NCBI GenBank assembly: GCA_903930085.1
Contig: CAIYXD010000181.1
Coordinates: 1 to 26,954 of the forward strand
DNA length: 26,954 nt
Direction of reading: 5' to 3'
Source: an uncultured Flavobacteriia bacterium
GTDB lineage: Bacteria > Bacteroidota > Bacteroidia > Flavobacteriales_D > Crocinitomicaceae
The notes below the pieces were generated by a model that did not search any database, was not told the DNA's origin, and worked only from the letters and a program-made list of their open reading frames with translations. Shown here piece after piece: positions 1-26,954 of this stretch. Both the position numbers and the translations under genes were made by a program. The stretch's first letter is position 1; the number at the start of each line of letters is the position of its first letter.

Positions 1-698
1 ACGAACAAACCAGCGCCAATAATTGGAGAATCGCCCAATCTTCCATGTAATTTATATGCCCAGCCACTTGTTGTGCATGCACCGCTTAAATTTCCGTGAA
101 TATCCAATGCCAATAAGCCAATAGTATCATGGTTTTCATGGTTTATTTCCGGTTTTTTAAATAAATCCTGGTTTTCTTTTTTCCACTTTTTATATTCTTC
201 CTTAACCGGAGGAATTGGCGTTTTTATTTGTCCAAAACCGTGCTCTAAAGCAAATTTTTTCGCGCCGGAACCAACCAACATAACGTGCTGTGTTTTTTCC
301 ATAATTGCACGGGCAACTGAAATTGGGTGGTCTATTCCTTCGAGAAAACCAACCGCGCCGCAGCGCGATTCTTCATCCATGATACACGCATCTAGCGTTA
401 CGTGTCCGTCGCGATCCGGCATTCCACCAATTCCAACGCTTCGATTTGTAACATCTGCTTCCGTAACGCGCACACCTTTTTCGACCGCGTCGAGGGCTTT
501 TCCACCTTTCGATAAAATTTCCCAAGCGGCAGCATTCGCTGCCAAACCGTGATTCCAAGTAGAAACTACCAGAGGACCATCGATTTTTGTTTCAAAGGAT
601 CGCGTAAACAAACCACCAGCTTTTAGTGGTTGAATCGATCCAACTACTGCTCCGATTAAACCTAATTTTAGGAAATTTCTTCTTTTATCGTCTTCCAT
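1..698 (-). CDS. N4-(beta-N-acetylglucosaminyl)-L-asparaginase (glycosylasparaginase, Ntn hydrolase); 3' end runs off the window
   Basis: Not in the ORF track. Manual translation from ATG at 698: MEDDKRRNFLKLGLIG... (Tat-like RRxFLK), VVSTWNHG, ALDAVEKGV, SVGIGGMPDRDGHVTLDACIMD, HPISVARAIMEKTQHVMLVG, HDTIGLLALD (autocleavage D-T; Thr codon at 123-125), GACTTSG...GRLGDSPIIGAGLF. No stop before the window edge. Confidence 0.93.
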   Translation of the reverse strand, partial: MEDDKRRNFLKLGLIGAVVGSIQPLKAGGLFTRSFETKIDGPLVVSTWNHGLAANAAAWEILSKGGKALDAVEKGVRVTEADVTNRSVGIGGMPDRDGHVTLDACIMDEESRCGAVGFLEGIDHPISVARAIMEKTQHVMLVGSGAKKFALEHGFGQIKTPIPPVKEEYKKWKKENQDLFKKPEINHENHDTIGLLALDIHGNLSGACTTSGWAYKLHGRLGDSPIIGAGLF

Positions 699-703
699 TA
701 CTA

Positions 704-1771
704 CTAATTTTTCAATTCATTTGCCAACCAATTCTGGTATATCTTAGCATACTTCAAGTGCTTGGAATACTCTATCGCAAAATCGTGCAAACCAGAATAA
801 TCTGGTTTCGCCATCATAAAAATATACTTATTCTCCTCTCGATTTAGAACAGCATCTACCACTTCAGCCGGTGGAATACAAATTGGCCCAGGCGGTAAAC
901 CATTGATTTGATACGTATTATACGCACACACAATATCTCTGTGCACATTCAACATGCGCTGAACGCCAGCTAATTTATCTCCCCAGCAAAATTTAAAAGT
1001 CGGATCCGATTGTAATTTTATTCCCTGTTGAATTCTATTTAAATACAAGCCAGCAATTACCGGCCATTCCTCCTTGTTTCTGGATTGTTCGGAATACACA
1101 ATACTTGCTAATGTGACAACTTCCGATTCTGATTTTAATCCAATTTTATTCAATTTCTGCTTTCTTTCTTCGTTCCAAAACGCCTTAAATTCATCCGCCA
1201 TGCGCGCTACGAATTGTTTCTCATCTGTATCAAAATACATTTTATAGGTATTCGGTAAAAACATAGCTGGAAATTGCTCCTGCGTAAAACCGTATTTTTT
1301 CAGTGTTTCAGAATTCGTTAGATAATCCACTAATTTCAAACTATCGACAGCTAATTTGGTGGAGATTTTCCCAGCCATTTGGTAAACATCCCGACAATTA
1401 TTAAAGGTAACATCCACTTCGACCTCCGCGTTTCCATTTCCTGCAGAATTTAAGGTGAAACCGTTTAAAAGCGTTCTATACTGCGTTTCCGGTGCAATAA
1501 TGTATTTACCCAATGCGATTGTTTTCTGCGATAAACCTTTGTATTCTGCTACATCCACAAAAGCATCCACTTTGTCGATTACGCCTTGTTTTTTTAAATC
1601 TTCTGCCAAATCTTCCACCGAGATTGGTGCTTTTATAAAATACGTAACGGAAGCAGAATTGTTTAATGTTAAAATCCTACTATTCCGAAACAAAGAAAGC
1701 TTTGGAAGTAATAAAAGACTTAAAAGTAGAAGCGGACCGCCAAGGCCAATGATTATTTTTCTTTTAGACAT
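704..1771 (-). CDS. mltG: Endolytic transglycosylase MltG (YceG family)
   Basis: N-terminal TM anchor; LASIVYSEQ catalytic Glu motif; IAGLYLNRIQQGIKLQSDPT; YNTYQINGLPPGPICIP; YIFMMAKPDYSGLHDF. Confidence 0.94.
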   Translation of the reverse strand: MSKRKIIIGLGGPLLLLSLLLLPKLSLFRNSRILTLNNSASVTYFIKAPISVEDLAEDLKKQGVIDKVDAFVDVAEYKGLSQKTIALGKYIIAPETQYRTLLNGFTLNSAGNGNAEVEVDVTFNNCRDVYQMAGKISTKLAVDSLKLVDYLTNSETLKKYGFTQEQFPAMFLPNTYKMYFDTDEKQFVARMADEFKAFWNEERKQKLNKIGLKSESEVVTLASIVYSEQSRNKEEWPVIAGLYLNRIQQGIKLQSDPTFKFCWGDKLAGVQRMLNVHRDIVCAYNTYQINGLPPGPICIPPAEVVDAVLNREENKYIFMMAKPDYSGLHDFAIEYSKHLKYAKIYQNWLANELKN

Positions 1772-2277
1772 AATTGAAAATTAATTTCGTCAATACGTTG
1801 ACCTTTGTGTAAAAACCATTCTTTGCGAATACCCGTTTGGATAAATCCGCATGTTGAAAACAAACCAATACTTTCGATATTATCCGCTTGAATGGAACAA
1901 TATAAATTGTGTAGCGCTAAATATTCGCGTGCATAATTCACCATTAATTCGATACTTTCTCGGGCGTAACCTTGCTGCTTGTGGGAACTTTCGCCAATAA
2001 TAATTCCAACTGCAGCATTTCCATTTCTAAAATCCGCGTCGTACAAATCAATCGCACCAATTGGTTCTTCCGTTTCGTTCAAACAAATCAGAAATCGAAG
2101 TTGTCCAGTAGAACGAATATGTTGTTGTTGCTCAATTAATTGTAGGATTCCGTGCATGGAAAATGGCACTTCTGTATCCGTAACTTTCCAATGCGCAGGA
2201 TTATTTTCCCACAACATTAACTTGGTAGCATCCGATGGTTCAACGGATCGTAGGAATATATTTTTGGATTTTAGCAT
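1753..2277 (-). CDS. GNAT family N-acetyltransferase (RimJ/RimL-like)
   Basis: IFLRSVEPSDA start; IGAIDLYD; acetyl-CoA motif KQQGYA; NIESIGLFSTCGF; GIRKEW. The dapF-GNAT-mltG order is familiar from Bacteroidota. Confidence 0.88.
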   Translation of the reverse strand: MLKSKNIFLRSVEPSDATKLMLWENNPAHWKVTDTEVPFSMHGILQLIEQQQHIRSTGQLRFLICLNETEEPIGAIDLYDADFRNGNAAVGIIIGESSHKQQGYARESIELMVNYAREYLALHNLYCSIQADNIESIGLFSTCGFIQTGIRKEWFLHKGQRIDEINFQLCLKEK

Positions 2278-2770
2278 TTTCTAAAGTACGCAATCTATTA
2301 GCAATATCAATTTTGGTGTACGCAGGAATTCCAGCGTAATCTTTCGTCAAATTTAACCCAAAAACCGTTTCAATTTGTTGCTTGCTTTCTAAAAATTTCA
2401 ATAAAGTTGAAAGTTGTGAAACAGAATCGGAACAGCCTAGAATCTCAGTTATTGGAGCAAGACAGGTTTGACCATTCCTCCCAGCCTTTTCATACCCATT
2501 AAAAATGGTTTGAACATATTCCAAATTTGTTTGGGTTTTCAGCTTCACAAGAACGGTTGCGATTTTTTTTTGCTGGATCACAAGCAGCGCGTTATTGCTC
2601 TCTTTTTTGTCGTCCTTACCATTAACTTTCAAACTAAAATATGCGCCGTTTATGGAACATCCGATATGCGGAGGAATTTTGTCTGCGTGCCAAATCCATA
2701 GAAAAAAGCCATCATTTAGTGTGCTTTCAGCATGTAAATCAAGAACATTTTCAAAATCAAAACTAGACAT
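2240..2770 (-). CDS. Hypothetical protein, possible permuted papain-like (NlpC/P60 YiiX/YaeF-type) fold
   Basis: 176-aa ORF overlapping dapF by 8 nt and the GNAT gene by 38 nt, so probably a real operon member. Has His in PPHIGC and a later Cys in TCLAPI. The fold call is inference. Confidence 0.7.
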   Translation of the reverse strand: MSSFDFENVLDLHAESTLNDGFFLWIWHADKIPPHIGCSINGAYFSLKVNGKDDKKESNNALLVIQQKKIATVLVKLKTQTNLEYVQTIFNGYEKAGRNGQTCLAPITEILGCSDSVSQLSTLLKFLESKQQIETVFGLNLTKDYAGIPAYTKIDIANRLRTLENAKIQKYIPTIR

Positions 2771-3545
2771 TCATTTCGCCTTTAAAAACAAAAACTGCGG
2801 GACCAATCAATTGAATTTCCGAAAATTCAGCATTCTCTTTATTTATAAAATTCACCTGTAATTCACCGCCTTTAACGGCTACTTTAATACTATTCGAACC
2901 AGTCTGATTATGCATTAAACTGCTTACTAGCGCACAAGCAGTTGCTCCGGTTCCACAAGATAAGGTCTCGTTTTCCACGCCACGCTCGTACGTTGCGATT
3001 TTCAGCGAACCATCCGATTGCATTTCCACGAGATTTACATTAATTCCATCTTTCAAAAACTGCTCGGAATAGCGAATTTCCCTTCCGGTTGTGTAAATAT
3101 TTTTCGAGGAAAGGTCGGAAACAAATTTCACATAATGCGGCGAACCTGTATGCAGAATAAAATCTTTTTCAGCGGTTTGAACATGCTTAACGTCCGCCAT
3201 GTTTAGCGCAATCAAATCGCCTTTTTTTCGGGCAGTATGCAATCCATCTATCGCTAGAAACTGGGTTTCAGAAATGGAAAAACCAAGTGTTTCAGCAAAG
3301 GCAACAGCGCATCTAGCGCCATTTCCGCAAAAACTTTTCGAACCGTCCGAATTGAAATATTCTACTTCAAAGTCGCTATTAGCATTTGCGTTAATCTTAA
3401 TCAAGCCATCTGCACCAATACCAAATTTCCTGTCGCACAAAAATTGAATTTGCGACAAGGTGAGGGAAGAATAATGGCCTTCCAAATTATCCAATAAGAT
3501 AAAATCGTTGCCTGTTCCTTGGTATTTTTGGAATTCAATTTTCAT
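2763..3545 (-). CDS. dapF: Diaminopimelate epimerase
   Basis: KYQGTGNDF, LCDRKFGIGADG, FNSDGSKSFCGNGARC, TGSPHYV, GINVN, TYERGVENETLSCGTGATA. Confidence 0.97.
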   Translation of the reverse strand: MKIEFQKYQGTGNDFILLDNLEGHYSSLTLSQIQFLCDRKFGIGADGLIKINANANSDFEVEYFNSDGSKSFCGNGARCAVAFAETLGFSISETQFLAIDGLHTARKKGDLIALNMADVKHVQTAEKDFILHTGSPHYVKFVSDLSSKNIYTTGREIRYSEQFLKDGINVNLVEMQSDGSLKIATYERGVENETLSCGTGATACALVSSLMHNQTGSNSIKVAVKGGELQVNFINKENAEFSEIQLIGPAVFVFKGEMNV

Positions 3546-3561
3546 GCAGAACTATTTCACA

Positions 3562-3569
3562 CAAAAATA
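3562..3569 (-). promoter_or_regulatory. Bacteroidota sigma-A -7 element (TATTTTTG) for the dapF operon
   Basis: Exact TAnnTTTG match on the minus strand 16 nt upstream of the dapF ATG; no matching -33 TTTG found. Confidence 0.45.
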
Positions 3570-3624
3570 GTGCTTTATTTGGTATAAAAAAAACAGAATA
3601 CTTAACAATATTTAACAGCATAAC

Positions 3625-3653
3625 TGTAACAAAATTAGGGTTCCTAGCGTTAT
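3625..3653 (+). promoter_or_regulatory. Candidate ECF-sigma promoter for degP (TGTAAC-N17-CGTTAT)
   Basis: AAC-N17-CGT spacing typical of ECF promoters, 54 nt upstream of the degP ATG. Confidence 0.45.
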
Positions 3654-3707
3654 TATTGCAGTAAAATTTTAGAACAAAAGGTCAAATTAACAACAAAAGA
3701 AAAAAAG

Positions 3708-5180
3708 ATGAAAAACAACATTAAGCTATTTGGTTTAGGACTTTTGGGAGGGATGCTCCCGCTTGGCGCTTATTTAATGTTGAACGGAACAAGCTACAAC
3801 AGTTTGTCGGAAGAAGTTATCGATGGAAATCGAAACTTTCATGCACGTTCAGTGAATTTGGAAGGAATGAATGCCGCAGGTCCAAATTTTATTGACGCTT
3901 CTGAAAGCACCATTAATTCGGTTGTGCACGTCACAACAAAAGTGGTAAAAACCTCCTTTCAGCGCGATCCATTCCAGGAATTCTTTTACGGTCCGGGAGC
4001 TGGCGGTAGAGAATTCAAACAATATGGTGCTGGCGCAGGATCCGGCGTAATAATTTCCTCGGAAGGATATATTGTAACAAACAACCACGTGATTCAAGAT
4101 GCAAGTGAAATTGAAGTTATCCTCAACGACAATTCAAAATACACAGCAAAAATAGTTGGTTCGGATCCCGCGACAGATATTGCAGTATTAAAAATTGAAG
4201 GAAAAGGATTTACTGCAATTCCATTGGGAAACAGTGACGAATTGCGCATTGGGGAATGGGTATTGGCCGTTGGAAATCCATTTAATTTAACGTCAACCGT
4301 AACTGCTGGAATAGTTTCTGCGAAAGCACGAAACATCAATTTGCTTGCGGATCGTTCCAAACAAGATATCGTTCCGATAGAATCTTTCATTCAAACCGAC
4401 GCTGCTGTGAATCCAGGGAATAGTGGTGGCGCATTGGTTAATACACGCGGAGAATTAGTTGGTATTAACACTGCAATCGCTTCGCAAACAGGAAGTTATT
4501 CTGGTTATTCCTTTGCTGTTCCTGTGAATTTGGTGAATAAAGTAATGCGGGATTTAATCGATTATGGAATTGTACAACGCGGATTTTTAGGCGTTCAAAT
4601 CTCGGATATCAACCAAGAAATCAAAGAGACGAATAAATTACCGAGTTTAAAAGGCGTCTTCATTTCCAAAGTTACAGACAATGGAAGTGCTGAAAAAGCA
4701 GGCGTTAAAGATGGAGATGTCATTCTAAAAATTGGAACAAAAGAAGTTAATTCCGTTGCCGAATTGCAGGAAGAAATTGGAAAAAGAAGACCTGGCGATA
4801 AAGTTTCACTTACTATTCGCGGTAAAAATGGGAATGAAGAAATAAAAGAACTCGTTTTGCGTAACCAAGATGGGGAAACAAAGTTAGTATCAAAGGAGGA
4901 AATTGCTAAAAACGTTGCTTTGGGTGCGACATTTCTAGAATTAACTAGTAAAGATAGAAAGGAACTCAATATTTCAAATGGCGTTAAAATTGGCACTTTA
5001 ACCTCCGGAAAACTTAAATCTATTGGTTTGCAGCCGGGAATGGTCATCACTAAAGTGAATAACGAACCGGTGGAAACAGTGGAACAATTGACAACAAAAT
5101 TAAATGGCGGAAACAAGGGGATTTTGCTGGAAGTTTTATCCGAAAGCGGGAAGAAAGAATACTTTGGTTTTGGATTGTAG
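3708..5180 (+). CDS. degP: HtrA/DegP (Do family) periplasmic serine protease with two PDZ domains
   Basis: N-terminal anchor; GSGVIISSEGYIVTNNHV (His); DIAVLKI (Asp); IQTDAAVNPGNSGGAL (Ser); two C-terminal PDZ-like repeats. Confidence 0.95.
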   Translation: MKNNIKLFGLGLLGGMLPLGAYLMLNGTSYNSLSEEVIDGNRNFHARSVNLEGMNAAGPNFIDASESTINSVVHVTTKVVKTSFQRDPFQEFFYGPGAGGREFKQYGAGAGSGVIISSEGYIVTNNHVIQDASEIEVILNDNSKYTAKIVGSDPATDIAVLKIEGKGFTAIPLGNSDELRIGEWVLAVGNPFNLTSTVTAGIVSAKARNINLLADRSKQDIVPIESFIQTDAAVNPGNSGGALVNTRGELVGINTAIASQTGSYSGYSFAVPVNLVNKVMRDLIDYGIVQRGFLGVQISDINQEIKETNKLPSLKGVFISKVTDNGSAEKAGVKDGDVILKIGTKEVNSVAELQEEIGKRRPGDKVSLTIRGKNGNEEIKELVLRNQDGETKLVSKEEIAKNVALGATFLELTSKDRKELNISNGVKIGTLTSGKLKSIGLQPGMVITKVNNEPVETVEQLTTKLNGGNKGILLEVLSESGKKEYFGFGL

Positions 5181-5309
5181 ATATAAAAGTAAAAGGGCAC
5201 GATTTTTGACGAATTTTTTGACAGTGTTTAAACAGCGAAGACGCTAAAAAGGCAAATAGCGCCTAGAAAATCAAACAATAGCTTGTAACTAAAAAATAGT
5301 ACTGATTTT

Positions 5310-5342
5310 TTTGGAAATCTGTATCTTTTGGTTGTACCTTTG
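5310..5342 (+). promoter_or_regulatory. Canonical Bacteroidota sigma-A promoter of rpoD
   Basis: TTTG (5310-5313), 21-nt spacer, TACCTTTG (5335-5342): full -33/-7 consensus, 48 nt upstream of the ATG. Confidence 0.75.
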
Positions 5343-5390
5343 TGAAAAATTTCCCACACACAAATTTTAAAAAGACGAATTTAAAAGCGG

Positions 5391-6257
5391 ATGAGACAGT
5401 TAAAAATTACCAAGTCGATTACCAATCGCGAGAGTCAATCATTAGACAAGTACTTGCAAGACATTGGTAAAGAGGAGTTGATAACAGCAGAAGAGGAAGT
5501 AGAATTAGCCCGAAAAATAAAGCAAGGAGATCAAAAAGCCTTGGAGAAATTAACGAGAGCAAATTTACGATTCGTGGTCTCTGTGGCGAAACAATACCAA
5601 AATCAGGGATTAACCCTACCAGATTTAATCAACGAAGGAAACTTGGGTTTGATTAAAGCAGCACAAAAATTTGACGAAACCCGTGGTTTTAAATTCATTT
5701 CGTATGCTGTTTGGTGGATTCGTCAATCTATTTTGCAAGCATTAGCGGAACAAGCGCGAATTGTGCGATTACCGTTGAACCAAGTAGGTTCGTTAAATAA
5801 GATCAATAAAGCTTTTTCGCGCTTGGAACAAGAATTTGAGCGCCCACCGTCAGCGGAAGAATTAGCAGAAGCACTGGAAGTTCCAGAAGATAAAATCAAA
5901 GAAAGTTTAAACGTTTCAGGTCGCCACGTATCGATGGATGCACCATTGTCCACTTCAGAAGATGGTGGAACATTAATGGATGTGATGGCAAATGCAGATT
6001 CTCCAAAAGCGGATCACGCATTAATGGCGGAATCTCTTCAAAAAGAAATCGAGCGTTCACTGAGTACATTAACGGATAAAGAAAGAGAAATCATCCGTTT
6101 ATTTTTCGGTATCGGAATGAATCACGGTTTAACACTGGAAGAAATTGGTTCTAAATTTAACTTGACACGCGAACGCGTTCGTCAGATTAAAGAGAAAGCC
6201 ATTCGAAGGTTGCGACATACCTCACGAAACAAATTGCTCAAAGCATATTTGGGATAA
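5391..6257 (+). CDS. rpoD: Primary RNA polymerase sigma factor, Bacteroidota short form
   Basis: [15 protein letters not shown] start; [13 protein letters not shown]; [37 protein letters not shown]; region 4 LTLEEIG...[18 protein letters not shown]; no region 1.1. Confidence 0.97.
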
Positions 6258-6293
6258 AAAAAAGGCTGTCTACGTTTGTGGACAGCCTTTTTT
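6258..6293 (+). terminator. Intrinsic terminator after rpoD (bidirectional shape)
   Basis: AAAAAAGGCTGTC / GACAGCCTTTTTT 13-bp inverted repeat directly after the stop codon. Confidence 0.9.
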
Positions 6294-6348
6294 GCTTTAT
6301 ACAATTTTTAAAATTACCCGTTAAATTTAAATAAAACAATTACTAAAA

Positions 6349-7809
6349 GTGAAAGAAATGGAAGCTGCCGGAGGTTACGAAAAAGAACTTAAATCGCACG
6401 TAGAAAGAGAACGTGCTGCTGTAAAATTATCGAATAAAATTGGAGAGTTAATGTATGAGAAAGGAATCGAGCTTGTTCTTTTTCGCAATCACTTAACAGA
6501 CGTAACCATCTCCGAAATCTTGAATTTACATGAATATGCGCGTAAGGTTGTAAATAAACCTATCGACGTATTTACCTCCTCCGAACTAGCGGAAGAAATA
6601 TTTAAAATGGAACTTGCACCATCCAAATTGGACATTGGTAAATTATCCAGTGAATGGTTGGCGGAGCACGCAAATTATACTTCAAAAGCAGATTTTTTAT
6701 CCAAGAAACTTGCAAATTTCGGTGTTTCCAATAACCGTGTGATAGAACCAAGAGACGTTGTTTTATATGGTTTTGGTAGAATTGGGCGTTTGGCTGCACG
6801 GGAATTAATCAAACAAGCTGGAAAAGGACAACAACTTCGTTTGAGAGCGATTGTAACGCGTGGTTCAACCGATGCGGATATTATCAAACGTGCTTCCCTT
6901 TTGAGAACCGATTCTGTGCATGGCGCATTTAAAGGTTCCGTAATCGAAGATCTAGAAAATAAAGCCTTGATTATAAATGGTCAAATTGTAAAAATGATTG
7001 ACGCTAGTAATCCGGAAGATATTGATTACACAAGCTACGGCATTCAAAACGCACTAGTTATCGACAATACAGGTGTTTTCACGAACCGAGAAGCTTTATC
7101 GCGGCATCTTCAAGCGAAAGGTGTTTCCAAGGTTATTTTAACTGCTCCTGGAAAAGAAATTCCAAACATTGTTTATGGTATCAACCAAGACACATTGGAT
7201 TTAGAAAATGAGAATATTTTTTCTGCTGCATCTTGCACAACAAATGCAATTTCACCAGTATTGAAAGTTATCAACGATAAATACGGCGTGGTAAAAGGCC
7301 ATATTGAAACGGTTCACGCTTACACAAACGACCAGAATTTATTGGATAATATGCACAAAAAACCACGTCGTGGTCGCGCTGCAGCAATAAATATGGTAAT
7401 TACCTCCACTGGAGCTGGTGCGGCTGTTACGAAAGTTATTCCAGATCTTATGGATAAATTAACGGCAAACGCGGTGCGTGTTCCAACGCCAAATGGTTCT
7501 CTTGCAATTTTAAGTCTGGAGTTAAACAGTCATACTTCCGTTGATGAAGTGAATGCGTTGATGAAAGATGCTGCATTGAATGGTGAATTGGTAAATCAAA
7601 TCTTTTATTCGTATGATCCAGAACTTGTTTCGAGTGATATTATTGGAAATACGTGTTGTTCGGTATTTGATTCACATGCAACAATCGTTTCTAAAGACGG
7701 GAAAAATGTTGTTTTATACGCTTGGTACGATAATGAATTTGGGTATACGAAGCAAGTTATTCGTTTAGCAAAACACGTTGCAAAAGTAAGAAGAGCAATC
7801 TATTATTGA
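6349..7809 (+). CDS. gap: Glyceraldehyde-3-phosphate dehydrogenase, long form with N-terminal extension
   Basis: VVLYGFGRIGRLAAR, DSVHG, IDNTGVF, catalytic SAASCTTNAI, HAYTNDQNL, RVPTPNGS, WYDNEFGY; about 130-aa N-terminal extension typical of this clade. GTG start (ATG at 6358 is an alternative). Confidence 0.95.
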   Translation: MKEMEAAGGYEKELKSHVERERAAVKLSNKIGELMYEKGIELVLFRNHLTDVTISEILNLHEYARKVVNKPIDVFTSSELAEEIFKMELAPSKLDIGKLSSEWLAEHANYTSKADFLSKKLANFGVSNNRVIEPRDVVLYGFGRIGRLAARELIKQAGKGQQLRLRAIVTRGSTDADIIKRASLLRTDSVHGAFKGSVIEDLENKALIINGQIVKMIDASNPEDIDYTSYGIQNALVIDNTGVFTNREALSRHLQAKGVSKVILTAPGKEIPNIVYGINQDTLDLENENIFSAASCTTNAISPVLKVINDKYGVVKGHIETVHAYTNDQNLLDNMHKKPRRGRAAAINMVITSTGAGAAVTKVIPDLMDKLTANAVRVPTPNGSLAILSLELNSHTSVDEVNALMKDAALNGELVNQIFYSYDPELVSSDIIGNTCCSVFDSHATIVSKDGKNVVLYAWYDNEFGYTKQVIRLAKHVAKVRRAIYY

Positions 7810-7829
7810 TATTATTTTAAAACGCTTGA

Positions 7830-7861
7830 GGCGCCTTCATTCATCGTGAAGGCGCTTTTTT
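7830..7861 (+). terminator. Intrinsic terminator between convergent gap and the ECF operon
   Basis: GCGCCTTCA / TGAAGGCGC 9-bp stem followed by T6. Confidence 0.85.
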
Positions 7862-7883
7862 ATGCGCTAATTTTATCTATTAA

Positions 7884-8672
7884 TTAAAATGTTGCGGTCA
7901 ATAAATCGAACAAACCAGGTTGCTTCGCAGCGGATTGTGACCTATTTGTGTGTACCCTATTTTCATCGAATTTTTCATCCTCGTACGTATCTCTTGAAAC
8001 ACCTGAACCTCCTGAAAACGCAGAGTATTCCATCGTGGAAACAGCTCTTTCAATCCCGCCTTGTGCACCATCCGAAAATGCTAATTCTTCCTGGATTTGA
8101 GCACTCCCAATTTGATCCGCATAATTTGTTGCAACCAAACGTTGCTGTGCAACAGCTTCCGGATTCTCGCTGTTTGCGGTTTGTTGGTTTTCTGTCGAAG
8201 TAGAAACGTTCAAAGCCTTCTTTTTCTCGTTAGTTGATTTTGGCGTTTCTGTTTGTTTTATGTTCGTTCCGTTATCCGTTGTTGCGACTTGACGCGTTTC
8301 CTCCACGATTTCTTTCGAAGCTAAAAACGGATACAGTAAAACCACCAACAGACAAACCGCTGCGAATTGAAAAACAGGACGGTAGATCCATTTTTTCTCC
8401 GTTGGAAAAATAACCGTCAAGATGGAATTGTACCAAAAAACTGGTTTTTTTTCACCCTGTTTTTGAGAAAAAAGTTGATCCAGAGAAGCTTTCGTTTCTT
8501 TTTTTGGAAATCCTTTCTCGGACATTGAAAGCGCTGCTGTTGCCTGCATAACATCCTTCAACTGGTCGAATTCCTCTTCTGAATTACACCATTCTTTTAA
8601 ATCGTCCTTCTCCCTCGGAGAAAGTTCAATATAGCGCTTGAAGCGGACGATTTCCACTAATTCATTTTCCAT
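7884..8672 (-). CDS. Probable membrane anti-sigma factor
   Basis: Starts 2 nt after the ECF stop. Short cytoplasmic N-terminus (ELSPREKDDLKEWC...EEFDQLK) resembling Bacteroidota anti-sigma N-termini, one TM segment (VFQFAAVCLLVVLLYPFL), polar low-complexity C-terminal tail. Confidence 0.65.
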   Translation of the reverse strand: MENELVEIVRFKRYIELSPREKDDLKEWCNSEEEFDQLKDVMQATAALSMSEKGFPKKETKASLDQLFSQKQGEKKPVFWYNSILTVIFPTEKKWIYRPVFQFAAVCLLVVLLYPFLASKEIVEETRQVATTDNGTNIKQTETPKSTNEKKKALNVSTSTENQQTANSENPEAVAQQRLVATNYADQIGSAQIQEELAFSDGAQGGIERAVSTMEYSAFSGGSGVSRDTYEDEKFDENRVHTNRSQSAAKQPGLFDLLTATF

Positions 8673-8674
8673 TA

Positions 8675-9265
8675 TTATCGATTTTCTAAAGGATTAAATT
8701 CACTTAAACTTGCTGCTAAATACTTCGTTGCATAAAATAATCTAGATTTGATTGTTCCCTCATTCGTTTCAAGAACTTCTGAAATTTCTTTAATGGAAAG
8801 TCCATCCATATGCCTTAAAGCAAATACCTCTTTGTGTTTTTGATCTAAATCTGTCATGCTTTTTTGAAAAGCTTCTTGAAAAATCATATCCTGTACTTCG
8901 TTCAATACATTTGAGGATGGATCAAACAAGGCAAAATGATTATCTAAACCATTGGATGTTCCGCGACGCACTTCTTGCTTTTTGTATTCATTCTTACACA
9001 TATTATTGGCGACAGAATATAACCACGTTTTGAAAGAACGCGTCACATCAAAAGACTCTGGTTTGTTTATAATCTTTGCGAATATATCGTGCACAAAATC
9101 TTCTGCTTTCTCTCTATCTCGCCAAAGCAAACGCATAAAATAACCGAGTAATGGGCTAGCGTAACGGTGATAAATTTCATCAAATGCAAATTTATCCCCA
9201 TTGGCAATTGCTTGCATCAATGCCTCATCGTTCATTTTTTTATGCTGTGCTTTGAATAATCGCAT
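8675..9265 (-). CDS. ECF (sigma-70 group 4) RNA polymerase sigma factor
   Basis: DEALMQAIANGDKFAFDEIYHRY, AEDFVHDIF, SFKTWLYSVANNMCKNEYKK, region 4 LSIKEISEVLETNEGTIKSRLFYA. Start moved from TTG 9268 to ATG 9265, which overlaps the upstream stop (TGATG). Confidence 0.95.
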   Translation of the reverse strand: MRLFKAQHKKMNDEALMQAIANGDKFAFDEIYHRYASPLLGYFMRLLWRDREKAEDFVHDIFAKIINKPESFDVTRSFKTWLYSVANNMCKNEYKKQEVRRGTSNGLDNHFALFDPSSNVLNEVQDMIFQEAFQKSMTDLDQKHKEVFALRHMDGLSIKEISEVLETNEGTIKSRLFYATKYLAASLSEFNPLENR

Positions 9266-10515
9266 CAATCCGAACTTTTCATTTTTTGGATTTGTTCCTG
9301 TTTACGCGACTGGACTGCGACTTGGGTCAAGACCTCCTCAACAAATGCCAATTTTTCTATTTCGTTCGTTAGCATATACGTATTTCGAAGTATCAAAAGC
9401 ATTGGAAGGTAATTTGCAGTTAATTGCCTTTCTTTCTCATTAGAGGCGTCCGTAATTATTAATTTGATGAATTCATAATTCCATAAATATTCGTTGCGTG
9501 CACTATTTTGGTAAGAAAGATCTGTTTTATATTCTAAAACCAAGCCAGTAACGAATAAATTCTCTTGAATCGGAAGTAAATATTCCTTGGGAATAGTCAT
9601 GGAAAGCGCAATATTCCGTGTGTTATTTTGCACACAAAACTCATTTAAATAGGCAACATCGATTGTCTTGTTCTGCGGTAAATTGAAGCCGTAGACCAGT
9701 AACTGTTTCTGAACAGCTTCACTTTGCAAAAGTTCCAATGAAATAACGTTAACATCTGTTCTGATCCCTTCGGAAATTTGCAGGTACAGACATGCATACG
9801 AATCCTCCATTCCGTGGGTAACTAAAGTTCCCTGAGAAGGAACAGATCTCAGCAAATCTTTAGAATAGTTCAAAATTGACCAATTTAATCGTCCGGAACG
9901 CATCAGTTTTTCCAGATAAGGAAGCGCTTTTCGTTTTTCATTCATGCACCAATAATACGCGACAAATTGAATGTGAACATCGGAATTTGTCGGCCGCAGA
10001 AGTTCCGCTTTTTTCAGATGTTCCACTAATGCAACGGAATAATTTCCTGCAACAAACTTAAAATAATGGTATTCGAAGGATTCCGGAGACGATTTCTCCA
10101 AAACCTTTACGAGATTATCCATTTGAACTTGCTGATCAACGGTCGGTGAACGCTGTGAACGCTGACTGGAAGCCATTTGCTTTGCCAACATAAAAGTAGA
10201 AGTGACAAGCTGCAATGCGCTTTCAGAAGAAGACACTTTTGTTTGACTGTCAGCAGATTTTTCGAGAATTTCTTTTTCTTGAAGCTCTTTTTTTAGAAAT
10301 TGATTTTCTTGATGTTGATTTTTTGTGGCAGGTTTATTTTGCAATTTATTCTCTTTTACTGACCCTTCCTGCTCCACTGGAATAGATTCTTCTACCGCGG
10401 GAATGGAAATGGAATGAGAGTTGGAGTTGGAGTTTAGTTCCAGACTTTGCGAGTTAACCTGACAAAAAGCAGTGAACGCAAAGGCACAAAGAAGAAACAC
10501 ACTAAAATTTCGCAT
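9265..10515 (-). CDS. Secreted protein with a C-terminal region resembling the extramembrane domain of DUF2723/TMEM260-type glycosyltransferases
   Basis: Sec signal MRNFSVFLLCAFAFTAFC, S/Q/E/K-rich linker, helical region, then YSKDLLRSVPSQGTLVTHGMEDSYACLYLQISEGIRTDVNVISLELL, which recalls the DUF2723 segment NYL.S..PNAI.FTNGDNDTFPLWY.QEVEG.RTDVRV.NLS.L. No multi-pass TM region. Confidence 0.7.
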   Translation of the reverse strand: MRNFSVFLLCAFAFTAFCQVNSQSLELNSNSNSHSISIPAVEESIPVEQEGSVKENKLQNKPATKNQHQENQFLKKELQEKEILEKSADSQTKVSSSESALQLVTSTFMLAKQMASSQRSQRSPTVDQQVQMDNLVKVLEKSSPESFEYHYFKFVAGNYSVALVEHLKKAELLRPTNSDVHIQFVAYYWCMNEKRKALPYLEKLMRSGRLNWSILNYSKDLLRSVPSQGTLVTHGMEDSYACLYLQISEGIRTDVNVISLELLQSEAVQKQLLVYGFNLPQNKTIDVAYLNEFCVQNNTRNIALSMTIPKEYLLPIQENLFVTGLVLEYKTDLSYQNSARNEYLWNYEFIKLIITDASNEKERQLTANYLPMLLILRNTYMLTNEIEKLAFVEEVLTQVAVQSRKQEQIQKMKSSD

Positions 10516-10638
10516 ACTAATTATATTTTTTCACTTGTACACCTACTCGTCAGAATAGTTCAAAGGAAACAAACATTTTTAGTAAATCCTTAAATTTTCT
10601 TTGAATTGGAGCCGCTCGTGTAAATTTCCGAAAAAGAA

Positions 10639-11025
10639 TTAATAATTTGGGTCTATTCCATCTAAAAAATACCATCTCTCGTTTTCTTTTTGAAAAGTAG
10701 AACGTTCGTGGTGAATTTCCGGCGATTTTAAACCTTCCACAAAATGCGCTTTGAACTCCACCAATGCACCATCGCTTTTAATAATTTCCAACTTCAGCCA
10801 TTTATTGGAAAGCATCCAACGTTCAATTTCGGTACGTGAATAGAATTTCCTGGCGGAAGGATGCGTGGAATCGATTACGTAATCAATTTCTCCAGCTGCG
10901 TATGCCGAATACCTAGAACGCATTAATTGTTCCGGTGTTTCAGGAAATTCCTTTCCGCTAATAAACCGCTGACAACATTCTGAGAAGGTCGCGGGATTCC
11001 CACAATAACAAGGAGTATTTGACAT
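10639..11025 (-). CDS. ychJ: YchJ family protein (SEC-C motif plus NTF2-like domain)
   Basis: PCYCGNPATFSECC, TPEQLMRSRYSAY, WLKLEII, VEFKAHF, HHERSTFQKENERWYFLDG. Start moved from TTG 11049 to ATG 11025. Confidence 0.88.
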   Translation of the reverse strand: MSNTPCYCGNPATFSECCQRFISGKEFPETPEQLMRSRYSAYAAGEIDYVIDSTHPSARKFYSRTEIERWMLSNKWLKLEIIKSDGALVEFKAHFVEGLKSPEIHHERSTFQKENERWYFLDGIDPNY

Positions 11026-11107
11026 TTTTACACGAAATTTTGAAGACAAATTAAATAACTTTTAGCAGATTAAACAATCTAAATTAGCTCAAAATTAGGT
11101 TTCTACT

Positions 11108-12322
11108 TCAGTTTTTAGATTTACGGATTGGAGCAATTAGTTTAAAGCGCAGGCCATTGTTCGATGCAAATTCACATTTACCGTTGATTTGTTCGGTTAA
11201 GGATTCAATTAAACGCAATCCTAAACCATTACTTTTTGGTGTATGCGGCGGTAAAGATCCAATACCGTTATCAAAAACCAACACTTCAAAATGACTTTCA
11301 TCCACTTTTTTCAATGAGATAAAAATCTCCGGATTTAATTTACTCGGAAAAGCATGTTTGATTGCATTGGTGATTAATTCATTCAAAATTAGCCCCAATG
11401 GAATTGTGGTAGAGATATCTAGCTGAATTGGTTCAATTTCCGTATTGAACGTGATGTTTTTTTTAATGTCAATAGAATTTCTGATTTCGGCAATCAATTC
11501 CGTAATGTAGGGAGCTAATTCTATTATGCTTATGTTTTGCTTCTTGTACATTTTTTGGTGAACCAACGCCATCGACATCACGCGATCGTGCACATCCTGC
11601 AATGCGCCTTGGGTTTCTAAATTATCCGTTCTGTTTTTTTGCATATTCAATAAACTGATAATAATTGCCATATTATTTTTCACCCTATGGTTTAATTCTG
11701 CCAGCAGTGTTTGTTGTTCTTCTAAAGCATTTTCCAGAAATTTATTATTCTTTTTATAGGAATAAACCAAAATAAAGGTGAGTAAAACAGAAGAAAGTAA
11801 CAAAACAAAATAAATCAAGCGCCGCTGAAAAAGGAAATACAATTCACTGTTTTGAGGGAAAAGTTGCCAATTATAATTGAAGTTAAGTGCCACAACAATT
11901 GCCGCAATTAAAATTACAGCCATGCTACTAAAGAAATATCGAATAGACTTTTCTTTTCTATAAAATAATGTGAGTGAAATAATGGCGGTAGAAAATAAAA
12001 AATGTATTGCCGAATCTTCCCCATTTTTAATTGAAAAAAAAGCTATTATTATTGAAAAAGCAACAAATCCAAGGAATATTGCCAACAAGTTTTTTTGAAA
12101 GCGGTTCAAAAGTAAAATACTGACGAGAAAAGGAAAAATGATGGTACTTAGGTTGGAAGAAGCTGTATCCTCTAAAAAAAACCCGTAACTTATTCCAATG
12201 CAACTTGCTATAGTTCCGTAAAAACCAAATCGATTCATTGCTCGGATGCAATTGGCATCAAACGCATCTAAGTCTGGCGTAACACCAACGTTTAAAAAAG
12301 AATCAAACCACCTGTTTTTCAT
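11108..12322 (-). CDS. Membrane sensor histidine kinase, HisKA_2/HWE-like family
   Basis: About six N-terminal TM segments; H-box LLAELNHRVKNNMAII; RVMSMALVHQKMY; LGLILNELITNAIKHAF; DNGIG; GLGLRLIESLTEQING. Confidence 0.92.
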   Translation of the reverse strand: MKNRWFDSFLNVGVTPDLDAFDANCIRAMNRFGFYGTIASCIGISYGFFLEDTASSNLSTIIFPFLVSILLLNRFQKNLLAIFLGFVAFSIIIAFFSIKNGEDSAIHFLFSTAIISLTLFYRKEKSIRYFFSSMAVILIAAIVVALNFNYNWQLFPQNSELYFLFQRRLIYFVLLLSSVLLTFILVYSYKKNNKFLENALEEQQTLLAELNHRVKNNMAIIISLLNMQKNRTDNLETQGALQDVHDRVMSMALVHQKMYKKQNISIIELAPYITELIAEIRNSIDIKKNITFNTEIEPIQLDISTTIPLGLILNELITNAIKHAFPSKLNPEIFISLKKVDESHFEVLVFDNGIGSLPPHTPKSNGLGLRLIESLTEQINGKCEFASNNGLRFKLIAPIRKSKN

Positions 12323-12360
12323 TTTTTTTTGTTAACATATGACTTTTTTTATCCTGAAAC

Positions 12361-12399
12361 TTTTTTTTTCAATGAATGCTATTTTTTTTTCAACGAATG
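12361..12399. repeat. 18-bp direct repeat with 21-bp period upstream of the kinase
   Basis: TTTTTTTTTCAATGAATG (12361-12378) and TTTTTTTTTCAACGAATG (12382-12399), one mismatch. Confidence 0.6.
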
Positions 12400-12532
12400 A
12401 AAATTAAACGCCAGTTCACATGTTATTGAATCTACGAACAACAAATTTATCGTGCCAATAATTCTTCTTTCTTGATATTTAACTACCTTTAAAAATCTAT
12501 TATCGAGAAGAAAACCAAGTTAAAATAGACAC

Positions 12533-13573
12533 ATGAGAATTGCCATTTTATTCCTTTTTAGTTTAAGCATTTCAAATTTTATTTTCGCACAAGATAGCAC
12601 GATGACAATTGCTTTCGGCTCGTGTAGCAACCAAGATAAGCCCTTGCCTATTTTTTCTGTAATCGCGCAGCACCATCCAGATTTATTTATTTTTTTGGGT
12701 GACAATATTTATGCAGACACCTACAGTATGTGTAAAATGAAAAGAAAATACCGCAAACTTTCAAAAAACAAGGATTTCCGTTTGTTTCGCGAACAAACCC
12801 CAATTATTGCGACTTGGGACGACCACGATTATGGGCAAAATGACATCGGCAGACATTACTCCAAAAAAGAACAATCCAAAAAGATTTTTTTGCGTTTTTT
12901 TAAAGAACCGGAAAATTCTGAACGAAGAAAACATGCAGGAATTTACACTTCTTATATGTATCCACTTGCTGGAAAAACGATTCAGATAATACTTCTAGAC
13001 AACCGCACTTTTCGGGACGATTTGCTTCCATACGATGGATCCTTGATTGGCGATTCTACGCATTTGTATGATCTAGATTATTCGCCATATACAACGGCGG
13101 ATTCTACACTTCTTGGCGCAGAGCAATGGCGCTGGTTGGAAGGAGAACTCCTAAAAAAAGCAGACATTCGAATTATCGGTTCCAGCACACAATTCGCCAC
13201 AGAATACAATGGTTATGAAACATGGGCAAATTTTCCCCATGAACAACAACGCATGCTGCAACTGATTCAATCTACGCAAGCAAACGGTGTTTTTTTCATT
13301 TCCGGCGATGTGCATTATTCCGAATTGTCGCTTCTAAAAAATCCATACACCTATCCGATTTATGATTTGACAGCGAGTGGATTAACAGAAAAATGGGGAT
13401 TTGCAACACCAAACAAATTTCGGCTTGGAGAGCCAATAATGCAAAACCATTTTGGGATAATATCCATCGATTTAAAAGTGGAAGATCCGGAAATAAAACT
13501 GCAAGTTTGGGATATTTCAGATAGTTTGAGATTAGAGGGAATGGTGCCTTTATCGGGGTTGCGACTGCGGTAA
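12533..13573 (+). CDS. phoD: Alkaline phosphatase D (PhoD) family protein
   Basis: Sec signal; IAFGSC, FIFLGDNIYAD, WDDHDY, LLDNR, LGAEQWRWLE, YETWANFPHE, ISGDVHYSE. Confidence 0.92.
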   Translation: MRIAILFLFSLSISNFIFAQDSTMTIAFGSCSNQDKPLPIFSVIAQHHPDLFIFLGDNIYADTYSMCKMKRKYRKLSKNKDFRLFREQTPIIATWDDHDYGQNDIGRHYSKKEQSKKIFLRFFKEPENSERRKHAGIYTSYMYPLAGKTIQIILLDNRTFRDDLLPYDGSLIGDSTHLYDLDYSPYTTADSTLLGAEQWRWLEGELLKKADIRIIGSSTQFATEYNGYETWANFPHEQQRMLQLIQSTQANGVFFISGDVHYSELSLLKNPYTYPIYDLTASGLTEKWGFATPNKFRLGEPIMQNHFGIISIDLKVEDPEIKLQVWDISDSLRLEGMVPLSGLRLR

Positions 13574-15391
13574 ATATTTTGTGCAGAGCGGATACTGTTT
13601 AAAGCAATTCATCAGCTCTTGGATTCTCCTGTGTTTTCTGTTCAAAGGTAAAATCCGTTCTTCCTTTTTGTCTTTTTTAATGTCGTATATTTCTTCTCGA
13701 TTCGGAACAATATTCGTGCGGTGGATGTAGTGGAAATTACCACGAACGATAGAAATTCCAACTTTAAATCGTGCGATTTTATTATTATTCATAGTGATTA
13801 AAGCACGATTTTTGGGGATTTTCGTGAACAAACTATAGCCGGTATAATTATTCATCAACGCAGCAACTTCTTTGTTACCCGTCAAACCCAAAAGCGAAAT
13901 TACCGTTGGAGCAACATCGATATTAGACGTCGTTTTTGAACGATTTTCCCGCAGCACTTTTCGATCCAGATGTGCAGCAATTCCGCTTGGCAAATAAAGC
14001 ATAAGCGGAACAGAAATTGTTTCCGCATAATAACTATCCACATGTCCAATATTATGGTGATCTTTCAACGATTCCCCATGATCACTGGTGAAAATAATTA
14101 CCGTATTGTCTAATTTCCCACTTTTTTTCAGTTGCGAGAACAATTTACCAATCACATAATCCTGGTAAAGAATCGCGTTATCGTATTCGTCCAGAAAAGA
14201 ACCACTCCATTTCACAAATTCTTTCGGAACATTATACGGATAATGGGTTGAATTCAATTGCACGATTCCAAAAAATGGTTTCTCCGACTTTTTCCGGATT
14301 AAACTATTTACATGCTCTATCGTGTATTTATCATCCACTCCAAGATCATTGAAAAATGGCTTTCCACTCGTTTCTTTGCACCAAAGCTGGTCGACTTTTT
14401 CATTTTTATAGAATCGATCGAATCGGTACCATTCCAAGCTGTGCGACGAAGCGAAAAAATTGCGGTAATTCAGCATTTTTGCAAAATCCCAAAGTATGGG
14501 TTGGCTGTAAAATATTTTCGGATCCTGGTAGGGCGCAATTCCGCTCAAAACAGCTGGAACCGCCAACATTGTTGTGGATGAAACCGTGTAAGGATGTTTA
14601 AACACAAAGAATTCGGACGGATGATCCTTTGCAAATTGTGTGAAATTTGGCGTTGTTTTTCGTTTGTATCCATACGCTTCCAAATTTTGTTTACGGAGAC
14701 TTTCAAACACTACAACCAAGACATTGAACTCGCGTTTTTCCGCCGTTTTCTCTAGTAAAATAGGCTTTCTTTCGCCCAATCCTTTGCCAGTAAATTTGCG
14801 TTCTGTTTCCCAATCGATGATATGTCTGCTAACAGCGGCAGAAAAATTGGTGTCCACCAGTAAACATTGGTCGTACTTTTTTAATTTAAAAACGAGAATT
14901 GAAAAAACACCGAGATAAATTGCAAACAAATAAATAATCCAGCGTTTAGATTTCAAGTTCAAATCGCGCAGACACAGTTTTCGAAGAAAGATAAACACGC
15001 CAAAAATGGTGCATAAAAGAAAACCTATTTCTAAGAAATTAATAGAATCCTTGACCAAAACCATGGCACTTAACGGTTCATTTTTAAAGTATTCGTACGT
15101 ATAATAATTAGGAAAAAAACCATTAAAATAGAAGAACGCGTAGGAACCCATAATGGAAACCACCAAATACGTTGAAAAAACAGCCAAAATGGAATTAAAC
15201 AGAAACATTCTCGGTTTCAATGCCTTTAAAACCAGCAGCATCCAAACGAAAAACAGTACAGAAGCAATAACCGAAAGTGCATAAAAAAACAATTGCTTCG
15301 TAGAATACAATTGAATCAAAGAAAACCGTATGAACACATCTGTTAGTACAAAAAGGAATGGAAATAAAAGCACTAAAAGGCCGTTTTTCAT
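13550..15391 (-). CDS. Membrane-anchored alkaline-phosphatase-superfamily transferase, EptA/MCR-like phosphoethanolamine transferase (sulfatase/LTA-synthase fold)
   Basis: About five N-terminal TMs; VVVFESLR (metal Glu); SSTTMLAVP aligns with EptA GTSTAVSVP (Thr nucleophile); NSTHYPY; YDNAILYQD; TSDHGESL. Confidence 0.82.
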   Translation of the reverse strand: MKNGLLVLLFPFLFVLTDVFIRFSLIQLYSTKQLFFYALSVIASVLFFVWMLLVLKALKPRMFLFNSILAVFSTYLVVSIMGSYAFFYFNGFFPNYYTYEYFKNEPLSAMVLVKDSINFLEIGFLLCTIFGVFIFLRKLCLRDLNLKSKRWIIYLFAIYLGVFSILVFKLKKYDQCLLVDTNFSAAVSRHIIDWETERKFTGKGLGERKPILLEKTAEKREFNVLVVVFESLRKQNLEAYGYKRKTTPNFTQFAKDHPSEFFVFKHPYTVSSTTMLAVPAVLSGIAPYQDPKIFYSQPILWDFAKMLNYRNFFASSHSLEWYRFDRFYKNEKVDQLWCKETSGKPFFNDLGVDDKYTIEHVNSLIRKKSEKPFFGIVQLNSTHYPYNVPKEFVKWSGSFLDEYDNAILYQDYVIGKLFSQLKKSGKLDNTVIIFTSDHGESLKDHHNIGHVDSYYAETISVPLMLYLPSGIAAHLDRKVLRENRSKTTSNIDVAPTVISLLGLTGNKEVAALMNNYTGYSLFTKIPKNRALITMNNNKIARFKVGISIVRGNFHYIHRTNIVPNREEIYDIKKDKKEERILPLNRKHRRIQELMNCFKQYPLCTKYLPQSQPR

Positions 15392-15736
15392 ACGTGTAAA
15401 TTAATTTTTAACACAATATTACGGAATTATTAACCAAAACAATCGAGGAGTATAAAAAGTCGGAATATTAATCCGACACATTCGTGGAAATCTAATTTTC
15501 TTACAAACGTTGGAGCACTTTTATCTCTTGCAAATATTTAGTAACCAGTACAATGAATCGTTTAAAGGTTTAAGCAGAACTAAATTAATCCGGTAGTTAA
15601 AATGGAGAGAACGAATTTCTAGCGCGAGAAAGAAATTTGCCGAATTCCTATCGGATAAACGCGTTAAAAACACGAATTATTTTCATTTTCAATAACATTT
15701 AGTTTCTTTTTCAAGTAATTAGTCCTTTAACTACCT

Positions 15737-15744
15737 TATATTTG
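15737..15744 (+). promoter_or_regulatory. Sigma-A -7 element (TATATTTG) for the T9SS protein gene
   Basis: Exact TAnnTTTG 19 nt upstream of ATG 15764; supports that ATG over TTG 15746. No -33 element seen. Confidence 0.5.
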
Positions 15745-15763
15745 TTTGTATAAAATTTCAGAT

Positions 15764-17275
15764 ATGGAGCCTATTTATAGAATTATATTCAGCAGTATTT
15801 TTTTCTTGATTTCCTTTACCAGTTTGGCGCAATGTCCTGGAGGACAAGTGGAAGTTACAGTTGCTGTTGAAACAGATTCTTGGGGCTATGAAAGTTTTTG
15901 GGATGTAACACCTGCGGGCGCCGGCTGTGGAAATGGAACAATTTTATCCTTCGGAAATATTGCACAAATTGGTTGTTCAGGAGCGGGAAACCAAGATGCA
16001 ACCGGAGGAAATGGTTATGGCAGCAATACCACAACGATTGAGAATTTGGGTTGTTTGACAATTGAGAATTGCTACGATATTAATTTCGTGGACGATTGGG
16101 GAGATGGCGGATCGACCTTCACCGTTACGATCATGGGAATTGAGCAAGGTCCATTTGTTGGTTCTGGCGTTGGAAATGTTTTCAATTTCTGTGTTACTGT
16201 TCCATTTATAAACAATGTAGCGGTAAAATCAGAGCCGTATACCTACACAAAAATGCCGTTATCACAGGTTGGAAATATTATCAAGGATGCGTCCATTATT
16301 TCTGTTGGTGCAGGAAATGTTACCGGTGCAAATTTATCCGTTCAAGTTTTCAAAGAATCAAATTTACTTTATTCTACCACTTCCACTCCGCAAAACGTTG
16401 CAGCGGGAACAACTTCCAATTTTACCGTTACAGGATTTACGCCTCTTGAAACCGGCACCTATTCCGTGGTTTACACTGCTGCAATTTTGGAAGTTGACGA
16501 AGACTTTTTAGATAACACGTATTCCTTTACGCTCGAGGTAAGCGATTCCATTTTTGCGCGCGACAATGGTATCAACGATGCTGGAGGAATGGGAATTGGA
16601 GGGAATTTATCCGGTTATATGGGTAACATTTTTGAGTTGAATGCAGGTGAAATATTATCTTCCGCTTCGGCACTAATTGACAATTCCACGTTTGATATTT
16701 CCGGAAAAACATTCGAAGTATCACTTTTCGCATTGGACAATTCAGGTGTTCCTTCTGCGCTTTTAGCAACTTCAGAAAGTGCAACCATTGGTGGGATAAA
16801 TCAGTGGTACGACCTACGTTTTTCCCCACCACTTTCGCTTTCTGCAGGAAATTATTTACTCGCGATCAAACAAGATTCATCCTACCAGCAGCAAATTGGA
16901 GCTTCAAGTTCAATATCTACAGCCGGAACATGTTGGGTAAGTTGGACCAACCAACCTTGGACATTGGCTGAAACATTTGATTTCCATGTTACGTTGATGT
17001 TACGCGCCAACTTCAATGAATTTGCTGCACTTTCAAATTTGGAAAAATCTTCCTTTACTATTTTCCCAAATCCTGCGGAGCATGAAATTAGACTTTCAGA
17101 TATTTATGTAGGTTCAACACTTGAAATATATTCGACCTCCGGACAATTGGTGCACTCAGAAGTAATGAAATCCAGCAATGCCAGCGTTCAAATTGAGAAA
17201 TTAGAACCAGGAATGTATACCGTAAAACTGACAAGTGGTTCCCATGTTTCCTGTGCGAAATTCATTAAAAATTAA
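15764..17275 (+). CDS. T9SS type A sorting domain-containing secreted protein
   Basis: Signal peptide ending ...TSLAQC; beta-rich domains (TDSWGYESFW...CYDINFVDDWGDG; Ig/CARDB-like middle); CTD FTIFPNPA...LEIYSTSGQLV...LEPGMYTVKL...KFIKN. Confidence 0.88.
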   Translation: MEPIYRIIFSSIFFLISFTSLAQCPGGQVEVTVAVETDSWGYESFWDVTPAGAGCGNGTILSFGNIAQIGCSGAGNQDATGGNGYGSNTTTIENLGCLTIENCYDINFVDDWGDGGSTFTVTIMGIEQGPFVGSGVGNVFNFCVTVPFINNVAVKSEPYTYTKMPLSQVGNIIKDASIISVGAGNVTGANLSVQVFKESNLLYSTTSTPQNVAAGTTSNFTVTGFTPLETGTYSVVYTAAILEVDEDFLDNTYSFTLEVSDSIFARDNGINDAGGMGIGGNLSGYMGNIFELNAGEILSSASALIDNSTFDISGKTFEVSLFALDNSGVPSALLATSESATIGGINQWYDLRFSPPLSLSAGNYLLAIKQDSSYQQQIGASSSISTAGTCWVSWTNQPWTLAETFDFHVTLMLRANFNEFAALSNLEKSSFTIFPNPAEHEIRLSDIYVGSTLEIYSTSGQLVHSEVMKSSNASVQIEKLEPGMYTVKLTSGSHVSCAKFIKN

Positions 17276-17296
17276 CAAATCATCGAATCTATTGAG

Positions 17297-17707
17297 ATGG
17301 AACCTTTTGATGTTGTTGCGGCGGTAATCCGTTTCCAACATAAAATATTATGCGTGCAGCGCGGGAAGGGAAATCATCCTTATTTGGCGTATAAATATGA
17401 ATTTCCGGGCGGCAAACTTGAACCAGGAGAAACCGAAGAAAACGCGATTATTAGAGAAATAAAAGAAGAATTGAATTTGGAAATCTCGGTTGAAAAAAAG
17501 TTTCTATCGGTTCAACATGCGTATACAGACATAACGATAACGCTCCATAGTTTTCTTTGCAGCTGCGAAAATCCTGCGCTTACACTTACTGAACATTTGA
17601 ATTACAAATGGCTTTCAATTGGCGAATTGAAGCAACTGGAATGGGCAGCAGCAGATGAACCAATCGTTCGGAAATTGGAAGAAATGGAAATCAGCGAATT
17701 ATCTTAG
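17297..17707 (+). CDS. MutT-like (deoxy)nucleoside triphosphate pyrophosphohydrolase, NUDIX family
   Basis: VVAAVI, YEFPGGKLEPGETEENAIIREIKEEL NUDIX box, LTEH..YKW, WAAADEPIV. Confidence 0.92.
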   Translation: MEPFDVVAAVIRFQHKILCVQRGKGNHPYLAYKYEFPGGKLEPGETEENAIIREIKEELNLEISVEKKFLSVQHAYTDITITLHSFLCSCENPALTLTEHLNYKWLSIGELKQLEWAAADEPIVRKLEEMEISELS

Positions 17708-17888
17708 AACTGCTTTTTTGTTCGGATTAACCATTCAAATATCGTAACGGCTTATGTTGCTATTAAGGGTTTCGCGCCAAGCGAAGAAGTCGAATTTTAA
17801 AGTTAAAATATTAAACTTCGGTATTGCCTTCTACTACTATTTCTTTTACTTTTTTCAAAAGCTAAAAAAGACAGAAAGTATTTTTTTT

Positions 17889-17914
17889 AACGCAAAGGCG
17901 CAGAGGGCGCAAAG
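17889..17914. repeat. Short CGCAAAG-type tandem repeat resembling a dispersed Bacteroidota intergenic repeat
   Basis: AACGCAAAGGCGCAGAGGGCGCAAAG: three CGCA(A/G)AG units, GC-rich within AT-rich DNA. Family assignment is from memory. Confidence 0.4.
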
Positions 17915-18082
17915 GTAGAATTTTCTATTATTGGCATTGGGAAGGTTTGTTGGCGAGGTAGATTATTTGGCTTCAAGATTGAAAACTGTAAGATGATTTC
18001 GAATATAAAATTAAGAGAAGATGCCGCAGCACAAGACAGCAGCGTAGCGGGGGTTATTCTTTTCCGAAAAAGCAGAATAATG

Positions 18083-18096
18083 GTGACACAAATCAA
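18083..18096. promoter_or_regulatory. Crp/Fnr-type box upstream of the CBS gene
   Basis: GTGAC-ACAA-ATCAA versus the Fnr consensus TTGAT-N4-ATCAA; 89 nt upstream of ATG 18186; 12/14 identical to the box at 20773. Confidence 0.55.
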
Positions 18097-18185
18097 TTCT
18101 TTCTATGACGCATTCGATTTTGTTTCATTTCAAATGGCTGTTTCTTTACACTAGATAAACAATATAGAATTTCAAAAATTATACG

Positions 18186-18695
18186 ATGAAAGTAAAAAAT
18201 GTAATGACTGCACATTCGGTGAAATTTTGCACCAAAGATGCAAACCTTCAAGAAGTGGCAAAAAAGATGAAAGTGAATAATTGCGGAGCACTTCCAGTGG
18301 TGGACGAAGACAATAAAGTTGTGGGAATAATAACCGACCGAGATATTTGTCTTTCCATTTCTAAGAGATCGATTATTCCAGCGGGAGATCGAAAAGTGAA
18401 AGATGCGATGACGAAAAAAATTGTTTCCGTGCACGGGAGCGATGAGATTTCAGTTGCTTACCAGCAAATGCGTAAAAACAAAGTTGGAAGGTTACCGGTT
18501 GTAGATGCGAAAGGAAGACTGGAAGGAATTGTTTCGTTGCACAAACTAATAAACGAAGCGGTAAGACGCGGTAAAAACGAGTTAGGCGAACCATCCGCTT
18601 CTGGAGAAAATTTAATCAAGACCATTCAAGCAGTTACAAATCGCTACAACAAAAAGGAGTTGAAGAAAAAATCAAAATTACTTTCAACTATCTAA
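18186..18695 (+). CDS. Tandem CBS-domain protein (Hrp1/Rv2626c-like)
   Basis: MKVKNVMT, NNCGALPVVDEDNKVVGIITDRDI, KVKDAMT, KVGRLPVVDAKGRLEGIVSL; Lys-rich tail. Confidence 0.93.
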   Translation: MKVKNVMTAHSVKFCTKDANLQEVAKKMKVNNCGALPVVDEDNKVVGIITDRDICLSISKRSIIPAGDRKVKDAMTKKIVSVHGSDEISVAYQQMRKNKVGRLPVVDAKGRLEGIVSLHKLINEAVRRGKNELGEPSASGENLIKTIQAVTNRYNKKELKKKSKLLSTI

Positions 18696-18716
18696 AAATA
18701 AAAACAAAAAAAGAAG

Positions 18717-18749
18717 AAAGGAGTTTACGAAAGTATGTCTCCTTTTTTT
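18717..18749 (+). terminator. Imperfect intrinsic terminator between the CBS and baeRF genes
   Basis: AAAGGAG...TAC-GAAA-GTA...CTCCTTT stem with an internal mismatch and bulge, GAAA loop, T7 run. Confidence 0.6.
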
Positions 18750-18796
18750 ATCCACTTTACTACCATTAGTTGCGCTTAACCTCAAAAATTCGACAC

Positions 18797-19936
18797 ATGA
18801 ATAATCCAAAAATAGACCAAATTCTTTCCCATAAGAACGAAAATCAGTGCATCACAATTCTATTTCCAACACACAGGACTTCGCCCGAACGCAGAAAAGA
18901 TGCGCTGTTGTTTAGCAATTTAATAGAAGAAACAAAAAACCTATTGCAACTAATCGACCATACAGAAGCACATAATAAAAAAATAGTTTTAAAAGAATTG
19001 GATGCCTATTTGAAAATAATAGATTTCACACATTCCGAAGACGGCATTGGAATTTACATTTCACCAACGTTTTCTGAATTGATTTATTTCCCTTTTGAAG
19101 TGGAACAAAAAGTTCAGATTGACACAACATTCTACACGCGTGAATTACGCTATTTTCAGCAGACACAGATAGACTATGCGATTGTTGCGTTGAGTCAAAA
19201 ACACGTGAATATCTATTTGGCACATGGACCTAAAATCCAACTGGTGCACAACGATGATTTTCCGCTCGACTATTCCGAAGAATATGAATATACCAAACCG
19301 AGTAAAATCAGTTCTCATGGTAGTATTGTACTGAAACAATATGAGAAAGAAAAATCAACGATCGAAGATGTTCGTCGGATAGATTTCTTCAAACATGCGG
19401 ATAAATTATTCGATAAATATCCGGAATTGAATTTACCTTTAATAGTGGTTGGAGAGGAAAAAGAAGTCGCTGATTTTATCGCACTTTCAAAACATGCAAA
19501 AAATGTAATTGGAAAGCTGCATTCTAATTTGAATTTCGACGCCATCCATCTTTTGGGAGATCAAGCATGGGAAGAAGTGCAACGCAACAGAAGAATTGAA
19601 AACGAAGCAAAAATCAAAAATTTATGGGAATTAATTGGGAACGAAATGGTTGCAATTGGCATTCTGGATGTTTGGAGAACGACTAAAGCAGGAAATTGTT
19701 TGGAATTATATGTGGAAAAGGATTTTGCAAAAGTTGGCTATGTTTCTAAAGACGGACAAACTTTAAAATTGATATATTCAGAACAAACTAAAAATTTCCT
19801 TCGCGTAAATGATATGGTGGAAAAGATTATTGAGTTGGTTTTGGAAAAGAACGGAAAAGTAGTATTTGTTGCGAATGGAAAATTGAAGGATTTCGACGGA
19901 ATCGCCTTGAAACTTCGCTATCCCGATCTCGGATAA
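18797..19936 (+). CDS. Bacterial archaeo-eukaryotic release factor homologue (baeRF3-like; Balon-type ribosome hibernation factor candidate)
   Basis: CITILFPTHRTSPERRKDALLFSNLIEE, DGIGIYISP, FPFEVEQKVQIDTTFYTREL, YAIVALSQKHVNIY, DFPLDY, FFKHADK, LIVVG, LEKNGKVVFV...LKDFDGIALKLRY. No GGQ motif. Start moved from TTG 18770 to ATG 18797. Confidence 0.82.
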   Translation: MNNPKIDQILSHKNENQCITILFPTHRTSPERRKDALLFSNLIEETKNLLQLIDHTEAHNKKIVLKELDAYLKIIDFTHSEDGIGIYISPTFSELIYFPFEVEQKVQIDTTFYTRELRYFQQTQIDYAIVALSQKHVNIYLAHGPKIQLVHNDDFPLDYSEEYEYTKPSKISSHGSIVLKQYEKEKSTIEDVRRIDFFKHADKLFDKYPELNLPLIVVGEEKEVADFIALSKHAKNVIGKLHSNLNFDAIHLLGDQAWEEVQRNRRIENEAKIKNLWELIGNEMVAIGILDVWRTTKAGNCLELYVEKDFAKVGYVSKDGQTLKLIYSEQTKNFLRVNDMVEKIIELVLEKNGKVVFVANGKLKDFDGIALKLRYPDLG

Positions 19937-19986
19937 AACTGCCAAAACAGAATTATTCCTTAGTTTAAAGAAGAAATAAAGCATAA

Positions 19987-20024
19987 AAAAACACCTTCGC
20001 AAAATAATATACGAAGGTGTTTTT
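19987..20024. terminator. Bidirectional terminator shared by the baeRF and BON genes
   Basis: AAAAACACCTTCG / CGAAGGTGTTTTT 13-bp inverted repeat between convergent genes. Confidence 0.9.
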
Positions 20025-20038
20025 AGTTTGAAAGCGAA

Positions 20039-20707
20039 TTAGTAAGAATATACTTCGGTATCAATCATCAATTTATTTTCTACTTCTGTTACGCCAGGAG
20101 CTAAATAAGCAGCACGTTCCGCATCCTTTTTCTCCACGAAAGATCTAACTTTTCCAGATAAAATAACTTTTGTCCCCTCCGATGCAATCAGAATGTTTTC
20201 AGAATCCAGTGTTGCGCTTCGGTGAAATGCAGCAAAGATTTTATTTTTGACATCTGCGGTTTTAAGTTTTGGTGCAAGTTTGATATTGTTGCTAATTCCA
20301 ACCACACCTTCTAAATTTTCGACAGAACTTTTAGAGTAAACACGTTGAAAATCCCAATCTACTTGACCATCCAATGTAACCCATCCCTTTTCTACTTTAA
20401 CTTGTACTTTATCTTCTGGAATGGAAGAATGCCATTTTAAAGCGTTCAACACTGCAGAAGCAATTTCAGCATCAGTTTTTTTTCCGTGTTCGGTTAATTT
20501 CACTATAATCTCCTGCGCTACTGCCTTCACGCCAAGTACTTTTTTTGCTGCGTGTTCCGCTTCCAATTTTCTACTGTAGGTGTCCACTACTCCGGAAAGT
20601 GTTACCACACTGTTTTTCACTGCAACACCAATTTCATTCGAATGCTGCACCAGCTCCCAACGAAGTTCTTCCATCACATCTTTTTGAATTTCTGCATCTG
20701 TTCTCAT
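20039..20707 (-). CDS. BON domain protein (three BON repeats, OsmY-like), no signal peptide
   Basis: MRTDAEIQKDVMEELRWE; VTLSGVV...AAKKVLGVKAV; VTLDGQVDWDFQR...LEGVVGISNNI; VILSGKVRS..EK..AERAAYLAPGVTEVENKL. Confidence 0.94.
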   Translation of the reverse strand: MRTDAEIQKDVMEELRWELVQHSNEIGVAVKNSVVTLSGVVDTYSRKLEAEHAAKKVLGVKAVAQEIIVKLTEHGKKTDAEIASAVLNALKWHSSIPEDKVQVKVEKGWVTLDGQVDWDFQRVYSKSSVENLEGVVGISNNIKLAPKLKTADVKNKIFAAFHRSATLDSENILIASEGTKVILSGKVRSFVEKKDAERAAYLAPGVTEVENKLMIDTEVYSY

Positions 20708-20772
20708 GTTCTTTGTTTTTTTTATAGATTAATACTTACACACAAAGAAACAGGGAAACTACTTTTTTGGAG

Positions 20773-20786
20773 GTGATACACATCAA
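20773..20786. promoter_or_regulatory. Crp/Fnr-type box upstream of the BON gene
   Basis: Reads TTGAT-GTGT-ATCAC on the minus strand, one mismatch to the Fnr consensus; 65 nt upstream of ATG 20707; a -7-like TTTCTTTG lies at 20743-20750. Confidence 0.6.
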
Positions 20787-20882
20787 AGAAAACATTGATT
20801 TTTGCAATGAAAAAAGACTTCTATTTTTCAGGATTAGAAAACTTCAAAAGTCACCCGGTAAAATGAAATGCGAATAAATCTG

Positions 20883-20890
20883 TATATTTG
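20883..20890 (+). promoter_or_regulatory. Sigma-A -7 element (TATATTTG) for the CYTH gene
   Basis: Exact TAnnTTTG 44 nt upstream of ATG 20935. Confidence 0.45.
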
Positions 20891-20934
20891 ATTTCTCTCG
20901 AAAGAATTCGGAAAAAAAGGCGAAAAATCAGAAA

Positions 20935-21384
20935 ATGGAAATCGAACGTAAATTTTTAGTGGATAAAAAAACCTGGGATCTTGTTGAAAAACCGAAGCCA
21001 AAAAAAATTATTCAAGCCTATTTATTTCGATCTCCCGAAAAAACCATTCGTGTTCGAACCAAGGGCGATAAAGGTTTTTTAACGATAAAAGGGAAAACAA
21101 CTGGAATTTCAAGAAGCGAGTTTGAATATGAAATTCCGTTGGAAGAAGCGGAACAGCTCATATCTGAATTTGCAGACAAAGTAATTCTTAAAAACCGCTA
21201 TGAAATCAAGGTTGGCGATCACCTTTGGGAAATCGATGATTTTCATGGTAATTTGAAAGGTTTACTCCTTGCGGAAATAGAATTAAGCTTCGAAGCGGAA
21301 GAATTTGAATTACCTGTTTGGGCAACAACCGATGTTTCTACCGACGCAAATTACTATAATGCGCAATTAATCGAACGGTGCTGA
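20935..21384 (+). CDS. CYTH domain protein (triphosphate tunnel metalloenzyme)
   Basis: MEIERKFLV (EXEXK), IRVRTKGDKGFLTIKG, RSEFEYEIP, KNRYEI, WEIDDFHG, LLLAEIEL. Confidence 0.93.
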   Translation: MEIERKFLVDKKTWDLVEKPKPKKIIQAYLFRSPEKTIRVRTKGDKGFLTIKGKTTGISRSEFEYEIPLEEAEQLISEFADKVILKNRYEIKVGDHLWEIDDFHGNLKGLLLAEIELSFEAEEFELPVWATTDVSTDANYYNAQLIERC

Positions 21385-21404
21385 TTGTTTTTACTTTTTA
21401 GTTT

Positions 21405-22001
21405 CTAGTTTTTATAATTCACCAATTCCACAACAATTTCGTTGCGTCGGTTGATTAAATCAAAAGGTGGATTGTACCCCAAATAAGCAAATTTCCCAAC
21501 AAACTGAATGTTGTTTTTCAGTAATTCACCCACCAGTTTTTTCTTGTAGGATTCAATTTTTGCATCGTCTGCCCAACCTCCAAATTCAATCGCAGCCATA
21601 ATTTTGGCTTCTTTCTTTTCAAAGTAAATATCTTTGTTTGTTGGTTTTGGCATGTCTTCCATGTTTAATCCTGCGGGAACGAGAAACGACATTTTTGAGG
21701 TATCGTCAATTTCCATTGAAACGGGAGAAGTCATTGCGATTTTTTTATTTTCTTCATTTCCACCGAAAATATATCCTGCCAAAACTCGAAAACCAGTTCC
21801 AGAAGTTTTGTCGTAGGTGTCCGTGTTTAAATTCACACTTGTATAAAGCGCAGCATCGTATTTACGCACTTCAAATGCATCGTATTTTTTTAAAATCGCG
21901 TACGGTTGTGTTTCTGTATCGCGAATGCTTTTACGCATAAATGCTGCGGAAATTGCCACAACTGCAAGAAGTGTGACGGTTACTATAATTATTGATTTCA
22001 T
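21405..22001 (-). CDS. SOUL/p22HBP heme-binding family protein with N-terminal signal or anchor
   Basis: ETQPYAIL, FEVRKY, GFRVLAGYIFGGN, IAMTSPV, MSFLVP, MPKP, AAIEFGGW, LGYNPPF...RRNEIVVEL. Confidence 0.92.
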   Translation of the reverse strand: MKSIIIVTVTLLAVVAISAAFMRKSIRDTETQPYAILKKYDAFEVRKYDAALYTSVNLNTDTYDKTSGTGFRVLAGYIFGGNEENKKIAMTSPVSMEIDDTSKMSFLVPAGLNMEDMPKPTNKDIYFEKKEAKIMAAIEFGGWADDAKIESYKKKLVGELLKNNIQFVGKFAYLGYNPPFDLINRRNEIVVELVNYKN

Positions 22002-22024
22002 CTTTCACTTATTCATTTAAATCT

Positions 22025-22064
22025 ATAACAATCTGTTATTCAGAATGTTTAAATTCTATTAAAC
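22025..22064. promoter_or_regulatory. Two short palindromes upstream of the SOUL gene (possible operators)
   Basis: ATAACA-ATC-TGTTAT (22025-22039) and GTTTAA-N6-TTAAAC (22047-22064). AT-rich, so chance occurrence is possible. Confidence 0.35.
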
Positions 22065-22073
22065 GCATTTGAA

Positions 22074-22409
22074 TTATTCAATCTTCTCGACTTTGAGATC
22101 GCTTTTCTCCAAATCAAAAACGGTTGTACCGATTTCCAAATCAAACCATTCCAAAAACGATTCCATTGTTCGCTCCTGCGGCCAAGCAGATTCTTCATCG
22201 GTTATCATAGAAAGTTCATTTTTAAAGATCTTCTTGAAATTTTGCTCAAGGATTGGTTCGATATCAAAAAAATCATCGGTTATCAAATATACATTTGGTT
22301 CCACATCATCGTCCACAGAAAATTCCATGTCGGATTCAAATTCATTAGCCCAATCCCAAAACGGTTTATTCGGTCGAATGGTAAGGTATCCTCTGTTTAC
22401 TAATTTCAT
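22074..22409 (-). CDS. Small acidic conserved hypothetical protein
   Basis: NRGYLTIRPNKPFWDWAN...EPNVYLI...IFKNEL...WPQERT...FLEWF..E...VFDL pattern looks like a widespread uncharacterised family; ATGA overlap with the upstream gene. Confidence 0.78.
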   Translation of the reverse strand: MKLVNRGYLTIRPNKPFWDWANEFESDMEFSVDDDVEPNVYLITDDFFDIEPILEQNFKKIFKNELSMITDEESAWPQERTMESFLEWFDLEIGTTVFDLEKSDLKVEKIE

Positions 22410-23026
22410 TTTTGATTATTTAAGGGTTCTTTTTTACCATCAACAACTCTAAACCATGTTGCCTTTGATTTTGAATTTTGATGAATTACTATTTTCCAAT
22501 TTTTTATTTCTTCCGTTTTTTCAAAAAATTTCAACCAATCTTCTTGCTGAATTTTTTTATTACTTGAAATATACGTTAAAGAAGTATCATTTACTAAAAT
22601 GACAAAATTATTTTTCTGAAAATTTATTGTTTGTCCAAATTTGATGGACTTACATTTTTCATCAAAACAATCCAGCCAATTGTAAAACGCATTTTTTGTC
22701 TCTGTCGAATCTTTAAATGACCATTGGCAAAAAAGTGTCGAATCTACTTCTTGCATCAGAATTAATTTTTTCGTGCTTTTTGGCAAAAACCGATCCGGAA
22801 ACATTGGTACTTTATTGAATTTTATTCCAGATAAATTTAATCCTAATTCGTTCGCAACACCACTGTTAAAACCAAAATCTATAGTATCTAGTTTTTCGTT
22901 CCTTTGTTGCGTATAATCGCGTTCAGACTTTGGCGTAAGATCTTTCATGTCACGTAAAACTTCTTTTTTCTTCTCTCCACATGCGGCAAGAAGAAATATA
23001 ATCCCTGCAAAAAAGGCCTTTTTCAT
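22406..23026 (-). CDS. Hypothetical lipoprotein
   Basis: MKKAFFAGIIFLLAAC lipobox; starts 3 nt after the ltaE stop. Confidence 0.75.
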   Translation of the reverse strand: MKKAFFAGIIFLLAACGEKKKEVLRDMKDLTPKSERDYTQQRNEKLDTIDFGFNSGVANELGLNLSGIKFNKVPMFPDRFLPKSTKKLILMQEVDSTLFCQWSFKDSTETKNAFYNWLDCFDEKCKSIKFGQTINFQKNNFVILVNDTSLTYISSNKKIQQEDWLKFFEKTEEIKNWKIVIHQNSKSKATWFRVVDGKKEPLNNQK

Positions 23027-23029
23027 CGC

Positions 23030-24052
23030 TTAAACCGCTATTTTTTTAAGAATTTCACTCGTCTCATCTATTTCTTTCGTTGAAATATCCAAGTGCGTTA
23101 CCATGCGCACCATTCCTTCGCCAAATGCCATACTAAACACTCCTTTATCCTTCAAAAGTTGGATAATTGCATCGCGTTTGCTTGCATCGTTTAAATGTAT
23201 CACTACGATATTTGTTTGCACTGGAACAACATTTTTTACCCAATTCAAATCCAACAGCACCGATTCAAGGTACTTTGCATTTCGGTGATCTTCTGCCAAA
23301 CGTTCGACATTATTTTGCAAAGCAAACAAACCGCCAGCTGCAATAATTCCTGCTTGTCGCATTCCACCACCAAAAACCTTTCTTACTCTGTGTGCTCTCG
23401 TGATAAATTCCTTCGAACCGATTAATAAAGAGCCAACAGGAGCACCAAGTCCTTTGGATAAACACAAGGAAATCGAATCAAATTGCGTAGCATACTTCTT
23501 CGGATCGATTTTGGTTTCCACCAAGGCATTCATCAAACGCGCACCATCCAAATGCAAGGGAAAATTATTTTCCGTGCAAAACGTTCGGATTTTCTTTATT
23601 TCTTCAAAATCATAAATTGCTCCGCCACCACGGTTCGCGGTATCTTCTATACTCACCAACTGTGTCAAGGGAAAATGAACATCCGTCGGATTATTAACCC
23701 ACTTAGAAATAGCATCTTTGGTCAATCTTCCGCGATCTCCTTGGAGTAAACGAACCGAAGCTCCAGAATTTTTAGCGATTCCACCGCCTTCGTACTTGTA
23801 AATATGACTTTCCTCGTGGCAAATTACTTCACCACCGGGCTGCACGTGCACGTTGATTGCAATTTGATTGGTTTGTGTTCCCGAAGAACAAAAAAGTGCG
23901 GCTTCCATACCGAAAAAATCTGCTGCAAATTCCTGCAAGGCATTTACGGTTGGATCTTCCTTAAAAACATCGTCTCCAACGGGTGCCGCAAACATTGCTT
24001 CCCGCATCTCAGCAGAAGGTTTCGTAACTGTATCGCTTCGAAAATCAATCAT
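23030..24052 (-). CDS. ltaE: Low-specificity L-threonine aldolase (PLP-dependent)
   Basis: [86 protein letters not shown]. Confidence 0.96.
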
Positions 24053-24132
24053 AATTTTGAATTTTAGTATGAAATTAACCTTATCCTATCAAAAGCTAGT
24101 TGAATTTTCCGTTTTTTTGTTAAAAAAGAGAT

Positions 24133-24906
24133 ATGGAATACGTATTAGTAGCACTTACCGTTTTACTCGGCGCCGGATTGACTTTTTTTTCCGGATTTGG
24201 ATTGGGCACACTAATGCTTCCCGTCTTTAGTTTATTTTTCCCTTTACCAGTTGCCATCGGAGCAACAGCAATAGTGCATGTTTCGAACAACCTCTTCAAA
24301 TTTGGCTTGGTGTACAAACACATTCACGTTATGACCTTACTTCGCTTTGGAATTCCAGCTTTAGTATGTGCCGTAATTGGCAGTAGTTTACTGGGTTTCA
24401 TCAATAATTCCGGCACAATTTACACCTATTCGATTGGAACGAAACAATTGGAAATGACTTATTTGAAAATGGTAATTGGAACATTGATGGTTTTTTTCGC
24501 TTGGGTGGATTTGAGTCAGAAATTTTCTGGGGTTGCCATCCAAAAAAAATACCTTTCCGTTGGTGGTGCTTTGAGCGGTTTTTTTGGAGGAATTTCCGGA
24601 CACCAAGGCGCTTTTCGTTCCGCTTTTTTAACCAAAGCAGGATTAACAAAAGAACAATTTATAGGAACTTCGAATGTTATTGCGTTGGTGATAGACTTCG
24701 CTCGGATTGGGATTTATGCTAAAACACTGGATTTCGTTGCACTTTCCAATGAGAAACACTTACTTCTCGTAGGAATTGTGTTTGCGTTTATTGGAACGTA
24801 TTTCGGAAAAGAACTGTTGCACAAAACCACCTTGAAAGGAATCCAAAAAACAGTTGGTTTGCTGCTGTTTGTGTTGGGAGGGTTATTTATTTTGGGCTTG
24901 GTTTAG
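24133..24906 (+). CDS. Sulfite exporter TauE/SafE family membrane protein
   Basis: [59 protein letters not shown]; multi-pass hydrophobic protein. Confidence 0.88.
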
Positions 24907-25032
24907 AAAAGTATTCTCTACTACTGATAAAATGAAAATAAGATTGTTTTTAAAACTATGGTGTTTTGGGTTCTTTGCTGTGCATTTTTTTTCGCATATT
25001 ACCTTACCATTAGCAGCTAAAGTAATTGAATA

Positions 25033-26427
25033 CTATTTATTCCCTTGCACCAAATTCCAATCTACCCAAGCATCCATTTGCGCAATTGAATTTGGGCGAA
25101 GAATAATTTCTCGTTGCTGATTTAGCAAATAAAATGTAGGGGTACCAAAAACATAATAATCCTTTACGGGAACACTTTCCCATTTTTTATAATCGCAATA
25201 AACGAAAAACGGATAGGATTTCACGGCTTGCTCAAAAGCATTGGTATCGGTGTCTAAAGAAATATACACAACCTCAACGCCTAGATTTTTCCATTTTGAA
25301 TAGTGTTGAATTAATGGCGGTAATTCATCGGTACATTTTGGGCACCAACTTGCTCCAAAAACCACCAAGGTATAAGGTGTTTGTATTTGGGAAAGTCTAT
25401 TCAACTGATTTTGTTTTGCGCCATTTACATAGCTCTGTTCTTGAAATGCGATATCAGGGGCAATATTTCCTTTTTTCATGGCGCGGTAACTTTCTAGTTG
25501 CCTGGCTAGATTGCCATCTATGGAGCAGCTTGTTTGGTTCAACACTTTTAAAGCCAGATACTCAGATGCTGGAAACAAACTATGTCTTTCTAACAAATCA
25601 AAAAGATAATTTGTTACTTCATTGAGTTTTGTATCGTCTTTGACCAAATTGACCATCATAGCATCAATTGAGTGTTGCATTTCTATAAACACGGATTCCA
25701 AAGGTTTTCCGCTATTTTCAAGTAACCAAAAATGACTTTCGATGGCATCTTTAAATAAACCACTCTTATAAAGGCGCTTGTCGGTATAATCAATTGTTCT
25801 AAAAGCTTGAATGGTGGCCGGTATTTCCTCTGTGCGATGTTGCGCAACAACCGATACGGAACTTACTAATTTGCGCATCGGTAAAAACCAACGGCAGTAG
25901 CTTTCTTTTGGTAAACTGTTCAAAAAAGTAGCATCCTCGTCATTGATGCGTTTTCTTTCTTGTTGAATCGCTTTATTGGGTGCATTTTTCCCTGCAAACA
26001 AAGCCTCTTGTGTATATATTTTCTCTAAATATTCCCAGGCACTCAGGACTTGTTCCCGTTTAGGATGTTCTTTTGCATACTGCTCAAACCATTGGTTTTC
26101 TTGACCTTTTTTTATGTTAATCGTTTCGATAAAGTTCAAGGACTCCCCAATTATTTCCATATTTTCTCCGCTTAGAATTACAAACAACGGTTTACTGTCA
26201 TTTGAAATGAGGTACCCCATCCCATAGTCTGCTGTGGAATAGGTCAATTTGAAATTGCCTTTTTCGTCTATTGTTGACGAAGAAATTGGATAGGTTTTCA
26301 ATCCGCTGAACCCTTCTAGTTGGATGGGCTGATTGCCTAATTGATTTAAATTTCCCGCAATACTTTGCGCATTCAAAAAAGAATTGTATAACAGTGTTAA
26401 TAATAAAGTTGCTATTGTTTTTTTCAT
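25033..26427 (-). CDS. Periplasmic TlpA/AhpC-TSA-like redoxin with large N-terminal domain
   Basis: Sec signal; C-terminal thioredoxin fold GNIAPDI...TLVVFGASWCPKC...VVYISLD...YYVFGTPTFYLLN. Confidence 0.88.
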   Translation of the reverse strand: MKKTIATLLLTLLYNSFLNAQSIAGNLNQLGNQPIQLEGFSGLKTYPISSSTIDEKGNFKLTYSTADYGMGYLISNDSKPLFVILSGENMEIIGESLNFIETINIKKGQENQWFEQYAKEHPKREQVLSAWEYLEKIYTQEALFAGKNAPNKAIQQERKRINDEDATFLNSLPKESYCRWFLPMRKLVSSVSVVAQHRTEEIPATIQAFRTIDYTDKRLYKSGLFKDAIESHFWLLENSGKPLESVFIEMQHSIDAMMVNLVKDDTKLNEVTNYLFDLLERHSLFPASEYLALKVLNQTSCSIDGNLARQLESYRAMKKGNIAPDIAFQEQSYVNGAKQNQLNRLSQIQTPYTLVVFGASWCPKCTDELPPLIQHYSKWKNLGVEVVYISLDTDTNAFEQAVKSYPFFVYCDYKKWESVPVKDYYVFGTPTFYLLNQQREIILRPNSIAQMDAWVDWNLVQGNK

Positions 26428-26802
26428 AATTTACATTTGGTGGATTTCATGATTACTATAGATACTTTCCATTCGTTGTTTGTCATTTTAACGTTTAGAT
26501 CTTTCAAAGGAAAACAATATTTTCAACATGGCTACTGCAATTTTTTCTGAAATAAACACTAAAGTCAATTTACCTTTCTAAACATCACCAATAGGAAAAC
26601 CAACGCTGTTTAAATCTTCTCCCATACTTTTGTCGTATTTTGAACTGACTTTATAATTTTTAACCCTTTACACAAATAATATGCTATTTTGGTTATAACT
26701 CTTATTAAAAAGCCTCTCCTTAAAGAGGATGAAGTATTTATTTCTTTTTGCAGAATCAATTTTCTTTACAGTAGTCATTAGAATACATTTAAAAAACCGA
26801 CC

Positions 26803-26954
26803 GCTTTACTGAAACAAGTTCAGTAAAGCTAAGATATTTGACTTCGCTAATACTAGGCACAGTGTAAAAATTATCAAATCGCTGCGCCAATATCCCTTCG
26901 ACAACCTCAGGGTAAAAATTGTCATTCCTTTAGGCAACGTACGAGGAATCCGTC
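26803..26954. repeat. Cluster of REP-like palindromes
   Basis: Perfect 11-bp IR GCTTTACTGAA-ACAAG-TTCAGTAAAGC (26803-26829); CCCTTCGACAACCTCAGGG (26894-26912); GTCATTCCT...AGGAATC (26921-26950). These resemble REP cores recalled from Bacteroidota genomes. Confidence 0.5.

Follow-up and report, generated by a model that had tools for sequence, protein, structure and literature searches.

A stand-alone TMEM260_2-domain protein in a conserved ECF sigma factor operon of Bacteroidota and its predicted contact with the anti-sigma factor tail

We found a conserved three-gene operon in Bacteroidota, in which the gene for an ECF sigma factor is preceded by that for an exported protein (gene 1) and followed by that for a probable anti-sigma factor. 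The core of gene 1 is the TMEM260_2 domain (PF28495) of the DUF2723/TMEM260 GT-C enzymes, and its former acceptor groove is predicted to hold the C-terminal tail of the anti-sigma factor. The explanation toward which we lean, with slightly better than even confidence, is that gene 1 is a periplasmic co-regulator that holds this tail as a pseudo-substrate. It would be an undescribed third partner for an ECF envelope stress switch: a first-pass annotation of the DNA knew of no described ECF system with a partner of this type, and our literature search likewise recovered no description of a gene 1-sigma-anti-sigma system, no mention of PF28495/TMEM260_2 and a mention of DUF2723 in one paper alone. 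The main text of the ECF classification paper contains no context matching this gene order.

The operon and its conservation

The window (the whole stretch of DNA analysed, 26,954 nucleotides from an uncultured Flavobacteriia bacterium) carries the operon on the reverse strand, with the following features:

10537..10562, minus strand: ECF-type promoter TGAAC-N16-TGTAC, an exact match ending about 21 nt before the gene 1 ATG
9265..10515, minus strand: gene 1 ('T2'), stand-alone TMEM260_2-domain protein, 416 aa, exported (open reading frame; PF28495 recorded on homologues)
10462..10515, minus strand: signal peptide of gene 1, residues 1-18, probably cleaved ahead of Gln19, which is nearly invariant (sole hydrophobic segment)
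10234..10461, minus strand: disordered linker of gene 1, residues 19-94, rich in Ser, Glu, Lys and Asn (low pLDDT and composition)
9847..10233, minus strand: N-terminal TPR-like helical repeat of gene 1, residues 95-223 (model helices and TPR matches)
9685..9912, minus strand: gene 1 residues 202-277, with sequence homology to the post-TM part of DUF2723/TMEM260 (hhalign, BLASTP)
9802..9816, minus strand: gene 1 loop H234-G235-M236-E237-D238, counterpart of bacterial N-G-D-N-D and human R439-G440-D441
8675..9265, minus strand: gene 2, ECF sigma factor, 196 aa from its ATG (Sigma70_r2, Sigma70_r4_2, Sigma70_ECF)
7884..8672, minus strand: gene 3, probable single-pass anti-sigma factor, 262 aa (position, spacing and one TM helix)
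7887..7946, minus strand: predicted docking peptide, formed by the conserved C-terminal end of gene 3 (residues 243-262, ..QPGLFDLLTATF-COOH)

The three genes are tightly packed, as the first-pass annotation had read them. The stop codon of gene 1 (TGA, 9267-9265) shares one base with the start codon of the sigma gene (ATG, 9265-9263) in the sequence TGATG, and the sigma stop codon (TAA, 8677-8675) is followed after 2 nt by the ATG of gene 3 (8672-8670). The linkage, which the annotation proposed to test across Bacteroidota, holds well beyond this genome: the order gene 1-sigma-anti-sigma was recovered in all 19 same-family loci, in all five more divergent loci, in seven of eight metagenomic contigs and in six of 10 other Bacteroidota species, and it persists with overlapping or abutting codons even at about 23% identity of gene 1. 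With an E-value threshold of 1e-20, gene 1 was scored as present in 44 of 61 genomes, which is a lower bound because all five of the 17 negative genomes that were inspected by way of their ECF orthologue (G445, G447, G474, G424 and G470) carry a divergent copy together with that orthologue; five others among those 17 are without the ECF orthologue. The family as a whole comprises 718 clusters at 50% identity, and there is also a sister subfamily that has no ECF gene next to it.

The product of gene 2 has only the sigma-2 and sigma-4 regions in about 200 aa, the architecture of an ECF (group IV) sigma-70 factor. It matches PF04542, PF08281 and PF07638 in Pfam and TIGR02937 at 96 bits (cut-off 42.9), and all equivalog NCBIfam models remained below their cut-offs for it. 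Its orthologues are 45-70% identical and always lie behind gene 1.

Since gene 3 has no Pfam family (no match in any of 18 members), we infer its identity from its position and features: it is probably an anti-sigma factor. All complete cassettes that we examined have this gene following the sigma gene. A single TM helix (residues about 95-124, with K/K/R on its N-terminal side) follows a helical, conserved N-terminal domain, the helices of which are modeled with a pLDDT of about 80 (whole-model mean 55). The periplasmic region is Ser/Thr-rich, as is the linker of gene 1, and its only conserved part is the C-terminal tail, which reads [LF][DE][LV][LI][TS]xx[FY] in the 17 family loci with a readable third-gene end. 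The HxxxCxxC (zf-HC2) motif was not found in the gene 3 sequence, and a Foldseek search of the PDB with the model (mean pLDDT 55) came back empty. A feature search with gene 3 placed zf-HC2 clusters among its neighbours at 0.92, which we record as a lead only.

Gene 1 and its relationship to the DUF2723/TMEM260 enzymes

The first-pass annotation described gene 1 as a 416-aa protein with a signal peptide and no multi-pass TM region, and our analysis agrees. It has a single 19-residue hydrophobic window (Kyte-Doolittle >= 1.6), at residues 4-22; as this is the signal peptide, there is no multi-pass region. Gln19 is conserved in at least 90% of the aligned sequences, and its near-invariance after the hydrophobic stretch fits cleavage by signal peptidase I before Gln; the protein is not a lipoprotein, given that Cys is not conserved. 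In the AF2 model residues 100-416 have pLDDT > 90, and residues 17-94 have pLDDT < 50, with the linker varying in length and sequence across the alignment. The N-terminal repeat features an invariant S146-F147 and a patch formed by E148/Y149/H150 and G157/N158/Y159. Searches of PDB folds with the whole model (Foldseek and VIA-align) returned generic TPR matches only (Z 7-8, best Z 8.1), and 9RQL was absent from their lists. NlpI-Prc complexes are among these weak TPR matches.

The homology to DUF2723/TMEM260 itself is supported by multiple lines of evidence; with it and with the linkage described above, both checks that the first-pass annotation had set as possible refutations came out in favour of its reading. 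First, the precomputed PF28495 'TMEM260_2' assignment is found on nearly all homologues of gene 1 (100+ proteins, down to 34% identity), with a match at E <= 1e-5 on homologues P0078 and P0106. PF28495 is too recent to be in the Pfam copy used, so that local Pfam and NCBIfam scans of the 416-aa protein gave no match. Second, profile-profile comparison (hhalign) aligned residues 202-277 with DUF2723 over 74 columns at 98.5% probability and an E-value of 2.7e-15. Third, the DUF2723 motif that the first-pass annotation had placed behind the TM bundle is real: full-length DUF2723 proteins of relatives display ..LFTNGDNDTFPLWYxQEVEGxRTDVRVCNLSL.. right behind the TM region, and they match gene 1 residues 216-272 at pairwise E-values of about 1e-6 (BLASTP). 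The segment quoted by that annotation (about 9730-9870) lies within this stretch, at residues about 216-262. The best PDB sequence match of gene 1 is residues 417-480 of human TMEM260, at a marginal E-value of 0.063. Fourth, the AF2 fold contains a Rossmann-like parallel sheet (strands 230-233, 256-259, 302-305 and 320-329) with flanking helices. Structure searches of AFDB recovered the C-terminal parts of DUF2723/TMEM260 proteins (E 1e-6 to 1e-4), and Atlas matches to proteins with PF11028+PF28495 reached TM 0.47-0.51 over 240-278 residues. Fusions with FGE-sulfatase domains also appear among the fold matches.

The full-length Bacteroidota DUF2723 proteins are 900-1450 aa long and combine PF11028, PF28495 and PF28497. 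The gene 1 family profile matches one and the same 60-residue stretch of DUF2723 ORFs (about 900-1200 aa) in 399 of 401 Bacteroidota genomes, against the patchy occurrence of the stand-alone form, and the source genome encodes its own full-length DUF2723. The proposal that gene 1 is the detached extramembrane domain of such an enzyme is borne out in part: it contains the TMEM260_2 'palm' plus helical repeats and not the whole extramembrane half, as PF28497/DUF8416 is absent.

In human TMEM260 the catalytic base, D441, belongs to the palm, which also clasps the acceptor peptide, and the D441A substitution abolishes activity (bioRxiv 10.64898/2026.03.17.711096). In the cryo-EM structure of human TMEM260 (9RQL/9RQM/9RQN), the acceptor peptide is clasped by R439/G440/D441/P443. 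The register of the bacterial profile against 9RQL, together with hhalign, places M236 of gene 1 at the position of D441, so that the change from GDND to GMED, correctly spotted by the first-pass annotation, affects precisely the Asp that aligns with the catalytic base. This position is hydrophobic in 210 of 257 relatives (82%) and Asp in only seven of them. A Pfam scan found no match in gene 1 to PF11028, the multi-pass GT-C membrane module. Gene 1, which has neither the membrane module nor the catalytic-base residue, is, judging from its sequence, catalytically dead. ECF coupling does not need the loss of GDND, as some ECF-linked relatives retain GDNDTYP.

The predicted groove-tail contact and the promoter motif

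Co-folding of gene 1 with the periplasmic part of the anti-sigma factor, a test that the first-pass annotation had proposed, scored 0.91/0.91/0.92 against 0.06 for the best control; the mark that it passed is also passed by 58 of 80 solved complexes and by two of 110 mismatched pairs. Between runs, at least 75% of the contacts are shared; the pLDDT of the tail is low, at 51-54. All predicted contacts on gene 3 fall within residues 243-262, and the predicted interface on gene 1 includes the loop 234-238, the counterpart of R439/G440/D441/P443; the N-terminal helical repeat lies outside it. Conserved columns are only weakly over-represented in the interface, where they account for 10 of 43 residues and about seven would be expected. 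The motifs of the groove and those of the tail change together between two clades, a co-variation that is suggestive at most. The subfamily that does not adjoin an ECF gene likewise conserves N368/Y369 and the GxxD loop, which may, for this reason, be general features of the fold. The models predict that the ex-acceptor groove of gene 1 holds the anti-sigma C-terminal tail. The idea in the first-pass annotation that gene 1 signals through the anti-sigma factor gains support from the co-fold, while itself staying a prediction.

Upstream of gene 1 lies one of the window's two exact copies of TGAAC-N16-TGTAC (0.03 expected), and this site is the top PWM match in the whole genome. The motif is found at a fixed distance before gene 1 in 21 of 24 orthologous or related loci, which points to an autoregulated operon. 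In about 38-39 of 40 genomes with the cassette, the orthologue of a MuiA-family gene also has the motif 10-50 nt before it. The assignment of this gene to the family rests on TIGR02231 (DUF4139/DUF4140), at 281 bits with a cut-off of 112.6. One genome (G119) retains the MuiA-family orthologue, lacks the ECF gene and is missing the motif. This MuiA-family gene is a probable regulon member; the literature search returned no link between DUF4139 and a sigma factor. The motif was not found upstream of DUF2723 in the source genome or in five relatives. Further PWM matches in the genome lie on C421 (at the contig end), C294 and C479.

Widely conserved copies of this motif also lie upstream of a giant exported protein (2000-3500 aa, with a PorE/CHU_0125-like region). 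We did not count it as a regulon member because the -35 half overlaps the conserved last codons of the upstream gene (K-M-N-L-F-stop) and the motif partly persists in genomes without the ECF factor.

Proposed mechanism, alternatives and known systems

We propose that the operon is a self-regulated three-gene ECF switch. Its first product would be a 'hand without a wrist', soluble and periplasmic, consisting of the palm of a DUF2723/TMEM260 O-glycosyltransferase, the Rossmann-like part that grips the acceptor peptide, and of its helical repeats. Its groove, with the HGxxD loop, the S-M-T-x-P-K strand, the N-Y-L-P helix and the C-terminal helices, would grip the anti-sigma tail. By holding or releasing the tail, gene 1 may, like RseB acting on RseA, control how stable the anti-sigma factor is and, through this, the release of the sigma factor. 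The freed sigma factor would then act through TGAAC-N16-TGTAC on its own operon and on at least the exported MuiA-family (DUF4139/DUF4140) protein. A candidate site for the signal is the invariant patch of the N-terminal helical repeat, which the predicted contact leaves free. The modeled contact is compatible with either sign of regulation, with gene 1 as a protector or as an activator. One ECF-linked relative (L020) has an end resembling a type IX secretion sorting domain, which would place that protein outside the periplasm and counts against a periplasmic model.

A somewhat unlikely alternative is that gene 1 is an effector and not a regulator: it would be the main product of the ECF regulon, such as a periplasmic peptide-binding chaperone or adaptor, and the co-fold a false positive of the kind seen in the two mismatched pairs. 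Being first behind an autoregulated promoter, gene 1 would be induced whenever the sigma factor is active, and co-transcription suits an effector as well as it suits a regulator. The existence of a sister subfamily with the same groove residues and no ECF neighbour also speaks for this alternative. However, an effector sits poorly with the docking tail being the sole conserved periplasmic part of the anti-sigma factor, with the retention of the gene order and its overlapping or abutting codons at such low gene 1 identity, and with the co-variation of tail and groove between clades.

Returning to the pseudo-substrate co-regulator, we also consider a wider but unlikely reading in which gene 1 is a substrate-load sensor for envelope protein O-glycosylation. 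Here, acceptor peptides of the DUF2723 enzyme that are unmodified or unfolded would compete the anti-sigma tail off the groove of the dead enzyme; the displaced anti-sigma factor would be degraded, turning on the sigma factor and an envelope response that includes the MuiA-family protein. If true, this would be a new sensing principle, with a receptor derived from the substrate-binding half of an enzyme reading the same substrates.

We regard it as quite unlikely that gene 1 is instead a positive adaptor that hands the anti-sigma tail to a periplasmic protease and is needed for sigma activation. NlpI delivers MepS to Prc, and a hydrophobic/aromatic C-terminus is the kind of end recognised by tail-specific proteases. 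The tail of gene 3 has such a C-terminus, the same co-fold predicts its binding, the N-terminal TPR-like repeat would be free for a second partner, and NlpI-Prc features among the weak TPR fold matches. Nevertheless, no protease gene is conserved in the cassette, and an autoregulated activator would lead to runaway positive feedback unless balanced by the co-made anti-sigma factor.

Finally, a role as a trans-acting glycosylation subunit, in which the soluble palm assists the full-length DUF2723 enzyme (e.g., by presenting acceptor peptides) and the Ser/Thr-rich anti-sigma tail or gene 1 linker is the true substrate, draws on the retention of that enzyme in the genome, on these Ser/Thr-rich regions and on the GDNDTYP kept in some ECF-linked relatives, but is highly improbable given that the enzyme has its own palm domain and is nearly ubiquitous where the stand-alone form is patchy, that the promoter motif does not precede its gene in the source genome or in five relatives, and that the catalytic base position is hydrophobic in most of the clade.

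Among the devices for envelope signalling in Bacteroidota, ECF sigma/anti-sigma pairs are the most frequent, and the signal they sense is mostly unknown. The conserved third component described here has an ancestry that points to extended peptides as its ligand, and the predicted docking peptide, the promoter motif and the first regulon member make the circuit directly testable. It also opens a way into the bacterial DUF2723 enzymes, whose substrates are not known and which almost every genome of the phylum encodes. In addition, it may illustrate how a catalytic domain that has lost its general base can become a regulatory clamp.

Among known systems, bacterial full-length DUF2723 proteins share the TMEM260_2 domain with gene 1; unlike it, they have a membrane domain, an invariant GDNDTFPLWY and a DUF8416 region. 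The luminal lobe of human TMEM260 resembles gene 1 in combining a Rossmann-like palm with helical repeats that follow it, and the two can be aligned at the G-D loop and at the ..R-x-D-[IV].. strand. Its acceptor peptide is extended, with the C-terminal end at the G-D loop, and the predicted anti-sigma tail has the same polarity. In contrast to this O-mannosyltransferase, gene 1 lacks the 11-helix GT-C membrane module and hence a donor site, has Met in place of D441, includes an additional TPR-like repeat at its N-terminus as well as a disordered linker, and is soluble, exported and encoded in a sigma factor operon. With the MuiA (mucoidy inhibitor A) family, which is connected with AlgU signalling in Pseudomonas, the likeness is one of family membership for the probable regulon member.

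In the E. coli rpoE-rseABC system, RseB is a periplasmic, co-transcribed protein that binds the single-pass anti-sigma factor RseA and gates its proteolysis. By analogy, the role proposed for gene 1 would be alike in outline, although the RseB/MucB family appears neither in the Pfam/NCBIfam results nor in the fold lists of gene 1, RseB is not encoded by the first gene, and docking here would occur at the extreme C-terminal peptide. As proposed here, a short hydrophobic/aromatic C-terminal peptide is the recognition element for the DegS PDZ domain, which reads OMP C-termini, and for the NlpI-Prc system, in which a TPR adaptor takes part as well. Those systems employ other folds, whereas in the present operon a glycosyltransferase palm would read the anti-sigma factor's own peptide.

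A three-gene ECF module and its distribution

The window carries three closely packed genes on the minus strand, preceded by an ECF-type promoter motif:

9265-10515, minus strand: gene 1, ORF for a 416-aa protein with a stand-alone TMEM260_2 domain
8675-9265, minus strand: gene 2, ECF sigma factor (ORF with Sigma70 family matches)
7884-8672, minus strand: gene 3, ORF for a 262-aa protein
10537-10562, minus strand: exact match to TGAAC-N16-TGTAC, 5′ of gene 1

The A of the gene 1 stop codon (TGA, 9267-9265) is the first base of the gene 2 ATG, and the TAA stop of gene 2 is followed by 2 nt and then the start of gene 3. The only hydrophobic stretch of gene 1 is N-terminal, and the remaining sequence contains no membrane segment; gene 2 matches Sigma70_r2, Sigma70_r4_2 and Sigma70_ECF in Pfam/NCBIfam scans; and a lone TM helix, with basic residues ahead of it, spans about residues 95-124 of gene 3. 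What the first-pass annotation had observed here was thus accurate in every detail. Directly upstream on the same strand (10639-12322) lie genes for a YchJ-like NTF2-domain protein and a histidine kinase of the HisKA_2/HWE type whose sensor region is multi-pass; a 123-nt promoter region sets them off from the operon, and this neighborhood is not kept in relatives.

The proposed coupling of gene 1 to the ECF sigma factor holds across genomes. A single-sequence search detected gene 1 in 44 of the 61 genomes of the window's taxonomic family, a lower bound on its true frequency because five genomes scored as negative carry a copy only ~23% identical, in each case preceding the orthologous ECF gene and a gene 3 homologue. 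The order of gene 1, ECF sigma factor and then gene 3 is kept in 19 of 19 family loci inspected, where the third protein is 229-291 aa long, and in 7 of 8 metagenomic relatives, down to E 1e-26. The exception, P0112 (L016:5001-5855), comes from a sister subfamily that differs at the N-terminus and is not ECF-linked; four more members were seen (L024-L027). All are stand-alone TMEM260_2 proteins that start with ..YY.EQA.LWWKE.., have no low-complexity linker and retain DNDT(F/Y)P, and no ECF sigma gene adjoins any of them. In the phylum as a whole, the stand-alone form is distributed patchily, being detected in 11 of 401 species at E <= 1e-25.

A literature search found no paper on PF28495, stand-alone DUF2723 domains or an ECF system with such a partner, of which the first-pass annotation had known none either. 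The TMEM260_2 family itself is already in Pfam (PF28495); what is new here is an accessory periplasmic protein of enzyme-derived family in an ECF/anti-sigma module.

Relationship of gene 1 to DUF2723/TMEM260 enzymes

Gene 1 had no match in scans with Pfam and NCBIfam model sets, which are older than PF28495 (TMEM260_2, 'TMEM260-associated domain 2'); this domain is precomputed on almost every gene 1 homologue. Full-length Bacteroidota DUF2723 proteins combine the membrane module, PF11028, with PF28495 and PF28497. Pairwise BLASTP against two such proteins from relatives aligns gene 1 residues 216-272 to ..LFTNGDNDTFPLWYxQEVEGxRTDVRVCNLSL.., just past their last TM helix. Profile–profile comparison with DUF2723 gives a longer alignment, over residues 202-277 (98.5% probability, E 2.7e-15), and a profile of the stand-alone family matches the same stretch in ~900-1200-aa ORFs of 399 of 401 sampled Bacteroidota genomes. 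The AF2 model of gene 1 (pLDDT above 90 from residue 100 on) has a TPR-like helical repeat and an alpha/beta domain and ends in a bundle of helices. Structure searches return stand-alone relatives, FGE-sulfatase-domain fusions and C-terminal parts of DUF2723/TMEM260 proteins, the last at TM 0.47-0.51 over 240-278 residues; searches of the PDB with the whole model as query gave generic TPR matches only. Domain assignments, sequence, profile and structure matches all bear out the homology claimed initially.

In human TMEM260, the luminal lobe combines a Rossmann-like 'palm' (residues 416-564) with TPR 'fingers' (565-706); the extended acceptor peptide passes from the fingers along the palm, its C-terminal part clasped by R439, G440, P443, I523 and E466, and D441 is the catalytic base, with D441A inactive (bioRxiv 10.64898/2026.03.17.711096). 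The best PDB sequence match of the stand-alone-family profile is residues 417-480 of this protein (9RQL), albeit marginal (E 0.063), and the bacterial DUF2723 profile matches the same chain at E 6.9e-18, with G-D-N-D-T-F-P aligned to G440-D441-L-P-G-N-S. M236 of gene 1 occupies the D441 position, upholding the earlier reading that GDND had changed to GMED; of 257 relatives, 210 have F, M, V, I, L or Y here and 7 have Asp, and G235 and D238 are invariant. Thus, gene 1 shares the acceptor-gripping palm and helical repeats with the enzymes but, having neither the donor-binding membrane module nor the general base, cannot be a glycosyltransferase. Its description as a detached extramembrane half stands for the palm with helical repeats and the missing membrane module, but not for a whole half, because the PF28497 region is absent. 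FGE-sulfatase fusions with TMEM260_2 in ESM Atlas/AFDB clusters (a 58-member cluster; F4KR03) mean that reuse of the palm extends to at least one further protein context.

Since some ECF-linked members from other families retain GDNDTYP, loss of the Asp is a trait of the window's clade and not a condition for coupling. One such relative from another Bacteroidota family (L020:1273-2715, plus strand) ends in an extension of ~80 aa that resembles a sorting domain for type IX secretion; such a domain would place it at the cell surface, not in the periplasm. Lipoprotein-like forms that are more distant (430-460 aa, ..GC(Q/S)..; L031:1090-2469 and L034:1165-2448) contain TNGDNDTYP, and an ECF sigma gene overlaps their 3′ ends, suggesting that ECF coupling originated or spread on more than one occasion.

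Promoter motif and putative regulon

TGAAC-N16-TGTAC lies at a fixed distance upstream of the gene 1 start codon in 21 of 24 loci, other families included. Because it is a typical ECF-type −35/−10 pair, the operon is most likely autoregulated, with gene 1 as its first gene. Other occurrences in the window's genome (G000) include:

Contig C486, L069:81-1754: MuiA-family (TIGR02231, DUF4139/DUF4140) exported protein, motif ahead of the gene
Window, 4572-4597, minus strand: second exact match (PWM score 14.3)

With a weight matrix built from the sites upstream of gene 1 in these loci, the window's gene 1 site ranks first genome-wide, and the next interpretable match precedes the MuiA-family gene. 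Its orthologue has the motif 10-50 nt ahead of the start in ~38-39 of 40 genomes bearing the three-gene cassette. One relative (G119) keeps the orthologue (53% identity) and has neither the ECF orthologue nor the motif; in three further genomes without the ECF, MuiA-like genes of greater distance have no motif ahead either. The MuiA-family gene is thus a probable regulon member. The match at 4572-4597 is antisense within a 490-aa plus-strand ORF (3708-5180), with no ORF downstream, and is probably due to chance.

A giant exported protein with a PorE/CHU_0125-like region is encoded on the minus strand of contig C362 (L068:1-4242); it exceeds 1414 aa here and is 2000-3500 aa long in relatives. 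It is preceded by AATGAACCTTTTTAAGAAATAAnCGTAC, and the motif is widely conserved at that place. We did not count it in the regulon, as the −35 half shares sequence with conserved final codons of the gene before it, and genomes without the ECF still retain the motif in part. In two relatives (L162 and G463), a few kb at most separate its gene from the cassette.

The gene 3 tail and the proposed role of gene 1

Gene 3 has no anti-sigma family match in Pfam and no fold match in PDB structure searches, so its probable role as the anti-sigma factor is based on position and architecture. In an alignment of 18 homologues, the cytoplasmic N-terminal domain and the extreme C-terminus, ..QPxxLDLLTATF-COOH, are conserved; between them lie the TM helix and a variable periplasmic stretch of low complexity. 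The last residue is Phe or Tyr in 17 of 17 family loci with a readable end. Co-folding gene 1 with the periplasmic tail, as the first-pass annotation had suggested (gene 1 residues 95-416, gene 3 residues 205-262), gave scores of 0.91, 0.91 and 0.92 against 0.06 for the best control, clearly passing a mark that, in calibration, 58 of 80 solved complexes reached, as did 2 of 110 mismatched pairs. The runs share at least 75% of contacts (partner pLDDT 51-54), which on gene 3 are confined to residues 243-262 and on gene 1 include the former GDND loop (234-238), M-T-I-P-K (306-310), N-Y-L-P (364-371) and the helices at the C-terminus. The tail is thus predicted to dock in a groove that, in the model, is the counterpart of the TMEM260 acceptor groove, with the same peptide polarity. 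Conserved columns are weakly enriched in this interface (10 of 43 versus ~7 expected), and the groove and tail motifs change together between two clades, which is only suggestive. The invariant SFEYH/GNY patch of the N-terminal repeat falls outside the predicted interface and is a candidate second site.

As the most likely mechanism, and with moderate confidence, we propose from this model that gene 1 is a periplasmic co-regulator that would hold the anti-sigma tail as a pseudo-substrate and would in this way govern what becomes of the anti-sigma factor. That gene 1 is instead a pure effector seems rather unlikely. We also regard as doubtful a sensor of substrate load, in which genuine acceptor peptides would compete with the tail, and give still less credence to a positive role as a protease adaptor. 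It is very improbable that gene 1 acts in trans as part of the glycosylation machinery; the full-length DUF2723 gene has no motif upstream in this genome and five relatives. As a co-regulator holding the tail, gene 1 would act on its anti-sigma factor in a manner functionally analogous to that of RseB on RseA.

Follow-up and report, generated by a model that had tools for sequence, protein, structure and literature searches.

A new lineage-specific form of a known type of putative dormancy operon in freshwater Crocinitomicaceae, with a Balon-family gene behind a CBS gene and beside a BON gene

Balon from Psychrobacter urativorans (AOC03_06830) and its homologues Rv2629 and Msmeg1130 share a three-domain aeRF1-like fold without the GGQ and NIKS motifs, and their genes lie in stress-gene surroundings (PMC10901736). 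Solved Balon occupies the ribosomal A site together with EF-Tu-GDP, and its solved homologues Rv2629 and Msmeg1130 block translation but release no peptides (PMC10901736). The Balon paper (Helena-Bueno et al. 2024, PMC10901736) describes OsmY-type genes as neighbours of such genes, and the gene of the CBS protein Hrp1 as a neighbour in one mycobacterium; the supplement files of that paper that we examined do not mention CBS, Hrp1 or BON. In M. tuberculosis, Hrp1 (Rv2626c) and Rv2629 belong, with Usp proteins and nitroreductases, to the DosS/DosT-DosR regulon. The FixL-FixJ-FixK cascade of rhizobia and Caulobacter controls oxidases and nitrogen fixation genes through the FNR-FixK anaerobox TTGAT-N4-ATCAA. 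In archaea, HibA/AHA (PMC13324472, PMC13728122), Sri (PMC13454478) and Dri are ribosome hibernation factors with CBS modules, and the CBS module of HibA prefers AMP over ADP and ADP over ATP (PMC13324472, PMC13728122). E. coli OsmY, a periplasmic chaperone with tandem BON domains, is likewise a member of a stress regulon.

We analysed a stretch of 26,954 nucleotides (the window) from an uncultured Flavobacteriia bacterium of a freshwater Crocinitomicaceae genus (GCA_903930085.1). It contains a new lineage-specific form of a known type of putative dormancy operon, in which a Balon-family gene stands behind a CBS gene and beside a BON gene. In our best explanation, which we consider probable as a whole, this genus has a small stress or dormancy regulon of which the region forms one node. 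An initial sequence-only reading had placed CBS and baeRF genes on the plus strand and a three-BON gene on the minus strand, with one bidirectional terminator common to Balon and BON and a Crp/Fnr-type box at each outer end. This layout was confirmed: an ORF check recovered the CBS-pair, Balon-family baeRF3 and convergent three-BON ORFs, the Pfam families agreed, the terminator is conserved and has a 15-pair stem followed by a T-run on both strands, and both boxes, FNR-type sites of nearly identical sequence, are present. The features of the locus are as follows.

18083..18096, no strand: operator box 1, GTGACACAAATCAA, FNR-type palindrome matching 8 of 10 consensus positions
18119-18122, plus strand: -33-like promoter element TTTG, Bacteroidota-type, as read from the sequence
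18141-18148, plus strand: -7-like promoter element TTTCTTTA, predicted, at fixed spacing to the box
18186..18695, plus strand: CBS-pair (Bateman) gene, 169 aa, two Pfam CBS domains
18713..18749, plus strand: terminator-like hairpin GGAG...CUCC with U-run, separating CBS from Balon; candidate leaky terminator or attenuator
18797..19936, plus strand: homologue of the Balon-family (baeRF3) hibernation factor, 379 aa, assigned by Pfam, NCBIfam and fold
19987..20024, no strand: bidirectional intrinsic terminator of Balon and BON, with stem and T-runs
20039..20707, minus strand: three-BON-domain gene, 222 aa, three Pfam BON domains, without signal peptide
20743..20750, minus strand: -7-like promoter element TTTCTTTG of the BON gene, predicted
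20773..20786, no strand: operator box 2, GTGATACACATCAA, FNR-type palindrome matching 9 of 10 consensus positions

The product of 18797-19936 matched Pfam PF18845 (baeRF_family3) with an E-value of 2e-21 (77.5 bits against a cut-off of 31.5). It also matched the NCBIfam Balon family NF052287 (E 7e-68), but its score of 229.7 bits is below the equivalog cut-off of 330. A phmmer alignment with 8rd8_B covered the full length (2.8e-17), and the identity to Balon is about 21%. The start codon was assigned to ATG at 18797 and not to TTG at 18770 because the alignment with homologues points there. When the AlphaFold model (pLDDT 86.5) was compared with solved structures by Foldseek, the best matches were the Balon structures 8rdw, 8rdv and 8rd8 (TM 0.76-0.80; 8rdw_B with E 5e-27 and TM 0.78/0.80), followed by Msmeg1130 (TM 0.71-0.73), and aRF1/eRF1 reached only about 0.5. 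As modelled, the protein is a three-domain aeRF1-like fold nearest to solved Balon, not to aRF1. The motifs for peptide release (GGQ) and stop-codon recognition (NIKS) are absent from the window protein and from all 36 aligned Bacteroidota homologues, in agreement with the earlier description of a Balon-like protein lacking GGQ.

Apart from the low identity and the score under the equivalog cut-off, the protein appears to differ from Balon in a motif that contacts the decoding centre in Balon, namely the HP of THREHP. The Balon paper gives no residue numbers, and hence the placement of this motif rests on alignment, by which the HP column corresponds to S29-P30 here (His to Ser); of the 36 aligned Bacteroidota sequences, 30 have Pro in this column and only 9 have His. 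A further difference is the longer, clade-specific loop of the M domain (residues 164-183, HGSxxLKQxEKEK), which exceeds that of other Bacteroidota homologues by 14 residues and aligns with the GGQ site of aeRF1 and the lasso-loop site of Balon. The loop is strongly conserved within the genus, including its Lys-Gln pair, and was modelled at low confidence.

The CBS protein is basic (pI 9.9) and consists of a single Bateman module (two Pfam CBS domains, E 1.1e-30) with three invariant Cys residues and a conserved GENLxKT tail. The canonical ribose-binding pattern of CBS domains, G-h-h-T-x-x-D, is kept in the first domain as GIITDRD; the corresponding segment of the second is GIVSLHK. In a family-profile search of the PDB, the best match was the CBS module of HibA (9sr9_H, 8.9e-32, 113 bits); Sri (9znf_4) scored 100 bits (1e-27) and MJ1225 96 bits, and archaeal CBS proteins without an assigned role scored almost as high. 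Plant CBSX proteins, which act on thioredoxins, were also among the solved relatives. The sequence-only reading had called the protein Hrp1-like, but Rv2626c (1xkf/1y5h) ranked only about 27th (9.6e-13, 51 bits). The CBS protein is not an orthologue of Hrp1 and, as judged by profile similarity, is nearer to the CBS modules of archaeal hibernation factors. It shares with these factors its basic character and the genetic tie to a hibernation factor. Unlike them, it has two CBS domains instead of four, and could resemble the archaeal module only as a homodimer. In addition, its gene is separate and not fused, and its partner is Balon and not HPF/RaiA.

The BON protein (222 aa; three Pfam BON domains, E 3e-37) has OsmY (8rjx) as its sole solved relative by sequence. 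It differs from OsmY in having three domains and no signal peptide, and in scoring 60.6 bits against the cut-off of 174 of the OsmY model NF007858. Its N terminus, MRTDAEIQKDVMEELRWEL, contains no hydrophobic segment and no in-frame start was found upstream; homologues begin with the same N terminus. Since it lacks a signal peptide, the protein is predicted to be cytoplasmic.

The CBS gene lies directly upstream of Balon at every locus of the genus with enough flanking sequence, at the metagenome loci and on abundant lake contigs; the same adjacency was found at none of the 29 other Bacteroidota Balon loci. Among 24 genomes of the genus, Balon was found in nine, CBS in eight and the regulator gene described below (REC-Crp) in eight; the three genes co-occur, and the 15 genomes that lack Balon also lack the other two. 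Conservation of the trio therefore holds for the CBS-Balon pair, which is strict in the genus, but not for the BON gene, which is optional and present in four of the nine genomes bearing Balon. In contrast to the published Balon operons, CBS is here an invariant upstream partner with a conserved hairpin between the two genes, and RaiA is not adjacent. A hairpin resembling that between CBS and Balon was found in eight of nine lineages. It is a candidate leaky terminator or attenuator, although it could also be a full terminator. An Rfam search of 17600-21100 gave nothing beyond sub-threshold chance matches, and the hairpin therefore belongs to none of the known RNA families. Four lake metatranscriptome runs yielded contigs, short and possibly including DNA, that covered CBS, Balon and BON and not the flanks; a single one of them spans 18519-18794, from CBS through the hairpin to the start of Balon.

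The pattern TGAY-N4-RTCA occurs only twice in the 27-kb window, at the two boxes, versus 1.69 matches expected, and the count alone has no significance. The placement of the boxes is significant because, in the orthologous promoters of diverged relatives, the box has kept both its position and its distance to the promoter element; the background rate of an equally good box in a 22-nt slot is about 0.006. At 13 of 15 CBS loci, a box precedes the start codon by 89-110 nt and is always 48 nt ahead of the -7-like element, a spacing fixed across 12 diverged CBS promoters. At BON promoters, TTTG follows the box by 26 nt in five, which represent three diverged types. At BON, about 29.5 bp separate the centre of the box from the -7 element; at CBS, the centre is placed farther upstream by two helical turns. 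Class II-like and class I-like distances are likewise shared with the FNR-FixK anaerobox. Orthologous boxes match up to 10 of 10 consensus positions, and the cross-lineage consensus, TTGAT-N4-ATCAA, is the classical FNR consensus. No box was found upstream of Balon itself.

The sequence-only reading had regarded the module as self-contained. Instead, the regulon is dispersed, with boxes also before a second CBS gene (CBS2), which follows the regulator gene on C29, and before a SAM methyltransferase gene (C117), which has a box of its own only when it is transcribed separately. A scan combining a PWM with the promoter spacing, which is more specific than a plain scan for TTGAT-N4-ATCAA, ranked box 2 as the top-scoring site of the genome and placed BON, CBS and CBS2 among the five best intergenic sites. 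The exact palindrome TTGAT-N4-ATCAA has 12 matches genome-wide versus two for a control pattern; most of these are within ORFs or before housekeeping genes, and no clear wider regulon is therefore apparent. A hybrid kinase gene on C314 with an exact box was rejected as a regulon member, its box being within the ORF and judged a chance match.

The most likely binder of the boxes is an orphan response regulator, REC-Crp, composed of a receiver, a cNMP-binding-like domain and a Crp HTH, and not FNR proper. In this genome it is encoded at C29:467-1528, with all three of Pfam REC, cNMP_binding and HTH_Crp_2 detected, and the canonical receiver residues Asp, Thr/Ser and Lys are present (motifs LILCDILMP, FITS and FKPF). 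Because the gene that co-occurs with the module encodes a receiver-Crp/Fnr hybrid, the input should be phosphorylation. In variant loci as well as on C29, this gene directly precedes the box and CBS; in four of six other families, the best box within about 9 kb directly follows the orthologous regulator gene. The earlier suggestion of an Fnr-type regulator in place of DosR is modified accordingly, an Fe-S FNR proper being the less likely binder. In other Flavobacteriales families, the orthologues are found beside FixL-like haem kinases and Usp genes, and the kinase, whose PAS domain best matches FixL (1.5e-14) and DosP in the PDB, is co-transcribed and translationally coupled with the regulator. 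No FixL-like kinase or PAS was found in this genome (G000, 95% complete) or in its relatives G017 and G005, which gave only generic kinase-core matches; among the genus genomes searched, only G001 has a full-length orthologue. Low oxygen as the signal is therefore suggested by analogy only, the pairing of the regulator with FixL-like kinases being confined to other families. Compared with FixL-FixJ-FixK, one protein here joins a FixJ-like receiver and a FixK/FNR-like DNA-binding module, the regulator is an orphan, and the targets are hibernation and stress genes. A literature search on receiver-Crp regulators returned nothing relevant.

Alternatively, the boxes might be true FNR sites read by a Cys-rich Fe-S protein of the FNR/FnrL type encoded at C356:2743-3429, which would sense oxygen directly without a phosphorelay. 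The box consensus would suit this assignment. The C356 protein, whose recognition helix resembles that of REC-Crp, has Cys 11, 14 and 26 at its N terminus and further Cys residues at 110 and 113. It carries an E..IR recognition helix and is matched by the Fnr and FnrL models; a box-like site also lies about 54 nt upstream of its gene. However, this gene belongs to the core of the genus (20 of 24 genomes), including genomes without the module, and was not found in the 100%-complete genome G016, which retains CBS-Balon, BON and the boxes. Moreover, it never adjoins the module, whereas REC-Crp adjoins it or co-occurs with it. We consider the FNR assignment rather unlikely. As to the aeRF1-like protein, the long, genus-conserved M-domain loop with its Lys-Gln pair, sited like the GGQ and lasso loops, could be taken to indicate an active rescue or release factor acting near the peptidyl-transferase centre. 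With GGQ in 0 of 36 homologues, a fold closer to Balon than to aRF1, the low model confidence of this very loop, and solved homologues that block translation without peptide release (PMC10901736), such an activity appears highly improbable.

It is quite possible, though somewhat short of an even chance, that CBS and Balon are only co-regulated neighbours. In that case, CBS would be a general small stress protein of Bacteroidota that was recruited here and does not itself act on Balon or on ribosomes; the hairpin would truly terminate transcription, and most of the Balon expression would come from read-through or from a separate weak promoter. Distant members of the CBS family (42-47% identical) have HSP20/Lon or Usp genes as neighbours and a homologue at 49% identity has a thioredoxin gene beside it, all without Balon nearby; because the distant relatives sit with HSP20/Lon or Usp genes, CBS may be a general stress protein and not a partner of Balon. 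(A 283-aa gene after distant CBS homologues was considered as a hidden Balon relative and ruled out by an hhalign probability of 0.3%.) The conserved terminator-like hairpin and the thioredoxin-directed CBSX proteins among the solved relatives point in the same direction. However, the CBS-Balon adjacency is strict in the genus and in metagenome relatives despite several rearrangements, Balon has no box of its own, one RNA-library contig crosses from CBS over the hairpin up to the Balon start, and mycobacteria show independent CBS-Balon neighbourhoods (PMC10901736). Co-folding of two CBS copies with Balon gave a score of 0.00, which counts neither for nor against binding. By analogy with archaea, the CBS protein might itself be ribosome-associated, its dimer being the bacterial counterpart of the four-CBS modules of HibA, Sri and Dri; together with Balon it could couple ribosome parking or release to the adenylate or redox state, with the leaky terminator setting the CBS:Balon ratio. 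We regard this proposal as decidedly unlikely, but if it were true, a CBS module combined with a blocker of the A site or mRNA channel would be a recurrent hibernation design in both prokaryotic domains.

In our preferred explanation of a regulon node, the phospho-receiver of REC-Crp would replace the Fe-S arm of an FNR-like protein, and REC-Crp would bind palindromes of the TTGAT-N4-ATCAA type at activator distance from Bacteroidota-type promoters. Activation would lead to transcription of CBS and then Balon, with the presumed leaky terminator between them setting or gating the CBS:Balon ratio, and also of BON and, elsewhere in the genome, of the second CBS gene and the SAM methyltransferase gene. 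Like solved Balon, the homologue may bind in the ribosomal A site and thereby park ribosomes; the adenylate or redox state may be read by the basic CBS protein, and the BON protein without signal peptide would be a cytoplasmic protectant. The locus bears on when bacteria deploy Balon, which was described only in 2024, and presents a compact circuit in which a defined operator and a candidate FNR-like regulator under phosphorylation control are combined with an invariant CBS partner gene and an attenuator-like hairpin. If CBS modulates Balon or binds ribosomes, bacterial hibernation would join the archaeal CBS-based factors reported in 2025-2026, with a direct molecular tie from energy charge to ribosome parking. 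If it acts on neither, the locus would be a clean case of lineage-specific cargo in a widespread, apparently unpublished receiver-Crp stress regulon of Bacteroidota.

The sequence-only reading had also drawn an analogy to the Dos regulon. Its gene content is matched by the CBS-pair protein and the Balon homologue, and by Usp and nitroreductase genes that recur near orthologous regulators and modules, and in both cases the likely driver is a two-component response regulator. The control differs from that by DosR and the Dos box: the output of the linked regulator is of Crp/Fnr type instead of LuxR type, and the operator is an FNR-type palindrome. The likeness is one of analogy and not of common descent because the lineages are unrelated. 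The hosts are abundant freshwater bacteria, and the three genes are present in lake RNA libraries. Away from this locus, the genome also has a short HPF-type gene.

Open reading frames and domain matches placed the CBS, Balon-family and BON genes where the sequence-only reading had put them, and the hairpin between the CBS-Balon pair and BON agrees with the bidirectional terminator proposed there. The features of the module are as follows.

18083-18096: box 1, GTGACACAAATCAA, matching TGAY-N4-RTCA
18186-18695, + strand: CBS-pair gene, 169 aa, two CBS domains
18797-19936, + strand: Balon-homologue gene, 379 aa, baeRF_family3
19987-20024: hairpin between the two convergent stop codons, with a T-run on either side
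20039-20707, - strand: BON gene, 222 aa, three BON domains
20773-20786: box 2, GTGATACACATCAA, matching TGAY-N4-RTCA

A pattern scan for TGAY-N4-RTCA returned just two matches across the window, boxes 1 and 2, confirming the Crp/Fnr box claimed at each outer end. A NUDIX gene (17297-17707) lies upstream of box 1. On the other side, 149 nt away from box 2, is a CYTH (triphosphate tunnel) gene (20935-21384) that runs divergently from BON and may be a further target of this box. Only the closest relatives, L030 and L031, keep these two neighbours.

The aeRF1-like gene encodes a homologue of Balon, the ribosome hibernation factor of Psychrobacter urativorans. It matches the NCBIfam Balon model (AOC03_06830 family) end to end (E 7e-68), with 229.7 bits falling below the equivalog cut-off of 330, and its sole solved sequence relative is Balon (8rd8_B, E 2.8e-17, residues 13-375 versus 11-369). 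The AlphaFold model (pLDDT 86.5), built on an input alignment of 36 Bacteroidota homologues, is closest to three Balon entries (TM 0.76-0.80), followed by the mycobacterial homologue Msmeg1130, and aRF1 and eRF1 reach a TM of only ~0.5. The GGQ and NIKS motifs are absent in all 36 homologues. The family assignment to baeRF_family3 and Balon as the top structural match thus bear out the anticipated Balon-like aeRF1 fold without GGQ. Unlike in Balon, the HP dipeptide of THREHP aligns to S-P here; Pro is conserved in this column, and His occurs in 9/36 sequences only. Another difference from Balon is the M-domain loop (residues 164-183), which exceeds that of other Bacteroidota by 14 residues and is well conserved within the genus and a low-confidence region of the model. 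The protein is acidic (pI 5.95) and the fastest diverging of the three, with 31-46% identity between genus members, compared with 48-62% for CBS and 57-77% for BON. One short HPF-type gene is present elsewhere in the genome.

When the CBS family profile was compared with all solved structures, the CBS module of HibA ranked first (9sr9_H, 8.9e-32) and Sri second (9znf_4, 1e-27), both archaeal ribosome hibernation factors. Because these modules far outscore Hrp1 (Rv2626c, about 27th, 9.6e-13), the description "Hrp1-like" is valid at the domain level only and the specific kinship did not hold. Cys15, Cys33 and Cys55 are invariant in an alignment of 12 orthologues (48-93% identity), a single canonical ribose-binding motif (GIITDRD) is present, and C-terminal to the Bateman module a GENLxKT segment is conserved. 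The family is basic, with a median pI of 9.4 (9.9 and a net charge of +16 for the window protein). The three invariant cysteines and the strong basic charge are unusual in a stand-alone CBS-pair protein. CBS relatives at about 50% identity or above are located before Balon. In other Bacteroidota, the neighbours are HSP20/Lon or Usp genes for relatives at 42-47% identity and a thioredoxin gene for one at 49%; no Balon gene was found near these 42-49% relatives. As for the BON protein, it is probably cytoplasmic, since neither a signal peptide nor an in-frame upstream start was found and it scores well below the OsmY cut-off.

Synteny was surveyed among close relatives, namely Crocinitomicaceae lake metagenome-assembled genomes. 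The Balon gene occurs in 9/24 genus genomes, and in each of the eight genus loci with enough flank it is immediately preceded by a co-directional CBS gene. The proposed conservation of the trio therefore stands for CBS-Balon and fails for BON, which is convergent in only part of the loci and was found in 4/24 genomes. Three arrangements were observed.

Arrangement A: REC-Crp regulator, CBS, Balon, SAM methyltransferase, TerB-like protein (~140 aa)
Arrangement B: CBS, Balon and convergent BON, then FtsH paralogue, methyltransferase, TerB-like gene and regulator
Arrangement C: the form of the window, flanked by the NUDIX and CYTH genes

Nor is the module self-contained, as had been suggested: in the same genome, contig C29 carries the regulator gene and, after it, a box with a second CBS gene (truncated by the contig end), and contig C117 a methyltransferase gene with its own box behind an FtsH gene. 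In a sister genome, the second CBS gene is followed by the TerB-like gene. Across the phylum, 112/401 genomes have a Balon-like gene; in the 29 best loci from outside the genus, the sequence within 1.5 kb of it holds no CBS, BON or regulator gene. A nitroreductase-family gene, absent beside the window copy, recurs next to CBS-Balon in several lineages (L038:7404-8126, L087:8758-9480, L088:8333-8974), a likeness to the DosR regulon.

A box with at least 8/10 positions of TTGAT-N4-ATCAA lies 89-110 nt 5' of the CBS start in 13/15 loci; the chance of an equally good box in a given 22-nt slot is ~0.006. The Bacteroidota -7 element is TAnnTTTG. In a box-anchored alignment, all 12 distinct CBS promoters have TTTG or TTTA exactly 48 nt past the box, several with an extra -33-like TTTG at +23, and TTTG lies exactly 26 nt past the box in five BON promoters, which fall into three diverged sequence types. 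With TTTG read as the end of the predicted TAnnTTTG, the box centre at BON is ~29.5 bp from the -7 element, a class II-like position, and at CBS it lies two helical turns (22 bp) farther upstream, which is class I-like. The same survey found no box upstream of Balon itself, and the methyltransferase gene has its own box only if it is not directly behind Balon. In a whole-genome scan combining PWM and spacing, BON ranked first, and CBS and the second CBS gene were within the five best intergenic sites. The other two sites, in C485:4688-5547 (L016) and C89:1034-1548 (L020), precede an outer-membrane beta-barrel gene and the gene of a 127-aa helical protein with no family match, respectively, both candidate additional regulon members.

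The linked regulator, REC-Crp, combines REC, cNMP_binding and HTH_Crp_2 domains. It lacks a Cys cluster and carries the canonical phospho-acceptor residues, and its Crp part shares 32-38% identity with the FNR-like protein of the genome. This Cys-rich FNR/FnrL-like protein (C356, L026; 229 aa; Cys 11, 14, 26, 39, 110, 113), whose recognition helix is similar to that of REC-Crp, could instead bind the boxes. A box-like palindrome, CTGATTAATATCAT, lies ~54 nt 5' of its gene start, within the stretch C356:2743-3496. However, the FNR-like gene belongs to the genus core (20/24) irrespective of the module, and the search did not find it in G016, a complete genome that keeps the module. REC-Crp was found in 8/9 genus genomes with Balon and 0/15 without it, the lone exception being a 69% complete genome. 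Its orthologues in other Flavobacteriales families (37-48% identity) reside in an operon of PAS kinase, REC-Crp, sometimes DoxX, and tandem Usp genes, and the best box in ~9 kb sits directly after the regulator gene in 4/6 such loci. The kinase and REC-Crp genes overlap or abut there (L079-L084). The PAS domain of these kinases best matches the haem domains of FixL and DosP, with the proximal His aligned. No FixL-like PAS domain was found in the window's own genome or in two module-bearing relatives, and a full kinase orthologue was present in G001 only. Our literature search found no publications on receiver-Crp regulators.

The families, fold, synteny, boxes with their geometry, and co-occurrence with the regulator rest on data, and from them we infer each step of the most likely mechanism. 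The phosphorylated receiver-FNR-like regulator would switch on a handful of promoters, so that CBS and, via hairpin read-through, Balon would be co-produced with BON, the methyltransferase and the TerB-like protein. The Balon homologue would park ribosomes at the A site, and the CBS protein would sense adenylates or redox state. The CBS-Balon intergenic hairpin (GGAG...CUCC, then a U-run) is present in 8/9 lineages with varying loops and stem extensions. In four metatranscriptome runs from lakes, short contigs match parts of CBS, Balon and BON, leaving the flanks 17700-18143 and 20808-21000 uncovered, and one contig spans 18519-18794, across this hairpin. They hint at in situ expression and read-through, weakly because RNA libraries may contain DNA and the contigs derive from related strains.

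The literature already describes Balon operons that have OsmY-type neighbours and, in a mycobacterium, Balon beside Hrp1 (PMC10901736), and archaeal hibernation factors made from CBS modules were published in 2025-2026 (PMC13324472, PMC13728122, PMC13454478). New here are the strict pairing of CBS and Balon in one bicistron that contains a hairpin, the inclusion of this bicistron in a receiver-Crp regulon of a freshwater genus, and the proximity of its CBS protein to the archaeal hibernation modules.

In the stretch C29:1811-3222 (L086), shortly before the REC-Crp gene, there is a tmRNA gene with the tag DNTSYALAA. The 3' end of this tmRNA gene is shared with a gene for a large serine recombinase, an arrangement that resembles insertion of an island at ssrA, on the far side. 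In stand-alone methyltransferase units (L036:8986-9200, L040:6988-7180), the first gene after the box is a small ORF for a hydrophobic peptide of ~35 aa, and a second conserved element, GTC-TTGACAGC-GTCAC, lies downstream of the box.
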